A stretch of 64,000 bases of DNA from Takakia lepidozioides. Its lineage: Eukaryota; Plantae; Bryophyta. Within the stretch, counting starts at the first letter, position 1. Each line of letters opens with the position of its first letter. The stretch lies in NCBI GenBank assembly GCA_030704615.1, contig CM060732.1, positions 77,500,001 to 77,564,000 of the forward strand, given 5' to 3'. The position numbers and the translations under genes are program-made. Below the pieces are notes generated by a model. It made no database searches. It had not been told where the DNA came from and worked only from the letters and a program-made list of their open reading frames with translations. This document shows, in pieces, positions 1-64,000 of this stretch.

Positions 1-3000
1 GGGCTGATAATGCCCTTAATCTTTCAGCAAGCCTCAAATTGTTGACCATGATTTGTACCACTCCTCCATGTATTTCACATGATAACATACCTGTACGCCA
101 ACGTAAGGGTACACCTCTGTAGCCTCCACGTTGTCATTACACGTCGCAACAGTGACCTTCATTACAAACTCCTCATTCTCATCTCTTACTTCTGGAACAA
201 GGAGCACTGGCATGGTTTCCAGCGGTAGCTGGTTATCCAGCTGCATATATTTTACCATCAGCTCCAGCCTACATTCATAAGCAGCATTTATTAACAAGAA
301 TAATATGTTATTTTGTCCACTGGAAACCAAAACCAATGGCCCTCCACAATCAAAGCTTTGATGTATGCAGTAAACCGGATGGCAATGCTATGAAAGAAGA
401 AATGAACTGTTATCAAGAATGGACGTTACATCTTCATAACGTCCAAGGGAAAATCAAACAGTATATGAAAATGGGGCCGCAACAACCAGCCACAACCATA
501 AGACTACAATTCAACAGCGAGAGATTTTCTATAGACAAAACAAATGTTATAATGTCCACAGGGGATCCTGAGGCTCCAGGGTAGAACAAGCAGACAGAAG
601 AAGCATCCAGTGGCAGACAGAGAATGGCTGCACTATAAAGCAGGTGCACACAAACACATTACAAATACCTTAGTGTTTATTTAAGTGGTACCTGCTCACG
701 TTTGCTCCTGAGCCGGATAAGTATGTGAGGTTGACTCTCTCCATGTGCAAGAACAGGATCTCTTGCGGCTTTTGGTCAATCACAGACAAACCTAGGCTCC
801 CAATGTTGAGCACGACCTCAAGCTGTGAAGGGGCATCTGGTTTTGTATCGTGTTCCTGCTGCATAGGCTCAGCTGCTCCCTCAGTGGGCACTGATGACTC
901 TACCTCTTGGGACCCCTCTGTTTCGTGATCTTTCTCAATATATTGATCAAAAATCCGAATCACTTTGATATCTCCAACTTCCAACACACGCACACAGAGA
1001 CTGGTTGTGTTAGTCCCATTGGACATCAAAAGAGGATGGTCACCTGTCTTATTGATGTCATATTTGACACTGCTTGAGTGATTACTGTCATTTTGAACCA
1101 CCTCCAAGCGTTGTTCGCTATGTGCACTTTCCCATGCAAATGATGCCGTGGAGTGTGGCTGCAGTAACTGCCATGCATGCTCATCAAGGGACACTTGGCG
1201 GAACTTTATTTGCTGACCTTTGGTGCGGTTCTCAATCCTGGTATTCCACAAACATCTTCAGCACATTTATCTGACTTCAGATGCATGGTATCCATTGCTA
1301 CACAAACATTTTCCCAGTATTGACATTCTCTACGAAACCCAGAGCATTGGAGAAAGTGGAGAAATAATTGTCCTCTAAAAACAGCCCAGTGTTCTTGACT
1401 GGTTAAGGGTTTCCTGCTTCCACCCTCTCATATTGTTTACTGTGATCACTTGAACGAAAAGAAAAGAGACAAAATGGGCCAGGCTAGCATGTAGAGTAAA
1501 GGTTGACTTCTGCTGAAGCAAGCATAAATTTTGGTGTCACTTCACCCCTGAAGGACTACTGCCTTCTTTTGCAAGTAGATCATGAATGGTTGCAGTAGAA
1601 ATGATCACAGATTATCACCTGTAAGGCCCACGTGAAGAGCCAAGCTGGAAAAGAACCAAAAATCTAGAGCCATCGACATAGCCACGGACATTCACCCGCA
1701 TGCCTTGCCTCATCCCATTCGCATGGCGCACCACAATATGCATGGTCTCTTCCTTTTGAATCGCAAATGGGTATGACCACTGTGACCCTTCTAGTTGAAC
1801 CTGCAGCAATACTGTCATAAGGATAAACCAAAGAGCACGAGACTTCTGTGGAAATATTACGTCCATGGGAACAAAGTGAACCATGGATACCAAAGAACAA
1901 TTCCAACGTCAAACATTTCATGTTGATGCACTGGCTCATGCAGGGAAGTCACTCCAGTCCTCATAATTCAAGGCCTCTGCAGGGACGGCTTGATCTATTA
2001 TATTTTCTGGAGTCTCAATGTAAGTTTCAGTTCAGGTTTTCTGTATAGATCACCTCTTCTGAGGCCTAGTAGACAATGTCCCAGACTCATTCTCAGATTT
2101 TTCTGAAGGCTGTCCTTTAACCAAATCAGGGATTTATGCTCATATACATCACAGACAGCAAACATGTGGCATTGATTTAGAGTATGACACTCAGTAATGG
2201 AGGGACAAGAGAGGTACAGGTGACAGGATGGGAGAGAGATGAGGGTTTACCTGCAGCAGTACTGGGTCACCAACTTCACGAAATGGAAAAGAAACTCTCC
2301 AATCAGAAGGATCAAGGGTATTGGTCTGGTCCACCCCTTCTTGCTTGAGATTGAGAGCTTGACCAAGCCTATTTGTGAAAATCATGTAAGGGCGAACTTG
2401 CACCACCTGCAGTGAAACAAGACACAGAATAATAGTGTTAGCATCCAACTAGTGGCAGCATTTCTTGGCTTGCCAAGGTTAGTGGCTATCTTTGTCAAAG
2501 CTCAACAGTAGCCATTCCAACTGCCTTTCCGATTAGATCACATGACACTCTCAGAATTACTTCGGGTTTGACTCTATGACATTATTTGCAATCTGAAGAC
2601 AGTATTCATTTTCTGAGACACTGTCCGGGGTTCTCTCACCAAAGAGACGCTCTCTTCAAATCTATCAAGGGAATTGTGCCTGTGCCCCTGTTTACCAACT
2701 TTGAAAGTCTCGAGGCTGAGCCAAAAGCCCAGGCCCTCCTGAGGCCTAGTTTTTGGGCAAATCACACACAGCAGATTGATGCTTGTGTGAAGGGATTTCT
2801 AGAGGATATCTGGAAAACCCGGATTAATTCTATATATGGAGGTAAGTCTTACTACCAACGTCAGCCCCTGACAGAGGTAGGTTCTGTCCCTTTTGTTCCC
2901 GCTCAAACTGGGCGCGGGGTCAATGGCCACAAGGCTACGGCAAACAACGTCTTATGAGTACAATCTATGACATTATTTGCAAGGCTGTATTGTATCACAA

Positions 3001-6000
3001 AAGATATTTTTTGTGGGTGGAAAGATAAATTATCTGCACCCCAGGCAAACAAAGCCCCAGATGCGCATACTTCTCTCCAATTTCTCTGTAATGACACATA
3101 TGGTAGGAATTTTGGTGCTATGGGTTATAACAACCATCTGAATAATTATGTTCCTTTGGCAAACGTGATAGAACATGTTGAATCCATGTAGTTCATTGTA
3201 CAGGTACCTTCAGCTTTCTTGCATCAATCATTCATAATAGATGGCTGTGCCCTGATAAATCTTTTTCCCTTTTGGCATTTGAAGGCTTGGGACAGCACTG
3301 TCCAGCTGTTAGGCTCGCATATGGCATTAGTAGCTACTATTAACTCCAGAGCCTACATGTTACAAACTGGAGGTGCTTGAGATACCTTTGTCTGTGGAAA
3401 ATTGAAGGGACATGAGGATGTTGTAAGCAAAAGTCTATTATGCCATCCCTGATCATCAAGCGATATCAGCTCTACAGCTCCGTCCTGTAAAATGCCAGCG
3501 CACTTCTAAGCAGGCCAGATAAAATCTGTAGACAATCAAAATGGAAGTTCCTTGACATGGTTTGGCAAGCTTAAATACAGATATTACTGATGCGAACTCC
3601 TAATTTCTGGCTGGACTTCCAAGTTCCAGCTCCACTAAGTTCCTCATATTATACTGCCAATAGGTACAGTTTTCCTCGGTCCCACGTACCAAGTCATCAA
3701 GGGGAAGAAGGGAAGCAACAGGCCCAAATTGCTTGTGATTGCTGCCAGCCCAAGCCACAGACAGCCCCATAGTCTTGCAATCAAATCCAGAAAGCATCAT
3801 TGGACAATTGTCCATCTCTTCTCCATCAATCTCCTCCAATGTGTTCTTTAACTTCAATCCTTGAGATGGTCGTGTGTCTCCACTTTCCCTGGACTTTTTG
3901 TCTTTTGGGGGTTCAACTCCCACAAGCTTGTATTTCAGAGGTGGGCAACCCTGGCTATCAAGCCAGCATGGCACATATAGCTGGACAACCTTAGCAGTGA
4001 TCCCTTTCCCTCTGTTATCTTGTTGGATAAGAATCTTCACTTCTCTGTTACCATGACAAAATCAACAAAAGAAATCAACTGTGGTCATTGAATCGAACTT
4101 AGATGCATGTCACAGCAGCCCTACTTGTGGGCAAAACATCTCAAGCTCACAGTATCTTACTGGAAAGGATCTCATATAATGCGCCCACTCAGTAGATAGC
4201 AAAATTGGGATTTTTCAACTACACTTGCGACTCCCAAGTCAAGAATGTCTTTGTCCTTCTGTCAGTTACTCCAAGCCTACAGTCGTGTTTCAGTCAAACA
4301 AGTAGGAATGGCTTCACTTCACCAAAACATCCTGAATAGTTACTGCAGAACAAAACCCTATAGCAACAGTTCTCCAAAGAGGATCCATCAGTTTGCTCTG
4401 AAGATGGTGTGCGTCCTCCAGAAATAGGGTCAGGTGTGTCACCTGCCAGTTAGTGAGTTACTGACAGTGATGTACGATGCAGACTCTTTCTGCGGGTGGG
4501 AGATCAAAACTGCATCCTTTACACCACAACATACACAATCATTTAGTAGAAGTTTGAATTGCACAGATCTTCTTTCAGACTTCTAGGGCTATGATCCAAC
4601 AGTTATTACTATTGTCTAGAAGCCAAAAGTAATCAATAATATCTGAGAAGCTTATGCAGTATGACAGACAGGTGTCAAAGTCAAATCAGGTCTAAAATGT
4701 TACTAAGAAACCATCATCAAGCTTTCTTCACCGATCCCCCGTAGTATCCCAGGAGATCTGATGCACTTTCCACATAGCATTCATATCACATACTATTTGC
4801 TGCCACAAAATCTCTTAGTGAAGATAACTGTAGTATAGAGCGAAGAGAGATCTAACCTTTTTAGGATGCCAACCACCCTGTGGAGTCCATGTGAGATGGA
4901 TGGGCTGGCGGAGGTCAGCATGGAAAATGTATGCTGTCTCACCAGGATTGACCACTCCAACCTCCTTTATCAAGCGTTCCCTGCCAGAAGAATTTTCCGA
5001 GACAGAGAATTCGCATGGCATGGGCAAGAGGTTGACAAGCATTAGGGGAGCGGTTATGGTTAGCTGCCAGTCTTTGATTGGCTGCAACTGGGACCTCTTC
5101 CCAATCTCTGTTGATTTTGATTCCAAACAATACCAAACATCTTCTTCATGAGTGGCACTATCCGTTGTTTCAACTGCGCAGCATAAAAGCTCTTCAGTTT
5201 CTGTGAGGTCTCGAACTCTAAACTCCTTCATGGGTAGCTGTCTTCTACCTATCTCTAGGCGTCCCTTGTATGTCACCACTTGGCTCCAGTCATGGACAAG
5301 GTTTTCTGAGCATGGTCTGACCTGCAGGCAATGATTGACACATAATATAAACAAATTCGTCAGGCACTGCAGAACCAGACCAGGTTTTTGTGTGAGAAAT
5401 GAAATTACACATTATTGAAAGCTCAAGATTTGAAAGGAATGAAATGGTACTTTAGAAATGAAATAAATTGATACTTTATGATGTCCGCGGAAAGCTGAAA
5501 GAGCTTATGGGACAAAATGGAAAAGAACACACACAGAAGAGATTGTACTCATAAGACGTTTGCCGTAGCCTTGTGGCCATTGACCCCGCGCCCAGTTTGA
5601 GCGGGAACAAAAGGGACAGAACCTACCTCTGTCAGGGGCTGACGTTGGTAGTAAGACTTACCTCCATATATAGAATTAATCCGGGTTTTCCAGATATCCT
5701 CTAGAAATCCCTTCACACAAGCATCAATCTGCTGTGTGTGATTTGCCCAAAAACTAGGCCTCGGGAGGGCCTGGGCTTTTGGCTCAGCCTCGAGACTTTC
5801 AAAGTTGGTAAACAGGGGTACAGGCACAATACCCTTAATAGATTTGAAGAGAGCGTCTCTTTGGTGAGAGAACCCCGGACAGTGTATCAGAAAATGAATA
5901 CTGTCTTCAGATTGCCCACACAACGGGGAATTGCACTCTCCCTTTCCAAGATGTCCTCCCCCATGTCACAGACTGGAAACAAGTTCAGGGAAGTTTTCTG

Positions 6001-9000
6001 CCTAACTTCATCTTCATCAGACAATCTCATGGCAACAGACATGCCTGAGGACACTACAGCCTCTAAGTCAGATTTATCCAGCAGGGTCAAGACTTGCGGA
6101 TCCAGGTCCAGGTCCTTGAGGATCTCTTCTACTCTCTTCTGCCAGGACTTAGCCTGTTTGACAGGGCGGTCCTGTTTCCAAGATATAGAGTCGATTAACT
6201 TAGGATATCTGGTGTTGGGCATATGTTGCAGCTGACCCCACCATCTGACCTTGAATTCATCTCGTCGGGAGCTTAAGGACGGAATGCCAAACTCACCCTG
6301 AACAGCCACATTGGCTGTTTTGGAGCATGCTGACATACACTCCTTAAGCACCCCCACTTGAATGGATTCTAGAGACCTAGCCTGGTTGGAGTTATCAACC
6401 CATATAGCAGATCCGTACTCCAAGGCAGGTCTAATAACGCGACAAAGCATGGTTTTCTTAACCTCAGAGTTGACCCCTCTGCAGTGGAAAAATTTAGTGA
6501 GAAGAGAAATGAAATGAAATGGTGCTTTATAACGTCCGCGGAAAGCTCCTAGAGCTTATGGGACAAAATGGAAGAAAACATGAGAGAGGAACAAATCCAG
6601 AAACCACAATTAATGTTCTAGCGATTGTCTAAGGGTGAAGGCCTCTTGTAGGTAGGCTGCCAAGCATTTTTTATCCTCATAGTGAAAGACATCAGTGAGA
6701 GTTTGGGTTCCACTGAATAAACAGTGGAATCTCCCACGGATCTCGTAGTATAGAGGGCAGTAGAAGAAGAAGAGAGACAGAAGAGAGACAAAACCAGAGC
6801 CAAAAAGCAGCCCAAAAAAACAATAACTTTATGTGTACAAAGAGGGTCATAAGGGCACACGGGTCAATTGTTGCCTGGAGAAGAAGTACCTCAAGCAGGT
6901 AGGCTGCCAGGTACTTCGGAAACTAAGCTGAAGTTCTCCACCATTGAGTGAGAAGAAAAGGTAACTCTACTATGTTCCCAAACATAACATCCCAATCTAT
7001 TTTATGCAGCTCAACCTTTATAAGAAATCTCTACTATAATATATGAGGGTACTGACAGAAAGCATGTACTTGGATAACAGCAGATTCAACAGTCTTATAC
7101 ACATGAGACGAAGATGGAGACAGCTCTTAACAAGCATTGACCCTCACCTGTACACAGTAATCAAGGCTCCCCATGTGCAAGCTTTCAAGTGGGCATGGGA
7201 CACTACATTCAGGCTCCAACTTGCCAAGATAAAGATAATCGCTTTTTTCTTTGTCTATGCATTCCCTTGACCGAACCCAGCGGCGGCGACGAATGAAACT
7301 CATAGCATTTTCTGAGGGATGCGCTGGGGGCCACTTCTTCAACGTCTGGAAATCAAATGCATATGCCCATCCATGTTCATCTACTGGACCCACTTTATCG
7401 ACATGCCAATCAGTTCTCCACTCCCAGCCTGGTGGTGCTTGCACCTCTGGAAAATCCTGTGTTTCAAGTACCTCAATAAGTTAGCTGATATTTCTTGTGT
7501 CAAAAAAATTCACAATCTCCTGAATCACTGTACATTAATTCTGCTTGACACATAATGAGTGCATCTGGCTGTGTCTGATTTCCCTAAAGGAGTTTGTCTG
7601 CAAAAACGTCCTAGGTGTGATGTATGATCTATTTAAAATATGGTAATACGCCCAATTCCTCGCCAAAGTCAACTCTTACTGTTGCATTGTGAGTGGTGCC
7701 ATGATGTGCTGCAAAGATTGAACTGATATGCTCAGTGATCTGGTCTCTAGAGTTATTTATGATCATCCCAATGAAACTAATCTCAATTCTTGAAAATCAA
7801 GACCATGCTGCATACATTGATGTTTTACAACTCACTTTGTAACTTGCTGTTCTACATAATTATGACTAAGCAGTTTCTTGTAGCTTCATGCCACTGTTGC
7901 TTTGTGCATCAACATTGACAGCTATGCATCTATGACTGCTACAACTATTGTGGTTACAGTACGATTGAGCCACTTTTGAAGGAGTTGCTGACAGAAGCCA
8001 GGAAAAAATACCTGTGAAGAATCAGACAAGTCCAGCTTACACCAATGGCCCGGATCAGTGGGTAAAAGGTGACCAGGCTGTTTGCTTCCCCACCCTGAAG
8101 TAGGTTGAAGACGTTCGTTCTCAAAAACCTCCTCTTCTACAAATGCTCCTTTGGAGACAACTGAGTCCTCAGCAGCGCCAGCTCCTGATTTATCCAAGAG
8201 GAAGTCTGGGCACAGTCGTACCTCAAGGAAGAAATCAGTTCCATTGTGAATTGTGACTGTACTTCGGATGATAAGATGCTTAATACCTCCTTCAACAATA
8301 ATCTTGCTGGCTACAACATCATCACCCAAAAACCACGGGACAGGACCCAACCCGTAGTTAAAGCCCACTTGATTCCAGGGCCCCTTTTCTATTGGTGCCA
8401 CCTCAATTGCCCCCACTTTGTGACCTTCTTTCTCCTGGCCTGCTTGACCATCCGCTGTTATGTCTTGGTCTCCAGTAAAAGCGAAGAAGTGTTCAGTAAA
8501 GTTGATCGTCCCACAGTCTCGTCCTTTCTCCTCATCTTTCTCCTGATTTTTCTGCAATAGAAAATGGTATCAATATCAGTGTTAATGCCAGTTCAAGATA
8601 TGCCTGTTCAAATGCAGGTTTGGAGGCATTCCTGTACCTTTTCTTTCCTAGATCTGTCCACAATAATGAAGCTAAAATGACAGTATTTTTCAATAATCAG
8701 GTTAAGGGCCCAGGAATAGGATAGAACCATCTTGAGGTCAGATCACATCTTTTACTTATTTGTTCATTCACCAAGTTCAGCACAAAATTATAAATCATTT
8801 CCACAAAGAATTGCCGAGCACTTGGCACCAATTGTCCTGCAAACTGAGTGACAATCAGCAAATGTGCAGTTCTATCAGGAGACATTGGTCCTCCGTGATG
8901 AGAGAATGTTACAGCCCAAATACCGAGAGAGCCAATCTCTCACAGAGGTCTTCCATTACATCCATCCAAAATGCTTGGTAGCATACCTACATGACATGTT

Positions 9001-12000
9001 GGCTCTTAAGCAATCCCTTGATCACAGTTATTTTGAGGCTGCTTGTTGAGGGCCCCTCTCTTTCTTGTTTCCTGCTGCCTATTTTCCCATAAGCTCTTTG
9101 AGCTTTCTGTGGACGTTAGCAAGTACCATTTCATTTACCTTCTCCGCAGATTAATTTGCTATGGCCTTCATTCATGGACTGATCCAGAAAGACTGTGTTT
9201 TGAATCAACCTCTACTCTCTTTTGGTGAAAATCTCTATCAACCAGAAGCTTCCTCATATGGATCTCCGAAAATTCATATCAAAGATTTTCAGACTCGGGA
9301 AAATTCACTTGCACAATTCAAAAAACTCTCTTGATGAACTTGGAAATGGTGTGACTTATCATGCAGCCAAAATGCTACACTGCAGGGCAACACACCAAGA
9401 TGATAGTTCATACCTGTCGTCCGCGTGGAGGGTCAAGTTTCTGTGACTTTAATTCCAGTGATGACCATGGAATTGGACCATCCTTCTCAATGTTGTATTG
9501 AACTGCTTGAGAGCTTTCAGACAGGAGGATGGAACAATAACCCACAGGAGCACCTGCCATCCCCTAGTAACAATAAGGTAGACTAAACTTTGCTGTGATC
9601 TAGCAGTAGAGTGTTCTTGTTTGCTACTGGAATGCGCTAGTTTTGAAGTCACACTCAAATCTGCTTTGACCTAGGAATGGACAATGTAGTCCTTTAGGCC
9701 CTTGAACTTCCTGCAGATGTAATGATATCTTTCCATTGTAGACAATCTCTTGATCAAAAGTTTCCATTATGAGGACCGGAAATGCTTAGCAGCATATCTG
9801 TCTGAGGTGTTGGCTTGTAGACAATCCCTTGAACAATAGTTGTTTTTGGGCTGCTTGTGCAGGGCCCCTCCCTCTTTCTTTTATGTCCCATAAGCTCTTT
9901 GAGCTTTCCGCGGATGTTATAAAGTACCATTGTATTTGATTTCATTTCTTGTTTCGTGCTCTCTCTTGAGCTCCGTGGGAGATTCCACTGTTTATTCAGT
10001 GGAACCCAAACTCTCACTGATGTCTTTCACTATGAGGATCAAAAATGCTTGGCTGCCTACCTACACGAGGCCTTCACCCTTAGACAATCGCTAGAACATT
10101 AATTGTGGTTTCTGGCTTTGTTCCTCTCTCATGTTTTCTTCCATTTTGTCCCATAAGCTCTATGAGCTTTCCGCGGACATTATAAAGCACCATTTCATTT
10201 CATTTCATTTCTTGTCCCATAATCTCTTTGGGCTTTCCGTTGACGTTATGTAGTATCATTTCATTCCTCATTTCACTACAGTATATATGACTGACATCAA
10301 ATAAAGCTGTATACCTGTCCAGAGAAAAGTATGACGATGATGTGAGAATGGCTACACGTCCAAGGGTTCTTTACAGCTTTTTCAAATTAAGACGGTATGA
10401 CTAGATCCATCTGGTAGTGAGCAGGATCAGTAAGAGCAGTAAGTCCTAAGAACCATAACTTGCAGATTGCAGATGTGCTCATTGCACCAGCACAAAGCAA
10501 AAGTAACTCCAACGGTTCAGCCATATACCTCTGGCTAAATCGGTCACGATGATTTCAGCATTGTTGACATCCTGCACCAATGGCAAACATTGTGCTTAGT
10601 CTCTAGGGAATGCAGGACAGTCAACTTTACCCAGAGCTGATACAGGTCTTTTCTCTAAAAGACAACTGACTGAGCTTCTAAACAATACTGCTTCGCAAAT
10701 ACAGATTCCCCATACCTGTATGCAGAGCATAACTTATCGTACAAACAGCTTGTCAGAGATCATACAGCATACTAGGTTGTCCTGGGAGTTCATTCTCCAG
10801 ACCTACAACATCTGTCTGTTTGTGGTTTTACTATATGTTAGGAAACCAATTCATCATACTCTTGAGCCAGTACTTGAGATGGTTCAAATGCTTCTCATTC
10901 CAATATTACTAAATCTGGATGGTTATACATTTATAGATACTCTTTTCAGAGTGTGCCCACCTCAACTTCATCACTTACCCCCGATTGAACCTCAAAGACA
11001 AAAACCTCATTCCAAAGTGCGGACACTCGGCCCCGAGAGGAATCATCATCCGGATTTACACAACGGGTTCGTGCACTCTGGTACTGCGTTTGCCTGTTAG
11101 CAGAGCTTGAACTGGCTGGCACAATGCGAATCGCTGCCATATACTCCCGACCTCCAATACCCTTGTCCTCAGGCAACTGAGCACATGCTATAGTCAAAAA
11201 ATATCCCCAAGACCCAGAAGAATCTCGAAACCTCAAGCACAGTGCAAGTAAAACACCTAGCAGTCCACACCCAAACCTTGGACAGTATACCAAAACAAGT
11301 CGTGAAGGCACCAAAGAGGAATGGTACCATCCCTCCACCTATTTGACGCAAGTGGTCATCTAGACACACTAGAGAGTCCTATATGCAAGCAGCCACCATC
11401 TGTTTACTTGCATCCATGCCCCACATAGCAAGCTTCTATGTGACGAAACAATACCTGTGCGCTCTCGATCCGTAGTGCCATGAATTTTACAGCACGCTGC
11501 CTTAGTGATTCCTTTGCGGTAGCATCTGGCATCCTATGCACAGTGGGCAGTTTTATTGATGCTACCCCTCCAGGTGGCAGGGGAGCAACTCTGGTCTGAC
11601 CATTAGAATCGATTGTCCGGAGGTAAAGTTGCTCTCCAAGCTCATTGTGACTAACCATGTAGAAGCTCTCATGGCTCTCAGAGTCCATTGGGTCCTTCTT
11701 TGTGGTAACTCCTGATGGCTTGTTGCTGATGGCTCGCTGACTACCCCTTTGGTTCTGCAATAATTCCAGGGTCTTTTGTTAGGCTTCAGACTTCCTACAT
11801 ATCACAAAAATGTCCCAAGAACCTGAAGATACACAGCTGAGATAGCTACTGTAAAACACCTACTTGAAAGTCAAACTTTTCAAGCTAATGCCAGTAGCAC
11901 AAAAACTTAAGACTTATTTGCAATGACTTGATTTTAAGGCATTCAAAACAATGTCAAATCTCTTTTTCCACCTTCCTCTCTTGGAACTTTGGAGAAAAGA

Positions 12001-15000
12001 AGTGAGGCCAATTCTGAAGGCTTCCAACCTACCTATATCAAACTATTATGCTCTGCAAATAACAAACATGATTTAGTGAAATTGTTGGAACTACTAAGTA
12101 CCGAGCACCCGTAGGGTAAACACATGTAATTAACCTGAGAAAGCTGCTTCTTGGAGTCCTTCTTGGAGTCCTTCTCAATGTGACTCAACTCTGTCCAGTT
12201 GGCATATGCTTCCAAAAACATGTTTACATTGGTTGTGGATACATTCACATTAAAGCCACTTGTGGCATTAACACGAACTCGTGAAACTGTTGGAAGAGCC
12301 TTGCCATTGGCATTGCTAATGTACTCATATCTGCAGACAAAACAGTAAATATTTAGACTATAGGGATGCTTGGGTTTCTGCTCCTACACAATGGCCAGAG
12401 TTGATCAAAGAGCCCACCCCACCGAATGCTGCCAGAATTAAAGCATGCACGAGTTTACAGACAGACCTGACAAAGGCATCACAGGACTCAATTAGAGGCT
12501 CCCAAACACCATATTTTCCATTGTAAGTTGCAGCCGAAAGTGAGAAGCGGGTGGTCATGCATAGTGCTTCCATTCTCCCATGTAGACTTGATTGGATATC
12601 TCTTACCGAGAAGTCTAACAATGGAGCCATCTGCAAACAATCAAACCGTCCACCTGTTTTAAAACAACCTTGTGGGATTCCAGATGTTCACCACTTCAGA
12701 ACTCATTCAGATGAGAAATATGCTTTCAAATCAAGAACCTTGAATGTATGAAATTATGTTTTCCAGTTTCATATTGCTCTAGATATGTCTAAGAGCGTCC
12801 AATAGAGTCCAAGACACTATCCACAAACAATCGTGAGTTGTATTCACTATATCCTGCATAGCTACTACGTGAAAGGGTGGCACACTGAGATATTGCACTA
12901 TCAGTTAAGTGTCCTTGTGCGAATTGGGTTGCTTACCAGACCCCCGAAATCATCAAAGAAAGTTGCTGAGATGTGCTTTACTTCGGCATCAATTGTCAAG
13001 TTGTCATGTGCAGCAGGTTTTCTCAGATTAGCCAGACCAAGTGCCAGCTGCTTTGGAGGGCATTCAAGACCACTCCTCACAAGGAAGGTATGGACCTGGA
13101 GAGAAACACCCAGCCAACCCCATCACCCCAACAACCATTTCATAAATTTCCAGATTATGTGGCATATACAATGTGCATCATCTCTGACTTAATCTACTTC
13201 TTTACCAGCTTAAAACCTCATGCTGTTAGCATTAGTACACACTAGAAAGAAAACAACTTTAAGAGTATTATGCAGCCTGCTAAATGAGCCGCAGTTCTAT
13301 GACACTTACATCATTTTCAACTGGCCATATACTCAGCTCTTGGTTCCCACGCGTGAGATGCGCACTGTCCCATATATGTTGATTCATAAAATTGGCGCTG
13401 GTCACAAGGTCATCCCGCACACAGCACACAATATCAGCCCCGTCCATCTGAGGGGCAGAGGTCCTGCTGGCAATACATCCAATGGAGACATAGCCTGGTG
13501 GTGCCACTGGCTGCCAGAATGAAACACCCTCCATCCTCTTCTTCTTGGAGATCTGGCCTTGTTCCTGAAATCGGATCGGCTTGCTTAGAAGACCTCCCTC
13601 CTGGGTGTCATGTAAAACTATACCTGCACGTGGAGGCTCGTAACTGCAAAACGCGAAAGACTATCCATGAGTGCATGATCTTAGTGTACACCCATTTGCC
13701 CGCTAGGACTTCAAATAATTTTGGCAATTTTGTTCCATGTGGTAGGATTAATGGGCAAGCTACTCATACCCCAACTCTGATGAAATGTGAAAGCCATCTG
13801 TTAAAACATTGGGAACAGTGTGCGAGCAGAAAATGTTCTGACAGTCAATAATGCCAAACATTTCATTGACAAAAGTGCCCAAAAAATCTTGTCTAGCGCA
13901 ACTGTACACTGCTTCTGCAGATGGAAGGAAGAACTATCCTAATGACTACGAGCCTTAAATGGAGCCTACGAGCCTACTTAAATGGAGGAGATTAATGTTC
14001 ATACCCCTTCATTGCCAAATCGCCCAGGATTAGACACCCAGATGAAACAATTGGCCGCCAGATAGAAACTCCATCCCTTGAACCGCTACCCTTGTCCCAC
14101 CAGATCAGCCTGAAGCGTACCACAGTTTCATAGATCTGTGTTGATGAAATTGATCCAGATGCCTCCTGCTCTGTCCCTGAATTCTCATTCATAGAAGACA
14201 CACGACTAGGCAGTCTCGATGATGGTTTTGAGAGTGCGGAAGGCATCGTCTCGTGCACGCGGTATAAGCCATAGCTAGAAATGACATGGCGCAGCTCATA
14301 AGCCTTGCATTTGGTCGAAGAATGAGGGCCTTGTTGCGCAAAAAAGGAGCTCGTGGAATTGTCAATTCGCCAAAAGGCCCACTTACTTACATCTCTGTGT
14401 TTCTCCCTGCAATTAAAACGGGAAAAAAATTAAACTTCATCTCCACTTTTAGTGTGATTTGTGAAATCTCCCAGAACACGTAAGTAGTTATCCCAGAAGA
14501 CGTAAGTAGTTAAGGCAGATGCAACAATTGGAACAGAATGAACCGCCCCTTTGAAAGGAAGCTGATATATTTACAAGAAGTTTGTATATCTGTCTGAATA
14601 ATGAGGGGACACTGGGCTTGAGGACCTGTGGGACAAACTAGATAGAAATACAATTTCCTACATAATGCTTGAACAGGACAATCTTAATGAGGCAATTGCC
14701 TCCTGATTGCAACTTACAGATGCTGGCCGGTGATATAAATACAGTCCCGCATGGAGCAAGGTGTCACGAGGGCAGCCAACACACACATAGATGTGTTAGT
14801 GGGGGGAGGGTTTCGCCCTCTGCAAGCCACGCAACCAAGTGCCACATATCCTGGGGGTGGCACTGGCAACCACACACAACACTCACGTGGATCTTGACCA
14901 TCCTCATCTGATGAACTGTGTTTGTTGCTCCCGTTTTTTTCTGCACCTTTGTTGGCGTGATCACCAGATTTGTTTGACTGGTTGTTAGAAAAAGAGGAGT

Positions 15001-18000
15001 ACAGCTCAGCAGACGACCAAATGAGCTCAAATTCCACTGGTTTCTTGACTCGTGCCAAGCCCGTGTTGAGTGCAATCACACCCTTTGAGGGAGGTTCATC
15101 CCTGCGTAAAATCCAATAGAAGAGAACTAATTTTCATGACAGTGGTGGAACATACACAGCACAATAGCACAGCCCAAAACCTACTTGAACTGTTAATAGG
15201 AGAAAAAGTTCAGGGAGGATTGAAGTACATGTCCTGGGGTGAACAGGAGATTCTACATATCATAAGGATAATTCCTCCCAAAACGGGATGAGACAGGTTG
15301 ATTAGACAGGATGTATGGAGAATACATGAAACAGTAAGTTCATAGACATCAGGAGTAACCGCATCATACCCCTTGTCTATCATGTCTTCTACATCCATTG
15401 CCAGGGGTTTGGGCCGTTTCAAATTAAATTGTACAGTCTACGGATCAAAAGATGATACCTCAAGACAAAAGAAAACACGTCCTTACAACACAAGTGCTTA
15501 CCTGCTTACCTGCATGAGCACCTCTATCTCTGAGGCAGTTTTAGGCAGGAGTTTACCCAGTTCAGATCAAAGTTTTCCATCTTACTGTGGTGAGAAATGC
15601 AAATGAGGCTTACAGAGGTGAGAAACAATCTCCCAGCACTGCAAATCCTGGAGGTGGTTTAGGTCGCCAAAAAGCAATGTGGGGACCACCTGACTTCACC
15701 TCATGTCCTGCATCATGTATGAGAATCTTGGGTCAGCCCCAGGTTTGTCTTTCTGGAAATGAACTGAAATGTCTTCCCGGAAAGCAATCTTTTGCAATTA
15801 CATTATTTTCCGGCTACTTCCAAACAGAAATGTTTTTACAAACAAGTTTCTTTTCCAATATGTTTGTGGAAATTCTGCATGGCTGCTCACAGAGTATGAT
15901 CATAACTACAGTTAATTGGGACTGGCATCCAACATCAAGAGGTACTCCTGTTGTATTTGTAATTTCCCTCTGCTAGTTGATGGATCCCCAGACGACAGAG
16001 CCTTCATTTATAGCAGTATTTCATTATACAGCTGTGCATCTCAGGCTTGATGTAAGGTTGGATTGGAGGTCTTACCATCATCAGCCCAGATCCTGTCAAA
16101 CTCAAAGCACTCCACTGTAATTTGTTCAGATGTGATACTCATCAAAGACATGACCTCGTCCTGTAGCCGCAGCATCAGCTGGAGGATGCTGAAAGAAAAA
16201 TTGGTGTAAATTTCTGTCATACCTACATGAATATTTTGTTTTCCCAACACCTTTGAGTATTTCATTGTTGCATCGAAGGGTTCCACAACACTGATTCCAC
16301 TGCTGGATTCCACAGTGAGGCCGTTCAAATTTGCATTCAGCTCCATGTCATCTCCCTTCATGCGTAGTCTGCAATTCACCATAATTCCCCAATCCTTCAA
16401 AATGTATCTCTCAGCCATGAACATGATACAAATAAAAATAAAATTATATGTATTTGTGTCCCACAAACTAAACTTCAGCCAAAAGTTTCCTAGTAGAGCA
16501 ACAAAAAAAACCAGATGAAAGAAACATTTCCTGCAGACAAGGTGCCTAGTGCATTGGTGGTACTTCCATTACAGAGACAGGCTTTGAAACCTATCAATAA
16601 AACTTGAGTTTTCTACCTGCAGAAGGCATTCATCCTTGCACGAAGACCTCTCTCAGGACGAAGAAGCGCTTCAGAGTGGCGGTTGAGACTGTCATAGAAA
16701 GTAAGCTCGGGACCAACAGCCTGCAACAAATTGTGTGACAGACAGTTGAAGCAGATGCTCACTTATGAAGCTTCGACAGGACTTAGCCAAGCACCTTGCT
16801 ATTTTCCAGTAACCAGAGAGAACTCAAATTCAGAGTTGTTGATGAGGACACCTCACCAATTCAGTCCTGGTTACATGCCACTGTGCTGCTACATAGGTAA
16901 CCCCAAGCAAGCCAGCATATGCTCTCAACTTCCTTCACACCCATTCCTAAATCAAACTTAAGGAAGGCATACCCTCCGCCGGGGAGAATACCCTGTACAT
17001 AGATTTTCCCCTAGCAAGCCAGCATATCCTCTCAACTCATTCCTTCACATCCGTTCCTAACTCAAAATTAAAGGATTACCCTCGGCTGAGGGAATACGCT
17101 AGCTCATTAGGGGAAGTGACTTTTATGCTGGCTTCGGCCAGAGTTGTCTCTCTCTCGTGGGTTGCGTGTGGTAACATACCATTTCCATTTCATTTCTCTC
17201 AAAAGAACGAATAAATCACTGCCCAATTTAAGGAACTACACTAAGTTGGAAACAAATTTACAGAAATGAAATGAAATGGTGCTTTATAACGTCCATGGAA
17301 AGCTCATAGAGCTTATGGGACAAAATGGAAGAAAACATGAGAGAGGAAACACAAAAAACACAGAGAAAAGAAATCAATGTGAGACCTAGTAAACTCTGAA
17401 CTCACATTTGAGAGTTAGCCAAAGATGAAACAAGACACCCACATCCAAGATAAGGAAGAGCTTTCAACGATGAAATAGAACGCCCCAGGACAAAACTTCA
17501 AGGAAAACACATGGAGCAAGAAAGAATGCTGTCTCATAACTTACAAATCAATCCAAGAGTGCGATGCAAATCAATTATATCCTGTATAACACCGACCAGA
17601 GGCTATTACTCCCCACTGACTTCATCAGTTCCCTCCAAAAACACAGAAATCACATTACCCTGTAAGAAGTGCCTGCTGTTTGCTGTAGTGGGAGTAGAAC
17701 CTAACCGACAAGGAGGAAATTACTCTACGTTTCCCAAAATTAAGAGCTCAGGGTCAAAGACATACCCAGGAGAAAAACTTCATTTTCCCAGGATGAAAGA
17801 AGTTCGGGTGTCCATTCCTTACTACTGAGGCCAGACTTAAATTGGAAGAGCTCCTGCCAACTTACTCGTTGGTACACAGACTCTTTCACAACCCACCGGT
17901 CTAACTCCCAAACTGTCTTTGCGCACTCTTGCTCTGTACTCTATCCAAGGAATATATACAGGGTTAAAATTCACCTGTAAGTCGAACATAAGTTCATTCA

Positions 18001-21000
18001 GAGGTTTTTCCTCAGCTTGTTGGCCGCATTTCTCCGCACCACCAAATGTTGAATCCTTGATGGAGTTTCCATCTTCTGTATTTTTAGTGGGAGTTTCCAT
18101 GACCACGCCCTCATCCTCTGAAGCTGAGTAGCTGCTGTTGCTTCCCAGAGATACGCATGAATCAAGGTAGTCTCCATTCTACCCAAAACAGATAAACATG
18201 CTTACTCTGGGGTCAGGAAACCTCTATTGATGTTGTCCATACCACTCTGTACAACTCTGAGAGGAAATGAAATGAAACCTCATAAAGTCCCCGCAGAAAG
18301 CTCAAAGAGCTTATGGGACGAGAAAGCATGAAACAAGAAAGAGAAATGAAATGAAATGAAATGGTTCTTTATAACGTCCGCAGAGAGAGGGGATCCTCTA
18401 CAAGCAGCCAAAGACAACCATTGTTCAACTTTAAAGTCTGTAAACAGAGTCTAGAAGAATACATAACAGTAGAACAGCCAGGTACTACCAACTACCCCCA
18501 GCTCAAACAGCATCCAAGTGGAGGACGAATTGGATTTCATGAGACTCACATACACAAACAATCAGGCATGCTAGATTATGAACTCTTTTACAATCAGATA
18601 ATTGAATAGACTACTAGAGGTACCTGAATAACCACGTTTTGAAAAGTTAATGTCTTTCCATCACCAACAAATATTATTGCCTCTGGGAAGAAGTCTGAGA
18701 GGTCTGTGCCTTTCCGATTCAACAAACGGAGGTGATTTCCTTGCCCATCATAGACATAGTCATTGACACCCTCACTGTCAGCAACCAGGGGTTGTTTTGG
18801 TGAAATTGTGACCTCCTTCTTACTTTGCTTGTGCATCATTTCATTAAGAAAGATGCCATTCTTCATATCCAATGGATTTTCCTCAGCCTGTCCATCTGAC
18901 AGCATCCCATGCATGGAAGGGATAAAAAATTCAGCCACTGCCAACAAAAAATCAAAAGCCACCAAGAGACGGGGTCGCTGAATACGTAGGGACACTATCT
19001 GTTGAGTAGGGCTAATCCTTGCGTCCATAACCAGCATTGTGAGAGCCGACCTGCACCAGCAAAATCGTTCAACAACACAACAGTGCATTAATATCTTATT
19101 CTTCGCATTGGAAAATTTCTTCACATCCTACCCACCTTCATTATGCGATGAGGCACTCAGTCCCACTTTTTGACTTGGTGATAATCTCTTCCACCTGTAG
19201 AAGAACAAGACAGTGCAATTCATAGTGCACTAGTAACAATTCTTGGCTGGTTAACAACTTTAGGCCAGGTACAGAGGACCAAACACCTTCGGATGGGTTT
19301 GGGAGTGACCTGCACAGCTCCAAATGCCAATTGATGCCAACCCAAATACAGTGGAGTTCGAAAAGGTGGGTGGATTTTAGCAATTGGATGATGTGTAGAC
19401 AAACCATTTGACCTTAACCTTTGTCTCAAAATTTTCTGTAGCTTCAGCTAAAGGCATGCTTTCACCCTCAGTCATGAGTAGATAACTAAGAAGTATGGCT
19501 TGGAGAGATGTACACCATTACAGAGTTGAAGTTTAACTGACCTGCATCCAGGCTTACTGGAAGAAGGTGCATCCAGTGCGCTTGATTCTGTCTTTGGTTC
19601 GATGTGATTTTGCACCTGGTCAGAATTCCCCTCCCAACAGTTTGGCTCTTGGTTCTCAGCAATACCAATCATGTATCGCATCTCTGCCTCAGTCCCTTCA
19701 CGGTCATCTTTCACACTAATCGTCTCCAATGTTGCCATCACAATTGATTCGTCCACTGAGTTCACTTTGTAGGCTGCCCACACTCCACGCACCTGCAACC
19801 TCCACCTTTTCATATTTTCCAGTATAGACTTGCAACGGGAAGCACATGATGAATGAAGTAACAGACTGGCTCCCAAGTTTCGATACCCTGGTTGTACCAC
19901 AATGGAACTAATAAGTCAACTGCTTTCATGGCTACTGTACCTCTCATGTGTGCAACACAGTTCATACCTGTACAGTGGCAAGATTTGAATCCCTTGTTCC
20001 CCCATTGAACAAGCCAAGCTCAACCAGATCAATACCAACTCCAACTTTGATTGTAGTAAAAGGGTCTGCAGGTCCTGGAGATGAAGTGCCCATGTTTTCT
20101 GGAGGGTTTTCATTTTCCTCATCACCATCCTCTTGAGTGACGTCAGAGTTGTTGCCTTCAAGTGCTGGCTTGTTTTCAACCTGCTCAGCCGTCTCCTCTT
20201 GATTCTGATCTTCTTGCTTGCTCTCAAACAAGGAAGGTGGCAGATTAGGAGTCTCTGCTATATTGCTAGTTGCGCATTCGGTAATCACTTCATACTCCTT
20301 ATCTGACAGGGCAGCTCTGAGCTCTTCAATCTGCAACCAAATTACTAGCAATGAGAACCCAAAGAGATCTATAAATCTCCTAACAGTGGAACACATCTAA
20401 AGAACTTGTGGCGTCAACATTATAGTTGACTTAGGCCTGCTTGATTAGTTCTCTAGAAAACGGGGTTGATGCTTGTATAAGGGATTTCTAGAGGATATCT
20501 GGGAAACCTGGATCAATTGTTTATTCCTAGGTGAGTCTTACTACCGGTGTCACCCCCTGACAAAGGTAGGTTCTGTCCCTTTGTGTTCCGCTCAAACTGG
20601 GCGTGGGGTCAATGGCCACAAGGCTACGGCAAACAACGTCTTATGAGTACATTCTCTAGAAAACGGGAATGATTGTTATCGAGGCCAAATATCATGAAGA
20701 GGAGAGCAGATACTCCCATCCATTTAAGTGCAGCCAAAGGCACCACAACAAAATTTCAGCAAAGGTTAAGTAAAGAAATACTTCCTTAAGTGAAAAAAAG
20801 GAAAGAAGGCAGGAGCTTTATGAAGTCTAAAAAACCCGAGGAGCTTCTGGCACAAGAGCCCATAATAACCAAAGAGACAGACAAGTGCCACCAATGGATG
20901 CTTAACGCACCTTCACCGAAGCCTCAATGCCTGGAACCTGATGCAAAAGGTCGCGCAGGGGCCGTTTTACTTCAAGAGAAAATCCATTTGCTCGCTGAAT

Positions 21001-24000
21001 GATTTCCTCCCCAGTGTTGCCATGAACACCGACAACCAAAGACACATCCTCAATCTACACAAGGACAACCAAAAGCAGCTTTGTGTAGCAAGGAAAACTT
21101 TAAAATGTCCATTGAAGTCCATGGGGGAAAGCCTTATCAGAACATGGCGAGTTGGCCATTAGTTTTTAGTACCAAGTATTATTGTTGCATTTTGCCGGTT
21201 CCTCAACGTCCTGGGCGGCCCAACTTGTCGGCACCAGAGGTGCTTTTCCATAGACCAATACGAACATCAACTTTCAATCATATCCAAGATAATTGCAGCG
21301 GGGGACAGGAAGCCATCTACAAGCTACAACTCCGAGGCCTCTACATGTGAACAGGATTTCTGCATAAAAGAATAGTGCCAATATGGTACCCAAGGCTTGC
21401 AATTGACCGACATCGCCACTGCTGTAAATCGATCCTAGAACCAAAAAAACCAGCCCACAAGCAACTACTGCTCAAGGGATTGTCTAAGGGTGAAGGCCTT
21501 GTGCAGGTAAGCTGCGAAGCATTTCTGATCCTCATAGTGGAAAACTTCAGTGAGAGATGGAGTTCCACGGAATAGATAGGGAGTCTCCCATGGATCTCAT
21601 ATAGAGGGCAACAGAAATGTTCTTAGTTTCAATTTCCTGGTTGTGCCCGGTGCAAGCAGGGCAAAGGCGGTCCTCCATTGCAGGTTTTGCCATCTACCAG
21701 TCTCTATCCGTAGATTGTGGGAGCCCACCCTGAACCGCCCCAAAGCCCTCAGGGGGGAAAGAGATAAAGGTGCTGAAAGGTAATTGGGCTGCAAGATTCT
21801 ATCATCACGGAGAACCAAGAATGTCTCTCGATAGAAATGGAGTTTTGTTGCGAGATTGGGTAGCTTCCAAGTTCTCCTGACACGTAGTTCCATACGTTCC
21901 CCTCTTCTGAGTTTGTTGCGATTCTGTTTGGATGTGATTTCCACCCCTTATGAATTTTGTGGCAGTAGCGAAGCAATAGAGAGTCCATTGCGCTCAAAAA
22001 AACTGCACACTCGAGCATACCAGGAGTGCTTGAAACCTGCTAATAGATGTTGCGAGGGCTTTTGCCACAAAATCAAAATTGCATGAAGAAAGAAACTGGA
22101 TTGTATGGTAGGGAAAACCAAGCTTCAAGACCAAATCTAAGTGATGAAGGTGGCAGGTAATAATTAAGAGTAACTGGATAGGTAATAGTAATAGTGACCG
22201 TTTCTTAATGCAACTTTACTGGATTCCTGTCCAGCACATGTACTTGTGTCCTTGTCCACTCAGCTGTCTTTCCCTTCAAGAAAGATGATCTAGTACCTAC
22301 GAGGCACACTACCAAGCATAATATCTTACCTCCAGTTTGATTGTTTCCAAGCGCACAGCCCCAAGCTCATCCTTATCACCCCCAAACCAGTCCGAACTGC
22401 TCCTTACATTGATATGCAGAATGTCTAATTCCAGAAAACTGTCCACACACACCAGGTCAGATAATGCCAGGAGTAGTTAGGGTCTAAGATGTATAGTTAC
22501 AGAATGTCTACTCCTCTTGCAAAAGATCACCATCAGACTGCGTCCTATCCTGCGGACTTCCGGCAGGGCAACACAGGAGCCTCTAGCAACCAATGACCAG
22601 AACAGACGTACGTATTCTCAGGTCTCGGCAGCTTACTCAGTGCTGTGGGTTTCACGTGGCATGATGATGATAGGTTTTGTGAGTGCCAGATCCAGCTTGA
22701 GTGATGGTGACCCATCAATTTCAGATTGTGTGTAAAACTTCTCATAATTGGTCACTTTGTCCTTCAGCTTTACCATATAGCCAGAATTTTGTGGAACAAG
22801 GCCCATGAAATAAGAAGATATCTGCAAAGCAATGTCCCTACTATCAGTCCAGCAACTTTCAAAATTGCCAATTGTTGTACATCCACAAAACAAACAAGTA
22901 TATCATGATTTTGTTTGTAAACTGAGGTATCAACAACAAAAGTTACATATGTATTTGTTTCTCTGTGTCAGCACTTAGATATCAGGTGGTGCATCATATT
23001 GCAAATTAGAGTGCAAGCTACAAGCACAAGCTGGTGCTGGTACCCACCTCCTGAATGAAACGGTAGAGAAAAACGAGCCGCACTTCAGATAGTTTGCCAC
23101 TGAGGCTATACTCATAACCCTCATAATCAACATCATCAACACTGAATGACAGGAACTCCAACTGCCAGGACAAGGACATGGGCTTTCCATCAGCGCGTGC
23201 AGAAATACAAATCACATAACTACTCTTAAGCCATGATACTTCCTTGTAAAGTAGACCTTCCTGTGAATATCATAGACTTTATGAGTATGCTCGTGTCCAA
23301 CTAAAGGAACACCATGGACTCTCTGTTACTCCCTACTGCCACAAAATCCGGAGGGGGTGGAAATTTTGTCCAAGCAGGACTGCAAGAGATGCATCAGATA
23401 GGAGCTTATGCAACTTCCATCAGGAAAACCTGCAAATCAGCCAGCAAAACTACAGTTCTATCGGGAGACATTCTTGGTCCTCCGGGACGATAGAATCTTG
23501 CAGTCCAATTACTTGTCTGCAACTCTATCTCCTGCATTGGGTAGGTTTAGGGCAGGCTCCCTGTCTGCAGATAGACTGGTAGGTCAGGCAACCCGCAATG
23601 TGAGGACCGCCTGTGCCCTGCTTGCACCGGGAAAACAGGAGGGAAAAACTGAAGAACATTTCTTCTTTCACTGTCCTTTCAACTATGAGATCCATGAGAC
23701 AATCAACTGTCTATTCCATGGTACCAAATCTGTCGCGGAGGTCTTTCACCACAAAATCGTAAATTCTTGGCAGCTTACCTGCATGAGGCTTTGACTCTTA
23801 GACAATCCCTTGAGCAATAGCTGCTTTTGGGCTGCTTGTGGAGGGCCCCTCTCTCTGTCCCATAAGCTCTACGAGCTTTCCGCGGACGTTATAAAGCACC
23901 ATTTCATTTCATTTCATTTCTGTCCCATAAGCTCTATGAGCTTTCCGCGGACGTTATAAAGTACCATTTCGTTTCATAATATTTCTTTCTTGTTGCTTTT

Positions 24001-27000
24001 GGGCTGCTTTTTGGCTCCGGTTATGTCTCTCTTCTGTGTTCTTTGTGTCCCCAGACATTTAGTTATTATGTTGGTGCAGGTAGATACCTCGATGAATGAT
24101 GAGCCCCCCGGATTCCGCATGTCGCATATGTAGTGATATAGGTGGTGTTGCTCATGTATGCCATCATCACTCATGTGAAGATTCCCCAAAGCTGCTTTTA
24201 TGCCCCATGATGCTGGAAAAATCTGCAAGGAACAGCAAAAATTTATTTCAAAGATCCCTCACAGTGGCAACAAACCCCTCTCAACAGGATAGCAGCAACC
24301 CAGGCTACCTGATTGGCATCTCTCTGGGGCTCCTAGGCAATGGCAACTATGCCTGACTGCTCCCGAAGCAGCTGTGGAGGTAAGCATGACATCCTACACA
24401 CTCATTTTACGAAGTTCATTGTCAATTAGCTTCTATAGTGGAAACAATCCCCAAGCCACTGGGAGTTCATCCTTTATCCAACATGCGCTTCAATTCCCGT
24501 CTTGCTTTACTTGTCAATCCCAGTGGCTAATATTCAATTGGAAAGCGACTAAGACAAACAGTAACTGCATAGCATGGGAATTCAATTTCTCCTAGAACTG
24601 CAGTCCCATCAAGTCACTTGTTTCCTTGCAGATATCAATGCTGCAACATGAACCCCTGTGAGTGAAACTTGAAGGCAAAAAAGGAAAACCAGGTTTTCAT
24701 GATACCTTCACTTCAGTGTGCAAATCATTTTGAGAAAGAGTTGCCAGTTGAGCTCCATCCTCCATGTTGAGAACAATCTCAGCCAGGTCCATGTCCAATA
24801 CCACCAGAAAAATAACACGGTCTTTGCCTTTCCCCAACAAGCTTTTCACTACAGAGTTCTTGCGCTCAAGAGAAACTACTGTATTACCATGTTCATCCAC
24901 ATTCTCAATGACTGTTGGATCGATAGTGGTAACAACCACATCAGATTCAGCTGATGGAGGGGCAGCATTCTTGTCGGGAGGTTCTACTTCAGCATTGATG
25001 GCCGTCACAATATCCATGAGGGCAATAAGGGTTGGACGGTTGCAGTAGAACGAGAGCGTTGACAATGCCACCCTTACCTGTTGACATTGATCATACATGA
25101 TATTCAACCTCGTCGAAATGTATGATCAAACTAGATTCTGGCTTTCATAACCAGGAAGTGAAGTGCATGTATACCGATTAACTAAGCAACACAGTAGATC
25201 AGGTACACAGTGAGTACAAGCGGATGCCCAGGGACTATAATTCACACAAGCTTGGAAAAGACATTCATTTTTATTTTATCACTTCTAGGTGGCAGACACA
25301 CCCACTCAATCAGTCGAGTGCAAGGGTACTCTGCAGCATGCAACTTTACATATGTTTGCTTATTGAAGTGAACATTAGTCTTCTCAATCTCCAGACACAC
25401 AAAGCTGAAATTAACAAAATGAAAATGGATGAAAACACTTATACTCAAATTTGAATGGCCACAAGGAATATCATGCACAGTCATACCTCCTTGTCAACGT
25501 TGGCATACTCTGGTGATTCTTGAGAAGAAAAGATGATTTGGGCTTTCACAAAATTCTTCAAGTCCTCAATATGTGTCACGTCATCACCACCATTTTTGGC
25601 GGATATGGACCCTGGCAGGAGTCCAACTTCACGCCTGAAATTTGGGGGCTCTCCCTCCTCACTTTTACCCTCTTCCGCCTCAAAGACCTTTGAAGCCTCA
25701 GGGCCATTCCTATGTTGGAAGGGAGATGGGGAGCCCTCCTCATTTTTGTTGCTCTCTTCAGATGCATCAGAGTAGTCATATTTGGAGTCCTCCCCCTCAC
25801 TCTGAGACAGGTTGTTATTGTGTCCATGATTTCTAGAGTGTTTTATGTAGGAGCGAGCCAAGTATCGGCATGAGCGAGACACATGACCATGGAGTTTATC
25901 CTTTATCTTCAAAGACTGCAAAACAACTCCAACAGACAGATCGTACTTCCTCATAACAAACTCCACCTGCAATCAAGGTGATATGATTGTCAAGAACTGA
26001 TGGCTGTATGAAACCCTTCTGATGATACTGTGTGTATGTGTGCTCCGTATTAATATGGCTTTCCTTAGGGAAAAGTCACTCTGGAGATAACTCAAAGCGT
26101 GCAGTTCCAATAGCTGTCAATAGTTGTGAGGCAAGCAACATGACACGGGAGCACTGTCTGTTTCCACATAACACCTCAAGCTACCAGGTATTAGAGTGCA
26201 AATGTCACATCATAGTGAATCACTGGTTCAACTAGTGGTGACACATGAGCGAACATAATGTGCTTCTTCAGCAACATTTTCATCTTGTTGGGTTGCCTGC
26301 ATCTGATGAAGTAACTTTCACAAAATTTCTCATATCTGCAAGTGATTTAGAGATATGGTTCTTGTAACTTAGAAATGGAAAGAGTTGATAGCTTTTCCCA
26401 GATTTACCTTACTACCAATTGCACGGAACTCCAAAATAGGCTTTTCAGGCTCCAACAGTAGCCTACTCGACGTATGGTCAACCTACACATTCAGATAAGA
26501 TATGGAAATGAGTAGCAGGTGCTGATGTACTGCATAAAAAGGATCCAACCCCACCACAAAATGAAACATAAACATAGGATCCATTCTCTACTTTTGAAAC
26601 AAAAGATAAGCAAACTTAGTTCCATTCCATCCTTGATGTGTACGCCCTCAACGGCAAGCAGCTATTAACCTTAATAGGTACCAACAGACATATTCCTACT
26701 AGCTGGTGACTTCAATCTGACTTTGCTTCGTGTAAGGCCGACAGCACATGAGGAAAAGATGCCAAACACTTGACTCTGCTGTGGAGATGTGAGGGTTTCG
26801 TGGTTCCCCATTTCCTTCCATGGTAAATTATTTTGCTTGCAGTAGCCTTGTGGACATAATCTAGGCACCCAGTTCACACAAAGAGTAGATCAGGGTCAAA
26901 CAGTATCTCACATTCAGGCTGTTGCTCACAACAAGTTTGAGCTCATCCAGCACCCCTGTTAAGAAGAAGCTCTCCTGCTCTGTCGGATTCATCTTCTCAT

Positions 27001-30000
27001 TTCCTTCTGCCGCTTCAATTACCGCATCCTTAGCATTTCTGTCCACCTTCTTATCAGCTCCTATCATCCCAGTGATGGCAGCAGGCGCCTGGATCATAAA
27101 CTCCAACAAAATAGTCTATCAATAAGCAATGGAACATATATGTCCACCAAACTGTTTAGAGGGTGGCTAGCTAATTCCACACCTATCCTTATTTCACTGG
27201 GTCTGGTCGAAACATCTACCTCTTGTCACTGTACTGCATGGCAGCTTTTCAAATAAAGAAAGTGGGTCAAGAGTCCACCTGACAAACATCCTGCTAGAAT
27301 AGTCTATGTAAAACTCTATGCATTCAACAGTTTGACAGGCTAACCAGTGAACAATATGATTTACCCACCGATGCACTTAAGATAGCTCCAGATAGACGCC
27401 CTTGCCAATTATCCCTTGCAGAATCATCTTCAAAACGTAAAAGCAGAGCATTTGCAGACTCTGCCACCTGGCCAGGCAAGCACTAAATTTGCATAAGGCT
27501 CTTTTCAGAAAGACTACTACCGAAGAGAAATTACTCAAAGAACATAGGAAAATTCCATCTTTGGCAGGAACCTACTTAGTCTACCAGGATTTAAGACCTT
27601 ATTTTGGTCTGCTTTGGAAATTGGAAACATAGAGCTTTCTGCGGATTTTCTCCTTTTCTCCTTTTGCGCCACCCCACAACCAAAAACTGGCTATTTGACA
27701 GCGTGGTCAACCCGGCCGCCACTCAGTAGTTGCTTTTGGGCTGTTTTTTTTGGATCTGGTCTTGTTTCCTCTCGTCTTTTCCATTTAGTCCCATAAGCTC
27801 TTTGAGCTTTCCGCGGACGTTATAAAGTACCATTTCATTTCTGTGGACGTTATAAAGTTCCATTTCATTTCATTTCATTCTTATGCTATTGTTGTTATCT
27901 CCTGGGACCTAAATTCCTTCTGGTGGTGCCTGGTTGTTAGGGGCCCCAATTTTCAATTCTAACTTGTTTTCTCTTTCCCTTGTCCCATAAGGTCTTTGAG
28001 CTTCACCTGGATGTTAGATTTCTGTCTCTGTTATAAAGTATCATTTCCTTCCATTCATTTCATTTGCTATGGGACAAATCCACAAGGCTACAGCATCTTT
28101 CAAATCACATCTAGATAACCTAGCCAATCTTGAGGTATCAACAACAAACAAACACTTGCAACCTCCCAAAGTTGGTGATGTTCGGTAGCAATACCTTGTT
28201 ATTGAGTTGACCAGCATCGCATACTGCCAACACATTCTCCACATTGCCAACAGACTCAGGAGGAACGTGAATAGCCTGCTTGCCTAACAAACTACAACAG
28301 GTGAAAGACTTGTGAGAAGACCGTGTGACTAGTAAGGACAATTGCATGCACAAAAAAAAATTCCCTTCAGTTTTTTAAAGTGATTTATGGTATGTTCTGC
28401 ACGGTTCCGGAGCAAAAAAACTTCATATACCACTGGAAGCTCAAAGAGCTTATGTGACAAAAAAATAATGGAACTTTGTAACATCCACGAGGGTCGCAGT
28501 GCCCATGAAAAGCCAAAAGAAAACTAAACATCCCAAAACATATTCATCCAAAGAATAGATAGACAGGAAAAAGGGGTGCAAAGTAGACACCCATGTCAGG
28601 TTACCTGTGACAAACTTTGTAAGACTGCGAGGAAGGGGACTCTAACAGATAAAGGAAGGGGCCCGCCAAAGCACCATATCTAGGCTTCCAGACTGCCTCT
28701 CTGTGTCCAACTCCCTGCACACATATTGACATTCTGACTTTTAGACAATCATTTTGTTGAGGTGAAGTTCTCTGCGCAAGTGCTCTCCATGACTCCAGCA
28801 TGCATTGACACATTCCACAAGGCCTGATTTGTCCTTTACTAATCACTCTCCTTAACCCCAGCTACAAATAGAACATTACTTCACACCTAAATTTATTTTA
28901 CTATTGACGTCGACAGAGGAACATACCCTAATAGATCCCAGTCTGACTTTCAATGCCAATCAACAATATGTATCGTGAACTGGTGATTATAAGTGGTCCA
29001 ATGGTATATGTCTTCCCTAGATGTACATGCAGAGTCTAAGCTCAGACCAGCTTGGCACACAAGTCATGCGCGTGATTATTCTGTACCTGCCATGAGAGGA
29101 CAGACATATTCCCCTCAAAGTCTGCTGGATCCCACGCACGAATGGAAGAGCCTTCACTGTCGTCACCCGAACTGCTCTGGAAAACCTTTGTGACTTGCAT
29201 AAGGCGGTGATATCGTGCGGGTGAAAATTGAAAACCCAGAGATGGTAATCTAATTGCAACTCGAGATGATGGATAGAGAGGATGAGGCACACAAATCTGT
29301 TTCATCCAATCACATTCCATCAGGCAACTCTTCTTCTGAAGACCCTGATCACTGTTAAGATACAAATATGGGAATGCAACATATGCACAAAGTGAAGGGC
29401 AACAGAACTGGTTGTAAGAGAGAGAACCTCCTAACATCCTACTCCTCCTCTGCTTCGTCTTCCAAAATCCAGGGTACTAGGTACTACATGGCTCTGATTT
29501 TAATACCCTCTAATGTACAAATTTACACACTGAAATGGAATGTGATCTAAACTGCTTGAAGGTAGGACTTTGTCATTATCTGATTCACATCTTAAACATC
29601 TGTACCACATTTTATCGGAAAACTGACGAGCAAGAAAGTATAAGAAATTGTGAAAGGAAAACTTCAGAAACAGTAAGATTTGACTTTTACCTGTTGAAAT
29701 GCAACAACCATGCGAGTCTTCTCAAGCACTGGCAGAAACAAATAAGCACCCTCTTTGCCAACATCACCCTCAATTTCGTTGGAGGCACGTCCTTCTCCCC
29801 CATCTTCTTTTTCCTCCCCATCCTCACCAATCACTGAGCTGTATTTCACATTACCGTCAACTTTCTTACTCTGACGTTTGCCTTTCTGATCATCCTCTTT
29901 GACTGTTTTCTCCTTCTCTTCAACTTTGCCATAACCATCTCGCCCCTCTCTACTCTCAAATCGAATTTCCTTATCATTCGCTTTGCCTTTGTCACCCTGA

Positions 30001-33000
30001 TCTGTCTGCTTGAGTTTAGATTTATTTCTTCCACTTTCAAGTTGGAGCTTTCCAGTTGAGTCATCTATAGAATAGTGCCGTCTCCAATCAAACTCTCCAT
30101 CGACAAAAAATGCAGAAATATCCCTCAAACCAATGCGAAAACGCATGTACAACTCCAGCTCCTCTTCAGAAGCCTCTAATGCATCATCCTCCTTCACAAC
30201 CCAACCAACAGGTCAAGACACTAGCTTGAATCAATCCTGTCACCTCTCCATCCGAACATTTCTGGCCAGTAAGTAGATGAGATTAGACAAAAGCAAAGCA
30301 CAATTCTTACCAATTCTGTCTGGAGATTTAAGTACCCCAGATCAAGCAAGAGTTTGCATTGATGCTTGCCATCAGGGTAAAACTCTGTAGGAATGGTAAC
30401 CTTGGGCGCAGCAATATCCAGATCAAGAGAAAATCTGCAGAATCAACCCACCAGAGGTGACCTATCCTTCATATTCTTAACACCAGCATTGCTCTGGACA
30501 AGAGAATTAACTGTTGGACGCTGCAACTGCTGCATTCCCTTGTGACACCACAGCTTTAAGGGGAGAGGTCGCGCCTACAGAGAGCCCTGCATAGACTGTT
30601 TAGATGGCAGTGCATGCATGGAGTCTGGAAAAGTAAAATTACACTGATTCAGTGGTTGAAGTTCACATCATGGTTGCCTGTGAAGTTTAATGATAATAGG
30701 ACCAAATTTCCATTGTAAGAACGCAACCCTCCGACAGGTTCTGAAGGACGAACAACTTAACATTCCAGCTTCTTCAATCTTGTTGAGGCCCTCTTGTTGA
30801 GCCCCTAGAGCAAATTTCTTCCATTCTCTTAGAATTCAGACCAAAACAGCAATTGCTATGCTATCACAATTTACTATAGAGTGCTGGAAGCCTACTGGAT
30901 ATACTTTTGCTGTTAGCCTGAAGACCTGTGCTTTCTGCAGGTAACAAACACCCTGGGAACACTACGTACATTGACTTGAAAATAACCACCTTAAGATGGG
31001 GATTTGTTGGCAAAACTGGGGTATTACCTAGGCTTATTCTTCAAAGCCTCGTTCAATTGCTGTTGTGCATTACGTGAAACTTCGTCCAGCGTCATCTGCA
31101 ATCATTTTTGAATGCATGAGATGCACAAAAGAGAGAATCTAAACAATAAAAACATTATGACATTAACGTCCTTCAACCAGTGGAAGTTCTGCTGTTGCTT
31201 GTCTCTAACCCTCATTTCACTATTTTATTCCTGTGTATGATCTCATGTGTTGTGAAATCAAGTGCACAGTGTACTTCACATGGCTTACAATCCAACAAGC
31301 ATTCTCTACTCCACCTAATAGCTCTGCAGCATCATCAGTAATCAAAGCTGATTATATTGCTTATTACACAAGCAAATAATGGTGGTAAATTTGGCATTTG
31401 TGCATACTGTTTTGGAGGTACACAAATTAGAAACCCACCTGCACAGCAGCTGCTGTTTCCAGCGCAATACTTCGACTGACAGCTTCTTTGCTCGAGAAGA
31501 ACTGAACCACTCTATCAATGCTTTGTTTGAACACCTGATGCATCCACAGAGGAGGTTTCACTCTACATTACCCAGTACATCTGAAAAAGAGAACATAAAC
31601 TTGAATACTCACCCATTTGAATACTCGTGGATTCACACTACTTTGTAAGGCAGACAATCAGAAGGAGAAACAGATGATAAAACCAAGTGGAGAGCATAAT
31701 GCGTTATAGATAATCATTTTTTAGCTCAAGAACTTACTGTTACATAACAAGGAGCAGCCTTGGCCACTAGACTCCAGTCGATGTTGCCCTCCATTGGACT
31801 TAAGGTAAAGGTTCCAGACACAGCTTTCTCGTGGGTTGCACTCTGCCTCACAAAAGCAACAAAGTGTTTATTGAACAAAGACAACATTATCCTACCACCA
31901 CTAAGCAAAATCACTTACACAACGCAAGCCTTACCCTGCGACAGATTTTAGATTCTACAGGTTTTCCCATAGAGTCACTAAATTGGACCATGGAAAGTAT
32001 CCAGTCTGGAGTTCCCATTTGCAACCGCTGCTCTTACAAAACACGAAGGGTGGGTCTCAGCCCTTCAGTGTGTGGGAAAGCCTGGAAGAGAGCTTGCACA
32101 TTTCAAAAATCTTGAGGTTCTGAGTGCTGTGGAAATGAGCGTGCCCACATACAATACTTATACCTTCATGAGCTGACTTGGTACAAGGCATTCATCGGAA
32201 TAACAACCTGCCCTTTTTCCTTTTATGGAACTCACGTATGATTTGTTTTTTGGAAGGACATCATACATACCTCACCAAGTAAACCTTCGGGACACGATAC
32301 TCTGTATGAGCTCAATGCGACATCAAACACTTGGGTCTGAGGATAGAGCTTTATCCCACAGCCAAGACCCTCAGCTGACAGCTCCAAGATATAGTTTCCA
32401 TTGGCAGACAGCAATTTGGTTGCATTGTGTTTCATTTGAATATCAACCACTGTGTGCAGCATATGGGGCTCATCAACTGTAGGTAGGAGTGGAGAGGGTT
32501 TCCCTTCCTCATAGCCGATAATCTGGTTCACTTGTCGCCAGTCGTCTTCAGTAAATGGGCGGTTCTCAGTTTTTCCATTGTCTGACTGACCGCCCCTACC
32601 AGAGAAAGAGATTGTTTAAGTCATTCCAACAGCATTCACCCAATCCTTCTCAAGTATGCGAGATGAGAGAGCACAAATAACAGTGGTCCCACTTAGTCCT
32701 TATTCCTTTCACCTCCCTTTCGTGTCTCATCCTTGCGAAAATCGCTGATTTGTTCCTTATTCCTTCATGTTGTGAAACTTAGAGCATGAACCCACATTAG
32801 GAGGGACAAGCATTTAAGCAACATCGGCAAATGTCAAGCAAGCATAAGGGTAGGTTGTTCAAAGATCTACTAACCAGCTAAACGGCCACCAACTTCGATT
32901 GGATCTCTGCCTTCTTGCATCTTGTGCCCTCGCCTGCTCCACATATGTATGGGCTAACATTCTTCCAGCAAACAATGTAAACGTGTTTCACATAACTGTG

Positions 33001-36000
33001 ATACAGGATGGATCATTGTTTGCCCTTCACATGCCAGTTTGTTCTACTTTGGGGAGAAAAAACAGCTAAGACTTGTGTAAAATAAGAGTGTTTGTGTCTG
33101 TTACTCACAAACCTTACGCAACAACAAATATAGACAAAACAAGAGTCCAACGCCGCTAGATTACCTCCATTGAATGATAACCTCGGCATCTAGCTGTCGG
33201 TCAAAGCCCCTAATCTCTTCATCATCAGCGACAGTAATTCGGTTTGGGTTGGCTTGGAGGGCTGCCACATACTTCTCGACATACTGCCTCCGGATCCGTG
33301 AGAACTTCAGGATGTCTCTCCATGAAATAAATCCACTACAGAACATGCCAATACAACACTTCAGAGTCTTCACAGCTGTGTTGCTGGCTGTCCTGCAGCC
33401 TCCACTGTAATTTTCTCCTTTACACTAAGTTTTGGAAGTTCTGACTTTTGGCCCTTCTTAGGCCTTTGGGTCTCTTTCAAACGTACTTAAGTCTTCTTAT
33501 TATTGATCATCTCTGCACATGTAAACTTCCTTCTTCTGTAAATTATAATGTGTCCCCAAGGCAATCTAGGCTTCTTGGGTATGTAGTAAATACCTTTCTG
33601 CTTCTTATTCGCAAAAACTCTTTATTCTTCACTGTCATCCAGACTTAAACTGTAGGGAATCATACCGAGCTCTTTTTTGCTGATCCACATTGGCTTTGTA
33701 TGCATACTGCCACCATGCCTTCTTGTCCTTCTTGATTGCAACATTGGGTCGATACCGAGCATATTGGACACGCTTACTGAAGGTTGAAATGTTTTCCGCC
33801 AATTTCAACACGTCTCGATATTGTTTCTGCCAAAGACCAAAGGACCAAAGCAGATTTTAGGCACCCTCCTCTCTTCAAGCTCTCCAAGCTTCCTGTGGAC
33901 TCCCGGTCCTCCGTCATAACAGAAGCTTGTGGTCCAATTACCTCTATACAGCTCTACCTCCCTCTCTTCTAAGGGCATTGGGGAGTTTTAGGGTGTCTGC
34001 AGATAGAGACTGGTAGGTGGGACAACCTGCAACCTCAAGACCGCCTGTGCCCTGCTTGCGCTGGAAGCAACAGGGGAATCGAAAGTGAAGAACATTTCTT
34101 CTCTCACTGTCCTCTCTACTGTATCTGTCAACTCTATTGTCTATTCCGAGATGCCCACTTTCTCAGAGGTCTTCCAATTCAAGGATCAGAAATGCTTAGC
34201 AGCATATCTGCATGAGGTGTTGACTCTTTGAGAATCCCTTGAACAGTAGTTGATTTGGGTGCTGCTTGTGGAGGACCCCTCTTTCTTTCTGTTTTCATGC
34301 TTTCTCTTGTCCCATAAGCTCTTTGAGCTTTCCATGGACATTTAAAATATCGTTTCTTTTCTTTCTGAAGTTCCTCATTTCCTCATTTCATTTCATCTCC
34401 TTCTCACCCCCCCCCGCGTGTGTGAATGTTGGCATATGGACAAAGCAAACCACAAGTTGAAAGTCGAGGTACAAACACACTCCAGTATCCTCTTGAAGAT
34501 GCACAGAGCGAAAAATGTACTCAGAAGACGACGCTTGCCGTAGCCTCGTGGCCATAAATTCGTGCCAGTCAGAGCAAAGAGACAAGGGGTTACCTCAGAC
34601 AGACTAAGGGTAACATCATCAAGAATGACTGCTCCTTTCTGGGCAGGTTTTTCCGGAGTTCGTGGGTCCTGGTGTCCTAGCTTGAAATATTGAGCAGTGC
34701 CCCCCACAGGCTCCAGGACATACTGATGAGATTGTATCCAATGAGGCTTCTCACCCGTGACAACAGACGTATCCTCCTTTACTCCCGGCTGAAAAACCTG
34801 CAGTAAAACCCAATAACTTTAGCTGAAATACATCATCATGGAAAGGTTGAGGATTATCTCTGAGGGCATATGGATCAGTACTGCAGATATCGAGACACGC
34901 AAGCTTTCTATGATCTGGACCAGTCCACAGTTGGACTCTAGCTAAAAATGACGAGCACGCCACAAAGATGGCAAAGTACCACTTGTTGGAAAACCACTGG
35001 CGTGTGGTCGGGCTAGGGATTGAACCTAGGACCTCCCCCATTCCGGTGGGGTGCTCTACCACTGAGCTACCCGTCCCATTCTGTTCTCAAAGTGCCGTGC
35101 AAGGGCTATAACCTTGACACTCCAACACTCCCCCTCAAGGCATAGCCCTTATAGCTAATGCCCACCCATTCTGACCACCGCCCCAACCTTGGCTCTGATA
35201 CCATGTTGGAAAACCACTGGCGTGTGGTCGGGCTAGGGATTGAACCTAGGACCTCCCCCATTCCGATGGGGTGCTCTACCACTGAGCTACCCGTCCCATT
35301 CTGTTCTCAAAGTGCCGTGCAAGGGCTATAACCTTGACACTCCAACACTTCTTCTAGCATTTTGGATGTGCTATCCTAGTAGATTGCAGAGAGAGGAGGA
35401 GGAGAAGTCCAGCATCTACTTTTGTAAGTTCTTTTCTTTTGCAGTAAGGAGCATTCTTGTTAGGACTGACACTTCTTGTTAGTACTAACTCTTTGGTTGG
35501 TTTAGGCTGTCAGTTTTTGTACTGCTGCTTGTGCTAGAAGCTATCTGTCAATATCACTAGGAGGTAGAGGACAGGTCTAGTTTCCAACACCACTTGCATT
35601 GACTTGTTAGAGATGGTGCAAAATATTTTACACAACATCAAAATGACAGTTGACAGCCGACTTCAAGTTAACATCATGGCTTGAAGCTAATCAAAGTCCG
35701 GTTATTAAGAGTGGCCGTGAGGTGGAATGTATCCACCATCTGGTTACAAGGGTGATATATCTAAAGTTTGCTTCAGAATGCATTGTGGACACAGGTGCAT
35801 GCTTTTCAGACAAAAATAAGATCAACGAAACTGTACAGATATCCTCTGAACATTATTGATAGTTCAGTGCAATGTTACCTTGCTCCATTCGGAAGGTAAA
35901 AGCTCCTTCCAAGCTTTCTCCATTGGCCAAGGCTTGCTATCAGGGTCAAAGTAAAAAGAGAGCCGATTTAGCTCTCCTGACTGTAAACACCAGTAACCCA

Positions 36001-39000
36001 CAATTATCAAGCAAACTCAAATTCCGGTAGAACGAGTCAGTGATTCCTGAAAGAGTGAATTGAGATTGAGAGTGGACCAACCCCAGGCTCCCCAAAGTGA
36101 GAAATGTCTGCCCTTCACAGGAGTCTTACCACTTCCACACATAACATAACAATTCCCTATAACATTTGTCTTGAACCTATGCCCTCTTTTGCAACAAGGG
36201 CTCTTTGACACCATAGCTAAATTCTACTCTATTTTGTCCTCAGCTGCGGAAGATACAACTTTTCAACAGTGGTGAGACTGCAATATCCAAGCAGAACAAT
36301 ACTGAGAATCAAGTTTTGTAAACAACTCAGAACAAGTTCTGTGTCCCAAAAGAATCAGAATCACTTGCCTTTTGAATGCGCTCAAGAGATCCACCTGTGA
36401 CGAATGTCTCTTTTCCATTTTCATCCACAGTGACTGCTGCAAGCTTTGCCAGAGTCATCCCAGCAGCAAAAGGATGCCCAGAGTTGCTGAACAATAATCA
36501 ATAAATACAACTCTGGTTATTAGAGTCTCTGATAAATCCAACTTACTTTCAACAAGAAACGTTCTGGTCTAGCCCATGTACTGTGACATTAGAAAAGATA
36601 TCACATCCCTACATGAAATTATCCTTGTCAAAGTCCTTCAGGTATGAAGATGACAGATCTTTAGTATGAGACACTACACTTTCATGCATCATTAGGCAGA
36701 AACTCACCAAATCTGACAGTACTCAAGCTCCTTCCATGTTTACATTTTAGTTTAAGAAATTTTTGTGGAGCACTTCTGTAGGTCACATACTCATTGGGTT
36801 AACAGGGTGCGCAGAAAACTTTCATCCCATAATAAACTCCCATTCCATTATAAAGTACCAGGACACCATAAAGTACCATTTCATTTTATTCTCTTTCTTC
36901 CTATCTTTTGCTTTACTGCAACCTCGGTTGGGTGCAAGCTGGAAAATGCAACAGCATAAGCATATATTCACCTGACCAAGAGCACTGAAGACTTGGCTGT
37001 CATACCTTTCAGTGTCCTCATAACGTATGTGAACATTGGTGATGGAGAGCTTCAAGTTGCCAATAACAGTGCTAATGAGAGAGCCCAGCCATGATGAATC
37101 GGTCTAGAAACACGAGCAATTTCTGTAAGGTCCTAACACAACCTTGATGGTCACATTCTAGAAATGTCCAAACCTCAGAGAACTTGTCTTGTCCAACTTC
37201 TAGTAACAATTGGAGGAACCTGTACAAAGCCTCTCCCTCTCACCGCCCATTCCCCCATCATCTCTCGATTCTAAATTTTCTTATTTCCCTTTCTCCTCCC
37301 AGTGCCAATCTTTCCACTCCTTTCCACATCCCTCCTTCCCACTGAATACAACAACAAGGTACTGACAGAGAGAAAGCAGAAGATGATACCACTTCTTGCT
37401 TCTTACTATCCTCCTTGTTTGCAGACACTAGCTTTTCCTCCTCCTCCTGCCAAATCAGTGAAGGTCAGATGTCACCAGCAGAGCCATTATCAAAGAGATA
37501 GGAGGCTCCCTTCCAATACAGCTAGGGATAAAGCATACGCAGTACATGTCATAAAAAAAAGCTCCCATAGTAGAATATGTAGTGCTTAAGGTTTGAATCG
37601 TTGCAACTTACCCTTACGCGCTGGTTTTTGGCATCTTGAACAGAACCACTACCTTTGACATCGGTTGCCGGCTCTGCCAGCACATAGATGCGGTCAAGTT
37701 GCACAACGACAGGCTCTTGCCCAAGGTGGCTCCATGGAACCTAGGGCATTGCAGACATTGCACAACATCAGTTGAGATACTTTGGATGAAGGTCAGGGTG
37801 ATTTTGGATCCATGGTGGTACCAAACCATGAGAACTGCAAGAAGTAGGAGAGCAAGCGAAGGAAAAATGGACAAGTTGACAAGCAATAACGATGTGACAT
37901 TCAGTATGAGCCCACCCTCTTCTGAACCTTCCACACACTGCACCACTAGGGTAACAAACCACAACACCTTTAGTTTGACGGAGCCCAGAAAACCAGCCTT
38001 CACTTTGATTGGCAACTTGAGGGCATTGAGAGCCTCCGGTTTCAGCTGCATGTTCGTGAGCTCCACATTTCCTGCACAATTCGTAGAAGAGCATCCACAC
38101 ATCATTCTCTCCTGAATCTACCCGGTCTGGATGATTCAAGCCAGGGAATTACGAAAAAGTGCTATTTCCTACAAATGGGTACACAGATTTTACATCTCTT
38201 CCCTCACCAAACTAGTAGTCTCCGTGGTATTGAGGCATGTCCAACTGGGTAGCTCTGACTACTGCACAGAAGGCCTTGTCACTGGTCAAACGTGCAAGGG
38301 TTTTGGGTTTAGAGCTGTGTGGTCAAGCCCAGTTAGAAGCAGATCATGGTAATTGTCAGGTCTCATAATCAGTACTTGTCCAATGACATTGTGACTACTA
38401 GAGAGAACCTGAGATTATGACGCTCTGGTGACACTAGCAGTAATGAAACAATGAGAGTCTTAGCAGCGCCCACATGGAAGAGCAGGCACTCTTTCCTCAC
38501 ACACACATTCAATCCACACTTTAAGAAGAACTAGCTTGGGGCAAAAAGACCAGAGCTACATCTTCTCCAGAGAGCAGCTAATGACTACTGTCCTATACCT
38601 GCTTAATTGCTAGAATGTGTACCAAAAACGCCCACTTTTAAGTCTACTAACAGTATGCATTGCAAACAACCACCTTCGTTTCCCATATCTGTTGAGGGAT
38701 TGATTTACATTTCGTCCAGTGATCAAGTTATGGTGACAACGAGCATGGTTAACGACCCACAAGCGATGAAAGTACCGCAACTCCCGTCTGCTGATAAGCG
38801 ACAGAATTTGTCTTGAACCAAGAGTGTGTCAGCAGACTGGGTTAAGCAGCACTAATGATGACGAATGTGAGGTCCCCAAAGAAAGGAGGTTATTGGTCTT
38901 TGCAGTCGAGGCACTCGAAAGCTAACCCACGTTTTTTCAGATGGATTGATGTGTTGGTCACATACTCTTGCCCAACCAGGCCAACTGCTTATTTAACAGA

Positions 39001-39706
39001 GTGCAACCCTGATAAGGCATGAATGTGTTGAAATGCTGAAAAACCAGGTAGACATTCACACCCTGGAGGTATCATACATTTTGATGCAGTAACAGCCAAT
39101 GCGCATTGGCCTTAACACATCCCGAGGAATCTGATCTATGCATGGATCATATAATTCACAATGCAATGCATGAATTTAATCACGATTTCTTTCCATGATT
39201 TCAGGCGTCGGCTACCACTCTCCTGTCTCTTTGTTGTTTCCTCAGCCATTTGGAGCTTCGCGCTCTAGTAATAAGGCTCCAAGAGAAAAAAAACTACTCA
39301 TAATACTTTCGTAGGGCAAGAACTCGTCGGTTTGAAGATCCGTGCTGTCAGCTGAATCCAGAACAGCAACTACCACTGCAATGTGAATCGAATCCCTCTG
39401 GAGATTGCACCATCCAGGCCATTTTGAATTTCCAAACACCCCCATCTCAAACAAACTCTAACAGGCCAGAAAATTAATGGGCCCATGAATGCGATCATTG
39501 TCCCTCAAAGCGGGTCGTTATCTTCTGCAGTCATGGATCTCGCAGGGAATGCAGCAGCAGCTGATTGAGCTCAAACCCGTCCAGAATTTTTGCAAGGGGT
39601 GATGCCTACCTTGCCAAACACTGACTTTGAGAGCTTCCTTGGACAGCCCTTCGATGTAATTCCCAAGGTACTTCTGCAAGTAGAATGCCAATTGCTCTTC
39701 CAACAT
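1..39706 (-). CDS. VPS13: VPS13 lipid-transfer protein, plant VPS13M type (Chorein-N, PH, Vps62-like repeats, C2, dysferlin/Pex-like, VAB/SHR-BD); dozens of exons; 3' end lies beyond the left edge
   Basis: Exon 1 (39610-39706) MLEEQLAFYLQKYLGNYIEGLSKEALKVSVWQ joins GNVELTNMQLKPEALNALKLPIKVKAGFLGSVKLK|VPWSHLGQEP, the Chorein-N start. Later exons give PH (VWKPRYGALAGPFLYLLES), Vps62-like repeats (SFWQPVAPPGYVSIGC, VWLPVPPPGYVALGC), PPGWEWRTDWHVDK..GWAYAFDF, YRIENRT..IKFRQ and QLDNQLP..MPVLL. The exons I checked splice in frame at GT/GC-AG sites. Confidence 0.95.
2592..2963 (+). mobile_element. 5'-truncated LINE (family A) 3' end in a VPS13 intron
   Basis: Encodes the ORF2 C-terminus (EDSIHFLRHCP zinc-knuckle region to ANNVL*) and ends ATGAGTACAA. 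Perfect 19-bp TSD tctatgacattatttgcaa at 2573-2591 and 2964-2982. Confidence 0.9.
5434..5530 (-). mobile_element. LINE family B 3' tail fragment
   Basis: Reverse complement of cccataagctc..agctttccgcggac..ataaag..catttc tail motif. Confidence 0.7.
5543..6499 (-). mobile_element. 5'-truncated LINE family A (~950 bp), post-RT ORF2 region
   Basis: LCRVIRPALEYGSAIW..LESIQ..AVQGEFGIPSLSSRRD and EDSIHFLIHCP. The 3' ~370 bp are near-identical to 2592-2963. Candidate 8-bp TSD agaagaga at 5535-5542 and 6500-6507. Confidence 0.88.
6505..6765 (-). mobile_element. LINE family B 3' end with (CATTT)n tail
   Basis: Near-identical inverted copy of 9968-10210; AAGCTC-nnn-GAGCTT hairpin then (CATTT)n. Confidence 0.85.
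8810..9136 (+). mobile_element. Degenerate LINE family B 3' end
   Basis: QFYQETLVLRDERMLQPKY matches FYRETFLVLRDDRILQ of the other copies; ends cccataagctctttgagctttctgtggacg..accatttcattt. Confidence 0.75.
9740..10275 (+). mobile_element. Three stacked LINE family B 3' ends (about 9740-9946, 9968-10210, 10211-10275)
   Basis: Three successive cccataa..gagctttccg..gac..tta..catttc tails. Confidence 0.8.
14469..14512. repeat. 22-bp tandem duplication in an intron
   Basis: tcccagaacacgtaagtagtta / tcccagaagacgtaagtagtta. Confidence 0.8.
16905..17100. repeat. Degenerate ~105-bp tandem duplication in an intron
   Basis: gcaagccagcatat(g/c)ctctcaact..ttccttcaca..ttcctaa..tcaaa..taccctc occurs twice. 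Confidence 0.65.
17262..17350 (-). mobile_element. LINE family B tail fragment
   Basis: gaaatgaaatgaaatggtgctttataacgtcc..aaagctcatagagcttatgggacaaaatggaagaaaacatgagagagg, same as 6505-6590. Confidence 0.8.
18264..18440 (-). mobile_element. Two LINE family B tail fragments
   Basis: Two gaaatgaaatg..aaagctc/ataacgtccgc motifs. Confidence 0.7.
20465..20651 (+). mobile_element. Short 5'-truncated LINE family A copy
   Basis: Homologous to 2776-2962 and ends ATGAGTACA. Perfect 16-bp TSD ttctctagaaaacggg at 20449-20464 and 20652-20667. Confidence 0.9.
21430..22070 (-). mobile_element. LINE family B ORF2 C-terminal fragment
   Basis: KLHFYRETFLVLRDDRILQPNYLS..RALGRFRVGSHNLRIETGRW, a typical post-RT LINE motif; frameshifted. 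Confidence 0.8.
23400..23972 (+). mobile_element. LINE family B 3' end with duplicated tail
   Basis: LQFYRETFLVLRDDRILQ..EEHFFFHCP followed by a 3' UTR and two tandem hairpin + (CATTT)n tails. This links the ORF to the tail motif. Confidence 0.85.
27715..28060 (+). mobile_element. LINE family B tail cluster
   Basis: cccataagctctttgagctttccgcggacgttataaagtaccatttcattt plus degenerate copies. Confidence 0.75.
33860..34395 (+). mobile_element. Degenerate LINE family B 3' end
   Basis: atagagactggtaggtggg (IETGRW), gaagaacatttc..cactgtcct (EEHF..HCP), then the tail motif. Confidence 0.75.
34516..34572 (-). mobile_element. Very short LINE family A 3' end
   Basis: tgtactcagaagacg..ttgccgtagcctcgtggccat is a degenerate reverse complement of the family A terminus. 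Confidence 0.6.
34984..35347 (-). mobile_element. TRIM (miniature LTR retrotransposon) with a tRNA-like cassette in both LTRs
   Basis: 144-bp LTRs at 34984-35127 and 35204-35347 (one mismatch, TG..CA ends) and a 76-bp internal part. On the minus strand: PBS TGGTATCAGAGCC (35191-35203, tRNA-iMet) and PPT GAGGGGGAG (35128-35136). Confidence 0.93.
35005..35076 (-). tRNA. tRNA-like sequence inside the LTR (second copy 35225-35296); not a functional tRNA
   Basis: GGACGGG TA GCTC AGTGGTA GAGC A CCCCA CCGGAAT GGGGG AGGTC CTAGG TTCAATC CCTAG CCCGACC A. Box A and box B intact, D and T arms paired, anticodon arm imperfect. Confidence 0.8.
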
Positions 39707-41703
39707 CTTGCCCGATTTGCAAGCTCCCACACCCGATCTCCTCCTTCACTGCTAACAATCTCATCCCATGTAGACAAAGAAGAATCGCTACTTCATACAG
39801 ACACTTGATTCAATCTTATAGATGAATTCACAGCCCTGCCACAAAACGCACAGAGATTGAGCACACCTGCTCAAATCCTTCGTACCTTCAGTGAATGGCG
39901 AGTTCGGCTCTTTTTCTCTTCTGACAATAGTCAGCCAGCCGTGAAGCAGCCGCTCAGTTGCAACTGCGGTGCGTAACGTATCTCACCGCGCGGTCTACCG
40001 CCGGCCTCCATGCAGACTATTCGCGGGTAGACCTAATTGGGTGGCAGCCGTTTACATTTGGGCACGCGTCCCTCTGGTAAACACGCGTCCAATGACGTGT
40101 CCCGAGCCCGACCTTCCAGGACGCTAGTACACTTGTCTTTGGACTTCTCCGCAGAAGAAGCTGCATAGTACCCAGATTTCGTCGATACACGGATGAATAC
40201 ATCCTTCATCCATCCATGGACTGGCGATCCCATGGATAAAGCAATACATGTTGTTTATGATGCCAATATGCTGGGAAATAGATGCGGCCATGCAAGTGCT
40301 TCCACGTGTACGTAGTGATTTTGTTATCGGAGGTGGATTCGCGCCACGTGTGCCTGGGTGCAGGAGTGAGACGTGGTGAAGATGGTGAAGATGGATCGCA
40401 GAAAATAGAAAGAGAAGATCAAACGTTGACGAGATCGAGAATACAAAGAAAGCTGCTCAAGAGAAGTGATCTGTTGTGCACCACGATTAATTTGGTTGGA
40501 TTGAGAGACTACCGTAGTGAGAAGGAGGAGGAGAGCGAGGGTTGCAGGTGACACCTACTTCGAACGGGCATAACTGGGGCAAACCGGTTTGCCCAAACCT
40601 ACTCCAGGACTATAAGGATTTCCTCAGGTATCCACAGGTTCACTCAGACAGGACGCAGAGCCACTTTTTATAGCTGGGTTTGCTTGATAGGTGACATCCA
40701 ACGTACACCTGTGTGAGATGAACAGCCCAGCTGCATGCCTACCGATACCTGGCAACGATTTCCTGTGGGTATGGATTCATTTCATCTGGTTCTCAAAGAC
40801 AAAATATGCATCTCGTATACATATTTGAGGCGACGGTGTGTTGTGATTGATTATCCACAGGCCGATCAGCTCCTACTTACTCGACTAACTACTGACATTG
40901 CAGTTTGGCAGCAGGTTCGATGATATCCTACAGTGGGCAGGTCTTTATCATCACCTCTGCCGGTTCATATTGATTGTCAAACTTAATGCCTAACTAATGT
41001 AGCTGTGATTCACGGAGGTGTTACAGCAGGGAGAATTGCAGATTGTGGAGGATTAAGTTTTTGAGAGATAGAGGCTTTCAAAGCCGGCTGCTCACTTGTG
41101 GCCGACTCCTGAGATTGTGCAATTTTTGGGAATTTTTAAGGTGGAAATTGTGAACTCTTGGGTGATGAATATTCTGGATTGATCACAAGACTACATTGCT
41201 GCTCTCAAGAAAGAAATGTAGAACATCTTCAGGAAGTGATTCTCCTTCATTTCAGAGCCTCTGAATTGTACACCAAAGTGTTTTCCCGCTACGCTGTGTT
41301 ATTATTGATGTTGAGAAAAACAATTGTACGATAGATCATATGTATCACTGTACAATCGGAGTATGTACAGTTCTTGCACTGGTCATACAGATTTCAACCT
41401 TCATCACCAAAACTGATGATCAGGATTCTCTGGACTCTGGACGTTACTTCTCATACTTAACTATCAGCTGCTTGAAGACGGCAAAATTGGGAAATCGCTT
41501 TTCAACTCTTCAACTCCTTAAATCCAAGATTTGATTTTACACCTTAGGAGTGCTGGACTCATATTCGTGTGCACAAGAAAATGCTAACTATTCGATGTGT
41601 TCAAACTAAAATCTGATCTTATAAGACCGGGCGCCATCTTCTTCCCTAAACTATATAATCTGCAAACATTGTCTTGCATTGTCGAACAACATGTCGACAC
41701 CTC

Positions 41704-42483
41704 TTAGAACAACTGTTTTTGGTGATGCCCATGATGATGGCCTCCCTGACTGTTTTGTTGTTGGGCTTTGTGATATTTATTCACCTCGTGATGCTCATAG
41801 AGCGCGTATCCTCCAAGCCCAACAGCTGCAGCCTCTCCAGCTTCAGCCTCAACATGGTGTCTGTGAGCATGTGCTGGATCCATCTTTTCCTCGTGACGTT
41901 CGTACTGTTCATGGACAACAAATCCGCACACCGTAGATTCTGTTAATAGCGCGCAATAGACAATGAAAGACTGGCTTGTTACTAGTCAGCATTATTCGCT
42001 AAAAGTGATGTACATATATCATGACTCTAGGCAGCAGTTCATTCATGCATACAAATCTACAAAATTCATAAGCGATTATAACGGTTGACGAGGTGGGAAA
42101 GGAACCAGAGATCTGACCAGAGCGAAAGCTCCGGCAGCTGCAGCACCCATCTCAGCCATGTGTTCTTGCTTCTTGTACTTCTGCTCCTGCTGATGAAGCG
42201 CGCCAGACGCGTCATACCCACCCTGGTAGGTTGAGATCTCACTGGCCCCATAACCACCATAGCCATTGGAAGATTGACCTCCGTATGGAATAACCTGATT
42301 ATACCCATAGAAAGACTGGGCTGGAGCGTAAGAGCCCTCTTGTCCATACCCATAAGCAGGCGGAGCTGCTCCATAGCCGTAAGCATCCGATTGAGGAGGA
42401 GGAGCTCCATAGCCGTAACCGGGTGTTTCTTCGTATGGGCCTTGCTGCTGGTGATGCTTGTGGTGGTTGTGATGGTGAGACAT
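41704..42483 (-). CDS. ASR: ASR (abscisic stress ripening, ABA/WDS domain) protein, 2 exons (42118-42483, 41704-41904), ~188 aa
   Basis: [16 protein letters not shown]|[40 protein letters not shown] is the ABA/WDS signature with its usual intron position. His-rich N-terminus and a Tyr/Gly/Pro-rich linker. Confidence 0.92.
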
Positions 42484-42637
42484 TTCGCTCGGCCTGGTCT
42501 CGACAAACTCGCTGCTGCTTTCTTTCAACACACCCCAAAAACTCTTCTCTTTGAATCCCTTCAAATCCACTTACGTAGCTCTTGCTCTCAAATGCTTCAA
42601 GTGTACAAGGGCGACAGCTTCTCAGCTAAAGACACAC

Positions 42638-42745
42638 ACATATATATACATCACTTGACGCTGTCGATATTTCAAACAGTGACAAAGCGCACGCGCTAGA
42701 AGCGGGAAGAAACACGGTGCCTTACGCGCTACACATGTCGGCTGT
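42638..42745 (-). promoter_or_regulatory. Putative ASR promoter: TATA-like run, CGCG boxes, DRE/CRT core
   Basis: tatatata at ~42641-42648, acgcgc at 42691 and 42724, GCCGAC (minus strand) at 42737-42742. Confidence 0.45.
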
Positions 42746-44162
42746 CCAAGCATCACTAGATCTTTCACACTAAATATCTCTCCGTCACACTTACCATTCT
42801 CTGGATAGTATCTGTGGATGGTGTCAGAGATATGCAGGAAAGTTCCGTCCGGGATGTAATGCTACTGCGGATGAGTACATCTCCATACATCTCTTTCATC
42901 GAGGTGTATTCTCTTCAATACTCTAATCAATTTCATGGAAGAGGAAAAGAAGTGGGGAGAAAAGAAGGGAAGAGGGCTTGGGGGATTTCCGAAGGACCCA
43001 ATTTGAGATAACAATGGCGAGGCTTGCTTTTGCAAAGATGCGTATTTCGTAGCTCTCTTCGTCGTCGTCACAGGCACAGGGATGGCACCGTGCTACACTG
43101 CTCTGCCAAGAGTGCAGGAGGATGTTGTGCTGAAGGCGCTTTACTGTCCTTGCGGTGAAGTGGCGGGAAGCCTCACATCATGCAATAGATTATCGGGTCG
43201 GGCTGTGGAGGCGAAATGGGTATCCAGCTTGGCCAAGCCGAGCTCCAGACCCTTGCGAGTTCCAATGGTAACGATGCCTCTCCACTTCAGGGATACCGGA
43301 GAAAGGTGCAGACATGTAATAAGCCTTTTGCGTGGTTTTGGTGGTCTTTCCTGTCATGAGTTGGAGCGTCCTGAGTCTGTTCCTTCCGTGGTTGTTGAAG
43401 CATCAGCAGTTCACGTCTGCATTGTAGGATGTATTGATCTTCTTTCCTTTTCTTGCATAAGAGAGAGAGTTAGCTGGCGCTTATTCAAATTCAATCACCG
43501 TCACTGTGGGTTTCGGAGCTCTCAGGGGTATCACAGGGTTGGTCCGAGAAATGCCGCCGCAAGGTCCGAGAAGAGCACGCATTTTTAGCCATTCGTCAAT
43601 CTGTAGGGGTGGTTACTAGATATGGCTGGTTTTCCCTCTGGAGCAGTGCAGAGCAACAATTTTCAGTCACAGATAAGGGGATAGAGAAAAATTTATATTC
43701 ATGATGTGTTGGTTGGCTTTGGTTAAGCCTATACGCACTGGTGGTCCCAGAGTGAGGGTGAGGTTTCTGTCTTAAAACTGGGCCTTCACACATGCCCATG
43801 TGCTCCCACACAGCCCTCGACAATTCTGTTACGAGGAATTATGTATCGATGTGGAGTAAAAACTTCATTATAAACAACACTAGGCTGCTCTATCCCCCAA
43901 CCAGAGACGGCCATGATACTAAACTGTGATTGCAGCCATCATATGCAATTGTTAAAGGGCGGGACAGGAGAAAGAAAAAGAGAATTACATTATGGCCATC
44001 GGATGCCCTAAAGAGTGCCAATGGAACACGTTTCCACAACTGTCTGCAGAACCACATCTATACAACCATGGTGAGAGAGATTGCATGGAGAAATTTGTTC
44101 ATATTCCTCAAAAAGACTCAGACAAGTAGCAGCTGGTAAAGTTCTTTTGTATTTGCATGTAG

Positions 44163-47100
44163 GCCAAAAAACGAGCAGAGATCAGCTCTGGCACCAGTTC
44201 TTCTCAGATCCTTCACAGTGGTGGGACAACAGGTTTGATAAGGTGAGGCTATCTTCATTCAGTCAGAATGTGAGAACATGGCTTCATGACGTCATGTGGA
44301 CTGATTATATCTTCAGTTGCTTACAGCAATGACAAATTTTCAGTCTTGAAAGAACAGCAATAGCACAGCTCTTGCCCTGTAAATTTGCTGAATTGTAAAT
44401 AAACTTTAAGAAATCATAGTTCATTGTTCTTTCTTGTAAGCAGACAGTGAAGGTGAAATCTGAATGTTGTTTCGTGCTTCTTGCAACAAGCTTGTCGTTT
44501 TGGTGCTGTATATGCGATTGTTGAAGGTACAGTACTGAGCTTCCCATTGGTGGTTTTGACAGAGAAGTCCAAGAGCACCAGACTTCAGACACAAGCATTC
44601 AAAGGATGCCGTTTGGATAGAGGGTCGTTCGAAACCTCCTTGGGTGAAAACTGAGCTCGCGGAGCTGGCTCAAGGTCGAGGACATTGTGGTGATATGGGG
44701 CAGCTGAAAGACGCCCTGCACATTTTGAGCCAACAAACCATTTCAGCGGACTCTGGTACTTATTTCTGTCTACTGCAGGAGTGCATCAAAATGCGAGGCC
44801 TAGCAGATGGAAAGCAGGTGCATGCCCACATGATCAAAACTGGGTTCAAGCAAAATATCTTCCTTCTCAACACTCTTGTTAACATGTATGTCAAGTGCGG
44901 GAGCATGGTGGATGCACGCCTATTGTTTGACAAAATGTCCGAACGAGATGTTCTTACATGGACAGTAATGATGGCTGGGTATGCAAAGCATGGTTGTGAC
45001 AGAGAGTCTTTGAAGATCTATGAACAAATGATATGGGAAGGAGTAGCACCAAACAGGGTCACTTTCATCTGCGTCCTCAAGGTGTGTGGCAGGCTTAAGG
45101 CCCTGGAAATAGGCAAAAAGATCCATGCGGACATCGTCAAAGCTGGAATTGCATCATATATCAAGTTGGAGAATACCCTTGTCTACATGTATGCCAGATG
45201 CGGAAGCATGAACGATGCTCGTGAAGTGTTTAACAACATGGCTCAACGGGATGTGATCTCATGGAGTGCCATGATTGCCGGATATGCTAAGCACAGGTGT
45301 GGTAGGGAAGCTGTCGAGGTGTATGAGAAAATGATACAGGAAAGGGTCACACCCGATAAGGTGACATTCATTTCTGTTGTCAATGCCTGTGCCTGTGTAG
45401 GAGCCCTGGAAAAGGGCAAGGACGTGCACATTGACATCATCAAAGCTCGGATTGTGCCAGACATAATTCTGGAGACTGCTCTTATTGACATGTATGCCAA
45501 ATGTGGGAGCATGAAGGAAGCACATCATGTGTTCAACAATATGGCTCTACGAAATGTGATCTCATGGAGTGCAATGATCGCAGGGTATGCCAAAGATGGG
45601 TGTGGGAGGCAGGCTTTGGATATCTACGAGCAAATGATAGGGGAAGGGTTGACACCCGACCAGGTCACCTTCACTTGTGTTCTCAATGCCTGTGCCAGCC
45701 TGGCAGCCCTAGAAAAGGGCAAGGAGGTGCATGCTACCATCATCAAAGTTGGGCTTGCACCAGATATCATTATGGAGACTGCCCTTGCTGACATGTATGC
45801 CAAATGTGGGGGCATGAAGGATGCGGTGCAAGTCTTTGACAATATGGCTCAACGAACTGTGGTCTCATGGAACGTCATGATCGCAGGATATGTTCAGCAT
45901 GGATGTGGTAGGGAGGCTTTTGAAATTTATCAGCAGATGACAGAAGAGAAGGTGGACCCAAACAAGGTGACATTCAGTTGTGTTCTTAATGCATGTGCCA
46001 GCCTGGCAGACCTTCGAAAGGGAAGAGAGGTCCATACTGACATCACAAAAGCTGGAATCGCGCAAGATGTCATTCTGGACACTGCCCTTGTCGACATGTA
46101 TTGCAAATGTGGGAGCACAAAGGATGCACGTCAAGTGTTTGACAATATGGCTCAAGGAAATGTGGTTTCATGGAGCGCCATGATCGCAGGATATGCTCAG
46201 AATCTGTGTGGGAGGGAGGCTTTGGAGATGTTTGAGCAAATGAGACGGGAAGGCATAACACCTAACAAGGTCACGTTCATTTCTGTTCTCAATGCTTGTG
46301 CCAGCCTGGCAGCCCTGGAAAAGGGCGTAGAGGTCCATGGTGACATCATCAAAGAAGGAATTGCACCAGATGTCATTCTGGAGAATAGCCTTGTTGACAT
46401 GTATGCAAAATGCGGGAGCGTGAAGGATGCACGTCAAGTGCTCAACAATATGTCTCAACGAGATGTGGTTTCATGGAACGGAATGATCGCAGGATACGCC
46501 CAGCATGGGTTTGGTACTGAAGCCCTGCAAGCGTTTGTAGAAATGCAAGAGGAAAGATTGGAGCCAGACTGTATTACTTTTATATGTGTTCTCTCTGCAT
46601 GTAGCCATGCTGGCCTTGTGGATGAAGGCCGTCACTTCTTTGATTCAATGAGTCGAGATCATGGCCTCACTCCTACAGTTGAGCATTATGCCTGCATCGT
46701 GGACCTTCTTGGCCGTGCAGGGCGATTGGCTGAGGCTGAGGTCTTCATTAACAAAATGCCAATTGAACCAGGTGCTTCAGTGTGGGGGGCCTTGCTTGGT
46801 GCTTGCACAATTCATGGGGATGTGGAGGTAGCAGAACGTGTGGCGAAATGCCTTCTTAAGTTAAACCCAGAGGAGGCTGCAACTTATGTGCTGCTATCAA
46901 ACATCTATGCTGCAGCTGGCAGGTGGGACGATACTGCAAAGGTGAGAAAACTGATGCAGGACAGAGGTATCAGAAAGGAACCAGGGTTCAGCTGCATTGA
47001 GGTGGGCGACCGGGAGCATAAATTCGTTGTAGATGACAGATTACATCCACAAATTGAGGAAATCCATGCTGAGTTGAATAGATTGTCTGAATGTATGAAG

Positions 47101-47388
47101 GATGGCGGGTATGTGCCTGACACTCGCTTTGTATTGCATGATGTGGAGGAGGAGCTAAAGGAATTTTCTCTCTGCCACCATAGTGAGAAGCTAGCCATTG
47201 CTTTTGGGCTCATTAGCACACCCCCTGGCACAACTCTCCGTGTGATCAAGAATCTTCGGGTGTGTGGTGACTGCCACATTGCCACCAAACTTATTTCAAA
47301 GATTGTAGGGCGCACTATTGTTGTACGGGATGCCAACCGCTTTCACCACTTTGAAAATGGGGTTTGTTCTTGTGGGGACTACTGGTGA
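44163..47388 (+). CDS. PLS-E1-E2-DYW PPR protein (organellar C-to-U editing factor) with an N-terminal OSB-type PDF motif; exons 44163-44242 and 44563-47388; further 5' exon(s) probably from ATG 43082
   Basis: About 20 PPR motifs in regular L-S-P triplets, PG box (PGFSCIE), HSEKLA..CGDCH zinc site, ends CSCGDYW. The upstream exon splices in frame (..DK|RSPRAPDF..); 44563 is exactly 27 codons before 44644. Confidence 0.93.
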
Positions 47389-49785
47389 AAAGATGTTTTT
47401 CTGGAAAGGTGCGAGTATCTTGCCTCGTTCATTGATCTGTGGAGCTACTCGGTTCAACCACCATTTCCTGAGAATATTGACCATGATGCACTGTTGAGGG
47501 CATTTCCTGTGGCATATTCACAGGAAATGATAGTGGGGTCTACCCAGCATAGGTGCGAAGGTAGGCCAATATGCACTTGACTGAAGGAGGGATTTTTTAC
47601 TGACTCTGGTGATAGCGGAAGGAAACCAGAGTGTGGTCCCAATTCTGGTGTGGGTGGGTAGTGGAGCTTCTAGCTCCGCAGGCCCCTGGAGTGGGTGGCC
47701 TGGGACTTAGCCGATTAACCTTATTTGGCACTTCGGATGACAGCAGATTTTGCACGGAACAGTAGCCCGAAGGATACCCACAGTTCCATGGGACTCCAAA
47801 GAGGAGAGCAAGGAACATCCAGTATCTCAATACACATTGACAATGCCTCCTTGTACAGATGCTTTGTGCCAACACCTCATTGCCTCACACCTGCGTAGAC
47901 AGTTGAGCTTAATGCACCTGTACGCGCCACGGCTGAGCTGCCACATGGGTTTTGACATCCTCCTCAAATCGATCAACCAGAGTCTTTCCACATTGAGACT
48001 CCACATCACCATGTCATTATACCTGGCCTGAAATTTCCCAAGAGCTACAGCTCCACGAATTTGTAGAAGAGTCAAAGACAAAAACAGGGGTGCATGAGGC
48101 TCACTCCAAGTATAGAACCCTTGAACAAAAATCTAGATCTCCATCAAAGAACATACATGTCCTAATGGGTTCTACAAAACTGCAATTCGCTAGAGGCAGC
48201 CTTTGCCACCGTGACCAGCTGAACAGATTAATCACAACAAACACATTAACAACCCCCTCCATCAATCAAACCAAATCTCCTCCAGATGTGACCACCGTGA
48301 CCAAAATAAATGAAGCTCACGGACAAGAAAGTTCCCAATAAACAATTTGCCATGCACATTGCTGCGGATTGTATGCACAATAATATTGTCTTCGGTACTA
48401 ATTGAGCTAGTCCATAATATGATCTAGTGATGGTACCTGTTCAATGTTTCCATTTTTTAGTGCAGGCTATTTAGGTACTAAATAGTAAGTTGGAGGCGGG
48501 AGAGGCCACACAGCCATCCCCCTCATTTGTATATCCTCTCCAGGGCGGTGGTCGCTCCCACCATATCTATTTCCTTGACCTTCAAAACCCCCCCAAACAA
48601 TTCTTGTGTACTTATGGTCTTTCAAGCAAGAGAGATTAACGAGGAAAGCCCTATTGAAAGGGGTTGATGGAGGTCTTTAGACAGCTCAACTAGGACAGTA
48701 TAAGGGTACTCCATCTCCAGGACAAACAGAGCATTTGTAGAAGGTCAATTGCTAGTAAACTTTTGCTAATTGAGAAATGTCCTACTCATTTCTCATATGG
48801 CTTGGCAGATTTTTGGGCAATGAACCATGTTATTATTGCCTCTTGAAGGAAGCATTAAGTAAAGTATGACACCCCAAAAGAAGCGTACATTATGTTGCCT
48901 CTTCAACTACTGTCTTCCATTGGAAAGTGGACAATTTGCACTCTACATCACCTAGGTTATGCAGAGGCAAGGCACCAACTCCCAACCACTAAGATACTTG
49001 CCCTCGTGCTAATATATAACTAAGATAAGGTGCAAACTTGGTTGTAGGTGGGCATTGTTTGATTCAAAATTTTAAGCAGTTCTTGGACCGACTAGTGAGA
49101 GTAGGCCCAATGGTTAGAGCATGCCCAGCAAGAGGCTCACTGAACTGCCGCGCTATCGCTATGCTCGCGAGGCGTATGGTGAGGCAGGCAACCTAGATAG
49201 CGCGTCGGCTGGCAAGAGCCCCAGCGGGCAACGCACCCTTACCAAAGGGGAGTAATGGCGCAGGCTGAGGTGACCGTGGGCCCCGCCACCTGCCCCGCCA
49301 CTCGTCGAAATCTGTGAGGCCCAGTGGTAGATAGCGGGGGAGAATGCCACGCTCCAAAACTCGTGTAGATACCACGGGAGTGCGTGAGGGTCACCATTTT
49401 GAAGCGTGTGAAGTGTTGTTGGGGACGCGCGATTTCGGCGGCCGCGCTATTTTGATGATTGCGCGCCAGATAGCTTAGGGCTACAAATGGTTGTGGGTTC
49501 AAAACCAGTAAGCAGGGACATTGAATGTCACCCATTATAGCTAACTCAAGTAAGAGGTATCGGGTCAGTCGATAATAATATTTTGAAATTCGCTGTTTTT
49601 CTAACAGTCTTACGAGTTTTTAAGTTACTCAACAGCAATTTATCTTTTTTCTAGAACTCCGTCTCATTTAGTCCGGCCATCCTTTTCATAACTGGGTTGG
49701 CTAAAAATGCGGACGCATTGCCGAAGCAAGCGTAAATTATGGTGTCACTTGACCTCGCTTTCCATTTACTGGGAAGGATGTCACC

Positions 49786-51200
49786 TATTGTAGCATTTCT
49801 AGTTGGCGGGAAATGTCAGTACTGTGCTATTTGAAAGAGGACCAAGCTGTGTGCGATTACTCAAGAATCCTAACCGTTAGGGCAAGCAAGAACCCCAATA
49901 GCACCTAGCTTATAGTCAGGCTAAGACGTCCGTCTCCCACACTTGTGCAGTGTGCTTTTAGGGCGTGTTGTCAAAGCTTATGAGAGCTTTGTGTCTAGAG
50001 AACTTTGTTGCACTTCATGGTGCCAATGTTTGGTACATTGTGAGAAGTGATTCGTTGTAATACAATATGCTTGCTAAAGATACCGTGTGTAAGTGTGTGC
50101 TGCCTGCTAGGAATGCTTTATACTCCAATAGGTTATGGGTCCTAGCACGTCTTCATTATTGCGCCGTAGCTTATTCTATCTTTATTTGCTTCAAGCGTGT
50201 AAACTGCAGAGGTCGTTTCTGCTGTTAAATATATTCTTTGTTCAAAAGTCATCCATATTGTCGTATCTCCAGATACTCTCTTTGATGTCGTAACTGCAGA
50301 CGGTCGTTTCTGCGTTCTTTCTTAGGTCCTACGTCATGGGTGACAATGCTAGGGATCTGGGAAACATAAATAGGTATAACGGTGAGAACTTCCATATGTG
50401 GAAGTTTCAAATGCGTGCGGTGTTCTACGGGGAAGATTTGATGAGCATAGTCGATGGCTCTGAGCCAAATCCATCCGCCACTGCTGAAGCTGCTCAACGA
50501 GCAGACTGGAAGAAGCGTGACAATCAGGCTATCAACCTGTTATGTTCCTCTGTAGATAAGGCATATCTAAAGAATATCATGTCTTGCACTACTTCCAAGG
50601 CAATCTGGGATAAGTTGACGCTCCTGCATGAGCAAAACTTGTCTGAGAACGTTCATTCCCTACAGCAGAGTTTCTTTAAGTGTGAGCTTCGAGACAGTGA
50701 GGGTATTGCTAGTTTTCTTGGTCAGCTAGAGATCCTTACTACTAAGTTAGCAGCTCGTGGTAACACTGCTTTTAATGACGATGCGGTCATAGCTAAGATT
50801 CTAGCTGCTAAGTTGCTTTCTGGCTATGACAGTCTTCTTTCGGCCTAGGAAGTCACTCCCGTAGTAGAAAGAACCTTTGACACCCTCACTATGAGATTGT
50901 TGACAGTTGAGTCTAGACTCAAGTAGTGAAACACTGCTGAAATCTCCTCCACGGCTACATACGTAGCAGTGGCAGCTTCATCCGCTTCATCCGGTTCTGG
51001 TAGTAACCTAGACTCCTCTTCTACATCGGATGGGGCATCCAAGTATACCAAAGAGGAGAGAGCCCGGCGTCGTAGAGAAGTAGATGGTCTCATTCTTCAT
51101 ACCAGCGATCACAAGTTTTGTGAAGGATGCGTCTATCATAATAATGATAGTGTTAAGCAGCACCGAATAGCATTCCACTTGGACGATCCTCGACAGAAGA
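49786..51200 (+). mobile_element. Truncated Ty1/copia element: LTR 49786-50130, PBS, gag with internal stops
   Basis: LTR ends TATTG..CAATA, PBS GGTTATGGGTCCTAG at 50131-50145. Gag reads YNGENFHMWKFQM..W.KRDNQA..IWDKL, then a GAG-pre-integrase remnant FCEGCV. Confidence 0.85.
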
Positions 51201-51419
51201 CGACAGCCCCAGGTGATCTCATCCACACTCTAATTCTTCACACTTGTACGTTGTCTCGAACTTTATCTTTGTTGGAGGTTGTTTCGAGTTTCAATTTTCT
51301 TCAACTTGTTTTTGAGTTTACATTTTATTGGATGTTATTGTATTTCCATTTCTTTCGTTTGTTTCTTCTGTTCAAGTTATCTGAAGTTTCTTTAAGGGAG
51401 CACGTTGGGGGGGGGGGTT

Positions 51420-51845
51420 TTCTTGTAATGGCCAACGATATTCTGGCCAAGGGTATTGTCCCAAGGGGTTATTGCTTTTATATTCAAAAAATGGGAAAGA
51501 GATCTAATCTCAAATTACAGGCCTATAACTCTTCTAAATTCTACCTACAAGATCATCGCTAAGTCTCTAACTACGAGGCTGCAGTCTTTTCTACAAAAAA
51601 TGGTTTGTCCTGAACAGACTGGTTTCATGAAGAATAGGCTAATTCGAGATAACATTCTTCTCGCAATCGAGGCCTTGCACCATGTTTTTGACCTAGCCTT
51701 GCTTATGCTGGATTTCAAAAAAGCATTTGACAACGTTATTACTTAACTAGACCTCCTTTCTTCTGGGTGTTATGACCAAATTTCGGATTTGCTGGTTCCT
51801 TCCTGTCTTGGGTTCAAATTCTCCTATCTTCGGGTTCGAGCAAAG
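51420..51845 (+). mobile_element. L1/Tx1-type LINE reverse transcriptase fragment
   Basis: NYRPITLLNSTYKIIAK..QTGF..RLIRDNI..LDFKKAFDNV. Confidence 0.85.
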
Positions 51846-51989
51846 GTGGCGTGCTAGATTGTGAGCAGGTCACGTGAGCAGAAAACACTGTGAGCAGAAA
51901 ATACTGTGAGCAGAATTCTACTCACGTTCCTCGGAAAGGTTTCGTCTGCAGCAATCTCACAAGACGATTCCTTCTCGGCATATCAGCTT

Positions 51990-52480
51990 TTCTACCCATG
52001 GTGACACAATGGTTTTTGTTGGCAGAAAAGTTGATGTATTGAGTAGAAATCACAACTTGGGAAGTGTGCACGTAAGCTGTGGCATCCTGTGGATGCCTTT
52101 CTAGAAAGGCTTTATGCACAACGTTGTGCTAACCCCACTTTCCATGTAGTCTGCAGGCACGAAGCAAGGCCCCCCCACACTAACATGTATGGGTCCATTG
52201 GCAGTTTGGCAATCAAATCGCCTACCTCATCTAATATCCCCGGGCGGCCAAGAACCTCCACCATGACCAGTAATCCCACATGACTGCAAGCAGAGATAAG
52301 TGGAATAAATGTGATATTGTCTAATGTATGATGCAATTCCTACTTTGATGAGATGAGCATGGACTTGTTTGCCCTTCCCCAGGTATCCAAGGTTGGCACA
52401 TACATTGACTCCGCTAATGAAAGTGACCATGATCGTTCGCACCCCTTTCTGTGACCTTCCTATGTTGCATCATGTGTTCC
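51990..52480 (-). pseudogene. Degenerate PLS-E PPR fragment
   Basis: VTFISGVNVCANLGYLGKGKQVHAHLIKVGIAS and ITFIPLISACSHVGL..LGRPG..MDPYMLVWGGL in different frames, with internal deletions. Confidence 0.75.
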
Positions 52481-52970
52481 ATCTCCACTAAGTGAATTTG
52501 CTCAACCACATCACAGAGAGTCATCGCAATGGTATGTCTGAATGGTTACTTGAATGTTCGGACAAGAGCCTTTGATGCTCATTGCATTGTCTGTGTCTAT
52601 CTCGCTTCAACCACTGATTTGTTTTTGCACCCTACTTGTTTCCTTGTCATCCGCGGTATTAGGTGCTCAGTACAACTTCAATCCGCGGTTATAGGCCCCC
52701 AGCTGTGATCATTCATTCGTGAGCAGAAAAGTGCTCACGACTTCTCATGCTCACGTTCTAGCATCTCCCACTCAAAACGGCCATAAGTTCATCTGTTAGG
52801 GAGAATATGTGATTAGAAGAATGTGGCCCATCAGACCCTACTCATCGAGGGTTTTACACGCGTATCAAGACCTTGCCGCAGACATTGCAGTTTGCGAGAT
52901 CTCAACGATGCTATGAACAAATCAAAACAAACTACCAAACTTAATGTATTGATGGTGGATGTCATGAAAC

Positions 52971-54089
52971 GCTCATCAAATCTTTCCCGTAGAACACCAC
53001 ACGCATTTGGAACTTCCACATATGGAAGTTCTCACCGTTATACCTATCTATGTTTCGGCCCAGATCCCTAGCTACATTGTCACCCATGACGTAGGACATA
53101 AGAAAGAACGCAGAAACGACCGTATGCAGTTACGACATAAAAGAGAGTCTCTGGAGATACGACAACAGGGACGACTTTTGAACAAAGAATATACTTAATA
53201 GCAGAAACGACCTCTGCAGTTTACACGCTTGAAGCAAATAAAGATAGAATAAGTTGGGGCGTAGTAAGGAAGACGTGCTAGGACCCATAACCTATTGGAG
53301 TATAAAACATTCCCAGCAGACAACATGCACTTACACATGGTATCTTTAACAAGCATATTGTATTACAACGAAGCACTTCTCACGACGTACCAAACATTGG
53401 TACCATAGACACAAAGCTCTCCTAAACTCTGACAGCAGACCCTAAAAGCACACTGCACAAGTGTGGGAAACGGACGTCTTAGCCTGACTATAAGCTAGGT
53501 GCTATTGGGGTTCTTGCTTGCCCTGACGGCTAGGATTCTTGAGCGGTCGCACACAGCTTGGTCATCTTTCAAACAACACAGTATTGTGCTGGCATTTCCC
53601 GCCAACTGGAAATGCTACAATACTCCCACTCAGCACTGTGCTGAACAATTTGAAAGTTAGGAACGTTACCACTCTCCCACTTCAGCACATGTGTTGGTGT
53701 TCTAGCCACTTCCAGAAGTGATGCCCATGAGTGCACGAAGTCGTTGGAAGCAATCACGAGACAAAGGTTTGGTGAGGATGTCCGTTGCTTGGTCATCTGT
53801 TGGGATGTAGATCATAGCTAGCGTCCCATCTACGTGTCTCTCCCAAATGATATGGAACTTGAGGCTGATATGCTTGGTATGTTTATGAAAAACCGGATTC
53901 ACAACCAAACAAATGGCCGACTGATTGTTGCTGTATAGTGGTGTTGGAGCTAGCTGTGGGTATCCGAGGTCGTCGAGGAGTCCACGAAGCCATCGTAGCT
54001 CGCTGCTAGCCAAATGTGCTGCTACATATTCGGTAGTACTTGCAGCGGTGCAAGTTTGCTTCCTGCTTCCCCATGCGACAGCTCCACCT
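52971..54089 (-). mobile_element. Copia fragment: RNase H - PPT - LTR (53293-53622) - PBS - gag start
   Basis: GGAVAWGSRKQ..E.RWL..NQSAICL..NPVFHKHTKHI..DILTKPL (RNase H). PPT GCTGAGTGGGAG at 53623-53634. LTR, PBS and gag are an inverted copy of 49786-50446. Confidence 0.87.
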
Positions 54090-54090
54090 T

Positions 54091-54580
54091 AGGGTATTGT
54101 CTTGTGGGCCATAGGCGCAGTGATACCTATGCCAAAAACATGAGTGGCCTTTTAGAACCGCTCTTATGAAAGCATAAGTGCATGGCTAGTGGGATTGGAC
54201 AAAACCTATGTAGTGGCAGCATTCATTTCATTTTTCATGAATCATGGCATGCTCAAGTTGAATTCATACCTTGTAATGTTCATGGCACTATTGATGCGTG
54301 GTGCCTGGAGAGTCCCAGCAGGGGTGTCTTTCTGTCGATGAGTGCGGAACGTGCATGGGGCTTCCTTCTGGGAGGACTCACCAGCAATGAAGTCCGCCAG
54401 CCGATTCCAAGGAATATATGCAATTTCAGTTGTGTTCTCATCAGGTATCTGTCCGTGCCATTGGGACCTCCATTGCAAGTCATGGTGTGTGAAAGTACCT
54501 GTCTTTGGTGTCTGTAGCTGACTTTGTAGATTAGAAAGAAGGTGGGGCAAAATCTTGTCATGTTCAACCTCTTCAGCCAT
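54091..54580 (-). pseudogene. N-terminal two exons (54270-54580, 54091-54126) of a MULE/SWIM-type transposase-like gene, truncated
   Basis: LQTP..FTHHDLQW..EIAYIPWNRLADFIAGES..PCTF..R|YHCAYGPQDN resembles, from memory, the N-terminus of plant SWIM zinc-finger MULE-derived proteins (..VALIPY.RV..FI.GE....PT.F..YWCSFGPE). Confidence 0.6.
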
Positions 54581-55656
54581 GTTTACAGAAACAAGACGCT
54601 TCTGAGTTTGCTGATGTCTTCTTTCGCTGCCGTATCCTCACACGCTCCTTTTTGCATTCATATTCTGGGCATGTATAATGGAATGCTGTCAATTCATGTG
54701 GGCAAGCTAGAAACGCATGGAGAGAATTGCTCTACTAGGAAATGCACGATGAGGGTAGCAAAACCTTCCATTGGGGTGGCAGTGTATGTGACGACGTGGC
54801 ATATATCCCAACGTCCGTTCTCTTTCTTCAGATTTGCCATTTCAAAATTTGAAAAGATGTCAGATCGAATTTGAATTGAGGGCATGATGTATGTTTGGGG
54901 ATACCATGTATGCAATGGACGCAAGCATGTGGCATGGGGAGGATGAAGGCATGCAGGGGGGATGGGGGACGATGCCATGCATGAGGAGAGGATGGGAGGC
55001 GGGATGGGGATAGGGAAGAGGTGTCAATGTCCTGGCAGAGGGTACATGAGGCGCGGGAGGGGCTGCCGCATGGCAAGTGCCGCGTGGTTTGCGGGCGGCG
55101 GACGCGGGGGGTACGTGGCGGGGGGGGGGGCTCCCTCGCATTCAACTCCAAGGGCCCATCTATTACTTGGCATTGTTTTATGGGCAATCTTGTGTGTCTC
55201 TTTGGCATGCATCTCCATTGGTTTCTACTGTTTTTGAACGTGTAGATCTGTCCGACTTCTTAGAACAGTTGCATGCATGGCATGTGGTGTCGGTGACCGA
55301 GGCCAAAGCTAATTGTCTTGGCTCAAGAGGTGTAGGCTAGGAAGTTTGACTAACGTGTTAAGCTCTTCAAGGAGATCCGACTGTGTGCCTACGTCTTCAG
55401 CATGGCAAGCATGCATGCAAGTCCAAATTGAATATCAACAGCCCCTATTTCTCATACAAGATAGATACAGGGATGACGTGCATTGATCGGTTTTGAAATC
55501 TTCATCTAGTGTTTCATGAATTCTAGTTGGTATAGCATGGTGTTCCAACTTGTTCATTGCCTAAGGTTGTCTTCCTTGTGGAATTTGTCCCACTGGGTTT
55601 TCCAATGAGAGGTTTTTCACTCGTCTCCATAAGCCGTGGCTCAACACTTCATGATG

Positions 55657-55888
55657 AGGTTATTATGAAAGAGGTTATTTTCTCCTGTAACTATTATGAA
55701 GGGGCCCGACTTGGTAGCGGCCGCTCTTGGGTGTTGCCCTTTTTTTTTAAAAAGAAAAAAAAATTACTGTAGTCATCTGAGGCTATTATGAAAGAGATTA
55801 TTTTCTCCTCCGACTATTAGGGCCCGATTTGGTTGCAGTCACTCCTGGGTGTTGCCTTTTAAAATTAAAAAATTACTGTAGTCATCTT
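55657..55888. repeat. Degenerate ~120-bp tandem duplication
   Basis: tattatgaaagag.ttattttctcct..gggcccga.ttgg..tgggtgttgcc..aaaaaattactgtagtcatct occurs twice. Confidence 0.75.
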
Positions 55889-56510
55889 GTCGGTTTCCGG
55901 ATTCTGTTGGTATCTTTTCTGCTTTGCTCCTTTGGGGAGTGGGGAGCTGCGGTGGGGCAACAGCAAGAAAGGGCCCAATTTTGTGCAAAGTCACCGGTAA
56001 TGAGGGGTGGAGGGCCGAGGCTACGGGTTGAAAAGCTGTTCAAAGTAACAACTGTCAGAGGATGTGCATGCAAACTCCTACTTCATTAAAACTGTACACA
56101 TCTCAGAAAAGTACACTGATTTTATACTTGCTTGCTGCTTGAACTTTGCCAGAGCCAGGCTAAGAAACAATTTCGGCGGTCCTACTTGAAAATACAATCT
56201 ACCTTTTTTCCTATTGTCCTCGTGGTTGGCTGCCTGAAATTCCATAAGTTTTACTCTAGGCACAGAGCCATTAGAGTGAACCACTCAACAAGACACTTTG
56301 TCGTTGCTTGGTGCCCCAAGACCCCATCCCTACCTTATACACTGGTTCCAACACTTACGTCTCCAACCCTACCCTCCCCCTGTCCTGCTCCCTATCCCTT
56401 GGAAGCCTGTTTACATTACAAAGAATTGTTGGATGCCATGGATGTGGCACTGTCATTAACCGATGGTGGTTTTTGTAGATGCTGTTTTGGCAAGGTCAAT
56501 TTGAGGTTCC

Positions 56511-63857
<7,347 letters not shown>

Positions 63858-64000
63858 CTGTAGACAAGAAGAAAGTGATCAGTTCTTGTACTGTATACAG
63901 AAATGTCCAGCTAGATATACACATGTGCCATGAACAGACCACAAACTCCAAAACACTATCTACTCAAGATATAAACACAGGTTAGAATGAGGCTCTCTTT

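Follow-up and report, generated by a model that had tools for sequence, protein, structure and literature searches.

The locus at positions 44163–47388 of the analysed DNA joins a PDF module of the type known from OSB proteins to a PLS-class PPR-E-DYW editing factor, and we consider it, with a probability of roughly 0.7, a transcribed member of an old land-plant family in which one PDF module is placed between the leader and the PPR array. The window denotes the whole stretch of 64 kb that was analysed; all coordinates count from its first letter, and all features of the locus are located on its plus strand. The evidence described below supports in-frame splicing of a PDF module to a canonical PLS-E-DYW editing factor, and the combination of PDF and PPR-DYW is a real and ancient one that is apparently undescribed.

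This copy has an intact PPR array and an intact deaminase. The PLS-class PPR array extends over 44671–46800, where direct repeats of period 303 delineate six tandem P-L-S triplets of 303 nt (44795–46609) and where Pfam, applied to the frame from 44563, returns PPR_2 at 1e-103 and PPR at 1e-96 with about 14 PPR stretches. The array is followed at 46813–47388 by the E1/E2(/E+) motifs and the DYW cytidine deaminase domain, ending with the stop codon at 47386–88. This part was assigned from Pfam, with E_motif at 1e-20 (residues 751–813 of the same frame), a weak E+ and DYW_deaminase at 5e-44 (residues 849–941), and from matches of the C-terminal 170 residues to solved structures, namely the synthetic PPR-DYW protein 9kfx (E 2.6e-89) and the DYW domain of OTP86 (7o4e, 3e-43). 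In the alignment to 9kfx, the HSE, CGDCH and terminal CSCGDYW motifs are all intact, and the tandem P-L-S PPRs, the E1/E2 motifs and a DYW domain with HxE and CxxC zinc-site motifs place the protein among the PLS-class PPR-DYW proteins. Catalysis of RNA editing in plant organelles is carried out by DYW-type PPR proteins, which are also in development as programmable C-to-U editors; judged by its anatomy, the protein encoded here would most likely be a site-specific organellar C-to-U editor. With PLS-class PPR-E-DYW editors such as Physcomitrium PPR56 and PPR65 or Arabidopsis OTP86 it shares the PLS triplets, the E motifs and the DYW domain with HSE, CGDCH and terminal DYW, but it differs from them by the PDF module between leader and first PPR. 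To our knowledge, described editing factors have only a presequence before the PPRs, and a literature search gave no exception.

The PDF module, in OSB proteins a unit of roughly 55 residues, is encoded in two exons. Exon A (44163–44242), assigned from its translation, from profile matches and from the joint 44242/44563, carries the first half of the module (..QLWHQFFSDPSQWWDNRFDK) in the reading frame ..RDQLWHQFFSDPSQWWDNRFDK. From reading the sequence between 43800 and 44900, it is bounded by an AG at 44161–62 and the donor AAG/GTGAGG, is entered in phase 1 and is left in phase 0 directly after the invariant Lys. The GT..AG intron of 320 nt that interrupts the module in phase 0 (44243–44562) was located by contig depth and by the joint. 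Downstream of it, translation and profile matches place the second half of the module (..PDFRHK..VWIEG..PPWVKTEL) and a short linker at 44563–44670, with exon B starting at 44563 after the acceptor ..TTGACAG and encoding RSPRAPDFRHK..VWIEGRSKPPWVKTEL. Since an in-frame TGA is present at 44557–59, the long frame opens exactly at the exon B acceptor, from where it continues without a stop into the 914-codon ORF 44644–47388 (listed as 914 aa beginning at GTG 44644), amounting to 941 codons from 44563 to the stop at 47386–88.

This exon model is reflected in assembled contigs from two public runs (X1 and X2) of two studies, for which the RNA type was guessed and which show transcriptome-like behaviour. 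In both runs, contig depth is 0 within 44292–44482, inside the intron, and the exons are covered; depth is also 0 in 42573–42763. The joint 44242/44563, skipping 320 nt with GT..AG, is displayed by three contigs in each of the two runs. One X1 contig of 977 nt aligns to 44561–45510 with a single mismatch and is preceded by 27 letters of exon A, the locus-specific contig being anchored by only 27–29 letters on the exon A side. Contigs of paralogous PPR genes, hundreds in number, also align to the window, and for the two PDF exons no sequence difference is listed in the contigs. The exons of the PDF module are part of the mature transcript in these RNA-like contigs. The preliminary description had proposed two exons with canonical splice sites, in frame before the PPR array, and had looked to expression across 44242/44563; the former is borne out by sequence, frames and the contig joint, and the latter by spliced contigs in two RNA-like runs.

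For the identity of the module, we relied on two profiles, one derived from PPR proteins (ten N-terminal modules from PPR homologues) and a second one from 164 modules of non-PPR, OSB-like proteins only. Pfam has no PDF model, and a Pfam search gave no match for exon A and only a chance match to Rrp40_N (E 0.05) for exon B. The 64-kb window was translated in all six frames, giving 3172 pieces, and these were searched with both profiles at E < 0.01, with exons A and B always searched separately and never joined for search or fold. With either profile, the exon A and exon B pieces were the only ones below this threshold. The PPR-derived profile matched exon A at positions 3–26 (1e-9) and exon B at positions 25–62 (2e-11). 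The preliminary description had allowed for the peptide failing to score against OSB PDF motifs, which did not occur, as the OSB-like-only profile matched exon A at positions 2–24 with 2.8e-7 and exon B at positions 29–62 with 1.9e-9. A weak third PDF-like match at 24211–24309 (E 0.024, with only '..KDPSQW..') was taken as chance or a dead relic. We give a negligible probability to a resemblance that is fortuitous or created by forcing a splice model: nothing beyond the shortness of the two peptides speaks in its favour, and it is contradicted by the finding that the only matching pieces in 64 kb are collinear, cover complementary halves of the profile and meet at an intron position that is conserved in relatives, as well as by the joint, which contigs of both runs display.

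The ten PPR-linked modules have 18 columns without variation; the window copy keeps 17 of them, the exception being a Leu to Val exchange. Searched against 1.84 billion representative proteins, the PPR-derived profile yielded 1198 matches at E <= 0.001, and most of the best 150 of these 1198 are proteins of 300–520 aa with one to several C-terminal PDF copies and without PPRs. One of these is a 'protein OSB2, chloroplastic-like' from Asparagus, at 1e-40. The earlier assignment of the motif to the OSB type is thus upheld by the profile tests and by this annotated OSB2-like match and, as judged from sequence comparison, the motif is an OSB-type PDF module, homologous to the PDF modules of OSB proteins. 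With OSB proteins (OSB1–4/pTAC9), which bind ssDNA in organelles, the window gene has the PDF in common: profiles built from either group match the other, and the invariant residues and the phase-0 intron after the invariant Lys are the same. In contrast to OSB proteins, which themselves have one to four C-terminal PDF copies, its PDF is single and N-terminal and is followed by a PPR-DYW editor, and an SSB-like OB fold is missing: neither exon A nor the frame from 44563 has a Pfam SSB match, and the PPRs directly follow the module.

For the fold of the module we used a natural Diphasiastrum module (P0066:82-143) with 75 aligned modules as input for AlphaFold2, which confidently predicts a compact helix-strand-strand-helix domain with a mean pLDDT of 89.5. 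The model indicates a folded domain in place of a disordered presequence, which argues against removal of the module with the transit peptide. No solved structural relative of the modelled PDF was found with Foldseek against the PDB (best E 6.5) or in a wide VIA-align search (best Z 3.0), and the modelled fold gives no hint of the binding mode.

The locus has many relatives. Among the top 120 homologues found with the PPR frame, 24 (from Diphasiastrum, Calypogeia and Sphagnum) have a motif WWD.R..K..PDF.HK near the N-terminus. No Ginkgo, Cryptomeria, Taxus or angiosperm protein in this set of 120, which does not amount to an exhaustive census, has the PDF motif. Co-occurrence of PDF and PPR in seed-free plants, which the preliminary description had named as a profile check, was found in the lycophyte Diphasiastrum complanatum, where many such genes are annotated, in several Sphagnum species (moss), in the liverwort Calypogeia fissa and in the fern Adiantum capillus-veneris, one protein of which (P0158) combines two PDF modules with PPRs. 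The PDF-PPR(-DYW) genes of these plants have the same architecture, the same exon structure and the same module clade as the window gene, but the identity of the PPR body is only 45–58%, which is paralogue-level, and many of the annotated models feature an ATG-bearing leader. These genes are annotated without comment on their architecture. Comparison of the 316-aa front part with the protein collection gave only paralogue-level matches of at most 55% identity, indicating that the source species is absent from that collection. When residues 1–60 of the exon B frame were used in a word-based search, no match resulted; this reflects a limit of the method and not absence.

To compare intron positions, annotated relatives were mapped onto their own DNA. 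A PPR gene of Calypogeia fissa (L001) reads ..WWDHRLEK before the intron (junction 3544/3713), a PPR gene of Sphagnum jensenii (L002) reads ..WWDHRSEK (junction 1706/1863), and the third PDF module of the Asparagus OSB2-like gene (L003) reads ..WWDKRSNK (junction 5439/5529). In these three genes and in the window, a phase-0 intron with an AAG/GT donor directly follows the invariant Lys. This common intron indicates gene-level homology of the PDF module, intron included, in OSB genes and PPR genes, and that the splice model of the window follows a structure older than the split of bryophytes and vascular plants. For genes with a PDF before the PLS array and this phase-0 intron, both of which are found in the window gene, we coin the name 'PDF-PPR family of seed-free land plants'. 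In a tree of 75 modules, built from a short alignment in which only the branch of the PPR-linked clade is trustworthy, 16 of the 17 PPR-linked modules group in one clade with a support of 100/96, which also takes in two short fragments that are probably truncated family members; the PPR-linked module of P0134, a Logan-derived protein, is placed outside of it. The tree fits a single old fusion with subsequent expansion. The locus is not a one-off fusion but belongs to an old family that extends from bryophytes to ferns. PPR-linked PDF modules show a mean column identity of 69%, with aromatic and PDF.HK positions kept from liverworts to ferns, and their PPR bodies are about 50% identical. This conservation of the PDF above that of the PPR bodies suggests that the same surface is under purifying selection.

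The 5' end is the part of this copy for which the picture is least complete. A probable leader exon at 42908–43305 is suggested by contigs, one from X1 on 42937–43306 and one from X2 on 42908–43303 with an unplaced tail of 30 letters, and by a canonical donor AAG/GTGCAG at 43305/43306. One X1 contig spans 43277–44190 unbroken and retains the sequence between the leader and exon A. We infer that a junction 43305/44163 exists alongside this intron-retaining form, since the contig ends at 43306 and 44190 and the X2 tail fit the branching of a 31-mer graph; the junction is not among the joints listed for the contigs. A start codon in frame upstream of the PDF module was not found in the exon chain suggested by the contigs, and the preliminary description had named none. 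The leader exon contains several upstream ATGs and, in the PDF frame, a TAA at 43269–71 with no later ATG, exon A has no ATG, and in an unspliced reading no in-frame ATG is present between the stop at 44078–80 and the module. The first in-frame ATG after the TAA is located at about 44689, downstream of the module. Together with the intron-retaining contig, the TAA, the missing ATG in exon A and the upstream ATGs of the leader speak for a copy that is compromised at its 5' end, i.e. one that is transcribed and spliced with a PDF frame lacking a usable start, in which the module would be a still-intact relic and from which either no protein would be made or a PPR-DYW protein starting from a Met after the module, devoid of PDF and presequence. 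We regard such a defect as possible, on balance leaning against it. The frame is open over about 968 codons from 44163 to 47388, the near-complete set of invariant PDF residues (17/18) and all DYW catalytic motifs are kept, and the depth of the gene body is 2–3 times that of the inferred leader, so that other 5' exons may exist. On paper, a frame scan offers phase-compatible exons with an ATG at 43216 (phase-1 donor 43267/43268) or at 43992 (good donor ATG/GTGAGA at 44070/44071), and it further lists an ATG at 43082 with donors 43154/43155 or 43196/43197, all three being paper candidates without contig support. When 38 N-terminal leaders taken from family members were compared by tblastn with 38000–44200, no match fell below E 0.02. 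Our preferred reading of the locus is that of a family member whose coding potential is intact from exon A on and which may give rise to a PDF-bearing protein.

RNA reading by the PLS array and deamination by the DYW domain are established for this editor family. In the encoded protein, the PPR array would accordingly be expected to read RNA upstream of a target cytidine, which the DYW domain would deaminate as in other DYW factors. Our best guess for the PDF module is that it helps, independently of sequence, to grip single-stranded nucleic acid; it could thereby keep the editor at the nucleoid or transcription bubble, or beside the PPR site on the RNA. According to two reviews that cite Zaegel 2006 (PMC6963530, PMC4166229), the PDF module of OSB1 reportedly suffices to bind ssDNA, and OSB proteins favour ssDNA over dsDNA and RNA. 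Given this preference for ssDNA over RNA (PMC4166229), a role on RNA is not implied. Tethering to the nucleoid or transcription bubble would be the more interesting form of this proposal; a further contact with RNA would be the more conservative. In its most far-reaching form, the PDF would anchor DYW editors to the ssDNA of the nucleoid or transcription bubble and couple editing to transcription in bryophytes, lycophytes and ferns, with the deaminase in the extreme case reaching ssDNA, and seed plants would have replaced this coupling upon loss of the module; we view this form as rather improbable, and deamination of DNA finds no support in the analysis.

The PPR-linked PDF might also bind no nucleic acid at all and instead serve as a protein-contact element, for OSB or nucleoid proteins, or in sub-organellar sorting. 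The separate clade of PPR-linked modules, apart from the OSB modules, leaves room for such a changed function, and the module is always positioned just after the leader. The W/F aromatic positions and the PDF.HK core, however, are invariant in OSB modules and in PPR-linked modules alike, and ssDNA binding is the sole activity reported for the PDF module (PMC6963530), which makes a function confined to protein contact or sorting unlikely in our estimate.

In the searchable literature, no description of a PDF-PPR-DYW architecture was found, and none of the searchable papers using the term 'PDF motif' connects it with PPR proteins; most subscription journals lie outside this coverage, so that the architecture should not be called never published. 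Because no start codon was found at the 5' end, the value of the finding is lower for this single locus than for the family. Across the family, many editors of early-diverging land plants carry a conserved extra module of known ssDNA-binding ancestry. This would give a handle on where and when editing happens, i.e. co-transcriptionally at the nucleoid or on free RNA, and would also explain why heavily editing lineages retain such large editor families.

Immediately upstream of the leader, the probable 5' exon of the PDF-PPR-E-DYW gene at about 42908–43305, we observed an ORF on the minus strand (42076–42570) with a weak Pfam match to the ABA/WDS-induced proteins (ASR-like, E = 1.9e-4). Contigs of high depth lie over this ORF, among them an exact contig of 171 nt with a depth of 172 in X2, one of the two public runs, and the ORF is probably a separate, strongly expressed neighbour gene. 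Within the leader itself, a single base differs at position 43267, which is G in the window and A in the contig of the other run, X1, at a full depth of 13.8. This exchange abolishes the ATG at 43265–67 and affects the final base 5' of the phase-compatible candidate donor 43267|43268; it probably represents an allele or a difference between individuals. At the other end of the gene, just 3' of the stop codon, several contigs display short skips and loose ends (47468–47560), which could reflect variation of the 3'-UTR or cross-mapping from paralogues.

Elsewhere in the window, the first half of the PDF profile has a lone weak match ('..KDPSQW..', E = 0.024) on the plus strand at 24211–24309, with neither the second half of the module nor PPRs nearby; this match is due either to chance or to a dead relic.

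Among database proteins, P0121–P0125 (719–1160 aa) are built of 9 to 13 PDF modules in tandem ('poly-PDF'), far above the range of one to four known from OSB proteins, and P0121 additionally shows a weak SSB-like match close to its C-terminal end. P0159 from Coptis chinensis (1526 aa) displays three PDF modules ahead of a kinesin motor domain; rather than a real fusion, this may be a gene model in which an OSB gene and an adjoining kinesin were merged.

In the Diphasiastrum PDF-PPR proteins P0005, P0039, P0097 and others, the intact module is preceded at approximately residues 95–120 by a conserved stretch ('..KEALWINNRFNP.WV..'), the remains of a further PDF module's second half. This arrangement suggests a two-module ancestor, which would since have partly decayed.
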